Assembly (NCBI GenBank): GCA_965226795.1 | Contig: CBDDDZ010000002.1 | Coordinates: forward strand, 480,001-544,000 | DNA length: 64,000 nucleotides | Reading direction: 5' to 3' | Source: Candidatus Latescibacterota bacterium | Lineage (GTDB): Bacteria > Latescibacterota > UBA2968 > GCA-2709665 | Part shown: positions 1-64,000 of the stretch, piece by piece | Layout of the letters: the number at the start of each line of letters is the position of its first letter | Position numbering within the stretch: the first letter of the stretch is position 1 | The notes under the pieces: model-generated | Databases searched by the model: none | What the model was told of the DNA's origin: nothing | Seen by the model: the letters and a program-made list of their open reading frames with translations, nothing else | Position numbers and translations under genes: made by a program

Positions 1-357
1 GGCGGCTTCGTTATTCTGCGGCAGGGAAACCAGCTTTTCCGCCACGTGCCGCGGCCCGTACATGATGTCGAGGTGTTCCCGTTTCCGGTGGGTTGTACCT
101 ACCGAGAGAACCGTGCCGGACAGGGCTTCTTCAAGCGAATTACATATGGTGGCGCCGTAGAGCACGTCTCCCGAACCGTGGGCCATTTTTCGCGCGTCGC
201 CGCAGGTATGGTCCGGCGGGTCCACAAGGTAGAGCCGGGAGAGGCCCATATTCTTCATGGCGCGCGCCACCGAGCCGATGTTGCCGGGCTCCTTGGTGCC
301 CGTCAGGACAACACGAATGCGGTTGAGCGCTTCCGGTGCAGCCGTCTGTTGACGCAT
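1..357 (-). CDS. SpoU-class RNA methyltransferase, TrmJ/LasT family (5' part; runs off window start)
   Basis: Not in ORF track. Manual translation MRQQTAAPEALNRIRVVLTGTKEPGNIGSVARAMKNMGLSRLYLVDP matches the TrmJ motif 1; AAGGAG RBS upstream. Confidence 0.85.
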   Translation of the reverse strand, partial: MRQQTAAPEALNRIRVVLTGTKEPGNIGSVARAMKNMGLSRLYLVDPPDHTCGDARKMAHGSGDVLYGATICNSLEEALSGTVLSVGTTHRKREHLDIMYGPRHVAEKLVSLPQNNEAA

Positions 358-480
358 CTGTATCTCCTTGCCTTCCCCTTTGTGCAATGCTGACGCCGAC
401 ACGGCGCAGTCTTCAAGCCGGGTTCCGGGATGCGGGGCATTGCGAGTCGTGCGTGCGCGCCGTTCAAACCGACCTATCCG

Positions 481-1695
481 CTATTGACTCAAAAAGCGTT
501 TCCACCCTTCGGGAACGACATTGGTTTCGAGCAGCATCAGCACCGCCTGCCGCTGCGCGGTCTGCAGGCTGTCCTCCCGGGCTTTCCAATAGGCGGCGCC
601 ACGTCGGGTTGCATCCGGGTGCATTGAAAACGAGCCCCGGGTGAAGAGGGAGTCGTGAAGCACGGGGTTCAGCGTATAGTCGCCAATACGCGTGGTTTGT
701 TCTGCCAATATGCCGGTCGAGGTGTTAATGCGGACGGTTTGTAGTACGGGCAGCCAATAGCGGTCGTAATAGAGCGCGTTTTCCTGGTAGGTGCGCAGTT
801 CCTTGATGCCGAGCGATTTTCTGCCTTTTTTGTTCAAGCGCAGGTCGTAGCCCACCAGCGAGAAGTCGGTTTCGGAAATCCAGATGTCCCCTTCCAGTGC
901 GGGGCGTCTTTTTTTTCTGGGTTCAATGCGAATCCTGTGCACCGCCACGTCGCCCATCTGAACCGTACTCATCAGGCGATATCGATAATCTCGCCTGGCG
1001 CCGGATTCCAACGGAAGGGGACCTACATCAAAATCGCGGCTGTTGAGGCGGCCGCTGCGGATTTTTACGATGATGCCGGGATGCATCCCGAATTGCTGCG
1101 CAGGCGCGTGACGCGACCGGTACGCCGTGATGACCTGAACGATTTCTCCCGGATTTCGATAATATCCCCGGCCGTCGTACTCGATTCGGGCAAGGACGCG
1201 GGAACCGGTATGGCTGCCGGCGTAGAGGGTTTGGGCGCCACGTATCGAAAAACGATGGGTCCTCAGGTTCACGTAGCGCGTGTGAAAGACGTTTTCCCGG
1301 GGATTGTGGCCGATGTTTGTCAGAAGATCCTTGAGGGATGGGAGTGGCAGGTCGACATGCGACTTAAGCGGAATTGGAGAGGGGGAAAGCGAAATGTCCA
1401 GTCGGCTGTCCGCAGACCCGGATACGTCAATCCTCCGCAGTGCCGTCCGATAGCCGACATATGAAACCTGGACGCGAACGGGGCCCCCGGGCAGGTCGGC
1501 AAGGGTGAATCGGCCATAAAGGTCCGTCTGGTCCCCGCGTTTGAGTTCCGGCAGGATGACCGTGGCGTACGGCAACGGCGTGCGTGTCGCGCTGTCTCTG
1601 ACAGTACCGTTCAGGGCGGCGGCGGGCGTCGGCGCCTGAAAGATGTGCAGCGCGAAAACGCCGGCGAGAATTCTAAAAGAATGCCGCGCGGACAT
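481..1695 (-). CDS. Exported protein with carboxypeptidase-regulatory-like domain (DUF5686-like)
   Basis: Signal peptide, GTVRDSAT..PLPYATV..TDLYGRFTL..VSYVGY, C-terminal beta-rich region with YWLP. Confidence 0.6.
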   Translation of the reverse strand: MSARHSFRILAGVFALHIFQAPTPAAALNGTVRDSATRTPLPYATVILPELKRGDQTDLYGRFTLADLPGGPVRVQVSYVGYRTALRRIDVSGSADSRLDISLSPSPIPLKSHVDLPLPSLKDLLTNIGHNPRENVFHTRYVNLRTHRFSIRGAQTLYAGSHTGSRVLARIEYDGRGYYRNPGEIVQVITAYRSRHAPAQQFGMHPGIIVKIRSGRLNSRDFDVGPLPLESGARRDYRYRLMSTVQMGDVAVHRIRIEPRKKRRPALEGDIWISETDFSLVGYDLRLNKKGRKSLGIKELRTYQENALYYDRYWLPVLQTVRINTSTGILAEQTTRIGDYTLNPVLHDSLFTRGSFSMHPDATRRGAAYWKAREDSLQTAQRQAVLMLLETNVVPEGWKRFLSQ

Positions 1696-2857
1696 CTGCC
1701 AGTGCCTGGATGAGTCGGGTGATATCGTCCTCGCTGTGGTCGGCCATGAGCGTGAGGCGAAGGCGGCTCTCTCCTTCGGGTACGGTTGGCGGCCGGATGC
1801 CGCTCAGGTAGATCCCCTCCTTAAAGAGATGGTCCGAAATCGCCATGGTGCGCGCGGCGTCGCCGATGAGGATCGGAACAATCTGGGATTGGGAGCCCAT
1901 AAGATCGAACCCAAGGCCGCGCAGGGCCTCTTGAACGGAGTGAACGTTCCGCCAAAGGCTTTTTCGCAAGTCCGAACGGGATTCGATGAGTCGCAAGGCG
2001 GCTGTGGCGGCCCCGCAGGCGTCGGGTGGCAGGGCCGAGGTGAATATAAACGCCGGTGCCCGATTGATCAGCAGGTCGATGAGTTCCGTTGTTCCGGCGA
2101 CGAACCCGCCACAGGCGCCCATTGCCTTGCTGCCTGAGGTTGTCAGAATGTCGATGCCCTGCGTAATGCCGAAGTGTTCGTGGATTCCCCGGCCGGAAGC
2201 CCCAAGGACCCCGGTCCCGTGCGCATCGTCGACCATAAGTATGGCATTGTGACGATTCGCGGCGTCCACTAGTTCGGGCAGGGGGGCAAGGTCGCCGTCC
2301 ATGCTGAACAGCCCGTCGGTGACGATCAGGCGGCGCCGGAATTCGAGTTGGGTCTTGAGCAGGCTTTCCAGATGGTCGACGTCCCGGTGGCGATAAACAA
2401 AGGTCTTCGCGTGTGAGAGCCGGCAGGCGTCGATGATGCTGCGATGGTTCAGACGGTCGCTGAAAACCGCGTCATCCGGGCCGACAAGCGCACTTACTGC
2501 GCCCAGGTTCGCCATGTAGCCGGTGGGAAAACAGAGGGCCGATTCGGCTCCCAGGAAGCCGGCCATCCGGTGTTCCAGCGTCCGATGCGGTTCCATGTTG
2601 CCGGAAATCAGCCGGGAGGCCGCCGCGCTGAGCCCGTACGCGCGCAGTGCATCGTCCGCACCTTCCGTAAGAATGGGGTGGTTTGCAAGACCGAGGTAGT
2701 TATTGGAACAGAAAAGGAGACGCTCTTTACCGTCGATGCGGACCCTGGGACCCTGCGCGCCTTCCACCAGACGGAGGCTGCGGTACAGCCCGCGGGCTTT
2801 CAGATTGTCCAGCTCCGTGGCGAGATGGGGAAGCACTGGAAGTATACCGTGACGCAA
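1673..2857 (-). CDS. bioF: 8-amino-7-oxononanoate synthase
   Basis: FCSNNYLGL, DGLFSMDGD, VDDAHGTG, SKAMG PLP lysine, IRPPTVP. Confidence 0.92.
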   Translation of the reverse strand: MRHGILPVLPHLATELDNLKARGLYRSLRLVEGAQGPRVRIDGKERLLFCSNNYLGLANHPILTEGADDALRAYGLSAAASRLISGNMEPHRTLEHRMAGFLGAESALCFPTGYMANLGAVSALVGPDDAVFSDRLNHRSIIDACRLSHAKTFVYRHRDVDHLESLLKTQLEFRRRLIVTDGLFSMDGDLAPLPELVDAANRHNAILMVDDAHGTGVLGASGRGIHEHFGITQGIDILTTSGSKAMGACGGFVAGTTELIDLLINRAPAFIFTSALPPDACGAATAALRLIESRSDLRKSLWRNVHSVQEALRGLGFDLMGSQSQIVPILIGDAARTMAISDHLFKEGIYLSGIRPPTVPEGESRLRLTLMADHSEDDITRLIQALADVRAAFF

Positions 2858-2941
2858 CGAGGTTGAGGTGAGGCGAAATGTGGACGGAAATTATGGAATT
2901 TCCCATGGCTTGTCAAGCGGTTGAGGGGGAATGGTACGGGT

Positions 2942-2969
2942 TTGACAATAGGGTCCATTCGTTTATATT
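2942..2969 (+). promoter_or_regulatory. Putative sigma70 promoter for lnt-tatC
   Basis: TTGACA-N16-TATATT in the divergent intergenic region. Confidence 0.5.
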
Positions 2970-3114
2970 CTAAGCGGGTTTTTGGGGTGGGTATCAACCG
3001 TACCGGTTGGCGGGACTCACTGCTTGCGGCCAACCGGTTTTTCTGTCCCGAAACCCGAACCGTGAAAACGCGGCCCGTGAAGTACCGGCAGAAGGGTTCG
3101 GAGGAACCGGAGTT

Positions 3115-5436
3115 ATGACGGAGGCACGGCAGGGCGCAGACTGGAAATGGATGGTGCTGTTTCCGGCGGTTTCGGGCCTTGTCCTGGGCGCGGCATTCCC
3201 ACCCCTGCCCATGGGTTTCCTGTCTTACGTGGCGCTTATCCCGCTGCTGATTTCGGCGGAACGGCTGTGCGGCCGTGCGGCCTTTGGCGCCGGTTTCGTT
3301 CAGGGGATATTTTTCTACGGAGCGACACTTTACTGGATCGGTTGGATCACGCCCCCCGGCATGGCCGGGGCGGTTTTTTACATGTCCCTGTTCCGTGGGC
3401 TGTTTTTGTGGACGTTCGCCCGCGTCGTGCGGCGGTACGGCGCCACGGGCATGTGGAGCGCGCCCTTTCTGTGGGTTGGGTTCGAGTATTTCAATTCTCT
3501 GGGAGACATGGGGTTTCCATGGGTGGTGCTTGGTAATTCGCAGACGGCCTATCTGTGGCTGATCCAGTATGCTGAAGTGACGGGGGTATATGGGGTTTCG
3601 TTCTGGATTGTAGTGGTCAATCTGAGCGTACTGATGCTGTGGAGGAACGGAGCGCGGCGCTGGGCTTGGGCTGCCGCGGTGGCGGCGCTTTTTGCGGGAC
3701 CGGCGGCGAACGGGTATCTGGCGCTGAAGAATGATTCTGATCAGCAGGCCGTGCCGGTGGGTGTAGTCCAACCGGATATGCCTCCGGTGGCCAAGGAATA
3801 CAGGGGATTCGATTACAATTTCGGCAAACTGAAGCCGATGACAGTGGAAGCCGCGGGGCAGGGGGCGAAGCTTGTGGTGTGGCCCGAGACGGCGGTCGGC
3901 TATATGAAAGGGGAACTGTACCGGCACCATCGAGAGCAGGTGCAGGCGATGGTGGACTCGCTGGGCATCTACCTTCATACGGGCGCGTACCGACTGGTGA
4001 CTGGCGACCCGGTAAAGGTGTACAACTCCTCGTTTCTGTTCGTGCCCCAAAAGGGGATCACGGGATACTACGATAAAACTCGCCTGGTGCCGTTCGGCGA
4101 ACGGGCGCCGTTCCCGGATTTGCTGCCCTTTCTGAGGAAAACCCGGTTCACCGGCGGCGGGTACGTGGGGGGCAACTGGGATTCCGGAGAGACGCGGACG
4201 GTTTTCAATGGCCCCGAGGCCCGGTTCTCCGCGCTAATCTGTTACGACTCGGTTTTTCCGGGATTTGTCCGGTCCTTTGTGGACCGGGGCGCGGAGTTTC
4301 TGGTCGTTATTACCAACGATGGCTGGTTCGGTCGCACTTCCGGACCCTATCAGCATGCCGAGGCGGCTGTGTTTCGCGCCATCGAGAACCGGCGGGACGT
4401 GGTGCGCTGCGCGAATACAGGTGTGTCCACGTTTATCGACGCCTTTGGACGGAAGTCGGGGACAACGGGAATTTTCCATCCGGCCGTGTTGACTCACGGC
4501 GTGGTGCCACGAAGCGCAAAGACGTTTTATACGAGGTACGGAGACCTGTTCGCGCAGCTCTGCCTGGTTCTGGGCGCGCTTCTGGTGGTGATGGCCATCC
4601 GCCGGCACACGATGGATGCAACGCCGTCGATTCTGCCCCCGGACGCCGAAACTCCCGGCCGACGCACCCCCGAACCGTCCGAGCGTGGGGACGACAAGGC
4701 GATGCCCTTTCTGGATCATCTGGAGGAACTGCGATGGCGCATATTAAAAGGGTTGGCGGCCCTCGTGTTCGGCGCCGTGATCTGCGGGATATTTTCGGAC
4801 AGCATCCTCGGTTGGCTTGTGTTGCCGGTTCGCGACGTGACCCCCGTAATGGAGTGGTTGGGCGTGGCGCCGGTTGAACCGCCCGTCAAGCTTATATATT
4901 TGAAACCGATGGGGATGTTTCTCGTCAAATTTCAAATTTCCCTGGTGGGCGGCGCGATCCTGGCGTTGCCGTTTCTCCTGTATCAATTGTGGATCTTCGT
5001 TGCTCCGGGTTTATTGAAATCGGAGCGGCGGTACGTATCTTTTATTGTTTTTTCGTCGACGGTCTGTTTTGTTCTGGGCGGCGCCATTGCCTACGTGAGC
5101 GTGGTGCCGCTGTCGTTTCGATTCCTGATTCTGATCGGCGAGGGGACCGGCGTCGACCCCCAGTTCGATATCGGCTACTACATCGGCTTTGTGCTGAGAC
5201 TGCTGGTGGCCTTCGGTGTTGTCTTCGAACTGCCGGTAGCGGCGTTTTTCCTGAGCCGGATCGGCCTGTTGACCGCGGATCGAATGCGGCGCGGCCGGCG
5301 GTATGCGGTAGTGATCGGCTTTATTCTGGCTGCCCTGCTCACGCCTCCGGACCCGATCTCCCAACTCCTGATGGCGCTGCCGCTGGTGCTGCTTTACGAA
5401 TTCAGCATCTGGGTGGCCCGGGTCGCCGGCAGATAA
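3115..5436 (+). CDS. lnt-tatC: Fusion of apolipoprotein N-acyltransferase (Lnt) and twin-arginine translocase TatC
   Basis: Lnt triad VVWPET / YDKTRLVPFGE / ICYDS, TNDGWFG; TatC from 4702: MPFLDHLEELRWR, YQLWIFVAPGL, FELP, TPPDPISQ; no stop between; ATG 3115 with GGAG upstream. Confidence 0.9.
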   Translation: MTEARQGADWKWMVLFPAVSGLVLGAAFPPLPMGFLSYVALIPLLISAERLCGRAAFGAGFVQGIFFYGATLYWIGWITPPGMAGAVFYMSLFRGLFLWTFARVVRRYGATGMWSAPFLWVGFEYFNSLGDMGFPWVVLGNSQTAYLWLIQYAEVTGVYGVSFWIVVVNLSVLMLWRNGARRWAWAAAVAALFAGPAANGYLALKNDSDQQAVPVGVVQPDMPPVAKEYRGFDYNFGKLKPMTVEAAGQGAKLVVWPETAVGYMKGELYRHHREQVQAMVDSLGIYLHTGAYRLVTGDPVKVYNSSFLFVPQKGITGYYDKTRLVPFGERAPFPDLLPFLRKTRFTGGGYVGGNWDSGETRTVFNGPEARFSALICYDSVFPGFVRSFVDRGAEFLVVITNDGWFGRTSGPYQHAEAAVFRAIENRRDVVRCANTGVSTFIDAFGRKSGTTGIFHPAVLTHGVVPRSAKTFYTRYGDLFAQLCLVLGALLVVMAIRRHTMDATPSILPPDAETPGRRTPEPSERGDDKAMPFLDHLEELRWRILKGLAALVFGAVICGIFSDSILGWLVLPVRDVTPVMEWLGVAPVEPPVKLIYLKPMGMFLVKFQISLVGGAILALPFLLYQLWIFVAPGLLKSERRYVSFIVFSSTVCFVLGGAIAYVSVVPLSFRFLILIGEGTGVDPQFDIGYYIGFVLRLLVAFGVVFELPVAAFFLSRIGLLTADRMRRGRRYAVVIGFILAALLTPPDPISQLLMALPLVLLYEFSIWVARVAGR

Positions 5437-5524
5437 GCCGGGCATTCGGCCGCGGACGTCCGATACGCGACCGCGCGGGAACACTTTGCAGCGGCTGTAT
5501 AAATTGACAAGGGATTGTTTTTTT

Positions 5525-6502
5525 ATGAGTATACCGGTTGCGGTCGGCATTCTGGCGGTGTGTTTCGTGGTTCTTGCCAAGTGCGCTTCGTGGTTTGTGG
5601 ACGGAGCGGTGGGGATTGCCGAATATCTGAATGTTCCGAAGATGCTCATCGGCATCGTGCTGGTGAGCCTGGCGACGACCTCACCCGAACTGGCCGTGTC
5701 CGTTCTGTCCGCACTCGAGGGGCATCCGGAGATGGCGCTGGGCAATGCCGTCGGTTCCGTGATTGTGGACGACGGCGTTGCGCTGCCGCTGGGCGTCCTC
5801 GTGGCAGGGACGCCGATTCTCATCAATCCATATTTGTTACGGACGACCGGGATATTTCTGATCGTCGTGGATTTGGCCGCGTACGCGATGGCGTTTGACG
5901 GGCGCCTGGGGCGCGCCGAGGGAGGGGTACTGCTACTGCTGTTCGTGGCGTACACGGTTTTTGCATATGTGACGCGTCGTCGATCTTCCGAGGCAGAGGG
6001 GAACCGGCTGGAGGAACTGCAGGAGATCGAGGCGTCAATTGAGGGACGCGGTCTGGGGATGCTGCTGCTCTGGTTTTGCGTGGGGCTGGTCGGCGTGATG
6101 ATATCCAGTCATTTTATCGTGGGATCCGCGGTGGCCATCGCCTCGGAGCTGGGCGTCAGCGAAGCGGTAGTTGCGCTTACGGTTATTGCTATTGGCACGT
6201 CGTTGCCGGAGATCGCCACCGGCGTGACGGCAGCGCGGGGGGGACATGGGGAGATCGTGGTAGGCAATATTCTGGGCGCGGATATCCTGAATATCTGCTG
6301 GATCGCAGGGGCATCCGCAGTGGTGAATCCGCTCGTGGTGGCGCCCAAAGTGATCCATTTTTCGTTTCCCGCCATGCTGGCGATTGTATTGGCGATGCTC
6401 GTCATGATGCGCACAGGCCACCGCCTGACCCGAATCGAAGGTTTCGTGCTGCTGGCGGTATACGGGGTGTATTTGACTTTAACGGGGATATTGTTCTTTT
6501 AG
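5525..6502 (+). CDS. Ca2+/Na+ antiporter (YrbG/CaCA family)
   Basis: Two alpha repeats: ATTSPEL..ALGNAVGS and GTSLPE..GNILGADILN. Confidence 0.88.
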   Translation: MSIPVAVGILAVCFVVLAKCASWFVDGAVGIAEYLNVPKMLIGIVLVSLATTSPELAVSVLSALEGHPEMALGNAVGSVIVDDGVALPLGVLVAGTPILINPYLLRTTGIFLIVVDLAAYAMAFDGRLGRAEGGVLLLLFVAYTVFAYVTRRRSSEAEGNRLEELQEIEASIEGRGLGMLLLWFCVGLVGVMISSHFIVGSAVAIASELGVSEAVVALTVIAIGTSLPEIATGVTAARGGHGEIVVGNILGADILNICWIAGASAVVNPLVVAPKVIHFSFPAMLAIVLAMLVMMRTGHRLTRIEGFVLLAVYGVYLTLTGILFF

Positions 6503-6511
6503 GGGATCATT

Positions 6512-7546
6512 ATGGCCGGGATTTTTGTGACCGGTGGCGCGGGGTTTATCGGTTCGAACTTTGTTCGGTACTGGTTGTCCAAATATCCGGATGACAGAGT
6601 TGTAAACTACGATTTGCTCACGTACGCCGGAAATCTCGATAACCTTTCCGACGTGGTGGAAACATATCCCGGCAGGTACGAGTTCGTCCACGGCGATATC
6701 GGCAACTATGAGTTGACTCGAGATCTTTTCGAGCGGCACAGGCCGGATTATATCGTGAATTTCGCCGCCGAGTCCCACAACAGCCGTGCGGTCGTGAATC
6801 CGGACGTTTTCTACGAGACGAACGTGCTGGGGACACAGCGCTTGCTCCGGGCGGCTTACGACGCCAGAGCGCCCCGGGTTCACCATATTTCAACGTGTGA
6901 GGTCTACGGGGACCTGCCCCTCGATTCGGAGGCAAGCTTTTCGGAGACCGACCCTTATCTGCCGCGTACGCCTTACAACGCATCCAAAGCGGCGGCGGAT
7001 CTGGCGGTCCGGGCGTACCATCATACCTTCGGGCTGCCGGTCACGATTTCCAATTGTGCGAACAACTACGGGCCCTACCAGTTCCCCGAAAAGGTGGTTC
7101 CTCTCTTTGTCACTCAGGTTCTGAACAGGAAGAAGATGACGCTCTACAGGAGCAGCCGGAACAAACGGGAGTGGCTCCATGTGGTGGACCATTGCAGGGC
7201 CATCGACCTGATCCTGAAACGAGGCAGGGTCGGAGAGACGTACAATATCGGCAGCGGTTTTGAGGTGGACGTCGAGACGATTGCAGACACGATTCTGGAT
7301 GTACTCGGGCTGGAGGGATCATCCAAGGTATACGTTCCGGACCGACCCGGACACGATCGCAGGTACCTTCTGGATTCGAGCAAGTTACGCACCCAACTCG
7401 GATGGCGCCCCGAAGTTTCTTTTGAAGATGGGTTCAAAGAAACAATACTCTGGTACACTGACAATCGTGCCTGGTGGGAACCCCTGCTGAAGCGCCTCGA
7501 CGTGGACGAAGAAGGCTGGACGCAGGTGTCGTCCCGGCACTCCTGA
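6512..7546 (+). CDS. rfbB: dTDP-glucose 4,6-dehydratase
   Basis: TGGAGFIGSN, LTYAGN, AAESH, YNASKA, NNYGPYQFPEK, DRPGHDRRY. Confidence 0.93.
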   Translation: MAGIFVTGGAGFIGSNFVRYWLSKYPDDRVVNYDLLTYAGNLDNLSDVVETYPGRYEFVHGDIGNYELTRDLFERHRPDYIVNFAAESHNSRAVVNPDVFYETNVLGTQRLLRAAYDARAPRVHHISTCEVYGDLPLDSEASFSETDPYLPRTPYNASKAAADLAVRAYHHTFGLPVTISNCANNYGPYQFPEKVVPLFVTQVLNRKKMTLYRSSRNKREWLHVVDHCRAIDLILKRGRVGETYNIGSGFEVDVETIADTILDVLGLEGSSKVYVPDRPGHDRRYLLDSSKLRTQLGWRPEVSFEDGFKETILWYTDNRAWWEPLLKRLDVDEEGWTQVSSRHS

Positions 7547-7585
7547 TCTGAAATACGCGTCGATTTCTCCGGGAAAGGAAGTTGG

Positions 7586-8158
7586 ATGCCATTCCGGTTT
7601 CAAAGGATGGGAATTCCCGAACTCATTCTGGTCGAACCCCGGGTTTTCGAAGACAACCGCGGCTTTCTGATGGAATCCTATAAGAGGTCTGATTTTGAGG
7701 CGAACGGGATTTCCGCCGAGTTCGTGCAGGATATCCACTCCCATTCGGTCCGGCGCGTTCTGCGGGGGTTGCACTACCAGCTGAACCCCAGGGCACAGGG
7801 CAAGCTGGTCCGTGTCGTGAAGGGCGAGGTGTTTGACGTGGCCGTGGATATCCGCAGGAACGCACCCACCTTCGGACGGTGGGAAGCGGTTGTGTTGTCG
7901 GGCGCCAACTTCAGGATGTTCTACGTCCCCGAGGGTTTTGCGCACGGGTTCTGTGTGTTGAGCGACGAGGCCGAGTTCGTGTACAAGGTGACCGCGGAGT
8001 TCGCACCGGATCTCGACCGGGGCATTGTTTGGGACGATCCGGCCATCGCCATCGATTGGCCGGTTTCCAATCCAATACTCTCAAGGAAGGACCTGGAACT
8101 CCCCCCGCTGGCCGACGCCGAGAGGAATTTCATCTACGACCCTGGAGCGGGTGTCTGA
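7586..8158 (+). CDS. rfbC: dTDP-4-dehydrorhamnose 3,5-epimerase
   Basis: DNRGF, LRGLHYQ, QGKLVRV, DVAVDIR, GFAHGF. Confidence 0.93.
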   Translation: MPFRFQRMGIPELILVEPRVFEDNRGFLMESYKRSDFEANGISAEFVQDIHSHSVRRVLRGLHYQLNPRAQGKLVRVVKGEVFDVAVDIRRNAPTFGRWEAVVLSGANFRMFYVPEGFAHGFCVLSDEAEFVYKVTAEFAPDLDRGIVWDDPAIAIDWPVSNPILSRKDLELPPLADAERNFIYDPGAGV

Positions 8159-8159
8159 G

Positions 8160-8444
8160 AACGAAGGGGACGCGACACCCCTGGCGTGGGCGGACATTCT
8201 CAACATGGAGAATTATCTGGATGTTTCTGAGGCGATTGTGAACGGCGCCCTGGTGCGAAAAGAGAGCCGGGGATCGCACTACCGCTCGGATTTTCCGGAG
8301 AGAGACGATCGTGCCTATCTCTGCGATTTCGTTGTTACAAAGGACAGGCCGACGCCCGTAAGCCGTGAGGTTGTGTTGACTCGTATGAAACCGGACTTAG
8401 ATAGGTCATTAACGACGCACGAAATTGCTAGAAGGAAAACGTGA
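8160..8444 (+). pseudogene. C-terminal remnant of an SdhA/FrdA/NadB-family flavoprotein
   Basis: ALVRKESRGSHYRSDFPERDD motif; FAD-binding N-terminus absent. Confidence 0.75.
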
Positions 8445-8784
8445 CGACAGGGTGCCGTTTGCGGACGAACCGAAAAGAGTTTTCGTTCACGGGGCCGTAC
8501 AAATTTGGAAACGACGCAATTAGAATGGAATGTTTCGAGTAAACCGAGGGGATTATCTCAGGTATCGATGTTTGGAACAGCGTCTTACCTTGAGAGTTAT
8601 ATTACGCTAAGGATCGCATGGGCAGTTTTCTCGTAAATCCTCCAAAACGCTGTGGAATCCTACGACTATGTTGATTCAGTCGCCAATAATCAGAAATCAA
8701 TCGTACCCTTGAAGAGTTATTTCATTAAATTTCCCCCAATACCGTGTCTTGCGAAAATGTACATCTACAATAAGGGAAGAGGTT

Positions 8785-9270
8785 CTAACTTATTCGATCT
8801 GCACTGAATTTAATGCGACGTAACCGCATCGTAAGAACGGTATGCCTAACTACGCTCACCTCAGATTCAATTGAAGCCAGCAGTCCTGTAATCATCTCTA
8901 GTAACTCGCCGATGAGACGAACTTCGACCTCCAAATCTCTTTTTGCCTGATTTCGAATCCTGATTCGAGAAATAGTGTAGCCCAAACCAAACATAATTAC
9001 TACTGTGAGTCCGAAAACACTGACTGTTAAACCAATGGTCGACATTTCGATATTCGCCTTTATGTATAGCAACGCGCCACCCAATATGGTCAAATAGGTA
9101 GCGGAAAAAACTGCCAGATACTGACCTCGAGAGGAGACGATAGATTGCTCAAGAGTTTCGATTCGTGCCGAAATCTCTTCTGCAAGGTCAATGAGTTCTT
9201 CTACTTCACGAAGCCTAGCTGCGGGATCAAATTTGTGTCCTTGTTGGTGTCTGCCGCTTGTGTTCATCAC
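8785..9270 (-). CDS. Hypothetical two-TM protein with flanking helical/coiled-coil segments
   Basis: Two hydrophobic stretches; start overlaps the GTPase stop codon. Confidence 0.7.
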   Translation of the reverse strand: MMNTSGRHQQGHKFDPAARLREVEELIDLAEEISARIETLEQSIVSSRGQYLAVFSATYLTILGGALLYIKANIEMSTIGLTVSVFGLTVVIMFGLGYTISRIRIRNQAKRDLEVEVRLIGELLEMITGLLASIESEVSVVRHTVLTMRLRRIKFSADRIS

Positions 9271-10196
9271 TTCCTCTTACCATAGCATAAACTAGCTAAG
9301 TTGCACAACATGTGCTTTAACAAGGCACGAGCGGATTCATCGCCTCCGATTTCTGTATTATGCATTCTGCCATTCCACTCGAAGTTTTCCTGCCAAGAAC
9401 ACACGGGCGCCGCTGAAACTTTGAAATTCCCGCGGCCCACTTTATCAAGCATCTTGTTAAGTATGTCTGTGAATGGGCTCTCTAGCCTTGGATGGTAGTA
9501 GCGTTGTACTTCGTTGATTTCATTTACGAAGAGGTCTGCTTTATTTACAGCAATGAACATCCAATTTGGTCGTCTACAACGAGTATATGACTCCTGAATT
9601 CGGTCGCAGATTTTGGCGAAATCTTCGCGTTCCTGATTTAAATTGAACTCACGCAAATCCTTGATTGTGCTGAGTCCGTTTTTAGTTATATACTCTTCGC
9701 GAACAACCTGATCCCTTTCTCTGGTAAATCCCCAATCTACTACATAAACTACACCCTCAAGTTTATGATGAGAGCTAAATGCTTCATGTATCCCCAGATC
9801 CCGTTCCTGGATAGTGTCGCCGGGGACAATTCTGACGATTCGCGTCCATCTGCCAACTCGTAGGAGATGGCTCTCAACGTCACGGGAACGTTCGGGTTGC
9901 TCCCAAGCCCAGTCTTTATCCGCTAGCTTTATCCTTTCTACAAGAATTGACTTCCCAACACCTGATCGCCCGGTCACAACGATATTGGTTTTTCCTGAGC
10001 CGACATGATACATTAGCCAGAGCCACCCATAATGAAGCAGATGACGATGTTTGTACGCAGTCCACGGTAGTTTAATAAACCTCGGGATTAGATCGCTCCA
10101 CGCCTCATTGGCCTCGTGTAGGGCGGTTTTAGTGTCCTTCAACAACGGTCTTCCCTCACTGTGTGTCCCGCAGTTCTTGAGAGAGCCCAAATGCAT
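9267..10196 (-). CDS. Small P-loop (TRAFAC-like) GTPase; alternative TTG start at 10142
   Basis: G1 GRSGVGKS, degenerate G3 (IVPGD), GVVYVVD strand, G4 VNKAD. Confidence 0.75.
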   Translation of the reverse strand: MHLGSLKNCGTHSEGRPLLKDTKTALHEANEAWSDLIPRFIKLPWTAYKHRHLLHYGWLWLMYHVGSGKTNIVVTGRSGVGKSILVERIKLADKDWAWEQPERSRDVESHLLRVGRWTRIVRIVPGDTIQERDLGIHEAFSSHHKLEGVVYVVDWGFTRERDQVVREEYITKNGLSTIKDLREFNLNQEREDFAKICDRIQESYTRCRRPNWMFIAVNKADLFVNEINEVQRYYHPRLESPFTDILNKMLDKVGRGNFKVSAAPVCSWQENFEWNGRMHNTEIGGDESARALLKHMLCNLASLCYGKRK

Positions 10197-10492
10197 TTCT
10201 TAGAATAACTGACGGAGTCTCTCGTGTGAATATATGGTAAGACAATCCTCTATGCGAGTAATGCTGTACTTGGCGATTAATCGGCTAACAGGGATATCCA
10301 TATGCAGGCCTCTAAGAACCTATAGCAGGGGAACGGACTTCATGACATCCGTCGTCGTCGAAGGCGCGGAGAATCAGATCCAAATTGGTACGTAGGGGGC
10401 CTTGACGCAATTGATATCAGGGGGTTTTAATAAATCCACCTCACAAGACCTAATGAAAATGCCCGTAACAGGTTTGTCCCTTCATGAATTCC

Positions 10493-13321
10493 TCAGGATC
10501 CGATTTTGCCAACCTCTGCCCTCCCGTATTTCCGTAGGATATCCTTGATGTCCTCAGGGCTATAGGAAACGTCGGAAACCCACCGCCCGAAGCCCCCGTG
10601 CTGGTTGACGGCATGGGTCCACTGTTCCAATGCACGGCGCTTGGCGCGGCTCTGTTCGTCCGGCTGTCCCTTCGTCTCCAGAACCAGTAGATTCCCTGAC
10701 TTCAGACGGATGATGAAGTCAGGACGGTACTTTCGGACCACTCCCCTATAAACGTAAAGCACCTCAAATCCCAGGTGGTCGTTCTTGACCCATGCATCAA
10801 CTATGGGGTTGTGGTCTAACTCGAACGCTTCCGACGCTTCCCACGTGCTGTCGTACACGCACATGTTAATGTGGCTACGCTCAGAGACGTGGCACGGCTT
10901 GCCGGTGTACCAGGTCGCCACGTTGGCAGTCGAACGGATAGGATGGTCACGGTCAAAGACAGGCTCAAGCCTCTCCGTGTTCTCGATACGTACAGCGTCC
11001 CAAAGGTGCTGCACCACCTTTGTCATATTGAGAGTGATGATGAGCCGCCGAGCAGTGTCGTCCTGGTAGAACAGTGGTGGCGTGATATCAAGTCGATCAG
11101 TTAAGAGAAACTGCTCGACAAGCTTCACCAACTGGGCAATGAGAGACTCCCTGCTGCCCGACCAGGAAGTCTGCATCTGGTCGTAGACATCCCGTGCCGT
11201 TTCGAAGACGATTTTCTGTGTTCTGTACTCTCTCGCTAGCGCTTCCAGGTCAATGCTGGTCACCTTGGAGACGTCGGGTTTCCCGTCCACTATGGGAGCA
11301 AGTTCGGCGACCTGAGCCGTTTCGCTGGCATTGAGGTGAAGAAACTCGACTCGTCCCCAATCCAGAGAAAGGCGTGGCCGGTATACGTGCTCGATGCGAA
11401 TGACGTTGGGCCATTTGATTTCAAACGCAGCTTTTTCGGTCACCGGCTCAATGGCAGTTTTTGGACTTGGAGGTTTCGGCGCTACGCTGCCGTCTGACTC
11501 GTGAGGCAGGAAGGTGAAGGGCACCCCAAATATGTTTACGTACTCCGGCTCGAAAAGGCCGGTCTTGTCGTTCACCTCGTAAGTCGTACGGCGAAGGCCC
11601 CGGCCCACCACCTGCTCACACAGCAATTGGCTGGTGAACGCTCGGAGTCCCATAATGTGGGTAACGGTCTTGGCGTCCCAGCCCTCGGAGAGCATCCCCA
11701 CCGAGATGACGTTCTGTATCTTCTCGCCGGGCTGCCCCGGTCGCCCGACGGTATCCACCATCCTCCTGAGTTGCTCAGCCCTCTGGTCTGCGGTAAGCCT
11801 CAATGACTCAACTCCATTTCCAGATTTGTTTTTATCGTCCGCTTTGATCTGAGCTATCGGCTCCTCTGACTCCTCAGCCCGCTTGAGTACGCCGGAGTCA
11901 ATGTGCAGGGTCTGCTTCTCATTGCAGAGTTCGTCGATCAAGATACGCTTACGGTCAAAGGCGTGCTTGATTCGTGCCGCCGTCTCGGTCCGATTGGCAA
12001 CGGTGATCATCACTGGCGGTGTTTCTTGCTTTGATTTTCGCCACTCTTTGGCAGCCTCTCTCCAGTCGTAGCCAAGCAGGTAATACCCATTGGTCACCAG
12101 ATCAGGTAGTGGCTCGTGGGGCTGCGCACGCCGATTCAAGTCGTCTTTCACATCCGCGTCGTTATATATGTGGTAAAGACGGGACTTGTAGGTCCTTGCA
12201 TCGGGCACTGCATCGTCGCGTATTACTACACGGGGTGTCTTTACCAAGCCCGATTCAATGGCGTCGTTCAGTCCAAAGTCGCTCACGATCCAGTTGAAAA
12301 GGGCCTCATCTGAGCTTTTCTTGCCTGATGGTGCAAAGGGTGTGGCAGAGAAGTCGTAGCAGGTGAGAATGTTGCGCGCACGGTGAATCCGGTCTAATCC
12401 TCCCACCCACTTGGTCGCTTCCTCAATATCGGCCTTGGCGACGCCCTTGACCTTCGACTCGGCCGGAACACGCCAGGCGTGGTGCGCTTCGTCGTTGACG
12501 GCGAGCAGGTTTCGGGCTCCGGCCATCTCGCCCAGCACCTTGCGTACATAGGCCTCGTCGCTCTTGGCTCCTCGTTTGTCCACGCTACGTTTTCTGGCAA
12601 TCTGTTCATCTGTCTCCCAGTTGAGGGCATGCCAGTTGCGTACCATTACCTTTCCTTGGCGGAGTCGATCCAATAAAGGTGAGGGCACGATATGGAAAGC
12701 CTCGTAGTAGTTTTCGGGATTGGATGGTTCCAGGACCGCGAGGCGGCTTCTGACGGTGAGACCGGGGGCAACGACCAGCACATTCTTGGCAAAGCGGTTG
12801 TCCTGGGGATAGGCGACCTTGTTGAGAATGTGCCACGCGATCACCATAGCCATAACTACTGTTTTACCGGTTCCCGTCGCCATCTTGGCACATAACCGGC
12901 GGAACTCGCCGCCGTCACCGGGAATCTCTATCCCCACCTTTTCACTATCGGGCGCTTCAGTCAGCCAAATCAGCGTCGCTACGGCCTCGAGTTGGCAGAA
13001 GAAGAACCGCCGGTTCTCGAACTCTTCCGAGTCCGTCCAATGCTCCAAAAGGCGTTTGGTGATTGCTGTCACGCCAGGATAGCTGGCTTCTCGCCATGAC
13101 TTTACACGTGGCCGAATCTGATTGACCAGAGGGATTTCAACGAACACACCCGGGTCGTCGAAGGTCTTGGAGTCCGCCGACGCAATGAGGTAACCCGCAG
13201 ACCGACGACCCTCCGATCGTGAGAACGTCCGCCTCTCCCGGTTATAGCTCCAGTGCTCCGCTGGTTCAGCATAAGGCCCATTGATGATGAGCCGGTCTAT
13301 TGCGGCCTGTTCTTCAACCAT
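10493..13321 (-). CDS. res: Type III restriction endonuclease Res subunit (SF2 helicase + PD-(D/E)xK)
   Basis: KMATGTGKT, NDEAHH, SATP, LSEGWD, QVVGRGLR, YRPDF..LETKG. Confidence 0.9.
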   Translation of the reverse strand: MVEEQAAIDRLIINGPYAEPAEHWSYNRERRTFSRSEGRRSAGYLIASADSKTFDDPGVFVEIPLVNQIRPRVKSWREASYPGVTAITKRLLEHWTDSEEFENRRFFFCQLEAVATLIWLTEAPDSEKVGIEIPGDGGEFRRLCAKMATGTGKTVVMAMVIAWHILNKVAYPQDNRFAKNVLVVAPGLTVRSRLAVLEPSNPENYYEAFHIVPSPLLDRLRQGKVMVRNWHALNWETDEQIARKRSVDKRGAKSDEAYVRKVLGEMAGARNLLAVNDEAHHAWRVPAESKVKGVAKADIEEATKWVGGLDRIHRARNILTCYDFSATPFAPSGKKSSDEALFNWIVSDFGLNDAIESGLVKTPRVVIRDDAVPDARTYKSRLYHIYNDADVKDDLNRRAQPHEPLPDLVTNGYYLLGYDWREAAKEWRKSKQETPPVMITVANRTETAARIKHAFDRKRILIDELCNEKQTLHIDSGVLKRAEESEEPIAQIKADDKNKSGNGVESLRLTADQRAEQLRRMVDTVGRPGQPGEKIQNVISVGMLSEGWDAKTVTHIMGLRAFTSQLLCEQVVGRGLRRTTYEVNDKTGLFEPEYVNIFGVPFTFLPHESDGSVAPKPPSPKTAIEPVTEKAAFEIKWPNVIRIEHVYRPRLSLDWGRVEFLHLNASETAQVAELAPIVDGKPDVSKVTSIDLEALAREYRTQKIVFETARDVYDQMQTSWSGSRESLIAQLVKLVEQFLLTDRLDITPPLFYQDDTARRLIITLNMTKVVQHLWDAVRIENTERLEPVFDRDHPIRSTANVATWYTGKPCHVSERSHINMCVYDSTWEASEAFELDHNPIVDAWVKNDHLGFEVLYVYRGVVRKYRPDFIIRLKSGNLLVLETKGQPDEQSRAKRRALEQWTHAVNQHGGFGRWVSDVSYSPEDIKDILRKYGRAEVGKIGS

Positions 13322-13377
13322 GCTTTTTTTCTCTTATAGAGCGACCTTAGGGTGCCTGTGAAAGCCACTACGATTTG

Positions 13378-13911
13378 CTAAATCCTATCGTGGGCTTCTT
13401 GTGAGGTAAGGATTTCCGCGCCTTGGGGGCGCAGTTTCTTGGAATTCCTTAATAGACGCTGACGTCTTGTGGGGTCTCCGCGTTCCCTTTCAGGACCAAT
13501 AACGATGTGGACCTCGTCATTGGAAATAAGTACCGTCCCTTGGGATAAAGCGACATAGACGAATATACAGTCAAGGGCTTCAGACTTTTCAATGATGACC
13601 TTTCGTATAGCCTTCATCAGCGTGTCAGTCCAATTGATCGTAATTCTCAAACGAGGCGCATCTCGTATCCAATAACGCAGAATGTATACCTCGTTTCGCA
13701 AGTCGTCAGTATGTCGAATTATGGGTCCGATACGATCGTTATATTCTCCTGAGATGCGTTTTCCATCATCAATTAGCAGTGCGACGCGTTGCGCCATGAG
13801 ATGTACCAACAGCGTATTTATGTGTCCATCGACGTTGATTTGTGGATTCAGCAGATGCTCGAAGATGTTGGTGTCTATGCTCAAAGCATCCCGAAACGTT
13901 GGGGTCGTCAT
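13378..13911 (-). CDS. PIN-like domain protein
   Basis: SIDTNIF at N-terminus; later D..FVYVA...LISND; ATGA overlap with upstream ATPase. Confidence 0.6.
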   Translation of the reverse strand: MTTPTFRDALSIDTNIFEHLLNPQINVDGHINTLLVHLMAQRVALLIDDGKRISGEYNDRIGPIIRHTDDLRNEVYILRYWIRDAPRLRITINWTDTLMKAIRKVIIEKSEALDCIFVYVALSQGTVLISNDEVHIVIGPERERGDPTRRQRLLRNSKKLRPQGAEILTSQEAHDRI

Positions 13912-15227
13912 TTCCCTGCCCCAAGCTGCAGACCTTCTAAAATGTCTGCTCCGAAGAATTCCATTGGCAAACCGGCTTCCATCGAACCATCCTCGTTGAC
14001 GTCCAGATTCTTGACGATGGGCATGTTGTGGTTGCTATCGTCGAAGGTAAAGAAAGCCACCGATACGTCATCCGGTGAGAGCTCTCCATTGGCTATCACA
14101 CGTCGCAACCTGAGAAGCACGTTGCTACTATGGGTTTCTATAACTGAACCCACATTCCGCCGCTTCCAGAGATCGGCAAAGAAGCTACCCAGTTCCAGTT
14201 GCGCTGTGGGGTGAAGCTGAGCTTCCGGCTGCTCCACCATCAACGTAGTATAGCGAGGCATGATAACGCCTTGAACAAAGATGGGAAGGCATTGGCTGAC
14301 GCCAAATCCGTAGTCAGCGATATGTACATCCGCCTCGGTAGTAATGTTCTTCGCGAAAGCTTGACTAACGTATCCTGATAAAGCCTTGAAATTGACTTTG
14401 TCTATACCTGCCACGCTTCTAAGGTACGGCACTATGAACTCGTATGCTTCCTGGTTCTCAGATGTTATTTTATGCAGATGTGCCAAAGCAAATTCACCCA
14501 TTGTGCCCACATTATCAACAGGGGGAGGAGATACGACAGCAACTCGCTGCGGTTCAGTTCTAACTGGGAGAAGATGCCGTAGTGAATCGATTTGATGCTT
14601 TAGCGTACCAATCACTTGCAACTCTATAGCATATCGCAAGAAAGACGTCGTACGTTGTTCCATCAGTTCAATTAACTGTTCGTGTGATCCGGCGAAGTCA
14701 TCTGGACTTGGGAATGGTTCCGCCAACTCAGGGTCAGACGCATGTTGTCCAAAGACTGAATCATCTAATATCTTCGAGTCAATCCGAAGGAGGGTTTCAC
14801 CTGAGGTCTCATCGGACAAACAGAAAGATGCTTCGCCGATGCTAGCCTTTCTGCCATACGAAACGCTGGCGCTGGCCCTGTAGACGAGCCTGTTGCCGTC
14901 AAAGTCTTCAGGTAAGTCTAGATCCGTCAATAGCGTCTTGTTTGGCCGGATGTTCGTATTCTTCGCTGCTAGCTCAAACCTGAGACTCCTTTTCCTCGTC
15001 ACCGTGTTCTTCAGCGCCGAGAATACTCCCAAATTGACCTTATCGCCTTCTGCGGTGAGGAACTGAGACCTGGCGGAGTCCATCGACTGCTGCAACATAA
15101 GCAGAAACTTTATGATCGACGACTTCCCTGAACTATTGCGGCCTATGAGGACAGTAATGGGTCGGAACCGAATCTTGACTTCATCGTCGAAAACTCTAAA
15201 GTTTGAGAGCTTTAGGACTGTTAGCAT
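13908..15227 (-). CDS. ABC-type ATPase (AAA_21 / DUF3696-like)
   Basis: LSNFRVF, Walker A GRNSSGKS, signature GFGVSQCLP, Walker B VEQPEAQLHP, H-loop ETHS. Confidence 0.85.
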   Translation of the reverse strand: MLTVLKLSNFRVFDDEVKIRFRPITVLIGRNSSGKSSIIKFLLMLQQSMDSARSQFLTAEGDKVNLGVFSALKNTVTRKRSLRFELAAKNTNIRPNKTLLTDLDLPEDFDGNRLVYRASASVSYGRKASIGEASFCLSDETSGETLLRIDSKILDDSVFGQHASDPELAEPFPSPDDFAGSHEQLIELMEQRTTSFLRYAIELQVIGTLKHQIDSLRHLLPVRTEPQRVAVVSPPPVDNVGTMGEFALAHLHKITSENQEAYEFIVPYLRSVAGIDKVNFKALSGYVSQAFAKNITTEADVHIADYGFGVSQCLPIFVQGVIMPRYTTLMVEQPEAQLHPTAQLELGSFFADLWKRRNVGSVIETHSSNVLLRLRRVIANGELSPDDVSVAFFTFDDSNHNMPIVKNLDVNEDGSMEAGLPMEFFGADILEGLQLGAGK

Positions 15228-15238
15228 TACTATTTCCC

Positions 15239-17839
15239 TCAGACTGATATGATGCGAAGGCTCTCGATGCCTCGGTCGTCGACTATTTTGACGGCGATGC
15301 GCTGGTTGTCTCCCAGTTCGAAGGGCAGAGAGACCGTTCCACGGTACGCTACGATTAGATCTCGGTCTATCTCCGCCTTGAGATTCTTCGCAAGGCGCGC
15401 CCACCCGTCGTTCTGGCCGCCCATTGGGAAGAACACTTGACGAGGAAACAAGCTACGGCCGTCATAGTCCGAGTCCAGCATCCACATCGCGATTTTATCT
15501 TCTCCGCCCGATTCTACGTCGCCAGTCTTAGTATTGTAATAGTCGAATCCCTGTACTGCTATTTGCCACATCCCAGTGTTCTGACCCTTGCCAATTTGAT
15601 GCACGAAGACGTCCGGCTGCCCGATGAGCCAGAAGCTCTCATTGCTGACCCGTTTGCGCTTCAGATCCCCAGTCAGCAGGTCGGCATTCATCTGCGCCTT
15701 CAGCAGGGCGATGCCCGGCCATTTGGTCTCGTCGATATCCTTGGCCGCTTCGGGGTCGAATTGGAAGGCGGCGAAGACGATGACCCTGGGGCTCGGCCTA
15801 AGCGTTTCGGCTTCCTGGAGGGCATGGTTCACCTGCCGTTGCTCCAATGGCGCGTGATCGGGTCCGAAAGACACGACAATACGCTGGGCTGCTTGCGCCG
15901 AACCTTCCCGTACCGTGTCAGCGCCGTCCTTGTTGGGCAGGCTCTCGCCGTCCGCGTGAAGGTAGCGATAGCCCGGCAAGGGTTCCAAACGTGCAAAGCG
16001 GATGAACTGCCTCGCCTTGCCCCGGATCCCCGTCCTCAAAAGCTCGTCCCGCCAGTCCGCCTGGCGCAGCGTTTCGCCGGAGCGGGCCACCGTGTCATCG
16101 GCGGGCAGAGGCTCGGCGTCGTCAACGTCGTCGATGGGCTTCACCGCCGGGGCAGGCACGGCCTCGACGCTGAAGGGGCCGGTGACCCGCTTCTTGCCGG
16201 TATCCACCGATGGCTGGTCACACAGCGTCTCCTGGGGGGCGTGTCGGGCTATGGCCGCGTCGATCTCGGCTTGGCTCAGGCCTTCCTTGATTTCCGGGTT
16301 GTTGGCGATAGAGCCCAGAGTAATGTGTGGTACGGTCTTGTAGTTGAAGCCGCTGCCCACCCCCTCGGTAGGATGCGCTAGCTTGTAGTAGTTGAAGAAG
16401 GCGGTCATCAGCCGCTGCTTGGCAAGAGCTACGGCCACGCGGGAGGTGTCGCAGGTGATCCACCGGCGCCCCCACTGCTCGGCGACGTAGGCGGTGGTGC
16501 CGGAGCCGCAGGTCGGGTCGAACACCAGGTCACCGGGGTCGGTGGTCATAAGGAGGCACCGCTCAATGACTTTAGATGAAGTCTGTACCGCAAAGGTCTT
16601 ACCGATAGCCCCTTGGGTGTCCGTCCATTGATTGGTGATCTGCATTACGGGATAATCGTCAGCAAAGAAAACATACCCCGGCACGTGCGTTAGCCAACGG
16701 ACACGTCTAGCTGCGAGTAGGCGCTCCATTCCCTGTGGCGTCGTCTTCCAACTTGTCGCCGGATTGGGATATGCCCGCCGCCCGTCCAAATAGAATTCGA
16801 AATGGCACGATTCAGTGTATCCAGTCGCCATTAAGTCTGTGAGTCTGAAATAACGAACAGAGTCGTTCTCGGATTCGGAAACTTCGGACGCTTTTACCAC
16901 GCGACCGTCTTTCAAGAGTGCGTTAGAAAACTGCGTATTCTCTCCGTAATCTCGGGCGCTGAATAGTCGTCGAAACTTCACCTTTCCTTTGTTTTTTGCG
17001 TACCAGACCAGGGAATCAGCTATGTTGGGCAAGTATGCGGCGTTTAGGGGAATTTTCGTCCTAAATGAAATTTGGGACATAAATTGCCCAGGGCCAAATA
17101 GCTCATCCATAAGTGCCCGAACAAGATGAACATTCTCATCTCCTATCTGCACAAACACACTTCCGCTCTCGGTCAGCAACTCCCGGGCCAGCAGCAGGCG
17201 GTCCCGCAGGTAGGACAGGTAAGAGTGGATGCCCAGTTCCCAGGTGTCTCGGAAGGCCTTGATGGTCTCCGGCTCCTGGGTCAGGTCTTCATCCCGGCCA
17301 TCTCGAACGTTGCGCCGGTTGACGAAGGGCTGGAAGTTGGAGCCGTACCGGATGCCGTAGGGCGGGTCGATGTAGACCATCTGCACCTTGCCCGCCATGC
17401 CCTCTTTTTCCAGAAGGCTGTTCATCACCAGCAGGCTGTCGCCAGCCACCAGGCGGTTGGTCCAGTTGTGGCGGTGCTGGTAGAACTCGATGGCGCTGCG
17501 GACCGGCGGGTTCTCTTCCGGCAGTTCGAACAGACTGCCCTGTACGGGGCCACAATTGTCGTCTTGCTTGCGGGCGGCCTCGATAATGGTGCGGGGGTCG
17601 ATGCGTTCGTGAACGTGGAGCGACACCGTGGGCACCGCGAAGGAGGTGTGCTCGGCCTTCCCCGACCACTGCAGCTGCGGGTCCAGGTGAGGGTCATAGG
17701 CATAGGTCTTCCGCCCCGTCTCCGAATCGGTCTCAGGCGTAACCAAGCCGACAGGCGGGTTGTTCAGCCGCTCCTTGTCCCGGTGGTCATAGGACTCAAT
17801 AGGGCGTTTGGATCGGCGCGTGCGTCGTCGTGCAATCAT
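15239..17839 (-). CDS. mod: Type III R-M DNA methyltransferase Mod
   Basis: YIDPPY, YLRDRL, FDPTCGSGTT; long C-terminal extension ending VKIVDDRGIES. Confidence 0.9.
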   Translation of the reverse strand: MIARRRTRRSKRPIESYDHRDKERLNNPPVGLVTPETDSETGRKTYAYDPHLDPQLQWSGKAEHTSFAVPTVSLHVHERIDPRTIIEAARKQDDNCGPVQGSLFELPEENPPVRSAIEFYQHRHNWTNRLVAGDSLLVMNSLLEKEGMAGKVQMVYIDPPYGIRYGSNFQPFVNRRNVRDGRDEDLTQEPETIKAFRDTWELGIHSYLSYLRDRLLLARELLTESGSVFVQIGDENVHLVRALMDELFGPGQFMSQISFRTKIPLNAAYLPNIADSLVWYAKNKGKVKFRRLFSARDYGENTQFSNALLKDGRVVKASEVSESENDSVRYFRLTDLMATGYTESCHFEFYLDGRRAYPNPATSWKTTPQGMERLLAARRVRWLTHVPGYVFFADDYPVMQITNQWTDTQGAIGKTFAVQTSSKVIERCLLMTTDPGDLVFDPTCGSGTTAYVAEQWGRRWITCDTSRVAVALAKQRLMTAFFNYYKLAHPTEGVGSGFNYKTVPHITLGSIANNPEIKEGLSQAEIDAAIARHAPQETLCDQPSVDTGKKRVTGPFSVEAVPAPAVKPIDDVDDAEPLPADDTVARSGETLRQADWRDELLRTGIRGKARQFIRFARLEPLPGYRYLHADGESLPNKDGADTVREGSAQAAQRIVVSFGPDHAPLEQRQVNHALQEAETLRPSPRVIVFAAFQFDPEAAKDIDETKWPGIALLKAQMNADLLTGDLKRKRVSNESFWLIGQPDVFVHQIGKGQNTGMWQIAVQGFDYYNTKTGDVESGGEDKIAMWMLDSDYDGRSLFPRQVFFPMGGQNDGWARLAKNLKAEIDRDLIVAYRGTVSLPFELGDNQRIAVKIVDDRGIESLRIISV

Positions 17840-18220
17840 GTGCTCCTAAGGGGCTATTCGACTACCGGCCATTGCGTTCTTGCCTGAATCATTCATGAAT
17901 TTTGTTATTTAGAGCAATATTGGAAGAAATGTGTTGTGCGCGGCCATTTTTGTTTCGGTAGCGTCGGATTTTGGCTCTTGAGGTCGGAGGGTGCTGTCTC
18001 AATGGGTATGGAGGTATGTTCAGCGCGTAATGATCCCGCGGCGTTGCTGTGGTCGTGGGTTTAGGATGCCTTGTCGTACTCGCCCGGCAGACGGCGATGT
18101 ATGGAGATCGCCAGTTCACAGCCGTGAATTCTCGCGTTGTCAGTGACTAGCGTTTCTGGGGAGGTCGCCAGAAATCTTGACGCTTGCAGCTTCTCCATGA
18201 GTATTTCGGGTCCGTTTTTC

Positions 18221-18862
18221 CTACCCAAGCGGGTCGCCGCCGCCGAAAAGGTCTTCGCCTTCTTCGGCGGTTTCTTCTTTGTTCGAGATGCCCCAGATCA
18301 GGCCGTGGGGATCCAGTTCGTTCAGAGGGGGGCCGTCGTAATCCGGTTGCAGTTCGTTCCCGCAGATGGGACAGCAGGCGTACGAGGGATGGTACAGGAC
18401 GTCGCTGTTACAGGTTTTGCAGGTTTTTACCAGTGTGTCCAGCTTTTCTCCGCAGCGCACGCAGTGCTGAAAGTAACCGTCGTAGGGCGTGCTTTTCCCG
18501 CACCCGGAGCAGGTCACCACGTCGTGCAGGCCCAGTTTGTCCGCCGGGGGCTGTTCGACTGACACCGCGTGCCGGTCAGGTACGGAAACGTATTCGGCCT
18601 TGAATGTCTGAAACTTTTCGCGGATCTGGCTGGTTTGAACGCCCAGGTATTTTTCTGATATCGTAATGGTGAAAACCAGGTTGGGCGAGATACCCAGGAA
18701 GTGGATGAGGTCTCGCGTGTTCCAATCCCGCTGTTCGACGATGGTGGCCTTGTGGGTTTCACACAGGCTGAGGAAGTCCTGGATTTTTTTCCGGTTTTCC
18801 CGCCGGCGATTATTGTCTTCCCGTTCAAATTCGTACAGGGTGCCGAAGTCGATACGGATCAT
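18221..18862 (-). CDS. Hypothetical protein with double zinc ribbon
   Basis: Four CxxC pairs (CSGC, CVRC, CKTC, CPIC); ATGA overlap with uvrA. Confidence 0.7.
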   Translation of the reverse strand: MIRIDFGTLYEFEREDNNRRRENRKKIQDFLSLCETHKATIVEQRDWNTRDLIHFLGISPNLVFTITISEKYLGVQTSQIREKFQTFKAEYVSVPDRHAVSVEQPPADKLGLHDVVTCSGCGKSTPYDGYFQHCVRCGEKLDTLVKTCKTCNSDVLYHPSYACCPICGNELQPDYDGPPLNELDPHGLIWGISNKEETAEEGEDLFGGGDPLG

Positions 18863-21630
18863 AATGCGATCACCTCTTTGAGAAAGCGGCCGGTCTGGGA
18901 GGCCGGCGCCGCGGCAACGCGCTCCGGGGGCCCCTCCGCGACGACCCGTCCGCCGGAATCCCCCGCTCCAGGGCCGAGGTCGACAATCCAGTCCGCCCGT
19001 TTAACGACATCCAGGTTGTGTTCGATCACAACGACGGAGTTGCCCTTGTCGACCAGCCGGTCCAGAACGGCGATGAGCGACCGGATGTCCTCGAAGTGCA
19101 GCCCGGTTGTCGGCTCGTCCAGAATATACATGGTTTTTCCCGTAGCCACACGGGAAAGTTCGGAGGCCAGTTTGATTCGTTGCGCTTCGCCTGCGGAAAG
19201 GGCGGTTGCCGATTGTCCCAGCCGGATATATCCCAGACCGACCTCAGAAAGCGTTTTCAGTTTCCGCCGTGCGCCCGGAATATCTCTGAAGAAAGTGTGC
19301 GCTCTCTCCGTCGTCATGTTCAGAACGTCAGCGATCGAACAGCCCTTGAAACGGATTTCCAGGGTTTCCCTGTTGTACCGGCTTCCCCCACAGGTATCGC
19401 AGGTCACGTAGACGTCGGGAAGGAAGTGCATTTCGACCCGTCGCAGGCCGTCGCCCTGGCAGGGCTCGCAACGCCCGCCCTTCAGGTTGAAGCTGAATCG
19501 CCCGGGCGTATAGCCTCGAACCCTGGATTCCGGAAGCTGCGCGTAGAGCTCACGGATGTCTGTGAAAAGATCGGTGTAGGTGGCAGGATTTGATCTGGGC
19601 GTACGGCCGATCGGCGCCTGATCGATTCGGATGATCTTGTCGATTTGTGACAGGCCCTCGACGCCGTCGTGTTCAAGCGGCGTGACCGTGGCGTTGTGCA
19701 GCCTGTTCGCCAGTGCCGGATAGAGCGTACCGTTTATCAGTGTGCTCTTGCCGGACCCGGAGACACCTGTGACGCAGACGAGTATGCCCAGTGGGAGGGC
19801 GACGTCAATGGACTTGAGATTGTGCCCTCGCGCGCCCTTCAATACGATTCGGCCGGAGGGTTGTCGGCTGTCCGGAGGCGGGGGGATGGTCTTCCGGCCG
19901 GAGAGGTACGCGCCCGTAAGGCATTTCCCTGCCGCCATAATTTCCTGAGCGGTGCCCTGAGCCATAAGTTCGCCGCCCTGCTCACCCGCTCCCGGCCCGA
20001 GGTCGATCAGATGGTCCGCGGCGAGCATGGTTTCCCGATCGTGCTCCACGACCAGAACGGTATTGCCGAGGTCGCGCAGCTTGTGCAGCGTATTGATGAG
20101 TTTACGGTTGTCTCCCGGGTGCAGTCCGACGCTGGGTTCGTCCAGAACGTAGAGCACCCCCGACAGGCGCGCGCCGATCTGCGTGGCCATGCGGATACGC
20201 TGCGTTTCACCGCCCGAGAGCGATGCCACGTTTCGTTCCAGGGCGAGATAACCCACACCCACGTCCCGCAGGAAGGCAAGCCGGTTGCGGATTTCATGAA
20301 GAATCGGGTCAACGACCTCCCGGGGGCCCAGCGTTTCCTTCAGCCGATCCGTGAAATTGAAGGCCTCGTCGATGCACATCGCTGCAACCTGCGCGATGTT
20401 TTTTTCGGCAATTCTGACTGCCAGGGCCTCCGTTCGCAACCTGGCGCCGGCACAGTCGGAACATTCAACGGTGCGGACGTACGAATCCAGCCTGGATCCG
20501 GCCTCGTCAGACGCGGCATCCGCAACCCGCCTGTTGAGGGGTGGGATCACGCCGTCGAACCGGAGGGACTCATCGCCCCACAGAATGGCCTCCCTCGCTC
20601 TGGGTGAAAGAGAAGCGAATGGTGCGGCGAGATCGAAACGGTATCGGTCCATGAGGCGCTGGAGCAGATCGAGCGTCGCGCGTCCCTTGGGGACGCCCCA
20701 GGGCGCGATCGCACCCTCCGCAATGGAACGGCGGGTGTCCGGAACGACCCTGTCAGGATCGATATCGGTTCTCTTGCCCATTCCGTTACAGGCTGGACAG
20801 GCGCCGTACGGGCTGTTGAACGAGAACAGACGAGGCGTCAATTCTTCAAAGCCGATGTCGCAGTTTCTGCAGATGAATTGCGTGGAAAAGCTCAACTCGC
20901 GGTCTTCGAGGATATCCAGGAGGACGATACCCCCGGAAAGAGCCAGTGCGGTTTCCAGCGAGTCGGCAAGCCGGCGTTCGATTTTCGGGCGGACGACCAC
21001 ACGGTCGACAACCGCGTCGACCGTGTGCGTCCGCATTGGATCCAGGCGTATCTCTTCGTCCAGCACACGGTCGTGCCCGTCGATTCGCACGCGCACGTAT
21101 CCGTCGCGCCGCAGGCGTTCCAGTTCCTGTTCGAAACTGCCCTTCCGGTTGCGTATCCATGGCGCAAGAATCCGCAGCCGCGAGCCGTCGGGCAGGCCGA
21201 GTACGGTGTCGACGATCTCACCGACGGTCTGGCAGGCAATGGGGTTGCCGCAGTTCGGGCAATGCGGCAGGCCGGCACGGGCGAAAAGGACCCTGAGATG
21301 GTCGTAGATCTCCGTGAGGGTGCCAACCGTCGACCTGGAATTTCCAGAGGCGCGGCGCTGTTGAATGGCCACGGCGGGAGAGAGGCCGTCGATACTCTCC
21401 ACGTCGGGTCTCTCCATCATCTCCAGGAAACGGCGCGCATGTGCGGACATCGCTTCCACGTACCTGCGCTGTCCTTCAGCGTAGATGGTATCGAACGCGA
21501 GCGAGGATTTCCCTGAGCCGGACGGCCCCGTGATGACCACAAACCGGTTTTTAGGTATGTCGAGGTCGAGACCCCGCAGGTTGTGCTGGCGGGCGCCCCT
21601 GATTCGGATGGCGTCGTTGGTAAGAGGCAT
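18859..21630 (-). CDS. uvrA: Excinuclease ABC subunit A
   Basis: GARQHNL, GPSGSGKSSLAFDTIYAEGQRRY, two ABC cassettes, Zn fingers; ATG 21630 preferred over TTG 21648. Confidence 0.96.
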   Translation of the reverse strand: MPLTNDAIRIRGARQHNLRGLDLDIPKNRFVVITGPSGSGKSSLAFDTIYAEGQRRYVEAMSAHARRFLEMMERPDVESIDGLSPAVAIQQRRASGNSRSTVGTLTEIYDHLRVLFARAGLPHCPNCGNPIACQTVGEIVDTVLGLPDGSRLRILAPWIRNRKGSFEQELERLRRDGYVRVRIDGHDRVLDEEIRLDPMRTHTVDAVVDRVVVRPKIERRLADSLETALALSGGIVLLDILEDRELSFSTQFICRNCDIGFEELTPRLFSFNSPYGACPACNGMGKRTDIDPDRVVPDTRRSIAEGAIAPWGVPKGRATLDLLQRLMDRYRFDLAAPFASLSPRAREAILWGDESLRFDGVIPPLNRRVADAASDEAGSRLDSYVRTVECSDCAGARLRTEALAVRIAEKNIAQVAAMCIDEAFNFTDRLKETLGPREVVDPILHEIRNRLAFLRDVGVGYLALERNVASLSGGETQRIRMATQIGARLSGVLYVLDEPSVGLHPGDNRKLINTLHKLRDLGNTVLVVEHDRETMLAADHLIDLGPGAGEQGGELMAQGTAQEIMAAGKCLTGAYLSGRKTIPPPPDSRQPSGRIVLKGARGHNLKSIDVALPLGILVCVTGVSGSGKSTLINGTLYPALANRLHNATVTPLEHDGVEGLSQIDKIIRIDQAPIGRTPRSNPATYTDLFTDIRELYAQLPESRVRGYTPGRFSFNLKGGRCEPCQGDGLRRVEMHFLPDVYVTCDTCGGSRYNRETLEIRFKGCSIADVLNMTTERAHTFFRDIPGARRKLKTLSEVGLGYIRLGQSATALSAGEAQRIKLASELSRVATGKTMYILDEPTTGLHFEDIRSLIAVLDRLVDKGNSVVVIEHNLDVVKRADWIVDLGPGAGDSGGRVVAEGPPERVAAAPASQTGRFLKEVIAL

Positions 21631-21646
21631 GGATGATCGGGGAGGC

Positions 21647-21674
21647 AAAACCCCGATCGGGTGACCGGGGCTTT
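21647..21674 (-). terminator. Hairpin / intrinsic terminator after the tRNA
   Basis: AAAGCCCCGGTC-ACCC-GATCGGGGTTTT on the minus strand. Confidence 0.6.
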
Positions 21675-21677
21675 GGA

Positions 21678-21754
21678 TGGTGCGGCAGAGAGGACTCGAA
21701 CCCCCAACCGTCTGGTCCGAAGCCAGATGCTCTATCCGATTGAGCTACTGCCGC
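21678..21754 (-). tRNA. tRNA-Arg (anticodon UCG)
   Basis: GCGGCAGTAGCTCAATCGGATAGAGCATCTGGCTTCGGACCAGACGGTTGGGGGTTCGAGTCCTCTCTGCCGCACCA; full cloverleaf, encoded CCA. Confidence 0.93.
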
Positions 21755-21901
21755 GAAGGCATTGCACAAATATACGTTTCGGCGGCACCGTTGCAAGGCC
21801 AAAAATCGCCACTTGACAATGACGGTCAAAATCCAAAGATTAAGGGCTGGTGTCCTGCACTGTGAAGTCTCAATACCGCTGTTGAATCAGGGGGGTGTTT
21901 T

Positions 21902-23191
21902 GTGAACGACCGTTCGGTTGCGTTATTCGAAGCGGCGCAACGGGTGATTCCGGGCGGTGTGAACAGCCCGGCGCGGGCGTTCGGCCCGGTGGGCGGCCAG
22001 CCGCTGTTTATAACGCGAGGAAACGGGTCGAAGGTATACGATGCGGACGGACAGGAATATATCGACTATGTCTGCTCGTGGGGTCCGTTGATTCTGGGCC
22101 ATGCGCCGCCTCGCGTGGTTGAGGCGGTCAAGCGGATCTGCGAACGTGGAACCAGTTTCGGGGCGCCCACGGAAATCGAAGTCAAAATGGCCAAACTGGT
22201 CACCGACCTCGTGCCCGGTGTGGAAATGGTGCGCATGGTGAACTCTGGCACGGAGGCCACGATGTCCGCCGTGCGTCTGGCCAGGGGGTATACGGGAAGA
22301 GAGAAAGTCATCAAGTTCGAGGGGTGCTGGCACGGGCACGCAGACAGCTTTTTGATTCAGGCGGGGTCGTCGGCGCTCACCATGGGCGTGCCCAGCAGTC
22401 CGGGCGTAACCGCGGGCACGGCGGCGGGTACCGTTACCGCGCCCTACAACGATCTGGAGGCGGTGCAGCGGATCGCCGCGGAGAACCCGGACGAGATCGC
22501 GGCCATCATCGTAGAGCCGGTGGCTGGCAATATGGGTGTGATTCCGCCGGCAGAGGGATTCCTGGAAGGGTTGCGCGAACTCACCGCCAATTCGGGCATC
22601 GTGCTGATTTTCGACGAAGTGATTACCGGTTTCCGGGTCCATCCGGGCGGCGCCCAGGCGTTATACGGGATCACGCCCGATCTGACCACGCTCGGCAAAA
22701 TTATCGGCGGAGGGCTGCCGGTGGGCGCATTCGGCGGCCGGCGGGAGATCATGTCGCATATTTCGCCGCTGGGTAAGGGAGTATCGCAGGCCGGGACGCT
22801 TTCCGGAAATCCCCTTGCGATGACGGCCGGTTACGAGACGCTCAAGCAGATCCGGGAACCGGGCGCGTATGAGGCGCTCGAGGGCAAAGCCGCCGCGCTG
22901 GAAGCCGGTTTCCGGGAAAACCTGAAGTCGCTGGGGTTGCCGTTTCGCCTGAACCGGGTCGGGTCCATGATGACCCTGTTTTTTACGGATCGACGTGTAA
23001 CCCGATACGAAGCCGCGGTGGCGTGCGACCAGGAGGCCTTCGCACGTTACTTCCGGCTGATGCTGGCACAGGGCGTGTATCTGGCGCCCTCCCAGTTTGA
23101 AGCGACGTTTGTTTCGCTGGCGCATACCGATGCGGATATCGATCGAACGGTTGAAGCGCAATTCAGGGCCCTGAAAGTATGCGCAGCCTGA
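21902..23191 (+). CDS. hemL: Glutamate-1-semialdehyde 2,1-aminomutase
   Basis: [46 protein letters not shown]. Confidence 0.95.
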
Positions 23192-23643
23192 GGGTTATTG
23201 TTCTATTGTCGCTCGGTCTGCCGGGATGCGGCGACGACGGCGATCACTTTACGCGGCTCAGATCCGGTACGCCGCGGGAGCGCGAGGACGCGGCGGCCTA
23301 TCTGGGCGCACGTCGCATTGCCGGGGCGGTTCCCTATTTACGAAAGGCGCTGAGGGATACGGTTCCGGAGGTGCGCGCGAAGGCGATCTGGGGGCTGGGA
23401 ATGCTGGGCGCCGGCGAAGCGCTGCCCGACCTGGTGCCTTTCCTGACAGACAGAAGCCGCCGGTTACGCCAGCAGGCCGCCGTCGCAATTATGCATATCG
23501 AACAGCCGGAGGCCATTCCCGTACTGAAACTGGCGTTGTGGACAGAGAAAGACCGATGGGTCAGGAGCGATCTGGCAAGGGCAATAGAGCATCTCAAGCA
23601 GTTTGTTGGGGAATCGGATATTGCTGAGGGCACATTCCGGTGA
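23179..23643 (+). CDS. HEAT-repeat lipoprotein
   Basis: Lipobox-like LPGC, repeated L..AL.D...VR..A motifs. Confidence 0.7.
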
Positions 23644-23673
23644 GTGTGTTCCGCGCCGGGCCGGTGAGCGCGT

Positions 23674-23701
23674 TTCGACAAGCTCGCTTCGACAAGCTCA
23701 G
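23674..23701 (+). repeat. Tandem TTCGACAAGCTC motif (REP-like)
   Basis: Two 12-bp copies; related CTGAGCCTGTCGA (reverse orientation) near 50104. Confidence 0.55.
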
Positions 23702-23803
23702 CGCAAGCAGTGCAAGCAGCGCGAGGAACGAAGCGAGAAGGGATGAATCGTCGGAAGAATGGTAACGTATTTCCGGGACAGGATATTTGGGGGTATCGTG
23801 CAC

Positions 23804-25978
23804 ATGAAAAGATGGCTGGAAACTCGTATTCTCGCGGCCTGCCTGATCGGCGGTTTTCCGATGGGATGGTCGCTGTCTGCCGCGGCCTCGGACTGGACGC
23901 ACTGGCGTGGTCCGATGCAGACCGGCGCGTCTGCGGAACGAGGCCTGATTACCGACTGGACTCCGGATGGAGAGAACCTGGTCTGGCGGTCGGAGTTTAT
24001 CGGCCGGTCCACGCCCGTGATTCTGAACGGGCGGGTATACGTGATCGGAAGAACCGGCGAAGGGGTAACCAAACAGGAGCACGTTGCCTGTTTCGACGCA
24101 CGGAACGGTGGGCTGGTATGGGAACACAAGTTCAATGTATGGCATTCCACCATTACCTTCAACCGCCTGGGCTGGGCGAATCTGGGCGCCGACGGGGAAA
24201 CCGGCAATGTGTACGCGCACCTGGTAAACGGTCTGCTGTTGGGCTTCGACCGTGACGGCCGGATCCTGTGGACCAGGTCGTTGACCGAGGAATTCAACAG
24301 GTTTTCCGGTTACGGAGGGCGGTTGCATACGCCCGTCGTAGACGGAGACCTGGTTGTCATCAGCATGGGCAACCGGGGCTGGGCGGACCGCCCGCCCTCC
24401 CACCGGTACATGGCCTTCGACAAGCGGACTGGAGAGACCGTTTGGATGTCGCGGCCGGGTGGGGGAGGGCAGGTCGACCTGACCGTATATTCCACGCCGG
24501 TAGCGGCGACCATCGACGGCCAGCGACTACTGATCGCCGGCAACGGAAACGGAGGTATTTTCGCCTTCAGGGCCGGGACCGGTGAAGTGGTATGGGGGTT
24601 CCCGCTGAGCAAGCGGGGTCTCAACACCTCTCCGGTTGCGGGTAACAACCGCGTGTACGCGACCCACAGCGAAGAAAACGTGGACAATACCACGATGGGC
24701 CGGGTGGTATGCATTGATGCGGCAACGGGAAGAGAGATCTGGCGCCAGGATGGCATCACGGCGGGGTACGCTTCCCCCGCCCTTCACGCGGGGCGCCTGT
24801 ACGTTATCGACAATTCGGCGAACGTGCACTGCCTGGACGCGGAGACGGGGCGCATATACTGGGCGCAGAATATTGGCACGGTCGGCAGGGGCTCTCCCAC
24901 GTGGGCCGACGGTAAATTGTACGTCACGGAAGTCAACGGCGGATTCCGGATTCTCAACGTGGGGGACGCGGGCGCACAGGTCCTCGACAAGAAGAAGGTC
25001 AGGATGCCGGGCGGGAGGCTCGCGGAAATCTACGGTTCGGTTGCCGTCGCGCACGGTCGAGTCTACTTTGCTACCGAGGCGGGATTGTTCTGTCTGGGAA
25101 ACAGGGACGCGGTGTTTACCACCACGCCCGCGCCGATTGCGGGGCACCCGCGCACACCGTCAGACGCGGAGCCAGCCTCGCTTCTGGTCGTCCCGGCCGA
25201 GAAAACACTGGCGTCGGACGAGGCGCTGCCACTCAGCGCCCGGGGGTACGACAAACGGGGGCGGTTGATCGGGGAGGTCGACGTGGAATGGTCCCTCGAA
25301 GGTCTGGCCGGGCGGGTTGAGGACGGGCGGTTTACGCCCGCGAAACCCGGACAGGCGGGATGGGTGGTTGCCACCTCTGGGGGGTTGTCCGCACGGGCGT
25401 GGGTACGGGTGGTACCGGATACGCCCTGGACTGAGGATTTTGAGGGGATCCCCGCGGGTAAGAATCCGCGCCACTGGGTGTGGGGCGGCAGGGGGTTCAG
25501 GGTCGAGGAACGGGATGGAAACAGGGTTCTGGTGAAGCCGCCGGCGGCGCGCGGCCTGGACCGTTCCAATCTGTACGTCGGACCGCCTGATATGAAGGGG
25601 TATACCATCCAGGCCGATCTGATGGGGGGACGGCGCAAGCGCAGGCGTCCGGACATGGGCCTGATCGCGCACCGATACATCCTGGATTTGCAGGGCGCTT
25701 ACCAGCGGCTGGAGGTCCGGTCCTGGTCATCGGATTTGCGGATGGTTCAACGCGCGGATTTCGAATGGGATCCCGACGTTTGGTATACCATGAAAATGAG
25801 GGTGGATATCGAGGGAGGTCGGGCTGTGGTCCGTGGCAAAGTGTGGAAACGGGGCGACCCGGAGCCCGACGCCTGGACGATCGAGGCGGAGGACCCGCTG
25901 CCCATTCGGGAAGGCAGTCCGGGACTTTACGGGTACTCGCCGGCGAACATATATTATGACAATGTGAGCGTGTATTGA
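23804..25978 (+). CDS. Exported PQQ-like beta-propeller protein with C-terminal beta-sandwich domains
   Basis: Signal peptide, DWTHWRGP, repeated STP..G..W motifs. Confidence 0.8.
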   Translation: MKRWLETRILAACLIGGFPMGWSLSAAASDWTHWRGPMQTGASAERGLITDWTPDGENLVWRSEFIGRSTPVILNGRVYVIGRTGEGVTKQEHVACFDARNGGLVWEHKFNVWHSTITFNRLGWANLGADGETGNVYAHLVNGLLLGFDRDGRILWTRSLTEEFNRFSGYGGRLHTPVVDGDLVVISMGNRGWADRPPSHRYMAFDKRTGETVWMSRPGGGGQVDLTVYSTPVAATIDGQRLLIAGNGNGGIFAFRAGTGEVVWGFPLSKRGLNTSPVAGNNRVYATHSEENVDNTTMGRVVCIDAATGREIWRQDGITAGYASPALHAGRLYVIDNSANVHCLDAETGRIYWAQNIGTVGRGSPTWADGKLYVTEVNGGFRILNVGDAGAQVLDKKKVRMPGGRLAEIYGSVAVAHGRVYFATEAGLFCLGNRDAVFTTTPAPIAGHPRTPSDAEPASLLVVPAEKTLASDEALPLSARGYDKRGRLIGEVDVEWSLEGLAGRVEDGRFTPAKPGQAGWVVATSGGLSARAWVRVVPDTPWTEDFEGIPAGKNPRHWVWGGRGFRVEERDGNRVLVKPPAARGLDRSNLYVGPPDMKGYTIQADLMGGRRKRRRPDMGLIAHRYILDLQGAYQRLEVRSWSSDLRMVQRADFEWDPDVWYTMKMRVDIEGGRAVVRGKVWKRGDPEPDAWTIEAEDPLPIREGSPGLYGYSPANIYYDNVSVY

Positions 25979-26085
25979 ACGATCTGACATTTGGATGCGG
26001 CGCATTTCGGATTCAACCTCGATTCCGAAATAACCGTCTGCAGGACGTCAGGCAAGGACGCGGAAACGCGTGGAGAAAGGGACCG

Positions 26086-27513
26086 ATGAAATCGAAATGG
26101 GTTTTGAGCGGCGTTGCGATACTGGTCTGGGCGGTTTCGGGCGCCGGCGCGCAGGAGGCCGCTATGTGGGGATTCACACCCTCCCGAAACCTGGTATCGG
26201 ACGAGAAGAACCTGCCAGCGGATTGGAATCCGGCTACCGGCAAGAATATCAAGTGGAAGGCCGCCCTCGGTTCCCAGTCGTACGCCGGGCCTGTGCTGCT
26301 GGGCGGCAAGGTGTTTATGGGGACGAACAACCGCGGCGAACGCAATCCCGATATCAAGGGCGACCGCGGCGTGATGATGGCGTTTCGGGAATCCGACGGT
26401 AAGTTCCTGTGGCAGGCGGCCCATTCGAAGCTTCCCGCGGGAAGGGTGAACGACTGGCCGCTGCAGGGGGTCTGCTCCACGCCCTATGTCCACGGCGAGC
26501 GTCTGTACTACGTTTCCAACCAGGGCCGCGTGGTCTGCGCGGACACGGAGGGTTTTCTGGACGCGGAGAACGACGGGTCCTATACCGACGAAGACGTGAC
26601 GGGCACGAATGCCGTGGATATTGTCTGGGAATACGACATGATGGAAGAGCTGGATGTGTTTCCGCACAATCTGGCCACCTGTTCGCCTGTCGGAGAGGAC
26701 GGCCTGCTATTCGTGATTACCAGCAATGGCGTGGATGAAGGCCACGTCGCCATCCCGTCGCCGCTTGCGCCCAGTTTTATTGCTCTCAGCCTGAAAACCG
26801 GGGAACTCGTGTGGGAAAAGTCCTATCCTGGCACGAATATTCTGCATGGGCAATGGTCCAACCCGGCGTATGGTGTCGTTAACGGAGAACCTCAGGTCGT
26901 CTTGCCGGGAGGGGACGGCTGGGTCTATGCCGTGGCGCCGAAGACGGGCGAATTGATCTGGAAGTTCGATTGCAATCCCAGGGATTCCAGGTGGGCGCTT
27001 GGCGGACGGGGCACCCGCAACGCGATCATCGCCACGCCTGTGATTTACGACAACAAGGTGTATATAGGGGTGGGACAGGATCCCGAGCACGGTGAAGGAA
27101 TGGGGCATCTGTGGGCGATCGACGCAACCGGAAAGGGCGACGTTACGGACACACACGTTGTCTGGCATCTGGGAGACAAGGATTTCAACCGGACGATGTC
27201 GACAGTCGCCATTCACGACGGGTTACTGTATGCAGCGGACCTGAGCGGATTCGTTTATTGCCTTGACCTGAAAACCGGAACGCCGCACTGGACCTACGAT
27301 GCCTACGCCGCCATCTGGGGGTCGCCATTCGTGGCCGACGGGAAGGTATACATCGGCGACGAAGACGGCGACGTGATGATTTTCAAGGCATCGGCGGAGC
27401 TTGAGAAGATCAACGAAGTCAATATGGGCAGTGCGGTATACACCACACCGGTCGCGAAGGACGGGGTGCTGTACATTGGCACCCGCAATACGCTTTACGC
27501 TATAGACGAGTAG
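26086..27513 (+). CDS. Exported PQQ-like beta-propeller protein
   Basis: Signal peptide, WKAALGSQSY, repeated TGEL.W motifs. Confidence 0.8.
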   Translation: MKSKWVLSGVAILVWAVSGAGAQEAAMWGFTPSRNLVSDEKNLPADWNPATGKNIKWKAALGSQSYAGPVLLGGKVFMGTNNRGERNPDIKGDRGVMMAFRESDGKFLWQAAHSKLPAGRVNDWPLQGVCSTPYVHGERLYYVSNQGRVVCADTEGFLDAENDGSYTDEDVTGTNAVDIVWEYDMMEELDVFPHNLATCSPVGEDGLLFVITSNGVDEGHVAIPSPLAPSFIALSLKTGELVWEKSYPGTNILHGQWSNPAYGVVNGEPQVVLPGGDGWVYAVAPKTGELIWKFDCNPRDSRWALGGRGTRNAIIATPVIYDNKVYIGVGQDPEHGEGMGHLWAIDATGKGDVTDTHVVWHLGDKDFNRTMSTVAIHDGLLYAADLSGFVYCLDLKTGTPHWTYDAYAAIWGSPFVADGKVYIGDEDGDVMIFKASAELEKINEVNMGSAVYTTPVAKDGVLYIGTRNTLYAIDE

Positions 27514-27624
27514 GCGCCGCGGAACGACGGGCGCAACCTATGCGGGATGGCGATTTTCCGTAGCGCACGGGGTGGACCGTCAGGCGCTTGGTCCGGCAGG
27601 CCGGATTCGGCCCTCGAGGGTGAT

Positions 27625-28359
27625 ATGCCGTTGGAGAAGAAGGTGATTCTGGTAACAGGGGGGGCCTCGGGAATCGGCCGCGCCGCTTCGTTCTGTTGCG
27701 CCCGGGCCGGCGCCCGCGTGGGGGTCGCGGATTGCGACGGGGACGGCGTTGCGGCAACGGTTAGCGAAATCGAGGGATCGGGGGGCGCCGCACGGGGGTT
27801 CGAGGTGGACGTTCGGGTGGAGGCCGGAGTCCGGGCGATGGTGGAGGATGTGGTCAGTGCGTTCGGACGGATCGACGGTCTGATTCATTCCGCGGGTATT
27901 CTGGAAGGCGCGTTGGTCCCCGTTGATTTATTCGAAGAGGAGACCTGGGATCGGGTGATCGACGTGAATTTGAAGGGCAGTTTTCTGCTGTGCAAACACG
28001 TGGCGCCGGTTCTGGAGCGGTCCGGCGCCGGGGTGCTCGTGCTCGTCTCGTCCGGCGCCGGGGTGCGGGGCGGCAGTTCGTCCGCGGCGTACGGATCGAG
28101 CAAAGGCGGGGTGCACGGGCTCTCTCTGGTGCTCGCGCCGCAACTGGCCTCCAGGGGAATCCGCGTGCATGCGCTGTGTCCCGGAAGCCTCGAGACGCCG
28201 TTGAAGATGGGCGTGTTAGAGAAACAGGCGAATCTGGAGGGGCGGTCCCTGGAAGAGATGAGACAGGGTCTGGGCGATCCGGAGGGTGTGGGAAAGGTGC
28301 TGGCATTTCTGGTATCGGACGATGCGGACTACGTGAGGGGCACCGTCTTTACGAGATGA
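27625..28359 (+). CDS. SDR family oxidoreductase
   Basis: TGGASGIG, VNLKG, YGSSK. Confidence 0.9.
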   Translation: MPLEKKVILVTGGASGIGRAASFCCARAGARVGVADCDGDGVAATVSEIEGSGGAARGFEVDVRVEAGVRAMVEDVVSAFGRIDGLIHSAGILEGALVPVDLFEEETWDRVIDVNLKGSFLLCKHVAPVLERSGAGVLVLVSSGAGVRGGSSSAAYGSSKGGVHGLSLVLAPQLASRGIRVHALCPGSLETPLKMGVLEKQANLEGRSLEEMRQGLGDPEGVGKVLAFLVSDDADYVRGTVFTR

Positions 28360-28481
28360 CGTACACCGGGCGCGCGGATCCGAAATCGCGGACGTCGGCA
28401 CCGATTGAATCGATCAAGTGAGAATGAGGTCCTGGCGCTTCCCGGGGAGAGAATCGAGAAGACGTGAAAGCGAGGTAAAGA

Positions 28482-29765
28482 ATGCAGCGCACGATGAAAA
28501 TCGCGCTGATCGGCGCGGGGATGTTCGGCGGCGACGTACATGCAAGGGCATTCGCCGATCTGCAGCGGATGGGAATCAGTGGAAATCTCGGACGGGTCGG
28601 GCTGGACCGGTGGGCGCGGGACCTGGCCGGTATACAGTTCGATCTGGTGGCTGTGGCCACGCGGTCCCAGGCGTCGGCGGAACGGGCGCGGGAGAACTTC
28701 AGGGCATCCACGGGTTGCGAGCCGGGAACCTACTGGGGAGAAACGCCGTGGGAAGACGTGTTGGGCGATTTTCCCGACCTGGACGTCATGGCGGTGGTCA
28801 CGCCGGACCATCTGCATACCGAGGTGACGCTGGCCGCGCTCCGGAACGGGACGCACGTGGTGATGGAAAAACCGATGTGCCTGTCCATTGAGGAGGCGGA
28901 CGAGATCATCCAACTGGCCGACGAGAAGGGGCTGGTGGTCTGTGTGGATATGCACAAGCGGTACGATCCGGATCATCTGCGCGTTCAGCACGATCTGTCA
29001 ACACGGATCGGAGAGCCGCTCTACGGGCAGGCCGTGCTTGAAGAGCCGCTGGAGGTGTCCACGAGCACGTTCAAGTGGGCGGAACAGAGCGATCCGTTCA
29101 GTTATGTCGGTCCGCACTGGACGGACCTGATTTACAACTATTTCAGGAGCAAACCGGTTGCGCTGTCCGCCGTCGGACAGAAGAAGCGGCTGGTTCGTGA
29201 CGGCATCAACGCCTACGACGCGGTTCAGGTGCGCGTGGAATTCGAAAACGGCATGAGCGTCTATTTCCACAATAACTGGATAACGCCCGTGGATTTCGAG
29301 GGCCCAGTGAATCAGGGCCATGAAATTGTGGGTACCGACGGCAAGGTGGAGTCGGACCAGCAGTACCGGGGTCTGCGTTTCTGGTACAATGGGGGCGGCA
29401 GCCGTACGGTGAACAATCATATGACACGCGACGTCAGGCGTCCTGACGGCTCTGATGCGTATATCGGATACGGTGTGGACAGCATCACGGTGGGGCTGGT
29501 TGCGGCCTGCCGGATCAAGTTCCTGGGGGAGACGCGGGAGGACGTGGACGGGATCTATCCGACCGCGGCCGATGGGCGGATTACGGTTGCGATTGTCGAT
29601 GCGGCCAGACGGGTGCGGGATCTGAACTTCAAATATCTGCAGGAAGGCAAGGGGACGCCGGTGACCGCCAGATTCGGGGAAGACGGCATCACCATCATCG
29701 ACCCCAACCGGATTGACGAGGGGCGGGAAGCGGTATTTCAGCGGATCTACGAAAAACCTTTATGA
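28482..29765 (+). CDS. Gfo/Idh/MocA oxidoreductase
   Basis: IGAGMFG, TPDHLH, EKP, HKRYDP. Confidence 0.88.
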   Translation: MQRTMKIALIGAGMFGGDVHARAFADLQRMGISGNLGRVGLDRWARDLAGIQFDLVAVATRSQASAERARENFRASTGCEPGTYWGETPWEDVLGDFPDLDVMAVVTPDHLHTEVTLAALRNGTHVVMEKPMCLSIEEADEIIQLADEKGLVVCVDMHKRYDPDHLRVQHDLSTRIGEPLYGQAVLEEPLEVSTSTFKWAEQSDPFSYVGPHWTDLIYNYFRSKPVALSAVGQKKRLVRDGINAYDAVQVRVEFENGMSVYFHNNWITPVDFEGPVNQGHEIVGTDGKVESDQQYRGLRFWYNGGGSRTVNNHMTRDVRRPDGSDAYIGYGVDSITVGLVAACRIKFLGETREDVDGIYPTAADGRITVAIVDAARRVRDLNFKYLQEGKGTPVTARFGEDGITIIDPNRIDEGREAVFQRIYEKPL

Positions 29766-29851
29766 TGAATAGCCGCAGCGGGCCGTGACACACCGCACCT
29801 TCCGATTCGGGCGGCGTCTCGCGGCTCGTTGTGCATTTTCAGGAGGTTGCG

Positions 29852-31222
29852 ATGGGCAGGGAGTTCGATATCACGCCCCGGGACGTTCCCCTCGTGGACA
29901 CCCGATACCGGCGAATCGTCTCCAAATTGCCGCATCCGGAGTCGGTTCCCGTGCTCGAGGCGCTTCGCACCTATGAGCCGACTTCGATGCGCGGACAGCC
30001 GCCGGTCGTGTGGGATCGGGCGGAGGACGTCCAGGTTCACGACAGGTACGGAAACATGTGGCTGGATTGGAGTTCCGGGGTGCTGGTGACCAATGCGGGC
30101 CACGGGATGCCGGAGGTGCGGAATGCGATTCTGGATCAGGTCAACAACGGGCTACTGCACAGCTACGTGTTTCCCAACGCCGCGCGGGCGAGGCTCGCGG
30201 AGTTTCTGATTCGACTGGCGCCGGAGGGACTGGATAAGGTATTTCTGCTGACAACGGGTTCCGAGGCCACCGAGAATGTGATCAAACTGGCGCGTACCTG
30301 GGGAATAAGGCAGGGAGGGAACCGGAAGGTTGGGATCGTAGGATTCGAGCGGGGGTTCCACGGCCGTACGCTGGGGGCGCAGCAGGCCGGGGGGATGCCC
30401 GGGCAGAAAGACTGGATAGTAAATGCGGATCCTGCCATCGTACAGGCTGCCTTCCCGGACGGATACTGGACGGAAAATACCGATTTCGACCACTTCTGTG
30501 CGACCCTGAACGCAAAGGGGATGAAGGCCGACGACGTGGCGGGGGTGATCGTGGAGACCTACCAGGGCGTGGGCCCGGACTTTCTCCCGGTGGAATATGC
30601 GCGAGCCCTGGCCGAATGGTGCAAGGCGCACGGGGCTCTGCTGATATTCGACGAGGTCCAGGCGGGGTTCGGACGAACCGGAAGAATGTGGGGGTTCGAG
30701 CACTACGGCGTCACACCGGATCTGATCACATTCGGGAAAGGCGTGAGCAGTTCCCTGCCTCTATCGGGCGTGATCGGGCGGACGGACGTGATGGATCAAT
30801 ACTCGCCCGGTTCCATGACCAGCACCCATACCGGCAATCCGGTCTGTGCGGCGGCGGCGCTGGCCAGTCTGAAGAAAATCGTGGAGGACGACCTGGCGGG
30901 AAATGCGGCCCGGCTGGAGACGGTGATGATGGACGGCCTGCGCGCGATTCAGGCCCGTCATCCGCTCGTGATCGGCAATTGCACGGGCAAGGGGCTGGTG
31001 GCGGGGTTGCAGATGGTTAAACCGGGTCTGAAGGAGCCGGACCCGGATCTGGCATTCGACGTGGTCGAACGCTGTTTTCACAAAGGGCTGCTGTTTTTCG
31101 CGCCGGTGGGATCCTGGGGGCAGACGGTAAAGATCTCTCCGCCGCTGACCATTACCGGGGAAGCTGTGGCCGAAGGGTTGGCGGTGCTGGCCGAGTCGGT
31201 GAACGAGGCCGTGGGAGGTTGA
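29852..31222 (+). CDS. Class III PLP aminotransferase
   Basis: TGSEA, FHGRT, FDEVQAGFGRTG, FGKG. Confidence 0.9.
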   Translation: MGREFDITPRDVPLVDTRYRRIVSKLPHPESVPVLEALRTYEPTSMRGQPPVVWDRAEDVQVHDRYGNMWLDWSSGVLVTNAGHGMPEVRNAILDQVNNGLLHSYVFPNAARARLAEFLIRLAPEGLDKVFLLTTGSEATENVIKLARTWGIRQGGNRKVGIVGFERGFHGRTLGAQQAGGMPGQKDWIVNADPAIVQAAFPDGYWTENTDFDHFCATLNAKGMKADDVAGVIVETYQGVGPDFLPVEYARALAEWCKAHGALLIFDEVQAGFGRTGRMWGFEHYGVTPDLITFGKGVSSSLPLSGVIGRTDVMDQYSPGSMTSTHTGNPVCAAAALASLKKIVEDDLAGNAARLETVMMDGLRAIQARHPLVIGNCTGKGLVAGLQMVKPGLKEPDPDLAFDVVERCFHKGLLFFAPVGSWGQTVKISPPLTITGEAVAEGLAVLAESVNEAVGG

Positions 31223-31319
31223 CCTCCGGGAAGCCCTACAGGTAACACTCGGGATGAACCACTCTGAAAGGCGGGCGGGCGGGATTGTCGCTCGCCCTGT
31301 CGTGTACGGAGGAACCTCA

Positions 31320-32507
31320 ATGGATTTGTACGAGAAGTACCGGTTGACTCGCGTCATCAACGCCTGTGGTAAAATGACGCATCTGGCGGGGGCGATCGTG
31401 CTGCCTGAAGTGGTTGAATCGGTTACGCAGGCGATGGGCCAATTCTACGATCTGGATGAACTCCAGGATCGCGCGGGAGAGGTGATCGCACGTGCCACGG
31501 GCGCTCAGTGGGGGTGCGTGACCGCATGTACGGCTGCGGGCATATCCCTGGGTGTGGCGGCCACGATGACCGGAAACGATCTCGGCCGGGTCTGGCAACT
31601 ACCCGACACAACCGGAATGGCCAACGAGGTTGTGATTCAGAAGGGCCACGCGGTGAACTTCGGAGCGCCGGTGACGCAGGTGATCCGGCTGGCCGGCGCC
31701 GTCGCCGTGGAGATCGGCACAGTGCACCGTTCCACCGAGGAGCACCTCAGGCACGCTATCGGAGACCGGACGGCGGCGGTGGTTTTCGTGGTGTCGCACC
31801 ATACCGTCCGGTACGGCGCCCTGCCACTGACGCGGGTCGTCGAGATCGCGCACGAGTACGGCGTCCCCGTGGTCGTCGACGGGGCGGCCCAATCGTTTCT
31901 GATCAGAAAGATCGTGGACACGGGGGCGGACCTTGTGATCTGCAGTGGGCACAAGTATCTCTCCGGCACCACTGCCGGCGTGGTCTGCGGCCGGAAGGAT
32001 CTGGTGCGGGCGCTGAACCTTCAGAACCGCGGGATCGGGAGGCCGATGAAGGTGGGCAAGGAGGGAATCGTGGGCGCGATGGCGGCGCTGGAGTACCGGA
32101 TGCGACTGGACGTGGCTGGCTGGGAGGCGGAACAGAACCGGAAGATGAAGCGGGTGATGGCGCGCCTCGACGGCATAGACGGCATCGGTCTCGGTGTGGA
32201 TCCGGATCCCAACGGCAATCCGTTCAGTCGCGCTCGGGTCACTGTGGATGCGAAGAGAACGGGATTGAGCGCCGCCGTGATCAACCTCGCGATGATGGAG
32301 GGTGATCCATCCATCCGGCTTCGCGCGCACCATACGGCTGAGGGATATTTCACCGTGGATGCGATGGAGATGACGGACGAAGAGGTGGGATTGACGTGCG
32401 ATCGGCTGGTGGGGATGCTCAAGGCGGGGCCCGCCGAAAAAGCGCAGCTGATGGAAAGATTCGGCGACGAGGCCACGGTGGCCGCGCAATGGTCCTGGCT
32501 GCGCTAA
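31320..32507 (+). CDS. SelA-like PLP enzyme (DgaE / D-glucosaminate-6-P ammonia-lyase family)
   Basis: RVINACGKMT, VDGAA, SGHKYL, GIGRPMKVGKEGI. Confidence 0.8.
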   Translation: MDLYEKYRLTRVINACGKMTHLAGAIVLPEVVESVTQAMGQFYDLDELQDRAGEVIARATGAQWGCVTACTAAGISLGVAATMTGNDLGRVWQLPDTTGMANEVVIQKGHAVNFGAPVTQVIRLAGAVAVEIGTVHRSTEEHLRHAIGDRTAAVVFVVSHHTVRYGALPLTRVVEIAHEYGVPVVVDGAAQSFLIRKIVDTGADLVICSGHKYLSGTTAGVVCGRKDLVRALNLQNRGIGRPMKVGKEGIVGAMAALEYRMRLDVAGWEAEQNRKMKRVMARLDGIDGIGLGVDPDPNGNPFSRARVTVDAKRTGLSAAVINLAMMEGDPSIRLRAHHTAEGYFTVDAMEMTDEEVGLTCDRLVGMLKAGPAEKAQLMERFGDEATVAAQWSWLR

Positions 32508-32509
32508 CT

Positions 32510-33760
32510 TCAAGAGCTCGCATTGAGGGGGCCGTCGCCGAACATTCGGGCTATGTCATTTCGGATGTCCCGTTCGGTCAGGGGCCAGCCGGCGTGCATC
32601 AACGCTTCGTACCTCCGGACGAATACCGGCGCAATGGCTTTGATGGAATGGGTCCATTTGTAGAGCAGCTGGTCCAGGACACGGGCGTCGGAATGTTGAG
32701 GCACGAAGCCGGTTCCGAGCATTTCAAGGCGTTCGGCCGTGATTTCCCGGATAATGCTGGGGTTGTTCAAAAACCACCAGCAGCCGAAGGGGAGAATATT
32801 GGGGAATTTTCGGGCGGCCACGCAGAGTTCGTGCTGGTTCTCGCGAGAAAGCAGGGTGACGAGGAAGTTCACGTCGGGCCATTCGCGCGCGATGTTCTCC
32901 AGAACGGTAACGTCCCATTTTCCCGAACCGTCGCCCCCGTCCTGCAACAGGGGGTTGACTCCCCGTCTGACGCCGACCATCAGGGCCGCGGGAATCCCTC
33001 GCTCCCGGGCGCTGGGATAGACCGCCGCGCGCAGCAGGGTCGCAACGGGGGAATCGGACGGATAGGCGAAGTCAGGCGGGAGGGAGATGGCCAGGTAACG
33101 GGCATCCATTCGCGCGATCCAATCGTCGAGATAACGGCGAAGTTCGGCGATCGTCCGGGCGGATAGACCCGTTTCCACATCGTAACCCAGCGCCCTTAAT
33201 TTCACGACAGGCGTGGGCCAGTCTGCCAGGGCGCTGTCCAGCCGGAGGGCGGCTTCAAAACGGGGGTCGCGCTCGAATCCGGTCTCCCAAACGGGACCCT
33301 CCAGGTCGTCCAGGGGATCGTTGGTCATAAAGACGCGCGCGACACCGGACTTCCTGAAGATAAGGTCGACGTAGTCTTCCGGGTCTGTCCGGGAGAAGAA
33401 GGCGCGGAATTCGGCCAGGCTGTCCGCCCTGGGGTTCAGACCCAGCCCCGACATAACGGTAACCACGCCCTGTTGGGCTTCCGATAGCGGACTGCCGTCG
33501 CCTGCGAAGAGGGTGCGCCAGACGACGTCGGCCTGGCGCGGTTTCGGCAAGGCGTTGAACTGTGCGACGGTGATTTCAGGGGGAAGCTGACGGCAGGCTT
33601 CGGCTTTCAGGTAGTGGTAGGTAAGGAGTTCGTCGGGGCCCATCAGACAGAGCGGACCCATTTGAGTTGGATAAAGGTGGGTATGGATGTCGACAATCGA
33701 TTGATTCTCGAAAGCGCTGGCGACCCCGTCGCTCACGGAGAAGCCGGTAGGGGATGACAT
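32510..33760 (-). CDS. uxaC: Uronate (glucuronate) isomerase, amidohydrolase superfamily
   Basis: DIHTHL, LLTYHYL, MTNDP, GCWWF, QHSDARVLDQL. Confidence 0.8.
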   Translation of the reverse strand: MSSPTGFSVSDGVASAFENQSIVDIHTHLYPTQMGPLCLMGPDELLTYHYLKAEACRQLPPEITVAQFNALPKPRQADVVWRTLFAGDGSPLSEAQQGVVTVMSGLGLNPRADSLAEFRAFFSRTDPEDYVDLIFRKSGVARVFMTNDPLDDLEGPVWETGFERDPRFEAALRLDSALADWPTPVVKLRALGYDVETGLSARTIAELRRYLDDWIARMDARYLAISLPPDFAYPSDSPVATLLRAAVYPSARERGIPAALMVGVRRGVNPLLQDGGDGSGKWDVTVLENIAREWPDVNFLVTLLSRENQHELCVAARKFPNILPFGCWWFLNNPSIIREITAERLEMLGTGFVPQHSDARVLDQLLYKWTHSIKAIAPVFVRRYEALMHAGWPLTERDIRNDIARMFGDGPLNASS

Positions 33761-33851
33761 GACATTTCCTCTTATGCAGAGCCGCACCCGGTTGGAGGGA
33801 GAACGCGGGCAGTTCGCGGAGCGGGTTGACGAAGGAAACCGCCACCGGCTT

Positions 33852-34820
33852 TCAAGCCTGCTGGATGAGGTAACCCCTTTCCTTATCTACCACGTTCAGA
33901 AGGGGTTCTTCAGAAAGATAGCGTCGCAGGTTTTCCTTAAAGACCCGAAGGACGTTTTCGCGGCCCTCGGGGGAGTATCCGCCGGAGTGGGGAGCGAACA
34001 CGACGTTGGGCATGTCCCACAGCGGGCTGGCGTCAGGGAGCGGTTCTTCCTCGAAGACGTCCAGGCCGGCGCCGGCGATACGTTTCTCCTGGAGGGCCCG
34101 GATCAGGTCGGCTTCGTTGACGATGGGTCCGCGCGCGATATTGACCAGAAAGGCCGTTTCTTTCATCCGGCTGAAGCAGGACCTGTCGATGAGTCCCAGT
34201 GTGTTTTCGGTCTGCGGGAGCGCCACCACAACGTAGTCCGCGTCGGCAAGGGCGTTGAGCATCTCATCCGGTCTGTAAAGGCGTCGCACATCGGAAGGCG
34301 GCGTTTCGACCTGGGCGTCCACGGCCGTCACGGTGAGTCCGAGGGCGTGGAGCCGGGTGGCGACACTGCGTCCGATGGAGCCCAGCCCCAGCACGCAGGC
34401 GGCCTTGCCGGCGATCTGCGTGACCTTATCTCTATGCTGGTTCCAGGTGCGGTCTTTCCGGTCGCGTTCGAAGTACAAGAGACCGCGGGCGTGAACTAAC
34501 ATGAACGCGAGCGCGGATTCGGCCATGGCGGCGTCGAAGGCGCCGGCGGTGTTGGTGATGACCACGCCGCTCTCGATCATTTCCGGGTAGAGCATGGTCT
34601 CGAATCCCACGCCGATACTCTGTACCCATCGAAGTCTTCCGGCTTTGAGAAAGGGGCCTCGCGGCAGGCGGCCGAAGACGACTTCGGCATCCGTAATTTC
34701 TCGCAATAAATCACCGTGTGAATGCGCGGCGACCGCCTCCACGCGCGGTGAGACGGATTCCAGCTGTTCCCGCCATTCTGTCCAGGGTCCGGCCATGATG
34801 ACAACTTTCACCGTGTCCAT
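33852..34820 (-). CDS. D-2-hydroxyacid dehydrogenase
   Basis: GLGSIG, VNIARG, LDVFEEEP, PH. Confidence 0.9.
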   Translation of the reverse strand: MDTVKVVIMAGPWTEWREQLESVSPRVEAVAAHSHGDLLREITDAEVVFGRLPRGPFLKAGRLRWVQSIGVGFETMLYPEMIESGVVITNTAGAFDAAMAESALAFMLVHARGLLYFERDRKDRTWNQHRDKVTQIAGKAACVLGLGSIGRSVATRLHALGLTVTAVDAQVETPPSDVRRLYRPDEMLNALADADYVVVALPQTENTLGLIDRSCFSRMKETAFLVNIARGPIVNEADLIRALQEKRIAGAGLDVFEEEPLPDASPLWDMPNVVFAPHSGGYSPEGRENVLRVFKENLRRYLSEEPLLNVVDKERGYLIQQA

Positions 34821-35325
34821 TGCAGTCCTTTTTCGAAGAGCGAAATTATCAGAAACATGGCGAACGGCGCCAGCCCGCTCAGCCGCGAGTTAGAGCGCGG
34901 CCCGGCCCCGCCGGCAAAGACTATAGCGTAAGCGTGATGGGTAGTAGTATATTCCTTTCGGCGGCGCAAGTCAAGAATCGGAAAACGTCAGAGCGCCTGG
35001 GCCAGGGTCTACTTGTCAAATATTTTTTCGAAAAACGCCGGAAATCCGTTTCGAGCCGTTGCCGTGCGTGGGACATGCGGGGCGCTCGCGCCGATCGGAG
35101 TCTATAGCCGCGGCCATGAATTAGACAAAAACGGGATATTTTTTCGATAGCTTGTTGCCAATTGCTACGATTTTACTATATTGGTATAGGGACTGTCGCA
35201 ATTTAGATAACCCGGCGTATTGTCCCCCGAGGGACCTCATTCCCGATTTGTCGCCGGCAAGCCCTCCCCAGATTCGAATTCCGCCCGTAAGGAATCCTGT
35301 CACAATAGAATAGGAGATACTGCCT

Positions 35326-35394
35326 ATGGTGACGAAGGAGGAGTTGGTTGTACAGCCTTCTGTCGCGAGACAATTCGGTTTGTGTAGTCTGTGA
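35326..35394 (+). CDS. Candidate 22-aa small ORF in the TBDT leader
   Basis: AGGAG 9 nt upstream of ATG; MVTKEELVVQPSVARQFGLCSL. Confidence 0.3.
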   Translation: MVTKEELVVQPSVARQFGLCSL

Positions 35395-35550
35395 ATCCGG
35401 GTCTTTTGCTCAACGCAAGATGATTCTGTACGGGTCTTCGTGAACTGACTATGTCATTAATGAAATAGGTGCTACCGGCCGCTATCAGGGCTGAGACGAT
35501 TGAATCAGAAGCCCGTTTTCCGAAACCCGAAACATTAAGGAATTCCTGCA

Positions 35551-38163
35551 ATGACGTTCCGTTCCAAGATTAAGATGACGAAGGGCGTTTTAGGATCCGT
35601 TGCGCTTGCAGTCGCCCTCCTTCATTCCATGGCAGGTGTCTCGGTATCTCAGGAAGCCGAGGCTACCACCAACGCCGATTCCATGGAAATCATACTCGAT
35701 GAAATTATAGAACTTGAGGAGCTTGTCGTGATCGGCTCACGGAGGCCGCGCTCGGTGGCGAAATCCGTCGTGCCTATCGATGTGTTCACCGCTGAGGATT
35801 TCATCAAGCAGGGCGGCTCGGATCTAACCGATCTGATGCGAAACGTCATCCCCTCATACAACGTCAACACCCAACCGATCAGCGACGCGGGATCGGTTGT
35901 CCGGCCCCCGAACCTTCGGGGCCTGGCGCCCGACCACGCGTTGTTACTCGTCAACGGCAAGCGCCGCCACCGTGCCGCCGTGATTCACTGGCTGGGCAAC
36001 GGCGTCTCCGATGGCGCTCAGGGGCCCGACCTGACGGCCATCCCGGCAATCGCTCTCAAGCGGGTGGAGGTCCTCCGAGACGGCGCTTCGGCCCAATATG
36101 GATCTGATGCCATTGCGGGTGTGTTGGACTTCCGCCTGAAAGACAACTACAAGGGAATGGCCGCGAACATCAAGGTGGGCAGTTTCCAGGATGGGAAGGG
36201 TAAGTTCCTTGGCGACGGCGAGAATTTCACGGCCGCCTTCAATGTTGGCGTGGGCAATGAGAAGACGTGGGCAAACCTCAGCCTGGAATACGGCAACACG
36301 GGCGAAACCATTCGCTCGCTGCAGCGGACCGACGCCATAAATCTGATCTCGGCGGGCAATTTAGAAGTGGCCGATCCCGCCCAGATCTGGGGGCAGCCCT
36401 TCATTCGCGACGACCTGAAATTTTTCGCCAACTACGGCGCCAACCTCGGTGAGAGCACCGATTTCTACGGTCACGCGAATTATGCCAATAAGGAAACGGA
36501 AGGCGGGTTCTATTTCCGGAATCCCCATACGCGCAGCGGCGTCTTCAAGGGGCCGTTGCTCGATCTGGATGGAGATGGCGAACCCGAGACGGAATCTCTC
36601 CTGGTTGGCGATCTGGACGGCGTCGGACAGGGCGGCGAATGCCCCGATGTACCCATCAACAATCACGTTCCGGATCAGAATGCGTGGCTGCAGGTTCGGG
36701 ATAACCCCAATTGCTTCTCCTTCCTGAAGATGTTCCCCGGCGGCTTCACGCCCCGATTCGGCGCATTTACAACGGATGAATCCGTCCTGCTCGGCGTGAA
36801 GGGCAAGGGTATCGGGCAACAGGATCTGGCATCGTGGGACCTGAGCATGTCCTACGGCCGTCACGAGGCGGATTACTTCATCTTCAACACGGTGAACGCA
36901 TCGATGGGGCCCGCCACGCCCACGTATTTCGATCCGGGCACCTACATTCAATCGGACGTCAACCTGGACTTCGGCGTGACGTACCCCGTGAACGCCGAGG
37001 TCTTCCTCGCTGCCGGTCTTGAATATCGTAAAGAGACATTCGAGATCGTTGAGGGGCAGATCGAGTCCTACATTATCGGCCAGCCGCTGGCCAGCCAGGG
37101 ATTTCAACCGGCGACGAACGGGTTTTCGGGGTTCAGTAAAGTGGCCGCCGGCAGATGGGGTCGATCCAACACGGCCGTGTACGCGGAGGGCGATGTCCAG
37201 CCCACCGACAACTGGTCGCTTGCCCTTGCCCTGCGCTACGAGAATTTCGAAGACTTCGGCGCCACCTCCAACTATAAGGTCGCCACCAACTTCGGCGTTA
37301 CCGATGACTTGAGGCTGCGCGGCAGTTACAGCACCGGATTCAGGGCGCCCACCCCGGGCCAGCAAAACGCCTTCAACATCACCACGGAGTTCGACTTCGA
37401 GAAGAACGACCTGGTGAACAACGGAACGGTTCCCTCCACCAGCCGCGCGGCTGCGTTGAAGGGGGCCAGGCCTCTGGATTCCGAGACGTCCAAGAACATC
37501 TCGCTGGGTGTCGTTGTGGGTTTGGGCAAAGCAAGTATCACGGTCGACTATTTCAACATCAAGGTAAACGACCGTCTGACGGTCTCGCAGGACTTTTCGC
37601 TTTCCGATACGGAGCGGGAACAGCTCATCAAGGAGGGTATCACCAGCGCGGCGGGCCTGCAGGAATTCCGCTTCTTCACCAACGACTTCGATTCCCGAAC
37701 CCAGGGGGTGGACGTGGTGTTCTCGGTGCCCGTGGGTTTGGGCAAGATGAATGTCGCCTACAACTACACGGGTACGAAGGTTACGGACTTCAACCCGGAA
37801 ATTCTGAACGATGACCGGATCAAGGAACTGGAGGAGAACCTTCCCAAGCAACGCGGGAATCTGACCCTTACCCAGACGCTCACGAGTCGCTGGGACGTGC
37901 TGGGCCGCGTCAGCTACTTCGGCGAGTGGTACGATTCCGAAGACGATCAGCTCTATAGTGGCAAGGTTCTGCTCGACCTTGAAACCAGCGTCTCGTTCGA
38001 CGACTACAGGTCGACCATTGCGATCGGGGCGCAGAACATCCTCAATACCTATCCCGACGAACACAAGTTGGCCCGGGAAAGGACAGGCAACAAGTACAGC
38101 CAGTTCAGCCCGTTCGGTTTCGGCGGCGCGTTCTGGTACGCGAAATACAGCTTCAACTATTAG
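35551..38163 (+). CDS. TonB-dependent receptor
   Basis: Signal peptide, ELVVIGSR, LVNGKRRH, RVEVLRDGASAQYGSDAIAGV plug motif, aromatic C-terminus. Confidence 0.93.
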   Translation: MTFRSKIKMTKGVLGSVALAVALLHSMAGVSVSQEAEATTNADSMEIILDEIIELEELVVIGSRRPRSVAKSVVPIDVFTAEDFIKQGGSDLTDLMRNVIPSYNVNTQPISDAGSVVRPPNLRGLAPDHALLLVNGKRRHRAAVIHWLGNGVSDGAQGPDLTAIPAIALKRVEVLRDGASAQYGSDAIAGVLDFRLKDNYKGMAANIKVGSFQDGKGKFLGDGENFTAAFNVGVGNEKTWANLSLEYGNTGETIRSLQRTDAINLISAGNLEVADPAQIWGQPFIRDDLKFFANYGANLGESTDFYGHANYANKETEGGFYFRNPHTRSGVFKGPLLDLDGDGEPETESLLVGDLDGVGQGGECPDVPINNHVPDQNAWLQVRDNPNCFSFLKMFPGGFTPRFGAFTTDESVLLGVKGKGIGQQDLASWDLSMSYGRHEADYFIFNTVNASMGPATPTYFDPGTYIQSDVNLDFGVTYPVNAEVFLAAGLEYRKETFEIVEGQIESYIIGQPLASQGFQPATNGFSGFSKVAAGRWGRSNTAVYAEGDVQPTDNWSLALALRYENFEDFGATSNYKVATNFGVTDDLRLRGSYSTGFRAPTPGQQNAFNITTEFDFEKNDLVNNGTVPSTSRAAALKGARPLDSETSKNISLGVVVGLGKASITVDYFNIKVNDRLTVSQDFSLSDTEREQLIKEGITSAAGLQEFRFFTNDFDSRTQGVDVVFSVPVGLGKMNVAYNYTGTKVTDFNPEILNDDRIKELEENLPKQRGNLTLTQTLTSRWDVLGRVSYFGEWYDSEDDQLYSGKVLLDLETSVSFDDYRSTIAIGAQNILNTYPDEHKLARERTGNKYSQFSPFGFGGAFWYAKYSFNY

Positions 38164-38232
38164 GTCGTCGTTGGCGAACCGGAACAACGCGGGCGGGACC
38201 GCCGCGTCGGTTCACTTCGAACATAACACAAG

Positions 38233-38272
38233 AAAACGCAACGGCAGGATGTGCTGCCGTTGCGTTTTTTTT
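38233..38272. terminator. Probably bidirectional intrinsic terminator
   Basis: AAAACGCAACGGCAG-loop-CTGCCGTTGCGTTTTTTTT between convergent genes. Confidence 0.8.
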
Positions 38273-38304
38273 GGCGCGTTTCGGCGGGATGGCGTGGAAC
38301 CTTG

Positions 38305-39114
38305 TCAGCTTAGGAGGGTCGAATCCGTTCCGTTGGCGGTGTAGACGACCGGGCAGTAGTCCGGCCTATGGATGAACTGGGCGAGGGTGCCTTCCGGTTG
38401 GGAGACGGGGCAGGACTTTTCCGTACGCATATGGATGGCAAAGCTCCGCCGCGGCGCGCCGGAGCGGTTGGGGCGGCTGCCGTGGAACGTAAGACAATGG
38501 TGGAACGAGACCCCGCCGGGCGGCAGGATGGCTTCCACCTCCCGCCACGATGCGCCGGGGGGAAGCGTGATTTGCTCGCGCTGGATCTCGATGTCGTCGA
38601 AGTAAAAATCGCCTTGGTTGAGCAGACCCCACTTGTGGGAGCCCTTCACGAAGACCATGGGGCCAGTGTCAGGTCCCACGTCGGAAACGGCGACCCAAGC
38701 GGTGAACAGATCGCTGCCCTCCTTCCAGGCTTTCCAGTACTGCCGGTCCTGGTGCCAGCCGACGCTCACGCCGGATCCCGAATCCGTTCTCGCGGGGGGC
38801 TTGGAAAGGAGTTGGACCCACCAGACCTGGACCTTTTTTGCACCGGTGACTTCCGCGGCAAGCCTGCCGAGGGCGGGATGGCTGACCAGCTCCATAATGG
38901 CGCTATTGGCAAGCTGGGGCATTTCGACTTTGGCCAGCTTATTGGGGTCGTCGCCGGGGTTCCAGTACGAGGACTGTGGGGGAATGCCGGTTTCGTACTG
39001 GCCCGCCAGCACATCGTCCATTCCCTTCATCGCGCGACGGACGAGGTCTTCGGGAATTACGGGCCGGTAGTGGATGACGTAGCCGTCCCTCTGGAAATCT
39101 GTGTAACGTGACAT
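38305..39114 (-). CDS. Phytanoyl-CoA dioxygenase (PhyH) family Fe/2OG dioxygenase
   Basis: WHQD, GSHKW, HHCLTFHGS.PN. Confidence 0.88.
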   Translation of the reverse strand: MSRYTDFQRDGYVIHYRPVIPEDLVRRAMKGMDDVLAGQYETGIPPQSSYWNPGDDPNKLAKVEMPQLANSAIMELVSHPALGRLAAEVTGAKKVQVWWVQLLSKPPARTDSGSGVSVGWHQDRQYWKAWKEGSDLFTAWVAVSDVGPDTGPMVFVKGSHKWGLLNQGDFYFDDIEIQREQITLPPGASWREVEAILPPGGVSFHHCLTFHGSRPNRSGAPRRSFAIHMRTEKSCPVSQPEGTLAQFIHRPDYCPVVYTANGTDSTLLS

Positions 39115-39142
39115 GGGATGCTCCTTGAGGCCCTCCGTCCGT

Positions 39143-40792
39143 TCACCAGGCCACGGCATAGCCGTCCCGGCGCGGGTCGGAGCCGCCGATGAGCGTGTTG
39201 GTTTCCGGGAGAATGCGGATAGCCTGGGCGTTGCCGGGGCCGTCCCAGTCGCCCAGGACGCGGAGGTCGTGGCCCCGCCGGGCGAGGCCCTCGCGGACGT
39301 TATCGGAAAACCTGCCTTCGAGCTGCAGGACATCTTCGCAGGTATGCGGGACGGTGGACTCCATCGGGTTCTGCAAGCTGCGCCACCGGGGCGCCTCCAC
39401 GGCCTCCTGCGGGGTCATGCCGAAATCCAGAATATGCGTGATGAGCTGGAGATTGGTCTGCACCTGGGTGTCCGCCCCGGGCGTGCCGCAGACGAGGACG
39501 GGTTTGTTGTTTCGCGTTACGATGACGGGATTCATGGTGTGTCGTACCCGTTTCCCGGGTCTGAGGCAGTTGGGGTGGTTCTCCTCCAGATGCCAGTACG
39601 TCATCCGGTTGTTGAGAAGGATGCCCGTGTTACCCGCGACAAGGCCGGAGCCGAAACCGGATTGGATGGATTGCAGCACGCAGACGGCGTTTCCCCACCG
39701 GTCGGCCGTGCAGAAGCAGGTGGTGTCTTCATGGGATTCGGGCCGCCCGGCGGGAACGTCGATCGCCACGCGGTCAGGATCGATGCGCCGTGCCTGCTGT
39801 TCCGCGTAGGCTTTGGAGAGGAGGCCCTCGAGCGGGATATCCAGCCAGTCGGGATCGGCGACAAAGACTTCCCTGTCCGAGAACGCGAGCTTTTTGGCCT
39901 CCACCATCAGATGGATGCACTCGGCCGTGTTGCAGCCGAGGGACTGGAGATCGAAACGCTCGACGATATTGAGTTCCTGGAGCAGAATGTGGCCGCTGGA
40001 ATTCGGCGGCATCTCATACACGGTGTGCCCGCGGTAGTTGGTGTGGATGGGCTCGGCCCAGTGGGCGTGGTGGTTCGCCAGGTCGTCCATGGTGAGCAGG
40101 CCGCGGTGGGACCGGCTGAATGCAACAATGGCCTCTGCGATGGCGCCTTCGTAAAGAGCCGCCCGGCCTTCGGCACCGATCCGGCGAAGCGTGGCGCCCA
40201 GGTCGTTCTGGCGAAGGACGTCGCCGGGGGCGAAGGTCTGGCCGTCCTTTGTAAACACGTCGCGGGTGAAGGGTTCCGCGGCAAAGCCCGCGGTCCCACC
40301 GGCAAGGCTGCCGGACAATTTGTGGCTGACGGGAAATCCGTTTTCGCAAAGTGAAATAGCGGGATCGAAGACCCGTTCGAGATCGAGAATGCCGTGCCGC
40401 TCGTGGGCGATGAGCCAGCCGTCCACCAGGCCGGGGACGGAGACGCTCAGTATGCCCTTCATGGGAATACCGCCGCGTCTCAAATAGATTTCCCTGGTGG
40501 CCGCAAGCGGGGCGGCGCCGGTGGCGTTGACGGCCGAGACGCCGCCGGTATCCGCCCGGTAGATGAGCAGAAAACCGTCGCCTCCCACCCCCGACGCGGC
40601 GGGTTCGACCACGCCCAGCGCGGCGGCCGTGGCAACCGCGGCGTCGATAGCGTTGCCACCGGCCATAAGTGTGCTGATGCCGGCCTGGGAGGCCAGAGGA
40701 TGGCCGGAGGCGACGAGGCCGTTCTTACCCATCACCGATGGGCGAAAGGCGTGGTGGCCGATACCGTGTGGCGATTGCATGGCATACTCCAT
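39143..40792 (-). CDS. ggt: Gamma-glutamyltransferase family protein
   Basis: GGNAIDAAVA, GGDGF, DTTCF nucleophile site, LNNRM, GSDPRRDG. Confidence 0.9.
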   Translation of the reverse strand: MEYAMQSPHGIGHHAFRPSVMGKNGLVASGHPLASQAGISTLMAGGNAIDAAVATAAALGVVEPAASGVGGDGFLLIYRADTGGVSAVNATGAAPLAATREIYLRRGGIPMKGILSVSVPGLVDGWLIAHERHGILDLERVFDPAISLCENGFPVSHKLSGSLAGGTAGFAAEPFTRDVFTKDGQTFAPGDVLRQNDLGATLRRIGAEGRAALYEGAIAEAIVAFSRSHRGLLTMDDLANHHAHWAEPIHTNYRGHTVYEMPPNSSGHILLQELNIVERFDLQSLGCNTAECIHLMVEAKKLAFSDREVFVADPDWLDIPLEGLLSKAYAEQQARRIDPDRVAIDVPAGRPESHEDTTCFCTADRWGNAVCVLQSIQSGFGSGLVAGNTGILLNNRMTYWHLEENHPNCLRPGKRVRHTMNPVIVTRNNKPVLVCGTPGADTQVQTNLQLITHILDFGMTPQEAVEAPRWRSLQNPMESTVPHTCEDVLQLEGRFSDNVREGLARRGHDLRVLGDWDGPGNAQAIRILPETNTLIGGSDPRRDGYAVAW

Positions 40793-40875
40793 CGTTTAGA
40801 GGTCGATTACCGCCCCACGGCGGTGGGGGCCTTCGGTTGCGCTGCGCCGTACGGGCCTGGCGAAGCAATCGTGGA

Positions 40876-42159
40876 TCAGGCGCTGGAACGGAACATCCCG
40901 GAGTAGGGTGCCGGATCGAGGAACACGCCGCCGCTGCGCCGGTAGTAGTCTTCGTCCAGGACAAATGCGCCCGACCTGGGCGTGAGCCACGGCGCGCCGG
41001 GGATGGGGTACTCCGCAAGCAGGTCGGCCCAGTTGCCGTAGTTTTCCGGGCCGTTGGATTCGATAAGCCCGCCCTTGATGCCGGGGAACGCCGGCAGGCG
41101 GGCGGCGATGTTTTTGTTCCACTCCACCAGGAGGGGAATGCATCCGTTGTCGGCCACGAAACACGGCACGCCCGCCTCCGCCGCGGCGCGGACCATCCGG
41201 AACGCAAGCGAGAGGGTCTTGCCCGCGGGCTTGATGGCGATGGCACCGTACCCCTGGTCGGTCCGCGTGCGCACGTCTTCGACTGTCTGTACGCTCTCGT
41301 CCGCCGCGAAACGGGCCGGCAGGTCGCCCACGTCGATCTCATCGGGATCCTGAAAGGGCTCTTCGATGAGAACGACGTGCTCGTGAATGCCGGTTTTCCG
41401 AGTGTGGTCCAGCAGGCGGGCCATGGTTTCTCTCTTAGCGTATCGTGCGTTCGCGTCGAGATAGTAGAGAACGTTCCCGGAATCCGTCATCGGCGATTCG
41501 TAGCCCCGTGCAACACCATGGATGCCGTTGAGCCACGCGATGTCCTTTCGGACCATGTCCGCCTCCGCGCCCGGTTGGCCGATCTTGATCTTCAGGATGT
41601 AGACGCCGGTATCCAGGATGCCTTTCAGTTCGTCCATCGGCATCGTGTACCCGACAGCGGGGGCCAGGCCGAGGTGGGTCTGGCGGTTTGCGAGATACGG
41701 ACGGTACGGATCCGGGATGAGATCGTCGAACGTGGTGATCCCGTTACGCTTCGCATGGAGTATCCACGCGGCGTTGTCAAGGGCGACCAGGGCGATGAGC
41801 GTAAACGTGAGTCGCAACCCGGGGTTGCCGGTGACGGTCTTGCCGTAGTCGTGCACCAGCGGGACGAGTTCCGACAACAGGGCGGGCGGGTCCCCGAATT
41901 CGTGGTTCACCGCCTGTTTAAGCGCGAATTCCAGAAGCGCGGACATGAGGATATTGCCGCCGACCTCGGTATGATTCGAAAACACGTCCGGGTCGGACCA
42001 GAGCACGGCCGTGCCGCCCACGCCCACGGCCTCGGTACCGTCTTCGTCTCGAAGGCGCACAATCAGGTTCCACTTTTCGTGGAATGCGGCGCCCTTGAAC
42101 GCGAAGGGCCTGGCGAAGGGTTGTCGCTGGAGTTCCAGATCTGCGTGGACGATTCGCAT
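40876..42159 (-). CDS. Enolase-superfamily protein
   Basis: KIK, LDAN, IEEP, ADES, AIK metal/catalytic pattern. Confidence 0.75.
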   Translation of the reverse strand: MRIVHADLELQRQPFARPFAFKGAAFHEKWNLIVRLRDEDGTEAVGVGGTAVLWSDPDVFSNHTEVGGNILMSALLEFALKQAVNHEFGDPPALLSELVPLVHDYGKTVTGNPGLRLTFTLIALVALDNAAWILHAKRNGITTFDDLIPDPYRPYLANRQTHLGLAPAVGYTMPMDELKGILDTGVYILKIKIGQPGAEADMVRKDIAWLNGIHGVARGYESPMTDSGNVLYYLDANARYAKRETMARLLDHTRKTGIHEHVVLIEEPFQDPDEIDVGDLPARFAADESVQTVEDVRTRTDQGYGAIAIKPAGKTLSLAFRMVRAAAEAGVPCFVADNGCIPLLVEWNKNIAARLPAFPGIKGGLIESNGPENYGNWADLLAEYPIPGAPWLTPRSGAFVLDEDYYRRSGGVFLDPAPYSGMFRSSA

Positions 42160-42166
42160 TCGCGCC

Positions 42167-43177
42167 TTACTCCCAGCGGGTGAGGTCCAGCAGGACGCCG
42201 AGATAGGCGTCTTTTTCTTGCAGGAGGCCCCGGTATGCCGTGGCGGCCCGGGAGGCCGGCAGGACGTGGGTGAGCAGGGGGGCGACCTTCAGGCGCTCGC
42301 GGGCGATAAAGTCCAGCATGAGTTCGTCGGGGTCCGGGTCGCCGAATTGCGACGCGTCGACCTGCCTGGAGCCGTGCGCGCCGATTACGGACACGCCGGT
42401 GCGGTGAAGATCGAAATAGAGGTCGATTTCGGCGCTGCCGCGCGGGCTGCCCAGAAGGATGACCTGTCCCATCTGGGCGGCGGCCCTGATGGCCTGTGGG
42501 GCGACCTCCGGGTTGCCTGTGGCTTCAACCACGACCTGACAGCCCGCCCCGTTCGTAAGCGAGCTGATACGATCCACCAGGTCCTCCGCTACCGGGTTGA
42601 CGCCGGCGTCGATGCCGCAGGCCTTCGAGATGGCGAGCCGCTCCGGAACCGAATCTATGCCAATGACCCGGCGGGCGCCTGACAGATTCATCAACTGCGC
42701 CGCCAGGTTGCCGACGAGGCCCTGACCGAACACGGCAACGGTATGTCCGAGGCGGACGCTTGAAAGGCGTACGGCCGTTAATGCAATCTGTGCGAGTACC
42801 GCGAACGGAGCATGTTCAATCGCCAGGTTTTCAGGTAGCTTCAGCGGGGCCCGGCGCGAAGAGACGAGGGAATGGGAGGCGTGCTTTCCCCTCACGTAAA
42901 CCAGGTCGCCTTCCTGGACGGTTTCGACCTCGCGGCCGGCAAGCAGCACACGGCCCACGGAGGCGTAACCGGGGTAGAAGGGATATTTAGCGTAGCCGAA
43001 GTCCCGCAGCGGGAAACCCACGTGTGTCTGCGTGAACATCGCCAGTTCGGTACCGGGGCTGATGAGGCCGTAGAGGTTTTCGACCAGGACTTCGCCGGGT
43101 CCCGGGGTGTCCCGGACCTCGACGTCGACGGTTTCGACTTTCATTTTTTCCGAGAAAACGAGCTGTCTGGCCTTCAT
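42167..43177 (-). CDS. Zinc-binding (MDR) alcohol dehydrogenase
   Basis: ISPGTE, PGY, GQGLVG, EATG. Confidence 0.85.
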   Translation of the reverse strand: MKARQLVFSEKMKVETVDVEVRDTPGPGEVLVENLYGLISPGTELAMFTQTHVGFPLRDFGYAKYPFYPGYASVGRVLLAGREVETVQEGDLVYVRGKHASHSLVSSRRAPLKLPENLAIEHAPFAVLAQIALTAVRLSSVRLGHTVAVFGQGLVGNLAAQLMNLSGARRVIGIDSVPERLAISKACGIDAGVNPVAEDLVDRISSLTNGAGCQVVVEATGNPEVAPQAIRAAAQMGQVILLGSPRGSAEIDLYFDLHRTGVSVIGAHGSRQVDASQFGDPDPDELMLDFIARERLKVAPLLTHVLPASRAATAYRGLLQEKDAYLGVLLDLTRWE

Positions 43178-43309
43178 GGTGTATCCTTCTCGCTGGATGC
43201 CGGCGCAACCTGCCCTCCGCGCCTCCATTGGGGTTTTCGATGGCGGATATGACCGGCTACGGGTCCGTGGACCCCGTTCCGCCACCCGGTTGAAATCCGA
43301 TTCCGTCCG

Positions 43310-44662
43310 TCAATGTCCCAATCCGATACCAGTCAGACCGGATGTATCCACGGAGCCGTCCGTTATATTGAAAACCGAGGGGTAGCGATCCGCCCATATG
43401 CCGTTGGCATCGGGGCAGTATTGTCGCGCGTTACCCTCGATGGCCGTCACCGTGGGCACGCGCGCGGCCAGGCCTGCGGAGTGCAGAAACGAGGCGCCGG
43501 GGCAGGTGAGGTCCTGCACGCATAGAAACATGCCGTATTTTTGTGCGGCGGCGCCCATCAACAGGGCCTGTGACTGACCCTTGCAGGTCTTGAGCGCTAC
43601 GCCGGAATACCCGAGGTCGCGGGCCAGCATCAGGCTCTCGAAATCCTCGAGGGATTCGTCGATCACCACGGGCCGGATTCCGGCGGCTTCGTGCATCTTA
43701 TTCTCCGGGTTGGCGCGGAGGTCGCGGGCCGTGGGCTGCTCGATATAGGCCACGCGTTCGAAGGCGCCGACACTCTTTTCACCTATTTGGGCGAGAAAAT
43801 CCAGGAGGTAGCCCACGTCACGGCATTTCTCGTTGAAATCGAGGGAGTAGGCCCAGTCCGAGACGCCGCGTTCGGCCTGTGTCCGGGCGGTAACGGCGTC
43901 GATATCGCAGACGCGGTCCACGTCCCAGGCCAGGTCGTCGCCATTGAGTTTGATTTTCAGGTGAGTCAGGCCGTCCGCGCGGATCCATTCGGGAAGGGTC
44001 TCGGGAAGGCCGTCGCCCAGGCGCTGCTCGATGTGCGCGTCGGTGAGTGGATCGAGGGCGCCGACGAGGTGGTAGATCGGCATCCGCGGCTTGGGGTTCC
44101 GCAGGGTGTACCGGTCCGGATATTCGCCGCTGAAGTCCTCGTTGAGATATCGGGCCAGGTCGTGGTTCATCCATTCGGCGGAGAGACCGTCGTAGGCGTT
44201 GATCCGGTTGACCTTGCCGTAGGCGTCGTGCAGCGCGGCGTCGATCGGGCTGGCGGTAACCAGGGTACAGAGTCTGGGAATGGGCTCCGTCAGGTTCAAT
44301 TCCGCGCCTGTTTCCACGGCGAGGTCGAGAAACCGGGATTCCAGATCCGCCACGATGTCGATGGGATGGCCGCTATCCCTGTGGGTGCGGGTGTAATCGA
44401 CCATACGTTCGCCGAGCCGGACCATCGCCTGCATCGAGTCCTCGAATCCGACGGTCTGAGAGGGAAAGGACCAGGCATTGCCCAGGGGCATGGATCCGAA
44501 ACCGGACGCCCGGGCGCCCGCTCCGTTTTCGACTTCGATGGAAACGTTCATCAGCTTGCAGTGCGTTGTTACCACGCCCCCGAATTTGAGCGGGGTACGG
44601 TAGGGGTAGGCCTCAAAGTCGAGTTCGACGTTGCGGATACGGATATCAGAGGATTTTGGCAT
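43310..44662 (-). CDS. Mandelate racemase / muconate lactonizing (enolase superfamily) protein
   Basis: HLKIKL, LDFNE, IEQP, IDES, ALKTCKG. Confidence 0.8.
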   Translation of the reverse strand: MPKSSDIRIRNVELDFEAYPYRTPLKFGGVVTTHCKLMNVSIEVENGAGARASGFGSMPLGNAWSFPSQTVGFEDSMQAMVRLGERMVDYTRTHRDSGHPIDIVADLESRFLDLAVETGAELNLTEPIPRLCTLVTASPIDAALHDAYGKVNRINAYDGLSAEWMNHDLARYLNEDFSGEYPDRYTLRNPKPRMPIYHLVGALDPLTDAHIEQRLGDGLPETLPEWIRADGLTHLKIKLNGDDLAWDVDRVCDIDAVTARTQAERGVSDWAYSLDFNEKCRDVGYLLDFLAQIGEKSVGAFERVAYIEQPTARDLRANPENKMHEAAGIRPVVIDESLEDFESLMLARDLGYSGVALKTCKGQSQALLMGAAAQKYGMFLCVQDLTCPGASFLHSAGLAARVPTVTAIEGNARQYCPDANGIWADRYPSVFNITDGSVDTSGLTGIGLGH

Positions 44663-44721
44663 AGTCGCTCCGTTGATCGGCACGCGGTGAAGTTGCCGTG
44701 CGATTGCAGCTTTGTGAGTCC

Positions 44722-47408
44722 CTATCCTCCCAGGTGACGTTGCACGCCCGCCTTGAGGGCCGCATCGATGCGCGTGACGCTCTCCTCCAGGTGGGCACGG
44801 GTCTGGCGGTTCAGCCCGGTATCGGAAAGGACGTTCCGGATGGCGGTTGTCAGGGACACGAGGTCGGCGCGTGCCAGCGAGGAGGCGTCGGACGGTGCGT
44901 CGCTGGGTGGTTTCACGACCAGGGCGACGACGTGGTCAAGGTGCATGCGCTGAAGGTTTCGCCGGAAGCTGTTGATGTTGCCGCCGGATTCCAGTTCCGC
45001 CCAGATGGCCTCCCGGAGGCCGTCGAAGAGTTCCGGCATCCCGAATGCGTCGCCGCCTGCCCAGAATTCCATGTCCTGCAGCCTGCCCAGCAGCAGCGGA
45101 TGATACAGCGCGCTCAGGGGGCCGCGCTGGATGCCCAGAATCCGGCTGTGGATCGGATAGTCGAGACGTTGCATGCGCCAGACCGCGCCCGTGAAGCCCC
45201 AGAGGCGTTCGGGGGCGAGTTTCCGCATCAGTTCGGGGGAAAAGTGAAGGCGTCCGGACCGAAGATGTGCGCTTTGAGAAAGTCGAACGCCTCCCGTTGT
45301 CTGGCCGCCTGGACCGGTTCGAACGGAAGCCGGTTGCCGGGGTCGCCCACGTGGTCGCGCCGGTGATAGATACCGCCGATGTACTTCGTGATATTGCGTC
45401 CGGCGAGTAAGTACTCCGTCAGGCCCTGTCCGAACACCCTCCGCAGTTTCTGGTACCGCCTTCCCGGAACCTCGAACGCGCCCTCCATTTTTCGCCAGAG
45501 TTCTTTCGCAAGGGCGATACGATTCCCGTGGAAAGCCAGTGGATCGGCGCCCAGGTCCCAACGATTGACCGTTGGATCGATGCCGCGGGGCGCCCCGAAG
45601 GCGTCTTCATCCGTGCCGTAGGCGACCCTGGGGTCGGCGACTTTGGCGGCGATTTTGTCCAATTCCGCCCGTTCCGCTTCGGGGCTTTCGGCGTCGATGG
45701 GCTTGTACGCGTATTCGATCGCCCATTTGTCGTAGGGACCCAGTGTCGTGGGAAAGTAGTGCCCCTGCTTTTCTCCCTCAGGCGCGATATTGGGGGGCAG
45801 GTAGTCCATTACCGAACTGGACAGGTCCTTTACGGCCTCTTTGTCCTGGAGGCGGTCCGTGGGGTGGAGGGTGCTGGCCTTGAAGTTGTGGCGCAGACCC
45901 AGGGTGTGCCCCATTTCGTGGGCGGCGATCATGGTCAGATAGTCGTTGATGAATTTCTGGCCGCCCTTCCCGGCAAGGTCGATTTCTCCCCGGACGGCCA
46001 GCAGGTTACCCGAAAAGGCGGCCTGGTGCGCAACGCCTTCCGCGTAGTCGCAGAATCCCCGCCAATAGTCCCTCGTTTGATCCTGCACCGGCACAGGGCC
46101 GCCGGCGTCGGATACGGGGTCCACGAATTCCTCGTATTCGCGGAACATCGACCGTGGAAAATCGGCGCTGAAACGGATGCTCGCGTTGAAGAGTTCACCT
46201 GTGAGCGGGTTGGCGCGCGAGGGCCCCTGGGCATAGATCCTGCGCGGATTCACGAACCAGCGGACCATGTTGTAGCGCGCGTCCGCGGCATCCCAATCCG
46301 CGTCGTGCGGCTGCTGCCTGACCACGACGGCTTCCTTGAAGCCGATGCGTTCGAAGGCCTCATTCCACATCAGGAGGCCCTTCTTCAAGGCTTCCCTGTA
46401 TTTCACGGGGATCGTCCTTTCCAACCAGAAGACGATCGGCTGTCTGGGTTTCGACAGTTTTGCCCGGGGATTCTCCTTCTGCAGGTCCCAACGTTCCACG
46501 TACCGGGTGTACGGAGTCTCCTTCTGAACCGTGTTGTAATCCTGGTATATGGTATGGAAGTGGCCGATCCGGTCGTCTCCCAGCCTGGGTCGATAGCTCG
46601 TCCGGGGCAACGTCGAAAGGCTGTAATGGTAAACGTGCTGAAAACTGCGTGGGTCGGGGAAGGTGTAAGCCTCGAATTCGGGGTTGGCCGTGTTGAAGTG
46701 AAGGACGACTTCGATTTCCGTGTTCAGCGGGAAGGATTTCACCTTTCCGAAGTAGCTGTTCTTGCCATCGAACTTGTACTTTACCTTGCGGTCTTTGAAC
46801 GCGGCCGCAACCATGGTGAGGTCCTTGAGGAAAAAACCGCCCGCGTCCACGAGGATGCTCTTCCTTTCCGGATGGGCCTCGCTCTCCACGATTTTCGCGA
46901 CGCTCAGGATGGAATTGGTGACGCTTCGACGGACCGCATCGGCGATCGGGGCGTCCTCGTCCGCCCGGAAGTAGACGTTTTTGTGCAGGAACTGCACGTT
47001 TTTTCCGATGCGTTTGAGGATAAAGGGAAAGCCGTAGTTCATAAAGCTGGGGATCAGGGCGGTGGCGTCGAAGAAATAACCGTCGGCCGCCTCGCGGGTG
47101 ACGGCGCACAGATAGAGTCTGTCGAACTGCCTGGGCTTGATTTCCAGATAGACCTTGGCTTCGTCGTCCTTTCGGTACACGGTAAAAAGACCCTTGACCA
47201 CGTCAAAGTCCTTCGTGACTTCCTCGAAGGTTTTTTTCTTTTTCTTCTTTTCTTTTTCTGCGCTCGAGTCCGCCGCGGCCTCTTTGGCGTCCACTTTCGC
47301 TGTGTCGGGCGCTGTTGTGTCGGGCCTGGCCTCCTCGGCCCTTGCGGACGCGGCCAATACGGTCGCGAAGAAGAGGTATGATATCACGAAAGTGAACCGA
47401 CGCATCAT
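44722..47408 (-). pseudogene. Exported zinc metalloprotease (DUF5117/DUF4953-like), frameshifted near 45240
   Basis: HEMGHTLGLRHNF, SSVMDY; main frame stops at 45228, another frame continues FSPELMRKLAP...RRNLQR to 44722. Confidence 0.75.
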
Positions 47409-47549
47409 TTCCTCCGGGCGGGTTTATGTGGATCCTCGTCTCCAAAAAGCGGAGCGATTGTGCGGCAGCAATCGGGTTGGACGTGTAAGCGCTTTCCAAT
47501 GTTTCCTCAACGTGGAAGGCGCGTTGCCGGAAACCGCCGTGCGCGTGCG

Positions 47550-48023
47550 TCACCCGCTCCGGGCCGACCAGAGTCTCAGCAGAACCCGCACGCCAAGGCC
47601 TGTTATGCACCCCGCGGCGGCGGCCGCGAAGACGACCCATCCGCCCTCCAACAATACCAGCAATACGGCGCTGATGCCGAGCGACAGACCCCAGAAGAGC
47701 CCCGCACCGAGGCTCCAGTCCAGCAGCACCGATACAAAGCCCACGCCCATGGCCGCCGGTATGGCCGCGACAAACCCGACGATCACACCGTCGAACGGGC
47801 CCCAATAGACGCCGGCCCCGGCGCCCAACCCCAGCACCATCCCAATGCCTGTGCTGATGTCGCTGCCCAGACCCACGATCAAACCCAGCGCCAGCCCCCA
47901 TCCCAACCCCAGCCCCATGGCGTGAAGCCAGCCGGACTGCCCGACCATGAAATGCGAATACGGTCCCATCAGGACAAATGCCACGCCGAAAACGAATGCC
48001 CCGTGGATGACTCGCCGCAACAC
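47550..48023 (-). CDS. Gly-rich membrane protein
   Basis: Several hydrophobic Gly-rich helices. Confidence 0.6.
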   Translation of the reverse strand: MLRRVIHGAFVFGVAFVLMGPYSHFMVGQSGWLHAMGLGLGWGLALGLIVGLGSDISTGIGMVLGLGAGAGVYWGPFDGVIVGFVAAIPAAMGVGFVSVLLDWSLGAGLFWGLSLGISAVLLVLLEGGWVVFAAAAAGCITGLGVRVLLRLWSARSG

Positions 48024-48264
48024 CGCTGCTCCTATTCCATTTCCTATCGGTTCAATCCCGCCGACCCACGGAACAATTCGACATGGTGCGGCATGATCCC
48101 GTTGATTGCCGTGTGATTCGGCTGAAGACGGAGACTCCCGGATCCTACTAATGGATATACGGTGATGGTGGAATCGTACGGCAGGAAATGCGGCCGGTCA
48201 TCCCGAGATGTCGGATGCGACCGGACTGTGAATGAGGTGGTTTTTTGGTTACTGAAATAAACTT

Positions 48265-48335
48265 ACATGGATGGACAGGATAAACAGGATTAAGAACCGG
48301 GAGACTTTAATCTTGATCATCCTGTCTATCCATGT
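48265..48335. repeat. Palindromic intergenic repeat, copy A
   Basis: ACATGGATGGACAGGATAAACAGGATTAA...TTAATCTTGATCATCCTGTCTATCCATGT. Confidence 0.8.
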
Positions 48336-48382
48336 TTCTAACCTGCAAGTTGCATATCATGTGTTTCTCGAAATGTCGCGGT

Positions 48383-49669
48383 TCAACCGGCCCGCAGGAC
48401 CTTATCGATGGCGGCGCGAACGATTTTTTCCGACTGCCCGGACACGAAGGCGTCCACCGGCTCGTAGCCACCCTCGGCAAAGGATGTCTCCATAGTGATG
48501 TAACCGGTGCCCAAATCTCCGTATCCCGCCACGGCGACAAAGGCGTCCGGGCGGCTCGCATGCGCGTGGAGCTGGTATTCGATAAAGATCTCGCCCGGTA
48601 AATTCACCACCGCCACCCGGTCGTTGAGATGGATGCAGGTGACGGGAATGGGCCGCTCGCAGCGTCGCAGATACGTCACCATGAGGGCGGCTTTGCTGTG
48701 TCCTTTGGCCCCGGGGGCCGACGACGCTATTTCCGCCAGCAGGTCTTCCTCGACCAGATCCTCCCTCGGCGGCAGCCGAACCGGCTCGACCGTCCAGCGA
48801 ACGCGCTCCAACGGCTGCCGCGTACTGTCTTGCTCCGCTTCCACCATGGCCGTGCGGATGCGCCCGGTGAACAATTCACGGTTGTCTGCCACGCCGTCGT
48901 TGTACTTGCCCGCGGTGACGTTGCCCCCGCAACCGGTGAAGTATATGTGCGGCACCCCGCTTTCTTCCGTGCGGCGGTTGCGCGCCAGGCCGACGAATTC
49001 GGGCGTCACCAGCCCGGTGCCATCCCTACTGGTGGGATGGACGGCATAGTAGTGCAACAGGGCCAGGGCCGTGTCTCCCTGGTAAAAGCCGATCGTCTTG
49101 AGCATGGGGTCGATAACCCCCTCGGGAGCCGCCCTCACCTCCGGATCGGGGGTCTTGGTCCAGCGCACGGCGGCCACCTTGCCGTCCGGCCCCATCACCC
49201 GCCGATTGGAGGCAATCCGGTCGACTCTGGCCTGCCCCACCGAAAGATGCGTGCAGGGCTGCAGCCTGGCTATGGCTTCGCCGGCTGCTTGCGCCGCCTG
49301 CGCCCGTACCCTTTCGGCCCAGTCGCCAGCCATAATGACGTCGGGATGGCCGTGGGCGTCGAGAATGTCCTGTGCATCGCGGTCGGGCCAGGGGGTATCG
49401 TGGGCATGGGTGCAGTGTACGGCCACCCGATCGGCCTCGGTTCCCACGGCCACGGCAATTTCTTCGCGCCAGCGGTCGTAGTCGCCGTTGCTCAATTCGG
49501 CCCAGTCCAGGGTGCACAGGACCATGGGCGATTGATCGTCCGGCGCTAAAATCAAGCCCAGAGCAGCCAGCGGGTCCAGGATGCCTTTGGCCGGAGGATA
49601 CCACCCCGCACAGAGCGGATGGCCCAGCGGCGGCGTCACGTCGGATTGGAAGGTGGCGAGTTGGATCAT
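48383..49669 (-). CDS. Hypothetical hydrolase, neutral-ceramidase-like
   Basis: DVTPPLGHPL, HCTHAHDTP, YAVHP, GCGGNV, LPGEIFIEYQ. Confidence 0.6.
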   Translation of the reverse strand: MIQLATFQSDVTPPLGHPLCAGWYPPAKGILDPLAALGLILAPDDQSPMVLCTLDWAELSNGDYDRWREEIAVAVGTEADRVAVHCTHAHDTPWPDRDAQDILDAHGHPDVIMAGDWAERVRAQAAQAAGEAIARLQPCTHLSVGQARVDRIASNRRVMGPDGKVAAVRWTKTPDPEVRAAPEGVIDPMLKTIGFYQGDTALALLHYYAVHPTSRDGTGLVTPEFVGLARNRRTEESGVPHIYFTGCGGNVTAGKYNDGVADNRELFTGRIRTAMVEAEQDSTRQPLERVRWTVEPVRLPPREDLVEEDLLAEIASSAPGAKGHSKAALMVTYLRRCERPIPVTCIHLNDRVAVVNLPGEIFIEYQLHAHASRPDAFVAVAGYGDLGTGYITMETSFAEGGYEPVDAFVSGQSEKIVRAAIDKVLRAG

Positions 49670-49885
49670 GGCTTCTCCATTATAAGCTGGCACCGGCACA
49701 CCGTGTATGCCTGACAACTCAGATGCGCCTTGCTGACACGGCAAGTCTTGCCTGGCTGACGCAACACGGGGGCCCGGAATTAAAAAAAATAGTGGGCTGA
49801 TGCCAAAGTATAGCGGGAAATACACCCTGTCAACCCGAAACATCAGATCGTGATTGAGGTGATTTCGCGAAAACCGAAGAAACTC

Positions 49886-49946
49886 ACATGGATAGACCTG
49901 TCTGCGTGCGTCCCACACGCACAGGCAGGCAGGATGGGCAGGATAA
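49886..49946. repeat. Half copy (B) of the palindromic repeat with a nested second hairpin
   Basis: ACATGGATAGA[CCTGTCTGCGTGCG..CACGCACAGGCAGG]CAGGATGGGCAGGATAA. Confidence 0.65.
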
Positions 49947-50130
49947 GACTGTGATTCGCGTGATTATCGTGATTAACTATGATTAAACCGCATAAAGAGA
50001 CTGTAATTGATGTGATTTCGGGATAGACCTGGAGGGATTGATGGCGATAAGATGAGATGAGATGTACATCGCTCGGCTGAATCCACGGATGGGCGCCTGC
50101 ACCCTGAGCCTGTCGAGAGACGGTATCATC

Positions 50131-50170
50131 GCTCCCCTCCCCGTGCCGGGGAGGGGCCGGGGGAGGGGTC
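50131..50170. repeat. G/C-rich REP-like palindrome
   Basis: CCCCTCCCCGTGCCGGGGAGGGGCCGGGGGAGGGG. Confidence 0.55.
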
Positions 50171-50374
50171 GCCATCCCCGGCGCGGCAGGCAGGCCGTAA
50201 AGTCCACGCCCTACCCTTGGCCCTTTATCATCAACACGAATCCCTAAACAAGCAGCATGAACAAACATGTATCCATTTTGCGTAGAAGTCACACTGTAAG
50301 ACTCTAAAACCCGTCAATCCTGGTCATCGAGTAGAACGATGTTCCGCGCTGGCAATGGCCTTGCTATCCGTGCC

Positions 50375-50403
50375 TTGACACCGGACGATGAAAATACTAT
50401 ACT
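50375..50403 (+). promoter_or_regulatory. Near-consensus sigma70 promoter
   Basis: TTGACA-N17-TATACT. Confidence 0.65.
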
Positions 50404-50406
50404 TAT

Positions 50407-50619
50407 GTGCAGTATGCCGCATACAATGGCGAGATTATCGAAGATTATCCGGGCGATGAGCCCTACCCAAGTTGCCTGATATGTGGAAAGAATGCAGATG
50501 GAGAGCCCATCCATAGTGTATGGGCTTACAATGAGAAGAATCAAAGATCAATACTGACTACCGTTTATCGCCCGAATCCGACACGTTGGATCAATTGGCG
50601 AACGATGAGGACCCTTTGA
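50407..50619 (+). pseudogene. 5'-truncated DUF4258 (putative toxin) gene
   Basis: GEIIEDYP..PYPSCLICG..PIHSV..TVYRPNP..W; N-terminal part missing. Confidence 0.7.
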
Positions 50620-50876
50620 TGGCGTCCTTTGACAGATGTCCGGTGTGTGGCGGCCCGATTGTTGAGAGAGAAGTCGAGAAGGGATTGCGAGGAGGCGTTG
50701 TAAGGGAGACCGTAAGAATGCGGACCGACGTGTGCCTGAAATGTGGGGAACGTCTTTACACGCCGGACGCGGCACAACGGCTCAAGAATACAGGATCAGG
50801 ACTTGACGCCAGGGAACGGCAGACGCCCAGATCACGCCGTTTAGGGCCAAGCTGGATTACGAGGGATGGTTTCTAG
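50619..50876 (+). CDS. YgiT/MqsA-type zinc-finger protein
   Basis: CPVCGG...VCLKCGERLYTP; TGATG coupling with DUF4258. Confidence 0.75.
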   Translation: MASFDRCPVCGGPIVEREVEKGLRGGVVRETVRMRTDVCLKCGERLYTPDAAQRLKNTGSGLDARERQTPRSRRLGPSWITRDGF

Positions 50877-50899
50877 GTTTTCTGGAAAAGCGTTACGAG

Positions 50900-51760
50900 A
50901 TGGCCCGGAATAACGGCACATGCCCAGTGCTCAGGGTCACGAGCGGTGCGGAGTCCTGGAATTTACCGGCACGATCGGAGAAGAAACTCGAAGAGAAGGT
51001 CTTTCGTGACTTATCGCCAATGCATGCCGTAATGCCCCTCACTTTTGTTGCTTCCTTCAAGGCGCTCGATATGATCTTCGAGTCGATATTTGAAGAGAAT
51101 TGCAAGCTGGGTAAAATCCGAAAGATCCCCTGTCATTCCGAGGGGAAGGTGGAGTTGTTTGAAAATGAATACAATCTCCAATTACCGACGTTTTTCGTAA
51201 GCCATGCCCATCTTTTCGCCTCTGCGAGGTCGCTTTATTGCGAACTGCTGCCGTACCGGGACGAAGTCGTACACAGAAATAGCTTTTGTGTGTCCGGAGA
51301 TATAATGACGCTTTCAAATGTCAGGACGGGCGCCACCCTCGCGCTGACCAGCAACCAGATTGACTGTTTGGTGCGTTTCGTCCGCGCGCTTGTCCGTGCG
51401 CTGGCGGGGGAGATTGTTGTCGACGATCACAAGGACAGGACAATTCAGTACTATCTTAGCATACTGGCGCCTTTAGTCGGTTCGGATTCATTGATGCAAC
51501 GGACGCCGCAATTTGTGCATGTGGAACTCACCGCGCCCAGACAAGGCCCCGCCTTCCCGGCGGATCTGAAGTTTGTGCGGGATGTGCTATCCCATAAATT
51601 CGAAGATCAGGAAATCTTCTTTGACCTTAATGTAATCGCCGTCGATGGCGCCAAGATCGTTGTAAGGTGGCACTTTGCGCCGGACGAAGTACCGGACGTG
51701 GATATATTGACCTTTTACGAGGAATCTCACAAGACACACCGCGAGGAAATCGTCGGCTAA
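50900..51760 (+). CDS. Hypothetical protein, possible HEPN domain
   Basis: 286-aa ORF with an RxxxxH motif (RDEVVH). Confidence 0.55.
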   Translation: MARNNGTCPVLRVTSGAESWNLPARSEKKLEEKVFRDLSPMHAVMPLTFVASFKALDMIFESIFEENCKLGKIRKIPCHSEGKVELFENEYNLQLPTFFVSHAHLFASARSLYCELLPYRDEVVHRNSFCVSGDIMTLSNVRTGATLALTSNQIDCLVRFVRALVRALAGEIVVDDHKDRTIQYYLSILAPLVGSDSLMQRTPQFVHVELTAPRQGPAFPADLKFVRDVLSHKFEDQEIFFDLNVIAVDGAKIVVRWHFAPDEVPDVDILTFYEESHKTHREEIVG

Positions 51761-51828
51761 ATCTTACCCACTAAAACAGTGTGGTCGGGATGCGATTCGG
51801 GTGAATTTGGGATTGCAGAAAACCATTC

Positions 51829-51898
51829 ACATGGATGGACAGGATACACAGGATACAAACCACGACTCTTCAATCCTGTTCATCCTGCGCATCCATGT
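51829..51898. repeat. Palindromic intergenic repeat, copy C
   Basis: ACATGGATGGACAGGATACACAGGAT...ATCCTGTTCATCCTGCGCATCCATGT. Confidence 0.8.
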
Positions 51899-51925
51899 TT
51901 TCTGTCGGCCGTGAGGGGAGTTTCG

Positions 51926-52711
51926 ATGTCCCGGAAGAGCGCCATCGAGTGGACCAACGGCACCTGGAACCCGGTTACCGGATGTACGAAGGTCAGCGCC
52001 GGCTGCGATCATTGTTATGCGGAACGCCTATCCGAGCGCTTTCGCGGCGTCGAGGGGCATCCTTTCGAGACCGGCTTTGATCTGACGCTTCGGCCCGCGC
52101 GCCTGGAACAACCCCTGCACTGGCGTCGGCCACAGCTCATCTTCGTCAATTCGATGAGCGATCTGTTCCACAAGGATATTCCCACGGAGTACATCCATCG
52201 CGTATTTGAAACCATGGAACGTGCCGACTGGCACATCTACCAAGTGCTCACCAAGCGCAGTTCCCTGATGCGCCGCTTCGTTCAGGATCGCTATCCCGGC
52301 GGGGCGGCACCCTCCCATATCTGGCTGGGGGTTTCCATCGAAAACGACGCGGCGTTGACGCGTCTTCGCCACCTCAAAGAGACGAACGCGTCCGTCCGCT
52401 TTGTGTCGTTCGAGCCTCTGCTCGGCCCGATGGGGACGGTCAATCTGGAAGATATTCACTGGGTCATCGCGGGAGGGGAAAGCGGACCGGGAGCCCGGGA
52501 GATTAAGCCAGAGTGGGTGCGCGAATTTCGGGATCAGTGTGAGACCCAGCGCGTTGCCTTTTTCTTCAAACAATGGGGCGGTCGAACACCTAAAGCGGGC
52601 GGCAATACGCTGGATGGACGCCAGTGGATGGAGTATCCGAAGATCGGGCAAGGTCAGTTGCCTCATTCGCCCTTAAGGGCGGCAGGGGCGCCCGCTCGCG
52701 ACGAAATTTGA
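51926..52711 (+). CDS. DUF5131 / phage Gp37-Gp68 family protein, copy 1
   Basis: SAIEWT..TWNPVTGCTKVSAGCDHCYA, FVNSMSDLFH, GGESG, FFKQWGG. Confidence 0.9.
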   Translation: MSRKSAIEWTNGTWNPVTGCTKVSAGCDHCYAERLSERFRGVEGHPFETGFDLTLRPARLEQPLHWRRPQLIFVNSMSDLFHKDIPTEYIHRVFETMERADWHIYQVLTKRSSLMRRFVQDRYPGGAAPSHIWLGVSIENDAALTRLRHLKETNASVRFVSFEPLLGPMGTVNLEDIHWVIAGGESGPGAREIKPEWVREFRDQCETQRVAFFFKQWGGRTPKAGGNTLDGRQWMEYPKIGQGQLPHSPLRAAGAPARDEI

Positions 52712-52758
52712 GAATTTCCCAATAGACAAAAATGGACAGATCTAGAGGCGTTCGCGTA

Positions 52759-55700
52759 ATGGTTAAGAACCTCGACAAATTAGCAGAAAAAATCGATGCA
52801 GCATTCGACCTTCGAGATTTGGAGGAACTGCGTCAATGCACCGAACAATGTGAGAAGATGCTGAGGTCGGTACACGACTTTGACCAACCTCTGGTCTACT
52901 ACTTTCAGGCAAATGCATATTCTGCTATCCGTAAGATAAAGTCAACTGACGAGAACTATCTTTGGAATTGGATTCAATCAGAGTATACCAAAGAAATTCT
53001 AGCCCTTAGACAGTCCATAAGACATCAAAACTTCCGCCGTCTTGATGCAATTAGGCGTTGTCAAATCTTAACAAACCTTGGCAATTCGTTGAATGCAGTT
53101 GGGCGTCCGATTGAAGCCATTGAGATGTGGGACGAAGCGCTGAAAATAACACCGATTTTCGCGATGGCACGTGGTAGCCGTGGGAAGGGATTGTTGTACT
53201 ACAGCGGCGCACTTTATGATGTCGGACACCGAGGTATCTTTCTGATGCAAGCAAAAAAGGATTATCTCAAGGCCATATCACCCCAAAGTCTATGGGATAG
53301 CGTATATCCGAACGAGGTCCATGAAGAATTTCAACAGCAGGCAAACGAGATTGAAGAGTACCTTCAACGGCACTTTGATGAGAGTAAGTTCGAGCCATAC
53401 AATTGGCCGTTAGGTACAACCGAGAATGAGCAGCGATACAGGAAATGGCGTCTGGAACACCGATTGTTCCTGAATCCCCTAAACGATCTAAAGGCGTGGC
53501 CCATCGCTGCCCATGACATATTTCATCTTCCGGATCATGTCTATCGAATTGACGAGAGACCTCGATTCGTACAGCTTTACGATTCATTAAAACAAGAATA
53601 CGTCGCGGCGTGCCTCCTGCTTTATGAAGGAATTCAGGCCAAGAGCGAGCACTACGCCGACAGGGGCAACTTGGTTTTCGATCACTGCGACGGATCCATT
53701 GGAGGGGCAAGAATTGAGTCGCCTAAAACAGCGAGAATATCGTGGTGCCGGGCAGCGACCTGCGGCGATCAACGTAGAGGGAGGCCACCAGGTTGGTCTG
53801 GGTGTTGTCAATCTGCACAAGGATTATGCGGGGATCATCAGGGGTGTAGCGAGGTAGTTCTTGATCCGAACCAGGTTGATCCATAGGCCACGACACCAGG
53901 CCCACCGTTGGTGTGGCATCAGTCCGCGATAGCGCGTCTTGCCATTTTGGGTGTAATAGCTCAACTGGAAATGCTGGCCTCGACATTGTTGCGTCTGTTT
54001 CTAATATGGGCAGGGAGTGCTTCGATCTGTTTGCGATTGAGGTAACTGTCGATGTGTTGTTCTTTAAAATCGTGGTTTGCCATCGATGATGATTTTGTAT
54101 TTTCCCGTTTGTATTCTTGGGCAAGCTGAACCTCTCCGGTTTGTTGATCAATGACCTTGACACCGTCTGCTGTGCGTTCATAACTGAAACGCCCTGGGGT
54201 TCCTTGCAGGCCACTGTAATAGAATTGCTTGTCCTGTTCTTTTGCGTAGGCGTTGGATTGATCATTATAGGCCCCATCCATTGACACTTCCAAGACGTCA
54301 CCCACCACGCGTTGTGTCTGCTCAATGGCAGGTTGGACAAACGCGTTGTCGGGACTCGTCGCCGGTTTGACGTCAACATCCGTGATCAAATTGCAGGCCA
54401 TTCATCGCAGGTCTCGGTGAGGTTGACATTAAATTCTCGCCTTTCCTGCGAAAGGCCGCATCGTCATCATGGGCAGACTGCAACGAGGATGAACAGATTT
54501 TGACCGTATATTGGTCCTCAAAAACACGCACGATCAGACCATATCGATCGCTGTCTTTCTCGGTATACATCTTGTAGCCTGCAATAACCGCCCCAATTCC
54601 TGTAGCTTCTCGCCTTTTTCAGTAGTGAGACGGTAGACAATTGGGGCTTCCCTTGGATCAGATCCTCCAAAACCTGCTGATCCGTTGCCGATAATCGTCC
54701 CTTCTCATCCTTGTCCAATGACCTCCAGAACCCTTGTAAGCAACAAACCACCAACTGCAACCGACAACACAAGGCAATGTTGGCGCCGACTGTCCATTCG
54801 GATTTGTTGACCCAATACACCAAAGGCCTTGGCCTGCGTCTTTGAAGCTGAAAAGGTCTCTCCTACCAGATCGCGATTCAGTTGATACGCATACAAAGCC
54901 TGCTTGAACAGATAATACGTGGACTCGACAGGCGTAAGATTCACCAACCCCAATGCCCCCATCACCTGAACCGACATTGCTCAAAAAGTTGGGCATCGCT
55001 CCACCCAAAGCCCTCCTTCAAGATCATCATCGACACCAGATGCCGGAATTGGGACGGCCTATGTCAGGGTCAAACACCACACGAAAAATATCCTCATCGA
55101 CCTTTGACGTGATGTGCTCGTAGAACAGATTATTCCAGGCGGCCGGATCATTTAGCCGATCCAGCTTCGGACCTTTGAAATGCGACTCGAATAAACAGAT
55201 CCGGCTGACTTGAAGGGGCACTCCTTCTAAACATATGTCCCTCGCTTCTTTGTGATCAAACATCAATCTGAAACATTGCAACCTGTTGACACCTCGAATT
55301 TAGTACTTTTCCCTGGTTAAGTAAACACGACTTTTCGGAGTGGGCTCAGAATTGAAAAACAAAAGATGGCTTTCCGAAGTGCATATTCAATCTTGGATAA
55401 AGTGGCGATGTTTTTGAACGAGTACTACAATCTTGGCAAGGATAGTAGAAGGCTCAATTTTCGCACTGTTTGGCATGATGGAAGGAAAATCAGTAGTCGG
55501 ATTCCTCAAAAAAACTGGCGTTTGAGGGGTCTCTACGCGCTATCAATTGATCTCTTCGATAACGAATTCAAGGAGACGGCATTGCCGCATTCAGAACTCA
55601 TAAACGATGTGAGAAACGCTGCGGAACATCGTTTTCTCCAGGTGTACGAGGATGGAACAGTCCTTGATTCAGATCACATTACTAGTCGAGTGACATATAG

Positions 55701-55845
55701 TGAACTCTACCGTATGGCATTGCGAATGCTCAAGATCGCCCGCGCCGCACTTATCTACCTGTCGCTGTCCATGTACCATCAAGAAAATTTAGTATCACCT
55801 TCGACAAATTCCGAAATTACTGTTCAAGGGATGCCGAAGAGATAA
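52759..55845 (+). pseudogene. TPR + LA2681-like HEPN protein interrupted by an IS
   Basis: TPR (LTNLGNSL..GRPIEAI), LFLNPLND; removing the IS restores GGARIEKQKMAFRSAYSILDK in frame; RNAAEH HEPN motif. Confidence 0.85.
53716..55347 (-). mobile_element. Insertion sequence (IS5/IS1182-like DDE) with multiply frameshifted transposase
   Basis: AGAATT direct repeats at 53710-53715 and 55348-55353; GAG...CTC ends; fragments GRPN, IRMDS, MDGAY, RRNNVEAS. Confidence 0.82.
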
Positions 55846-56117
55846 AGATAATTGCGGACAGGTTAAAGAAGACATTTTGCTGTTTTTTTCGTTTTGCCTG
55901 TCACTATCTAAACGCTCCGGTAATCGCCAACCCACCTTTGCCAGTTGACATGCCTTCCTAGAGAGTGTCGACCCGTTGTTGTCGGGGATGCAGGACAGGG
56001 TCATTTGGGCCTTAACGTCAAGCGGAATTGAATTCTGGCTACTCTTAAATGAGCAATGGTCTTACGATTTTGCACGAGGCGTGAATGACAATCATAAATC
56101 AATAAAGGAATGTTCAG

Positions 56118-56879
56118 ATGGCCGACAAGTCTGCGATTGAATGGACCGACGCAACGTGGAATCCAGTTACCGGCTGCACCAAGGTCACACGTGGCTGCGA
56201 CAACTGTTATGCCGAGCGAATTGCCGAACGGTTTCGCGGCGTAAGGGGCCATCCGTTTGAAAATGGCTTTGAACTCACGCTCCGACCAGAGCGGCTTTCC
56301 CAACCGCTTTCATGGAAACGCCCTAGAAGAGTGTTTGTGAATTCAATGAGTGACTTGTTTCACAATAAGATTCCAACAGAGTTTATAGATCGTGTCTTCG
56401 ATACGATGGAGGATGCCGACCGTCACATTTTTCAGGTCCTAACAAAACGAAGCTCGCTTATGCAGAATTATCTGCAGGGAAGATATGGGCACGGGGCAGC
56501 ACCGCGACACATCTGGTGCGGAGTGTCCGTTGAAGACCACACCGCAACCGCCAGAATCCGGCATCTTCAAAAGGCTCCGGTGCCGATTCGTTTCCTGTCA
56601 ATAGAACCACTTCTGGGTCCTGTGGGAGAAATCGACCTGGAAGGGATATCCTGGGTAATTGTAGGCGGCGAAAGCGGTCCAAACGCTCGGCCCATGAAAG
56701 AATGTTGGGTAATCGAAGTCAAGGAACTCTGCAAACGCAATGGGGTAGATTTCTTCTTCAAGCAATGGGGCGGACTGACCTCAAAATCGGGTGGACGACG
56801 CCTCAAAGGGATCGAGTACAACGCCATGCCTGTATACTCTACAGCGGAGAAAAACTGTGAATTTCAACTGGCACCCTGA
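56118..56879 (+). CDS. DUF5131 / phage Gp37-Gp68 family protein, copy 2
   Basis: TWNPVTGCTKVTRGCDNCYA, FVNSMSDLFH, FFKQWGG. Confidence 0.9.
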   Translation: MADKSAIEWTDATWNPVTGCTKVTRGCDNCYAERIAERFRGVRGHPFENGFELTLRPERLSQPLSWKRPRRVFVNSMSDLFHNKIPTEFIDRVFDTMEDADRHIFQVLTKRSSLMQNYLQGRYGHGAAPRHIWCGVSVEDHTATARIRHLQKAPVPIRFLSIEPLLGPVGEIDLEGISWVIVGGESGPNARPMKECWVIEVKELCKRNGVDFFFKQWGGLTSKSGGRRLKGIEYNAMPVYSTAEKNCEFQLAP

Positions 56880-58137
56880 AGAACCTCCACCTTCTATTGA
56901 CAAACACAGCAAAGCCAAACTCGATGTATTACGTAGCTACCTTCGCGCCTATTTCGATACGCTGAATGTCAACCCCAGTCGTGAAGAATTCAAAATCGAT
57001 CTCGTTGATGGCTTTGCTGGGGGAGGCACGTTTCGGGACGGCGAAAAAACCGTCTCAGGTACACCTCTGATTATGCTTGAAGAGTGCAGAGCGGCAATGG
57101 ATAGGTTGAACGAAAATCGCACCAAGCCCCTGCGTTTCGATTCCAAATGTTACTTTATAGATAAAGAAGCCGCCCACACGGATCATCTTCGAAGGGTCCT
57201 ACGTGAGCGAGAGTACGTCTTGGATGATGACAGAATCGTTGTCCGTAACAGCCTATTTGAAGAGGAAGTCGAAAACATCCTGACGGCAATTAAGTACCGC
57301 CAGCCTATCGCCGGTCGCGCGATTTTTCTTCTCGATCAGACCGGATTCTCGCAAGTAGAACTCGGGCTTGTAGCCAGGATTCTGCGCGAATTGCCAAGAG
57401 TGGAGGTCATTTTGACATTTGCAGCGGATGCCCTCGCCAACCATCTTGCTCTCACACCCGAAATGATTAAGATGGTCGCTCCGCTTGAATTGACCGAATC
57501 ACAGATACATGACTTGATTCAACTCAAGAATGGCAACGTAGGAAGAGCACTCGTTCAAAGGACGTTGCGTGAGCATATTCGCTTTGTGACGGGCGCGACA
57601 TACGATACACCCTTTTTCATACGCCCAAGACAGTCACGACGGGCTTTATGGTTCCTCCATCTGTCAAAACATCCAACAGCGCGCGACGTCATGATTCAAG
57701 TTCATTGGGAGATTCAGAATACTTTTGAACACTATGGTTCCGGCGATTTCGGTATGCTGGGTTGGGACACATTGAGGGATCCTGGAGCAATTCCGCTCTT
57801 TAGCTTTTCTGAAATGGACCAAGATAAAATGCGCACGCAGCTTCTGGACACCATGCCGCGGGAACTCTTCAGTTTGGCATCCGAAGAACCTGTCACGATT
57901 GACGCGATGCGGCACAGGTTCGCAAACAGAACGGCTGCCCGTTATTCGGATCTCGATTCAATCGTACTGCAGCTTTTTCGCGAAGGCGAGATTGAGATTC
58001 TGGGTGCCAACGATAGAATCCGCTCAACTTCGCTGTTAAACCTTAGAACTGTTGACCGGATCCAGATGCCTAAGCAGACGCGAATCTATTTCGAGGATTC
58101 ACGCAGAGGTTCGAATCAGGGATCACACAAGATTTGA
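56857..58137 (+). CDS. tcmP: Three-Cys-motif partner protein (SAM-methyltransferase-like)
   Basis: HSKAKLDVLRSYL, VDGFAGGG, FLLDQTG; overlaps DUF5131; GTG start with GGAG. Confidence 0.8.
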   Translation: MNFNWHPEEPPPSIDKHSKAKLDVLRSYLRAYFDTLNVNPSREEFKIDLVDGFAGGGTFRDGEKTVSGTPLIMLEECRAAMDRLNENRTKPLRFDSKCYFIDKEAAHTDHLRRVLREREYVLDDDRIVVRNSLFEEEVENILTAIKYRQPIAGRAIFLLDQTGFSQVELGLVARILRELPRVEVILTFAADALANHLALTPEMIKMVAPLELTESQIHDLIQLKNGNVGRALVQRTLREHIRFVTGATYDTPFFIRPRQSRRALWFLHLSKHPTARDVMIQVHWEIQNTFEHYGSGDFGMLGWDTLRDPGAIPLFSFSEMDQDKMRTQLLDTMPRELFSLASEEPVTIDAMRHRFANRTAARYSDLDSIVLQLFREGEIEILGANDRIRSTSLLNLRTVDRIQMPKQTRIYFEDSRRGSNQGSHKI

Positions 58138-58209
58138 CAGTTTCCCGCTGTGCGACAGCCGGTGCAAGCATGAAAAACAACGAATCGACGACGATGGGGA
58201 GAACAAAAT

Positions 58210-58395
58210 ATGTTAGACATTGATGCACTGCTGCAGAAAAACCCGGACGTAAGGAAGGTTTTCGAGAAAAACCAGGCTTTGCTTTCGAAATGTCCACCGG
58301 CAAAGAAAGCGAAGTACCGACTTGGAGATCCGTTCGGGGCTAGACGTCCGGTTGACGATACGCCCGTCAGCCAACCCCGGCCAAAGGCGAGATAG
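58210..58395 (+). CDS. Small basic hypothetical protein
   Basis: 61-aa ORF, GGAG upstream, terminator downstream. Confidence 0.45.
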   Translation: MLDIDALLQKNPDVRKVFEKNQALLSKCPPAKKAKYRLGDPFGARRPVDDTPVSQPRPKAR

Positions 58396-58424
58396 GTCGT
58401 AGCCTGATATTCCTTCGACGAACG

Positions 58425-58463
58425 AAAAAAAGAAGCCGTGGCTGTTGTCGCCTCGGCTTCTTT
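58425..58463. terminator. Probably bidirectional terminator
   Basis: A-tract AAAGAAGCCG...CGGCTTCTTT between convergent units. Confidence 0.7.
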
Positions 58464-58798
58464 GTTGGAAATCTCACCGTCTCGATGCGGGAAATTTGCT
58501 TCTGGAGTCGTTCGGAACGGGTTGTGCGATACCTTGAGGTGATAATTCGTTTTCTGATGTGGCCGATCACTGTGATTCAGTAACTATTCGCGCACTTCCT
58601 GTATCTGGATCAGGCCAACAGTACCGGACGGCTCGTCTCGTTCAAGCCCCTGCCTAGCTAAATGCGGCCCTCGCTTGTGGAGCCCATGAAGCAGCCGGAG
58701 AGGCCGAATTTGCATCAATCTGGTGCCCCGTCTAACACGGTCGACGAATGCGAACCAATCCACGATATCCAATATTTCCACTATAGATCAAGGATGTG

Positions 58799-58999
58799 CT
58801 AAGCTTCTAGTGCTTCCCGAATCGCCTTTTCCATACTTGGGCGAACTTTGTCCATGCTCCTACGGGCGGAGTCCTCAGCCATCTGCAGGATTTCCGCAAG
58901 CTCTTCGCCCTTAGGTTCGGGCGGAGTCGCTATATCAGGCGTCGGATGTTTCTCCTTGTGCACCCGCGCCGTTTTCAACTGGCGTGATGTCCGAGCCAT
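58799..58999 (-). CDS. Small protein overlapping the Ntn-hydrolase-like gene
   Basis: AGGAGG 7 nt before ATG; 66 aa, charged, helical C-terminus. Confidence 0.6.
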   Translation of the reverse strand: MARTSRQLKTARVHKEKHPTPDIATPPEPKGEELAEILQMAEDSARRSMDKVRPSMEKAIREALEA

Positions 59000-60344
59000 A
59001 TCTTTTCCTCCTGAATGAAGTTCTATCGAAATAAGATGGATTTAACTCAGGCGAGAAATAGTGTTTGCGCTTAATCCAAATCAACCCATCGCCCTTCGTA
59101 ATTAACGCAACGTCGGTTGGACCACCAACTGTTTCTTCATCGCTCGATACGCGTCTCTTGAGCGCAGTCAGACTTACAAGTGATTCAGCCATTTCCGCAA
59201 GTTGTTCCTTAGGAAGCATAGCCACCACATTCATAATGGGCTGCGAAAAAAACCGCGCTCCAAACCCTTCGACGCTGTCCATAAAGGAATCGGCTACCTG
59301 AGTGTGATATTGATCCAAGACGTCACGCAGTTTCTCTGTTTCAATATTCGAGTGTTTGCTGAGTGATCGCATCAAGTCGTCAGTGTATTGCTCCAAGTGA
59401 GACACTACAGATCGGTGAAGATAGGGGAGGTAACCAGGTGCTATTCCCTCCATGAATTGATAAACCATATCGATCTGTGCGAATGGCACGATCGCTGACT
59501 GATTGTCTGGGTTGAGAGTCACTTCATGTTTGTCTGGATGAATCTTTAATCTGTTTTGTACCATCCCTTCAACATGTGCTCGCGAAATAGCAGGGAAGAA
59601 ATCCTGCTCGCCGAAACCGGAGACGACAACACCGGAAGTGAAGCCAGAAGGCGGGTGGCGTGTAACCTCATCAAAGAACCCGCATATCGCCTTAACTGCG
59701 ATATAATTGAGTTTTTGCTGGAGCCCTCGCCGAAGATGTAACTGATCAAACACCGACGCGCGTGCGCTTCGAAGGTGCCCACGTAGTGATTTGCGCACGG
59801 ACCTTTCGAACTCCCGGGGCGCACCTTCAATTGCAGGGGCACTCTTGGCTCTTGAGTGATACTCGTCAACGACTTCCTCGGTCAGTTCATGTTCCATCTG
59901 TGCGAATTTTTCAATTTCAAATCGTCCGCTTTCTTCGACAGCTTTAGCGATCGTTTTGTCGATCCTTTGCTGTATTTCCTGTCGAATCTCAGAGAAGATC
60001 TGCTGGGATAAGCGTACGGCATAGTCCAACTGCTGTTGGTCGCTTATTCGGTCACCTATGTGATGTTCCAAGAATCTGCAGAAATCGTTGGCGTACTCGT
60101 GGAGTTTCGCGAAGGTCTTTCTTCCGAGAATACACCGATACTCTTTCACTATTGTTTCCCATGGGATCGACATGAAACTGGCGTTGCCATACACGAGAAT
60201 TCCAACTGGTGCGACCTCGGAGAGAGCGAAGAGTTTATTTGCTGACGAGAAAATCTTCTGATTGCCGCCTGGATATGCTGTAATTGCGCTATCCGCTGCC
60301 AATGCGACAGCTTGTAGATTGAGGATGGCTATTTCGGCAGTCAT
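58935..60344 (-). CDS. Proteasome-beta/Ntn-hydrolase-like protein with large insertion
   Basis: M-T1...AAD17S...NK36LF, C-terminal TVGGPTDVALI. Confidence 0.65.
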   Translation of the reverse strand: MTAEIAILNLQAVALAADSAITAYPGGNQKIFSSANKLFALSEVAPVGILVYGNASFMSIPWETIVKEYRCILGRKTFAKLHEYANDFCRFLEHHIGDRISDQQQLDYAVRLSQQIFSEIRQEIQQRIDKTIAKAVEESGRFEIEKFAQMEHELTEEVVDEYHSRAKSAPAIEGAPREFERSVRKSLRGHLRSARASVFDQLHLRRGLQQKLNYIAVKAICGFFDEVTRHPPSGFTSGVVVSGFGEQDFFPAISRAHVEGMVQNRLKIHPDKHEVTLNPDNQSAIVPFAQIDMVYQFMEGIAPGYLPYLHRSVVSHLEQYTDDLMRSLSKHSNIETEKLRDVLDQYHTQVADSFMDSVEGFGARFFSQPIMNVVAMLPKEQLAEMAESLVSLTALKRRVSSDEETVGGPTDVALITKGDGLIWIKRKHYFSPELNPSYFDRTSFRRKRYGSDITPVENGAGAQGETSDA

Positions 60345-60574
60345 AATCTATAGAGCCTTAGTTGTTACCCGAGTTCCGGATTCATAGCAATTGGTGTAGA
60401 TGACCCCGAAAGCAGTCAAGTATTCCTTAAATGCTATAGTGCCACGGTAGCTTTAGGTACCCGAATATAATTTCACGATAACAGACAGAAAAGTCAAATC
60501 TACCCACGTCGCAAACGGCTCGATGCCAGCGCGAACGCGAAAAAGACATTTGCCTTACTGCGGCCAAAATTAGA

Positions 60575-60975
60575 CAGCATCAATATCCGTGGATCCCGCC
60601 CCTTCCGTAAAGTGAGGTGCCGCAACAGGCGACAGCGTGCGTTTTGGAATTGCGCGTTCGACCGCAAAACCCTATCCCCAAATTACTGGGACGGCTGATT
60701 CTCCGACTCAGGGTAAATGCGGCGAGCAGAATAACGAACGTACTTGCGACCGGAAGCCTCTTGTCTAGCTCGAATATATTTGAATATCGCTTTCACGTCG
60801 TAGCCAAACCGAGCCGCGTGTTCCTCCCGGACGGCCCGCACTTCGGTGATAAGCGGGTCAACCTGAAGTGTCGTCATGTATTCGAGTACTCCATTGCCAC
60901 CGAGTTTGCCGTCTCAAATGGCGACGGGGACGATGCTTCACAGGGCATTTTGGTTACAAAGATGTCAAACGGCAC
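60575..60975 (-). pseudogene. Decayed copy of the type ISP gene 3' end, split by a small ORF
   Basis: FDIF-NQNAL*SIVPVAI*DGKLGGNGVL (~60880-60975) and ERAIPKRTLSP..HFTE.A..ILML (~60575-60662) align by eye to 63365-63560. Confidence 0.65.
60683..60877 (-). CDS. Small protein of the family usually found next to PIN toxin genes (orphan antitoxin-like)
   Basis: DPLITEVRAVREEHAARFGYDVKAIF motif. Confidence 0.65.
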   Translation of the reverse strand: MTTLQVDPLITEVRAVREEHAARFGYDVKAIFKYIRARQEASGRKYVRYSARRIYPESENQPSQ

Positions 60976-61162
60976 ACTGCCTCGTTGGATCGCGTTCGGC
61001 TGCCAGTTATTGGTCGCCGCCGCAAACCAATCGCGGCATTCGCTTGCATTGTATAAAGAAGATGGCGCGAAGATCCATCAGCTTTTTCGGAATCGATGCC
61101 ATGGCACCAAGATCTTCTACGCCTTTATCCGCCACCATCAGCGTTTGACCAAAACTCGACCC

Positions 61163-62017
61163 TTAGTCGATTGACGCGTATAGGTCATCCGCAATTTCGT
61201 CCGTGGTCTTCAAGGACGTATTGAGAGCGACTATGTCAGCCAACATAGGACTGAATTGGGCTACCTCATCCTTTGAAATTTCGTGCCAAACCGGCAAGAT
61301 CCGTGCAGCGCCTTCGCCTTCGAGTGACAAAAGGCCATTAAGCTCTCTTTGAGGCCACTCCTTGTTGAAAAAGTGTCTTGACAATACAACAACTCCGAAG
61401 CGTGAATTCGCCAGCCCTCGATCAATCTCTCTACGCAAGCTGTCCCCAACCTTCAGAGTTAATTCGTCGTACCATACCCTTGCTCCTCTGGCTTGAAGCG
61501 CGTCTGCCAATCCGCGAACAAATGTATCCTTGTCTTCACCAGCGTGCGAGATAAAGAAGTCGTAGCTGACTTGCTGTGCTTCCGTGGAGGCGGTAGGGAT
61601 ACCCGACGTGTCGGCACGGTGCCGGATCTCACTCGAGATCTTTCTTTCGTTATCCTCGGGCTCGTGAATCAGCTGTTTTTGTGCGCCTGAAATTCTCTTG
61701 CGCTCTTTTTCGTCTTCGCGGGCCTGACGCTCCTGGTTAGAACTCAGGTTTTTGGACTTGGCAGCGATCTTGCCTGAGATTTCGGCACGTTTCTTCTGGA
61801 CGGTCGCGAGTTCCGCGGTTGAGCGCTCAATCTTCTTCAACTCATTCTGGAGGGCCGAGGCGCTATTTGCGCGAGACGCCGCTTGGTTTGCACGATTGAT
61901 CCCCGCATGAATATCGGCTTCTTTCTTGGTCTCCTTTGCCTCAGCCTTTCGGAGATCGGCGATTTCCTTGATTAACCGATTGATCTGGTTTGTGTAGTTC
62001 AATTCCGATTCCCCCAT
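61163..62017 (-). CDS. Coiled-coil + TIR domain protein
   Basis: YDFFISHAGEDK, VWYD, GDSLRREIDRGL, WPQRE catalytic Glu; alternative TTG start 62002. Confidence 0.88.
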   Translation of the reverse strand: MGESELNYTNQINRLIKEIADLRKAEAKETKKEADIHAGINRANQAASRANSASALQNELKKIERSTAELATVQKKRAEISGKIAAKSKNLSSNQERQAREDEKERKRISGAQKQLIHEPEDNERKISSEIRHRADTSGIPTASTEAQQVSYDFFISHAGEDKDTFVRGLADALQARGARVWYDELTLKVGDSLRREIDRGLANSRFGVVVLSRHFFNKEWPQRELNGLLSLEGEGAARILPVWHEISKDEVAQFSPMLADIVALNTSLKTTDEIADDLYASID

Positions 62018-62074
62018 ATAAATCGTTAAAAATGTGTTCCTTATCGTATACGGAATTCGCAACGGGCCGCCTGA

Positions 62075-62360
62075 GTTCCTCGAATTCGCCTCGCTATATT
62101 TGCAAAGCACAGCACTTCCGGGAGTGGCAGTGCCCCGCCCGATGTCGCGCTCACGGTAGAACAGCCGTATCGTTAGGAACTGATAGCCGCCGGGTTAGTA
62201 GGCCCAAATCTCGCCGGCGATGTTGCGCAATAAGGATCCTTAGTTCAGTTAAACGTCCTGCGACTGGGCGCCCAACTCGGGTATCGCCGCTCCCACTGTG
62301 GTGGGCTTGTCCTCAGTAAAGGCGCCTTTACACCGATCATTGACATGCCGGGACAACATC
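62075..62360 (-). pseudogene. Decayed copy of the type ISP gene 3' end
   Basis: LGAQSQDV*LN*GSLLRNIAGEIWAY*PGGYQFLTIRLFYRER...LPEVLCFANIARRIRG versus intact LGEATFDIYLNDKAFWRNIPAAIWNYKVGGYQVLKKWLSYRER...PEEVAYFAEVARRIAG. Confidence 0.8.
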
Positions 62361-62432
62361 GCATTGCCCAAACGATTGCGTTGGAATTCAGGTACTGATC
62401 GCAAGCATCGGCATCAGGTCTTTGTGGAAGGC

Positions 62433-63344
62433 TCAAGATCCACATTCTGACACCGTCGGACGCAATTTGGAAGGTTTTATCACCTCAAATATGTAATCGG
62501 CCAAGAAGATCGTATTCAAGCTGTTTTGCTGTGAAGAGTAGACAACCAAGCCGTGTATGGCCGCATGGCGATTTGGGACCGGGTTATTCTTGAGGCTTTC
62601 AAGGTGCTCTTCGCACTTGACATCTGTAAACAATCCGAAGATTAAGTCGTCACTCTCGGACACAGGTTCTTCTCCACGCTCGATTCTTTTCTTTTCTCGG
62701 ACGGCTTTTGTCAAATGTGCGAATATGGTAAGATCGTAGAGACCTCGATGAATAAATGCATCAATGGATTTGTCGTCATCGGTCAGCCTTTTGATAAACT
62801 TCCTGTATCCAATAGGTCCGATTCTGTTACCGAATAGTTCCTTGCGAAACACTCGTTCGATTTCTGGAAATAGGACACGGCATACGCACCGGTAAAGTCC
62901 GGCCTCGTGAGCATCGAGTGCTTCGCGAAGGGTCGCTTTCGCCTCTCTATCAACCCTGTAATGTGATATTCGGGCTTCTATTTTGGCACGGACATTCTGC
63001 CAGTTGCTCGTGTAGTAGTCATCGAGTTTGTTTCGGATCAATTCAGCGTCGTCGCCATATTCCGCGATATTATCGAATGGCGTTGTGTAGTGTGGCAACC
63101 AACCGGCCCTTCCAATAACCTCGCAACTAAGATTCCACTTCTGGAATTCGACAATTACGTTTGCTATCTGAGAAGCATGACTTTTCAGAAAATGACACCA
63201 CGCTCGCAATAGCGGCTCGATCTGGCGGCTCATTTCTTTAAGGATGCCGGAGGTAACCAACCACTTTTTGAACCCGTCTGCAAACCCATCGGAGTCAAGA
63301 AATGCTCGAACTTCCTCGGGACTATTGAATTTTCCCCCGTACAT
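62433..63344 (-). CDS. Hypothetical protein with C-terminal HEPN-like motif
   Basis: LFPEIER...PNRHAAIHG; starts 5 nt after the ISP stop. Confidence 0.65.
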   Translation of the reverse strand: MYGGKFNSPEEVRAFLDSDGFADGFKKWLVTSGILKEMSRQIEPLLRAWCHFLKSHASQIANVIVEFQKWNLSCEVIGRAGWLPHYTTPFDNIAEYGDDAELIRNKLDDYYTSNWQNVRAKIEARISHYRVDREAKATLREALDAHEAGLYRCVCRVLFPEIERVFRKELFGNRIGPIGYRKFIKRLTDDDKSIDAFIHRGLYDLTIFAHLTKAVREKKRIERGEEPVSESDDLIFGLFTDVKCEEHLESLKNNPVPNRHAAIHGLVVYSSQQNSLNTIFLADYIFEVIKPSKLRPTVSECGS

Positions 63345-63349
63345 CAGAA

Positions 63350-64000
63350 TTACTCCTCGCTTCTTCCCGTCAACATAAGTATCCCCGCGATCCTCCTCGC
63401 CACCTCCGCAAAGTACGCCACCTCCTCGGGCTTGAGCGTCCGTCCGAGCACCTTCCGTTCGCGATAGGATAGCCATTTCTTGAGCACCTGGTAACCGCCG
63501 ACTTTGTAGTTCCAGATTGCGGCTGGGATGTTGCGCCAGAAAGCTTTGTCGTTCAGGTAAATGTCAAATGTGGCTTCGCCCAGTATAGACATCGCTACCC
63601 CAAGGTCTCTCCTTTCCTCCGCCGTGTACTTTCGTTGTTTGACGCGGCCCTTGCCCGGCATCACGGGCTTGTCCGAGCCATAGCGCCCCCGACCCCACCC
63701 GGCGGTAACCGCGAAGTCTTGGTCCGACAAATTACGATTATCGACAGTAGAAGGTTCGGCAATAGCCGCGAATTCTCGTTGCAGTGTGCCCTCGGTCACA
63801 CCTGGAACGGCCTTACTGGTGTCGAGTAGCCGTGCCAATTCGCGGCCCCTCGTCGCAGATGCTTTGAGGGACTCCCCCTCTGTGCCTTCAGTCTTGCCAT
63901 CGGGCCACCCCGGAAGAGGAACGCGAGGCCATTCCATCCTCAACGCGCCAGCATTGGCCTCCCGGTAAGCGGGATCGTGAAGAGTGGCAAGGACATGATG
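63350..64000 (-). CDS. Type ISP restriction-modification enzyme, C-terminal part (runs off window)
   Basis: LHDPAYREANAGALRMEWPRVPLP, WNYKVGGYQVLKKWLSYRE. Confidence 0.85.
   Translation of the reverse strand, partial: HHVLATLHDPAYREANAGALRMEWPRVPLPGWPDGKTEGTEGESLKASATRGRELARLLDTSKAVPGVTEGTLQREFAAIAEPSTVDNRNLSDQDFAVTAGWGRGRYGSDKPVMPGKGRVKQRKYTAEERRDLGVAMSILGEATFDIYLNDKAFWRNIPAAIWNYKVGGYQVLKKWLSYRERKVLGRTLKPEEVAYFAEVARRIAGILMLTGRSEE

Follow-up and report, generated by a model that had tools for sequence, protein, structure and literature searches.

A single open reading frame joins complete Lnt and complete TatC in a Latescibacterota bacterium

One open reading frame in the window (the whole 64,000-nucleotide stretch of Latescibacterota DNA analysed here) encodes a complete apolipoprotein N-acyltransferase (Lnt) joined to a complete TatC. 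The ORF occupies positions 3007 to 5436 of the + strand without interruption, and from the ATG at 3115 it is read through 773 residues with no stop before the TAA at 5434-5436. The coding sequence is placed at 3115 to 5436 (+ strand, 773 codons plus TAA), where relatives of the same genus match residues 1 to 773. The product is laid out as complete Lnt (residues 1-498), a linker of 31 residues (499-529), and complete TatC (530-773); the stop-free translation and the full-length family matches bear out the proposal of an earlier note on this DNA that both proteins are complete within one ORF. The Lnt-TatC fusion ORF is real. Its product is probably a genuine bifunctional inner-membrane polypeptide, in a reading that also has the fusion arising from a translationally coupled gene pair and its two co-expressed functions independent of each other, and we infer that the chain stays uncleaved in the cell. 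No paper found in our literature search describes a Lnt-TatC fusion.

The Lnt half is matched by two Pfam families over their cut-offs, LNT_N (residues 20-170) and CN_hydrolase (216-446), and by the NCBIfam equivalog TIGR00546 (lnt), which covers residues 64 to 446 at 326.1 bits (cut-off 132.9). Its membrane domain, with helices 1 to 7 (residues 1-205; 3115-3729, + strand), covers the LNT_N match, has AlphaFold2 (AF2) pLDDT values mostly above 90, and aligns to the solved structure 5xhq_A. It is followed by a periplasmic nitrilase-like domain (residues 213-470; 3751-4524, + strand) whose catalytic triad E258, K321, and C376 (codons 3886-3888, 4075-4077, and 4240-4242, + strand) aligns to E. 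coli E267, K335, and C387 in 5xhq_A and is invariant in all 82 fused proteins compared (39-91% identity). The last transmembrane helix, H8, with its basic IRRH end, spans residues 478 to 498 (4546-4608, + strand; AF2 helix 478-495). The topology prediction that the earlier note had suggested is thereby supplied by AF2, in whose model the nitrilase strands (213-463) follow helix 179-205 (H7) and precede helix 478-495 (H8). In E. coli Lnt, according to PMC5500888, H8 ends in the cytoplasm and both termini are cytoplasmic. On this model the Lnt half would cross the membrane eight times, insert its nitrilase domain after H7 and before H8, and keep both ends cytoplasmic, an orientation carried over from the homolog. 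Relative to solved stand-alone Lnt (E. coli, PDB 5XHQ/5N6H), the alignment runs end to end (residues 21-496 to chain 24-508) with key residues kept. The fusion is the sole true Lnt of the genome, which is 96% complete. Within the same probable explanation, the Lnt half would be ordinary and catalytically competent, with N-acylation as its predicted activity.

Every Tat translocase has TatC as its receptor core, a protein with six transmembrane helices and a cytoplasmic N-terminus. Residues 530 to 773 (4702-5433, + strand) form the TatC domain, in which Pfam PF00902 is matched over its full profile (1-208 of 208; residues 534-756, E = 1.2e-67, 228.2 bits, cut-off 25.1) and the NCBIfam equivalog TIGR00945 (tatC) scores 201.9 bits against a cut-off of 132.7. 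AF2 gives the expected TatC helices from residue 532 on, and the domain aligns to both 4b4a_A and 9dzz_A, end to end in the case of Aquifex TatC; compared with the solved proteins (Aquifex 4B4A/4HTS; E. coli 9DZZ), TatC 1-243 corresponds to chain 1-231 with key residues kept, and M530 falls on the initiator Met of Aquifex TatC (4b4a_A). E538, F628, and E637 align to E. coli E15, F94, and E103 (9dzz_A), where F94 and E103 have a role in twin-arginine (RR) binding according to PMC13673990; the corresponding RR-binding codons here are 4996-4998 (F628) and 5023-5025 (E637), + strand. Among the 82 fused proteins M530, F628, and E637 are invariant and E538 is kept in at least 90%. The solved Lnt (5XHQ/5N6H) and TatC (4B4A/4HTS/9DZZ) are separate proteins, whereas here the two are covalently joined, and the free N-terminus of stand-alone TatC is lost in the fusion. 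The tether exits beside the RR-binding face of TatC (E538/E637), where a bulky neighbour of eight transmembrane helices might matter.

The fusion is also the only TatC of this 96%-complete genome. Its Tat partners and candidate substrates are both present, in the form of one TatA gene and a set of predicted RR signals. The single TatA_B_E match is a tatA of 74 aa on a different contig, in agreement with the earlier remark that neither tatA nor tatB lies next to the fused gene.

Between the two AF2-confident domains lies a disordered, cytoplasmic linker (residues 499-529, TMDATPSILPPDAETPGRRTPEPSERGDDKA; 4609-4701, + strand) with pLDDT below 50 for residues 499 to 528, matching the tether of about 30 Pro-rich and charged residues described before. 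Across the 82 fused proteins the linker is unconserved, 19 to 95 aa long (median 35), with a median net charge of −6, 16% Pro, and 26% Asp plus Glu; the linkers of separate fused clades are unrelated in sequence. Close to its start, M500 in the context H-TMDATPS (4612-4614, + strand) appears to be a relic of the ancestral tatC start, as judged from unfused relatives that read *AMDADD, *TMPADE, or *SMAEEE at this position. Within the genus of the window this methionine has decayed (TMDA, PADA, SAVA, TVDT), and its ATG has no Shine-Dalgarno (SD)-like sequence (−1.7 kcal/mol). The regular expression used to compare the linker, M500, and M530 at the junction parsed 73 of 121 proteins.

The search for the same fusion in related genomes that the earlier note had proposed showed that each of the 53 genomes in the GTDB order of the window has TatC inside an open frame of 713 to 841 aa, one of them (G019) truncated where its contig ends. 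In the same class, the sister family is mixed: 32 of its 73 genomes have the fusion. Of the 41 with no fused frame, most carry separate genes, three are truncated or divided records, and in a few the two genes lie 1.5 to 31 kb apart; in most unfused genomes lnt and tatC are adjacent, the tatC start overlapping the lnt stop or lying within a few bases of it. Start-stop geometry could be parsed in 23 of the 29 adjacent unfused pairs, and in 20 of these 23 a tatC-frame ATG lies −17 to +12 nt from the lnt stop, with ATGA overlaps in five. In seven unfused pairs one stop is all that separates lnt from tatC in a shared frame; these in-frame relatives were considered as candidates for read-through and set aside, since 7 of 29 adjacent unfused pairs does not exceed the one third that chance predicts. 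Adjacency of lnt and tatC was not found outside the GTDB class of the window. Database matches labelled Gemmatimonadota were rejected as a second phylum, since MAGs of the same genus (86-88% identity) carry either the Gemmatimonadota or the Latescibacterota label.

In a gene tree the fused rows form four separately supported clades, which requires at least four changes of state; the tree comes from a quick LG+G4 search of the lnt and tatC genes themselves and has two outgroup rows inside the ingroup. Since at least four changes are needed, the fusion would recur by merging of a translationally coupled pair. In the scheme we propose, the common ancestor of the Latescibacterota class already had lnt and tatC as a two-gene unit, in which the tatC start lay on or directly beside the lnt stop, as in translationally coupled genes, and TatC began with a short acidic stretch ahead of its core. 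This stretch would then have become the linker when the stop was lost or the two frames merged, at least three to four times, with one such fusion fixed in the whole order of the window. The coupled pairs of the sister lineages (for example loci L101-L116 and L120) have the same two genes in the same order, the invariant start of the TatC core MPFLDHLEELRW, and a similar acidic segment of 15 to 60 aa before it; they differ in that Lnt terminates at a stop codon and tatC is started separately, on or within a few bases of that stop, which gives two polypeptides where the fusion here gives one chain.

As to function, the fusion is most likely a tolerated or mildly useful form of co-expression, by analogy with mycobacterial Lnt-Ppm1. 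Lnt performs the last of three lipoprotein steps, after Lgt and LspA. The Lnt half would N-acylate all apolipoproteins once these two enzymes have acted, the TatC half with the single TatA would receive all twin-arginine substrates, and the fusion would mainly enforce 1:1 co-synthesis, co-insertion, and co-localisation. The cytoplasmic C-terminus of Lnt would pass through the disordered, acidic, Pro-rich tether of about 30 aa into the cytoplasmic N-terminus of the six-helix TatC, and the arrangement would be tolerated because both joined termini are cytoplasmic and the tether is long and flexible. The two activities would be mechanistically independent of each other. As the genome has no other Lnt and no other TatC, each half must handle every substrate of its kind; on the Lnt side these include about 138 ORFs with a Sec-type lipobox, as counted by a crude heuristic. 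Genome-wide HMM scans for Tat signals gave five matches over the cut-off to TIGR01409 (TAT_signal_seq) and one to PF10518. A first regular-expression scan for Tat signals, with 232 candidates, was dropped as mostly false; a stricter scan returned 77 rows, from which eight candidates were picked by eye, a subjective choice. The candidates with RR signals include PhoX, a molybdoenzyme, and a Rieske protein, and a custom heuristic finds a lipobox in two of the eight and none in the other six.

According to the earlier note, the fusion may link the export of folded lipoproteins by Tat to their N-acylation. In this reading Lnt is tethered to the Tat receptor and N-acylates class II Tat substrates at the export site or, more broadly, acts as a partner of the Tat receptor complex; we consider it unlikely. 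Conservation of the lnt-tatC pairing across the class speaks for such coupling, and a fusion recurring at least three to four times may exceed what co-expression explains. The genome's two best TAT_signal_seq matches both carry a lipobox Cys after the RR signal, the two Tat-lipoprotein candidates being a DctP-type binding protein and a heparinase II/III-like protein of 1027 aa. Tat-dependent lipoproteins are described as a recognised substrate class in PMC13673990, and only one gene of the TatA/B family is found in the genome. Against this, two Lgt genes and one LspA gene, for the steps that precede Lnt, are encoded elsewhere, neither fused nor adjacent to lnt-tatC. The count of Tat lipoproteins that the note had called for gives two of about eight candidates with a lipobox, versus about 138 Sec-type ORFs, and a sole Lnt and TatC must serve the latter as well as the six Tat candidates lacking a lipobox. 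The fused frame is, moreover, absent from 41 of the 73 sister-family genomes, most of which have separate genes, and no Tat, lipoprotein, or envelope-biogenesis gene was found among the conserved neighbours of lnt-tatC. A dedicated Tat-lipoprotein module is not what the genome presents: the Tat substrates are not mostly lipoproteins, and Lgt and LspA are unlinked. The proposed coupling thus gains no positive support from the lipobox counts or the placement of Lgt and LspA.

A related reading, which we hold to be quite unlikely, makes Lnt a genuine component of the Tat receptor that docks on TatC, either as a TatB-like scaffold, the genome having a single gene of the TatA/B family, or to acylate exiting Tat lipoproteins, with the pairing and the fusion kept for that reason. 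If Lnt did dock on TatC, the acidic tether near the RR-binding face would help in capture or release of the basic n-regions of signal peptides. A complex prediction of Lnt 1-498 against TatC 528-773 with an 82-row alignment gave a score of 0.00, which, run with no controls, is uninformative either way.

Distinctly improbable, in our judgement, is that the one ORF yields two proteins, with some or all of the TatC started at the internal ATG 4702, or with the linker cleaved after insertion. M530 is invariant in the fused proteins (82 of 82; 73 of 73 parsed) and equals residue 1 of Aquifex TatC (4b4a_A), and the preceding residue in E. coli is Gln, which indicates that a Met is not universally required; the linker is also exposed and disordered. 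However, M530 sits within a wholly conserved block (P531, F532, L533, H535, L536, and others) that is equally invariant in unfused relatives. The start codon at 3115 is preceded by an SD-like GGAGG...GGAG (3100-3112, + strand) with a duplex energy of −9.5 kcal/mol against an anti-SD yardstick, a value reached by just 2.1% of the genome's 18375 internal ATGs, while the signal at ATG 4702 is an ordinary one (−5.5 kcal/mol, 20th percentile of internal ATGs). Across fused loci, SD-like signals of −6 kcal/mol or lower precede the M530 ATG in 14%, the background level (13.6% of internal ATGs), against 39% in unfused relatives; the anti-SD motif in this comparison is an assumed one, the loci are partly redundant, and the numbers are small. 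A promoter-like site (TTGACA, 16 nt, TATATT; 2942-2969, + strand; 11 of 12 matches in a consensus scan only) lies upstream of the fused gene, and the same scan found no such site just before the TatC part at 4702. All 53 genomes of the order keep the frame open across the unconserved linker, as against the off-frames of the linker DNA, which are stop-free in just 16 of 38 cases (19 of 32 fused loci parsed); this baseline is rough, the lineages are not independent, and the in-frame count is circular for loci picked as fused. With the SD-like signal at background and M500 decayed, the evidence argues against TatC being made only from ATG 4702.

Two contigs of one RNA library (run X7) stop at 4686 and 4693, which could favour two products. 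We rejected these ends as a transcript boundary, since short foreign contigs map only to 4701-4742: the break lies at a motif common to contigs of other organisms, and with records 12-14 and 17 mapping only there, an assembly branch at the conserved motif fits it. Another RNA contig bridges the junction from 4227 to 4843 with one synonymous change. The junction is further spanned, as the earlier note had asked of the reads, by contigs of independent DNA runs: one of 7909 nt, assembled from a different study's run, spans 3000 to 5440 with one substitution and no indel, and a contig of a second DNA run covers 4191 to 5199 with no differences. This support consists of assembled contigs rather than reads, and neither transcript starts nor expression levels are derivable from it. 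Neither the window nor the contigs nor any of the order's 53 genomes has the stop after ...AIRRH that would separate the two genes; unfused sister lineages do have one at the matching position. A stop-free match crosses the junction in 40 of the 40 relatives searched, and the best 120 database proteins have TatC plus CN_hydrolase in one chain in every case. It is practically impossible that an error in sequencing or assembly erased a stop, or changed the reading frame, between two genes, even with some relatives one in-frame stop away from the fused state, given the same indel-free junction in independent runs of other studies and the fused frame in 40 of 40 relatives and 53 of 53 order genomes, many of them single-contig.

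The closest known parallel is Ppm1 of M. tuberculosis and of M. bovis BCG (Rv2051c / BCG_2070c), in which an Lnt domain is fused to polyprenol-monophosphomannose synthase. According to PMC3850990, Ppm activity survives deletion of the Lnt domain, and the counterparts are separate and adjacent in M. smegmatis (MSMEG_3860/3859) and C. glutamicum (ppm2/ppm1). Ppm1 resembles Lnt-TatC in having Lnt at the N-terminus with the second protein on its cytoplasmic C-terminus, and in having separate, adjacent genes in relatives. It differs in its partner, a soluble glycosyltransferase acting in lipoprotein glycosylation, a related pathway, whereas the partner here is a translocase receptor of six transmembrane helices with no known step in lipoprotein maturation. 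Other Lnt fusions in the database, with SNase, PAP2, or LEA_2 domains (P0188, P0162, P0190), likewise join Lnt to an accessory domain and show how readily Lnt enters into fusions, but their partners are different and no protein translocase is among them. On the TatC side, the haloarchaeal TatCt of 14 transmembrane helices consists of two TatC units joined by two extra helices, both units lacking the RR-binding F94/E103 in the account given by the review PMC13673990. Like Lnt-TatC, it occurs naturally and enlarges the membrane part of a TatC unit; it joins TatC to TatC, however, while here TatC is joined to an unrelated enzyme and F628 and E637 are kept.

Public records label such proteins either "apolipoprotein N-acyltransferase" alone or "TatC" alone. 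Since these records name one half only, a genome survey based on names would score Lnt or TatC as missing.

In this bacterium the sole TatC is tethered at its N-terminus, beside the RR site, to a 55-kDa enzyme of eight helices, an arrangement that is stable across the order. For the Tat field this is a natural experiment on how much membrane mass an oligomeric Tat receptor tolerates, and where; for work on lipoproteins it adds to mycobacterial Lnt-Ppm1 a second example of a partner on the cytoplasmic tail of Lnt. Close relatives span fused, single-stop, overlapping, and separated forms, which are ready constructs for testing a link between export and N-acylation. If the two activities are unlinked, Lnt-TatC would be a clean, recurrent, and near-neutral fusion of translationally coupled membrane-protein genes, and a warning against inferring function from "Rosetta-stone" fusions.

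The fused gene occupies 3115 to 5436 of the window on the forward strand and encodes 773 residues, divided into Lnt (1-498), a linker (499-529) and TatC (530-773). It lies within one uninterrupted ORF in the ORF listing of the window (3007..5436, +), and translation from ATG 3115 is free of stops up to the TAA terminator (5434-5436). This ATG is the likely start, since it is preceded by GGAGG...GGAG, same-genus relatives match residues 1 to 773, and a near-consensus promoter-like site lies upstream at 2942-2969; that site comes from a consensus scan only, in which no such site appears directly ahead of the TatC part. The duplex energy of GGAGG...GGAG is −9.5 kcal/mol against an anti-Shine-Dalgarno (SD) motif used as a yardstick, and only 2.1% of the 18375 internal ATGs in the genome score as low. 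Pfam places LNT_N at residues 20-170, CN_hydrolase at 216-446 and a complete TatC at 534-756 (profile 1-208/208, E = 1.2e-67), and the NCBIfam equivalog scores clear their cut-offs for both lnt (326.1 bits against 132.9) and tatC (201.9 bits against 132.7), which bears out the earlier note in describing Lnt and TatC in a single open frame. Its assignment of the Lnt catalytic residues also holds: E258, K321 and C376 align with catalytic E267, K335 and C387 of the solved E. coli Lnt (5xhq_A).

In the TatC half, E538, F628 and E637 align with E15, F94 and E103 of E. coli TatC (9dzz_A), and a 2026 review (PMC13673990) names F94 and E103 as the residues key to twin-arginine binding. The Lnt triad, F628, E637 and a TPPDP motif are invariant across 82 aligned fused proteins, which are 39-91% identical to that of the window, and both halves look fully functional. 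The window's genome (5.4 Mb, 95.9% complete) has, at that completeness, no second TatC, and no second Lnt, one of seven matches passing the Lnt cut-off; all Lnt and TatC activity must therefore come from the fused protein. One TatA gene (74 aa) is found on another contig, and two Lgt genes and one LspA gene are encoded elsewhere. The Lgt paralogues (G000:C4:622333-623064 and G000:C5:1916362-1917105 in the window's genome, 233 and 114 bits) contrast with the single LspA and single Lnt, and tatA follows, after ~470 nt and on the same strand, a CDP-alcohol phosphatidyltransferase gene (1489-1713 and 302-1018, respectively, of fetched locus L002).

The lnt-tatC junction is no assembly artefact: another study has a run with a 7909-nt contig that spans 3000-5440, differing by one substitution and without indels, a contig from one more DNA run is identical over 4191-5199, and an RNA-library contig spans 4227-4843 with one synonymous change, so that 4590-4710, where a check had been proposed, is bridged independently; being contigs, they speak to presence and continuity rather than to the ends or abundance of transcripts, and RNA libraries may contain carried-over DNA. 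We also noticed that 4701-4742, the DNA for 'MPFLDHLEELRW', is the only part of the window matched by contigs of several further organisms from those runs, and that in one RNA library the window organism's own assemblies break at 4686-4742; the conserved motif is a point at which assemblies branch. The runs that contain window 3000-5500 (X7-X17) include several labelled 'sponge metagenome' as well as metatranscriptome libraries from three studies, the fused-gene region being present in RNA libraries, and the organism apparently recurs in communities of this kind.

The search of related genomes suggested in the earlier note recovered the same fusion widely. A TatC match is present in 129 of the 132 genomes of the window's GTDB class, at a single locus each. 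TatC stands in a long open frame in all 53 genomes with TatC of the window's order, which consists of families f1 and f2 (713-841 aa; one, G019, is cut by a contig end), in none of the three of family f3, and in 32 of the 73 of the sister family f4, a count that includes genome G126. The fused sister-family genomes belong to genera g25 (25/29), g30 (2/2) and g31 (5/10, the remainder being three unfused and two cut by contig ends). Most other f4 genomes carry tatC directly after lnt, and in a few the two are 1.5-31 kb apart, as in G102 of genus g21 (loci L158/L192, G102:C1:6825400-6835025), where a ~6.7-kb block encoding a PEP-mutase-like protein, a PhyH-family dioxygenase and several ORFs without Pfam match appears to have been inserted into what was originally an adjacent pair. 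No TatC was found downstream of lnt in the DNA fetched from 15 genomes of other classes of the phylum (13 with at least 2.5 kb downstream), nor within up to 3 kb of lnt at 44 loci from other phyla. Among 1.84 billion representative proteins searched, the 150 best matches include only two representatives that are fused over the full length (P0027 and P0090), although any fusion from elsewhere with a match to both halves would be expected at such ranks. Taxon names on database matches to the fused protein are unreliable, because same-genus MAGs with 86-91% protein identity (loci L040, L041 and L045 against L030-L044) carry the two phylum labels Candidatus Latescibacterota and Gemmatimonadota.

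An AlphaFold2 model built with the 82-row alignment (mean pLDDT 82.5, pTM 0.72) is confident for Lnt (mostly above 90) and reasonably confident for TatC (mostly 70-89), with pLDDT below 50 at residues 499-528; IRRH terminates the last Lnt helix (478-495). The N-terminus of TatC is cytoplasmic. E. coli Lnt has eight transmembrane helices and both termini in the cytoplasm (PMC5500888), so both ends to be joined would face the cytoplasm. Over the 82 fused proteins the linker is 19-95 aa long (median 35), with a net charge of −21 to 0 (median −6), 16% Pro, 26% Asp plus Glu and no conservation. Sister-family linkers carry acidic 'EADHD'-like repeats of varying copy number. In genus g25 (e.g., L141, L145, L171; P0078, P0111) short acidic repeats such as 'E-A-D-H-D' and 'PEVDHD' vary in number, and linkers of close relatives differ in length by tens of residues, a pattern suggestive of replication slippage where constraint is low.

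It is conceivable that a separate TatC is made by internal initiation at M530 (ATG 4702), which pairs with residue 1 when aligned to Aquifex TatC and is invariant in 82/82 fused proteins. However, M530 sits in a wholly conserved block and is equally kept in unfused relatives, and its SD-like signal is ordinary (−5.5 kcal/mol, 20th percentile of internal ATGs). Signals of −6 kcal/mol or lower occur at 14% of 49 partly redundant fused loci, against 13.6% of the internal-ATG background of the genome, 33% of first ATGs of long ORFs and 39% of 18 rows classed as unfused, one of which (L038) is in fact fused but truncated where its contig ends. Moreover, the unconserved linker keeps its frame open in 53/53 genomes of the order; as a baseline only, its DNA is stop-free in 16 of 38 cases when read in the other two frames. 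These points argue indirectly against internal initiation as the main route.

The unfused relatives indicate how a single reading frame could arise. A tatC-frame ATG lies at −17 to +12 nt of the lnt stop in 20 of 23 parsed pairs, five of them ATGA overlaps, an arrangement that has the geometry of translational coupling, and the unfused TatCs begin with an acidic 15-60-aa segment followed by the invariant 'MPFLDHLEELRW'. Seven unfused pairs share the lnt frame, with a single TGA or TAG between. The window's '...IRRH-TMDATPS...' corresponds to '...*AMDADD', '...*TMPADE' and similar in these relatives, and by this comparison M500 (ATG 4612) appears as a relic of the unfused state, already replaced within the window's genus (TMDA, PADA, SAVA, TVDT). 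In a tree built on the Lnt and TatC sequences of 76 genomes (LG+G4 under a quick search, with SH-aLRT support; L112 omitted, L104 scored unfused on inspection), fused rows form four separately supported clades, namely the order, g30, part of g31 and part of g25, and their linkers are unrelated in sequence. At least four changes of state are required, gains and losses being indistinguishable in a gene tree of lnt/tatC themselves without a species tree; two outgroup rows fall inside the ingroup.

No published description of an Lnt-TatC fusion was found in the openly available full-text literature, and public records of the fused proteins carry single-function names. In the 2026 Tat evolution review (PMC13673990), the haloarchaeal TatC-TatC protein is the only TatC fusion in the fusion-related passages covered, and neither 'Lnt' nor 'acyltransferase' occurs in the main text. 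In the set of other Lnt proteins with added domains (P0188, P0162, P0190, P0170, P0173), two of ~830 aa have a ~340-aa C-terminal extension without Pfam match.

The earlier note raised the idea that the fusion may link the export of lipoproteins by Tat with their N-acylation, and asked for a count of Tat lipoproteins. Five matches exceed the HMM cut-off in the genome, and a heuristic census of 77 rows left eight candidates retained by eye, including binding proteins, a dioxygenase-like protein and three textbook substrates, namely PhoX, a molybdopterin oxidoreductase and a Rieske protein. Two of the eight, a DctP-type binding protein and a 1027-aa heparinase II/III-like protein, have a lipobox after the RR signal and are also the two best HMM matches; Tat-lipoproteins therefore probably exist here. 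The class-wide retention of the lnt-tatC pairing is the best reason to consider real coupling, which we nevertheless regard as unlikely. Tat-lipoproteins would be a small part of the clientele of either half, as a crude rule, which is likely to over-count, assigns Sec-type lipoprotein signals to ~138 ORFs. Lgt and LspA act before Lnt and their genes are unlinked to the fused gene. The genes flanking the pair have no connection with envelope biogenesis: a class I/II aminotransferase upstream and a Na/Ca exchanger downstream in the window's order, and in the sister family a divergent RadC-like JAB protein and a bifunctional-nuclease/UVR protein, always ahead of the pair (L181-L187, L192). Many relatives live without the fusion, and Lnt is joined elsewhere to staphylococcal-nuclease (SNase), PAP2 phosphatase or LEA_2 domains, and to Ppm1 in mycobacteria (PMC3850990). 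For these reasons we moderately favor the reading that the fusion is tolerated or mildly advantageous, through co-expression and co-localization of the two halves.

Follow-up and report, generated by a model that had tools for sequence, protein, structure and literature searches.

Truncated ends of a restriction-methylase gene between defence genes of a Latescibacterota bacterium point to probable island growth by one-sided recombination

An open question about chromosomal defence islands is how they acquire genes when they have neither an integrase nor a resident mobile element. It is raised by a locus of a Candidatus Latescibacterota bacterium (genome G000), of which we analysed a window of 64,000 nt (contig CBDDDZ010000002.1, here C2, positions 480,001 to 544,000). 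A sequence-only reading of this window had described an array of defence genes punctuated by decayed copies of the 3′ end of a type ISP gene. It proposed that units of 'gene end plus cargo' enter the resident gene, possibly changing its specificity, and push older ends and cargo downstream into an age-ordered array with no visible integrase. The features of the locus are listed in Table 1.

Table 1. Features of the analysed window, from the anchor gene downstream.
Feature	Position (strand)	Remarks
Anchor gene, 3′ part	63350..64000 (-)	Whole gene, G000:C2:543350-546706
Cargo 1, HEPN-like, 303 aa	62433..63344 (-)	First gene past the intact stop in G000, G002, G013, L005
3′ stump 1	62077..62372 (-)	Profile extent, ends approximate; stops and frameshifts
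Cargo 2, TIR-domain protein	61163..62017 (-)	Long charged N-terminal region; start codon uncertain
3′ stump 2	60882..60971 (-)	Right part deleted along with most of a PIN-like gene
Cargo 3 (relic), 64-aa ORF	60683..60877 (-)	Partner of the PIN-like gene
3′ stump 3	60573..60699 (-)	Directly joined to the 64-aa ORF, whose stop codon it provides
Cargo 4, proteasome-beta-like Ntn hydrolase, 469 aa	58935..60344 (-)	Helical insertions
66-aa ORF	58799..58999 (-)	Overlaps the end of the Ntn gene
DUF5131 and TcmP pair	56118..58137 (+)	PADLOC PDC-M30/M41-like; distal flank common to several genus loci

The resident gene, which we call the anchor gene, encodes a single-chain restriction-methylase of 1118 aa. 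All Pfam matches found were to N6_Mtase, Eco57I, MmeI_Mtase and Type_ISP_C, and the matches to PF02384 (E 1e-9) and PF18135 (E 4e-44) show that an N6-adenine MTase and a Type_ISP_C TRD are present. A RecA-like/SF2 ATPase-translocase (helicase) was absent from the chain in the Pfam search, and the alignment to LlaGI and LlaBIII begins only at the MTase of those enzymes. The definition of Type ISP given in the available part of bioRxiv 10.1101/2021.01.06.425610 requires a translocase domain in the same chain. Because the helicase is absent, the label 'type ISP' had to be given up; to judge by its sequence, the anchor is a DrdV-like Type IIL/IIG restriction-methylase, a class in which MTase and C-terminal TRD share one chain without a translocase. 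DrdV (7lo5, E 1e-36) is its best PDB match and, as far as that same source goes, is likewise a single chain of similar length with an MTase, an ISP-type TRD and no translocase, whereas for the G000 protein a nuclease domain and enzymatic activity are putative. PADLOC REase_MTase_IIG matched residues 28-520 with 303 bits. Enzymes of Type IIL/IIG are further defined by an N-terminal PD-(D/E)XK nuclease domain, by methylation of one strand and by cleavage at a fixed distance; a PD...EVK-like motif was seen by eye in the G000 protein, with no nuclease Pfam match. Among orthologous alleles the gene tail is 73-86% identical and the TRD windows mostly 47-72% (range 47-82%); TRDs of this family vary through recombination, and the conserved last ~400 nt form a putative homology arm. 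A second ISP-like gene of G000, on contig C5, has no partial copies nearby.

The remnants of the anchor 3′ end between the defence genes are real. Remnant 1 (stump 1) matches the intact end at 116 of 171 nt with a score of 99 (maximum of 300 shuffles, 39), and is recovered genome-wide by blastn (E 5e-12) and tblastn (E 9e-6); it contains in-frame stops and a frameshift, and comes from another allele, its own gene ranking only 47th of 87 among intact ends. For the stretches 60897-60969 (49/73 nt, score 44) and 60575-60642 (47/68 nt, score 37) none of 300 shuffles scored as high, and a control stretch (58000-58940) scored at chance level (197/300 shuffles). The region 60575-60975 had been taken for one split and more eroded remnant. 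Stump 3, in this region, has its own start ~180 nt ahead of the YQVLKKWL codons (27/46 nt ungapped, 0/300 in the null) and its own internal deletion, common to locus L230; the two pieces are therefore not collinear, and we rejected a single split remnant in favour of two separate stumps. Just after stump 2 follow the last bases of the deleted PIN-like gene and then its 64-aa partner ORF. Greater erosion of this region was not clear, family-invariant columns being mismatched at 26/113 in remnant 1 and at 22/79 in the later pieces pooled. A promoter consensus matched twice within 58700-63600 (4.8 expected), never inside a stump. G000 thus has three 3′ stumps downstream of the anchor, and, beyond the window on the upstream side, a 5′ stump as their mirror image (G000:C2:550967-551050). 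The scheme proposed earlier missed that the process also acts at the 5′ end.

The labels given to the cargo genes proved sound. In the HEPN-like protein R259 and H264 are invariant among 92 homologues and HEPN domains are among the top fold matches, but with a Z of only 5-6; Pfam, PADLOC and NCBIfam gave no match. The TIR protein matches PF13676 and the PADLOC candidate PDC-S66 (327 bits), and a search of 168 genomes of the phylum found a full-length homologue in G002 only. The Ntn hydrolase has a proteasome-beta fold (Z 16.4) with a conserved Thr2; the 66-aa ORF also follows the Ntn gene in two other genomes, G010 and G013, while G006 has the ORF but no Ntn gene beside it. The 64-aa ORF could be assigned to no family, an Atlas search yielding only unnamed clusters below 0.9; its partner gene gave a PIN lead (score 0.98), and in 6 of 32 homologue matches the ORF lies within ~520 nt past an intact restriction-methylase stop. 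Neither the TIR gene nor the G000 Ntn gene was the first cargo at any of 86 loci. The lone hint for the TIR gene in that position is one contig of run X1, which joins the gene tail (63442) to the TIR start region (62004) with a likeness of 90, the intervening letters being not known. Neighbours at stump-bearing loci include pAgo, a Tiamat-like gene, Schlafen, TIR/SLOG, Mrr and several PADLOC candidates; many neighbour genes have no family, the HEPN-like and Ntn genes of G000 among them.

Across 120 loci with a whole anchor gene, which are related rather than independent and of which 13 were picked partly for several matches, the stumps showed a strong polarity: 3′-end matches lay downstream in 26 cases and upstream in one, 5′-end matches upstream in eight and downstream in one. 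The two exceptions are long tandem copies, the upstream 3′ match belonging to a whole copy cut by the contig end and the downstream 5′ match to a near-whole copy. Every match was on the strand of the gene, with none opposite and none in reversed controls. In a set not chosen for multiple matches, 13 of 79 loci (about one in six) carried stumps; a metagenome set, mostly of short contigs, gave three matches in 2 of 80 loci. Partial copies near a gene are not peculiar to the anchor: a crude scan of 2335 long ORFs of G000, which also counts paralogues and repeats, found 29 3′ copies downstream, 8 upstream, and 21 5′ copies upstream, 24 downstream.

Tandem duplication or acquisition of the whole gene, with the spare copy then eroding at random, might be thought sufficient: L025 and L026 have three tandem whole copies apiece, for the most part 84-97% identical outside TRD windows of 55-81%, and L063 has a second long copy. 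Under this view 3′ stumps should also turn up upstream of the gene and 5′ stumps downstream of it, together with pieces of its middle, contrary to the polarity; middle tiles gave a single fragment (in L059) once the two long copies and stretches that continue an end stump are set aside. Young stumps, moreover, differ from the adjacent gene chiefly at third codon positions (by position, 5/4/12 in G008, 13/8/29 in L040 and 3/2/14 for L023c), a pattern which indicates that they are derived from other functional alleles. We consider such erosion very unlikely as the general origin of the stumps.

The same orthologous site carries five different first-cargo families in eight genomes of the genus. 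Units displaced at one locus were found attached at another: a stump and its flank in G015 correspond to intact ends and their flank in L017, L030, L026 and L067 (79-89% over ~645 nt), in G001 the 'gene end plus HEPN-like start' is displaced downstream by 10 kb, and the Schlafen-like F45 is first cargo in G006 and second in G013. Searches for mobile carriers gave no phage match and five distant plasmid matches (40-46%). Together with the polarity and the variable stump ends, these units support the proposal that 'gene end plus cargo' segments enter the resident gene and displace older ends and cargo.

Of 31 copies of the 64-aa ORF, six have the same junction with a stump (27-36 of 46 nt), which also recurs with a gap in L230, and five different contexts follow it across G000, L010, L217, L218, L229 and L230. 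L032 and L042 have cargo and junction in common and diverge from within the stump, and what G010 and G012 have in common (96-98%) is the cargo and no more of the gene than its final ~300 nt. Such cases suit a route modelled for Rhs (Jackson et al. 2009, PMC2935791, in the part available), in which cargo bracketed by tail and stump leaves as a circle or by double crossover and inserts additively into other allele tails, illegitimate joins merely seeding the units. Many junctions are unique, though, later replacement also yields differing downstream neighbours, and no tail-to-stump excision joint was among the matches listed for the contigs of four runs.

The 5′ junctions bear on this route as well. 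G013 has the order AAA, TA, intact gene. G000 is 96% identical to G013 as far as roughly nt 90 of the gene, after which come an internal AAA fragment, SIR2 and a new gene start. Within the gene, the initial ~190 nt differ among G000, G008 and G013, and the next 258 nt are identical; the crossover is therefore placed past the end of the stump. A single crossover within the repeat could not give this arrangement, and we regard circle or two-arm propagation as unlikely to be the main route. Later gene conversion could have blurred the crossover position. In the triad of G013, G000 and G008, with proxies as parents, homologous crossover was found at one end only. The four resolvable junctions, all 5′ and none 3′, have microhomologies of 6, 4, 9 and ~6 nt, again with proxy parents from other genomes and with the 4-nt case weak; these fall within the 3-10 bp of homology-facilitated illegitimate recombination (HFIR), and the chance of at least 4 nt is 0.016 per junction.

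The geometry of intact end, cargo and displaced end recalls tandem islands at tRNA genes or gene ends, and a site-specific recombinase acting in trans on an att site in the gene 3′ end could be imagined; two stumps have their left end in common (-21) although their flanks differ. Measured from the YQVLKKWL codon, however, the left ends of 20 3′ stumps fall anywhere between -262 and +79 nt, with -359 in L216, a spread of more than 400 nt rather than the fixed boundary of an att-site island. Because they vary, there is no att site; no 6-mer was common to at least three of seven left flanks, and mirror events occur at the 5′ end. The absence of an integrase near the array was borne out for tyrosine recombinases, all four PF00589 matches being on contig C5 and none on C2, so an adjacent tyrosine integrase, as in integrons and att islands, was not found. 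We judge a recombinase acting in trans extremely improbable.

Two further expectations failed. Identity to the intact end does not fall with distance from the gene but is flat (68, 67 and 69%), and a strict age order was rejected on the decay index, which from proximal to distal was inconsistent over the six arrays with at least two stumps. One was clearly ordered, two weakly and three not (G000 0.23/0.28; G008 0.01/0.31; L158 0.20/0.27; G002 0.36/0.26; G001 0.27/0.09; L023 0.06/0.25/0.02/0.21). Nor was a change of specificity on the arrival of cargo supported as a rule: G010 and G012 share tail and cargo and not the TRD, and G000, G002 and G013 have the same first cargo, yet TRD windows only 47-72% identical. 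The stumps lie downstream of positions matching the DrdV contacts D803 and K807, in what is a partial contact list. TRD recombination apparently runs separately from cargo arrival.

We therefore favour the view that a widespread, mosaic restriction-methylase gene probably serves as the homology anchor for one-sided recombination, by HFIR or an equivalent insert-then-trim route. Foreign DNA with a related allele and its neighbour genes would enter the cell, where ComEC is present. Genome comparisons suggest that a crossover then falls within a conserved part of the gene, which may be its final ~400 nt or its initial ~200 nt, and a complete hybrid gene would thereby be retained. The other end of the incoming DNA would join resident DNA at 4-9 nt of microhomology, as at the four 5′ junctions. 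A join inside the old gene end would leave a stump of variable length before (3′) or behind (5′) the old neighbours, and a join beyond it would gain or swap cargo without a stump. Selection for anti-phage cargo would fix these rare events while the stumps decay; multi-gene blocks would travel with their own older stumps, and order would follow age only loosely. Existing stumps may be reused as homology arms. One-step HFIR, a RecA-dependent integration of linear DNA, would leave the same end products as circle integration or a tandem intermediate trimmed by microhomology deletion.

The displacement mechanism is already known from Rhs and T6SS arrays; the restriction-methylase anchor and the two-sided form were not found in the literature searched. 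HFIR, as described in the available part of PMC3240628, combines homology at one end with 3-10 bp microhomology at the other and deletes the recipient DNA between; it is known there from laboratory selections, whereas here the same combination is deduced from repeated natural events in one gene family. For Vibrio cholerae T6SS effector-immunity modules, sequential displacement by HFIR has been proposed (Kirchberger et al. 2017, PMC5361080), with, in the accessible text, a conserved upstream anchor, older genes moved downstream, shifted-back 3′ ends, imported blocks with older remnants, and no integrase, all as here. Our anchor differs in being a restriction-modification gene that stays intact, the cargo in consisting of free-standing defence genes of unrelated families instead of cognate immunity genes, and the process in using both gene ends in many phyla. 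Rhs loci, in the portion of PMC2935791 available, similarly show an intact gene with fragments behind it on the same strand, which vary in length and are in some cases degenerate, and units that are joined to the gene in one strain but detached in another. The stump-bearing arrays share these traits, but the displaced tip of Rhs is a variable functional domain, while the tail displaced here is conserved and downstream of the specificity region, the stumps are diverged alleles (65-92% identical), and no variable toxin tip with a cognate immunity gene was found. The hotspots of P2 phages and P4 satellites (PMC13586616, in part) also swap cargo rapidly at a fixed site, and two possible routes have been suggested for this, illegitimate recombination and shared defence domains; they lie in mobile elements, mostly exchange cargo and leave remnants called unrecognisable, whereas the present site is chromosomal and additive, with readable junctions. 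A literature search covering few subscription papers found no report of restriction-modification gene-end stumps delimiting defence cargo, and the available parts of PMC11551731 and PMC12707154 contain nothing on gene-end stumps.

A bolder possibility, which we hold only tentatively, is that tail and stumps form a self-propagating, integrase-free cassette system, with the restriction-modification family as a common docking site through which a whole community would draw on one pool of defence genes. If so, one rare illegitimate join would bracket cargo between two copies of the conserved tail, and ordinary homologous recombination could then add that cargo to any allele of the family, across phyla and without deleting resident cargo, and could also release the added cargo again. 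On the reading we prefer, the defence island most likely grew by ordinary recombination into its anchor gene, and the stumps are a fossil record and not the trace of a dedicated cassette machine. Readable junctions on both sides make the order of events, donors and breakpoints reconstructable and the mechanism testable, and the stumps can serve as markers for candidate defence genes.

The array on the minus strand is a real feature, in which leftover partial copies (stumps) of the 3' end of a DrdV-like restriction-methylase (R-M) gene, the anchor gene, separate predicted defence genes. Its order is intact R-M end, HEPN-like gene, stump 1, TIR gene, stump 2, a deleted PIN-like gene, a 64-aa ORF, stump 3, and an Ntn hydrolase gene with a 66-aa ORF. 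Stump 1 matched the intact end at 116/171 nt with a score of 99, against a maximum of 39 in 300 shuffles (genome-wide E 5e-12), and the two later pieces were also above chance (0/300 shuffles each), so the remnants seen in the sequence-only reading stand up to shuffled controls. That reading took the second remnant for one split piece, but its parts are not collinear. Homologues of the 64-aa ORF lie within ~520 nt past an intact R-M stop in 6/32 matches, preceded by a PIN-like gene in the three translated cases (L013, L072, and L217). Because the bases right before the ORF in the source genome (G000) match the end of the PIN-like gene, and the DNA past it corresponds to a tail part upstream of the piece preceding the ORF (27/46, 0/300 shuffles), we concluded that these are two stumps with the PIN-like gene deleted between them. 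The stump after the ORF then jumps across a deletion also present in locus L230. The first cargo gene is predicted from sequence and fold, with moderate confidence, to be HEPN-like (invariant R259/H264, fold Z 5-6); the Ntn hydrolase fold is firm (Z 16.4) and the function predicted, and the TIR gene, a predicted defence gene, matches PDC-S66 (PADLOC).

The anchor gene, whose 3' end occupies 63350-64000 of the window (G000:C2:480001-544000), had been labelled type ISP. Its 1118-aa product has N6_Mtase and Type_ISP_C domains, and a domain search of the whole protein found no helicase domain. Its top PADLOC model is REase_MTase_IIG, and among solved structures it is closest to DrdV, a Type IIL enzyme (E 1e-36). 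Because an extra ATPase is the defining mark of Type ISP enzymes in the available part of the DrdV preprint (bioRxiv 10.1101/2021.01.06.425610), we placed the protein outside Type ISP, with which it shares the family of its specificity region (TRD). The closest named records to the gene's tail come from Candidatus Latescibacterota, Dehalococcoidia, Binatia, and other MAGs of many phyla.

To survey other loci, 57 intact genes were used to make a DNA profile, which was cut into 11 tiles; whole genes were masked and the flanks searched. In a first set of 79 loci, picked without regard to multiple matches, 3'-end matches of at least 15 bits occurred in 13 loci, all 17 of them downstream on the same strand, and all four 5'-end matches were upstream. 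A uniform tally covered 120 loci (181, one duplicate having been excluded beforehand, less nine near-identical and 52 without a whole gene in view): the 3' tile gave 26 downstream matches (19 loci; the two in L218 are probably a single stump with a deletion) versus one upstream, and the 5' tile eight upstream (seven loci) versus one downstream. Both exceptions are long tandem copies (L026 and L063), and neither opposite-strand matches in the 120 loci nor matches in the reversed-sequence control were found. Frequencies are rough, since the presence of several matches was part of the reason for fetching 13 of the 181 loci, and kin are non-independent; polarity is unselected. Such scars are not peculiar to the R-M gene, because a crude genome-wide scan found partial copies near ~1% of long G000 ORFs. 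Loci with a solo 3' stump have probably lost the anchor gene later, and the last stump in L032 and L052, given the adjoining housekeeping-type gene, may be the original island edge.

Eight genomes of the genus carry the R-M gene at the same site, between a large upstream gene, TonB-dependent-receptor-like by eye, and a downstream DUF5131 gene. The two DUF5131 genes of the window, with a 5' partial copy of one of them, may be a second anchor within the same island. The first cargo belongs to five families among these genomes, and a unit that is attached to the R-M gene in one of the genomes can be found displaced elsewhere, as the proposed turnover expected. A stump and its flanking pAgo gene in G015 match the intact ends and flanks of L017, L030, L026, and L067 at 79-89%; the gene end joined to the HEPN-like gene start lies 10 kb downstream in G001; and a Schlafen-like gene is first cargo in G006 and second in G013, where no stump was detected beside it. 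Counting against such turnover, the G000 TIR and Ntn genes were first cargo in 0/86 loci; a tail joined to the TIR start in one contig of sequencing run X1 (likeness 90) hints weakly that TIR can be.

The array had been proposed to be age-ordered, but order is loose: clear in one array, weak in two, and absent in three. Imported blocks bringing older stumps would explain this, and imported blocks with older remnants are described in the part of Kirchberger et al. available to us (PMC5361080). The suggestion that arriving cargo changes specificity is not supported either: where a whole gene lies beside them, stumps begin no earlier than about aa 950, past the residues D854/R858 that correspond in the alignment to the DrdV contacts D803/K807, and genomes with the same cargo have different TRDs. 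Specificity probably does change through recombination, because orthologous alleles are mosaics (TRD windows mostly 47-72% identical) and tandem whole copies, mostly 84-97% identical with TRD windows at 55-81%, differ mainly there in L025 and L026. The tandem copies in L025, L026, and L063 are possibly multi-specificity arrays.

Measured from the YQVLKKWL codon, the left ends of 20 3' stumps lie between -262 and +79 nt (-359 in L216), no motif common to stump flanks was found, and all four tyrosine-recombinase matches in G000 are on a contig other than the anchor's, in keeping with the earlier remark that no integrase is visible. This makes a fixed att site unlikely. Young stumps mismatch at 1-9% of invariant columns and differ by 8-22% from the adjacent gene, mostly at third codon positions. 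Their source is other functional alleles and not self-duplication.

Recombination events can be reconstructed most clearly on the 5' side. In G013 an AAA ATPase gene, a toxin-antitoxin system, and the intact R-M gene follow one another; G000 tracks this at 96% up to about nt 90 of the R-M gene, beyond which its sequence enters a second AAA gene partway through and goes on to a Dsr1-like SIR2 gene and another R-M gene start. This internal HEC-01A-like AAA fragment is 93% identical to an intact copy further upstream, and the MNT-HepT toxin-antitoxin pair of the region is on the opposite strand. In G008 there are two events of this kind, with different breakpoints and different cargo. Because the intact genes of G000, G008, and G013 diverge in their first ~190 nt and match exactly in the following 258 nt, a homologous crossover past the stump end is indicated. 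Four 5' junctions, read against proxy parents, have microhomology of 4-9 nt (chance 0.016 each). Incoming DNA would cross over homologously in the R-M gene beyond the stump end and be joined by microhomology at its other end, which agrees with the features of homology-facilitated illegitimate recombination (HFIR) summarized in the available part of PMC3240628. As HFIR is very rare in E. coli and circle integration ten times more frequent according to the same part, we can only infer a one-step HFIR route. ComEC, present in G000, allows for transformation without proving it.

The same ORF-stump junction recurs ungapped in 6/31 copies of the 64-aa ORF, and gapped in L230, with five different downstream contexts among six of these loci. 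L032 and L042 have cargo and junction in common and diverge inside the stump. Between G010 and G012 the cargo is 96-98% and the last ~300 nt of the R-M gene 84-98% identical, against 88-93% for the large upstream gene and 48-80% for the R-M gene further up. By analogy with the circle model for Rhs (PMC2935791, in the part available), these patterns fit stumps serving as second homology arms; later replacement of neighbouring genes would look similar.

Coordinates of features in the window, elsewhere in G000, and in fetched loci
Location	Feature	Remark
Window 48222-48337	5' partial copy of one DUF5131 gene	Upstream
Window 51779-52711; 56118-56879	DUF5131 genes	~70% identity across 330 nt
Window 52732-53886 + 55366-55845 (region 52732-55845)	TPR + HEPN_LA2681 gene	Apparently split into two ORFs by a stretch of decayed-transposase look (by eye)
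G000:C2:546805-553341 (L001 9805-16341)	Dsr1-like SIR2 gene, AAA fragment, 5' stump, MNT-HepT	Upstream of anchor
G000:C5:90059-93595	hsdR-like Type I ORF (by eye)	Same-strand partial copy of 5' end nearby
G000:C5:2057072-2059510	hsdM-like Type I ORF (by eye)	Same-strand partial copy of 3' end nearby
G000:C5:2876764-2879705	Second, distant (29%) ISP-TRD methylase gene	~8 kb from tyrosine-recombinase match; no partial copies found nearby
L119 12266-19803 (G008)	Tiamat-like (TmtA 1061 bits) and SNF2 helicase genes	5'-side cargo between 5' stump and intact gene
L025 3398-14024; L026 1-10394	Tandem whole R-M copies	Three each
L063 6353-20340	Tandem whole R-M copies	
L012 9013-10392; L041 8684-10383	R-M genes missing large internal parts	5' part fused to 3' part
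L221 9962-10080; L222 9617-9680; L223 10016-10142; L232 9780-10552; L128 (G004:C1:16746-16901)	Solo 3' stumps	No intact gene in fetched region
L032 11593-12999	Amidase gene	Close behind last stump
L052 14240-15334	Isocitrate/isopropylmalate dehydrogenase gene	Close behind last stump

In the main texts of openly accessible papers, we found no description of an R-M gene that anchors defence cargo on both of its sides. The stump array is not an integron. It works in the manner of T6SS effector displacement and of Rhs C-terminal displacement but belongs to neither, as the displaced part is conserved here and the cargo consists of unrelated defence genes. Tentatively, and with some doubt, the tail and its stumps might together constitute a self-propagating cassette system.
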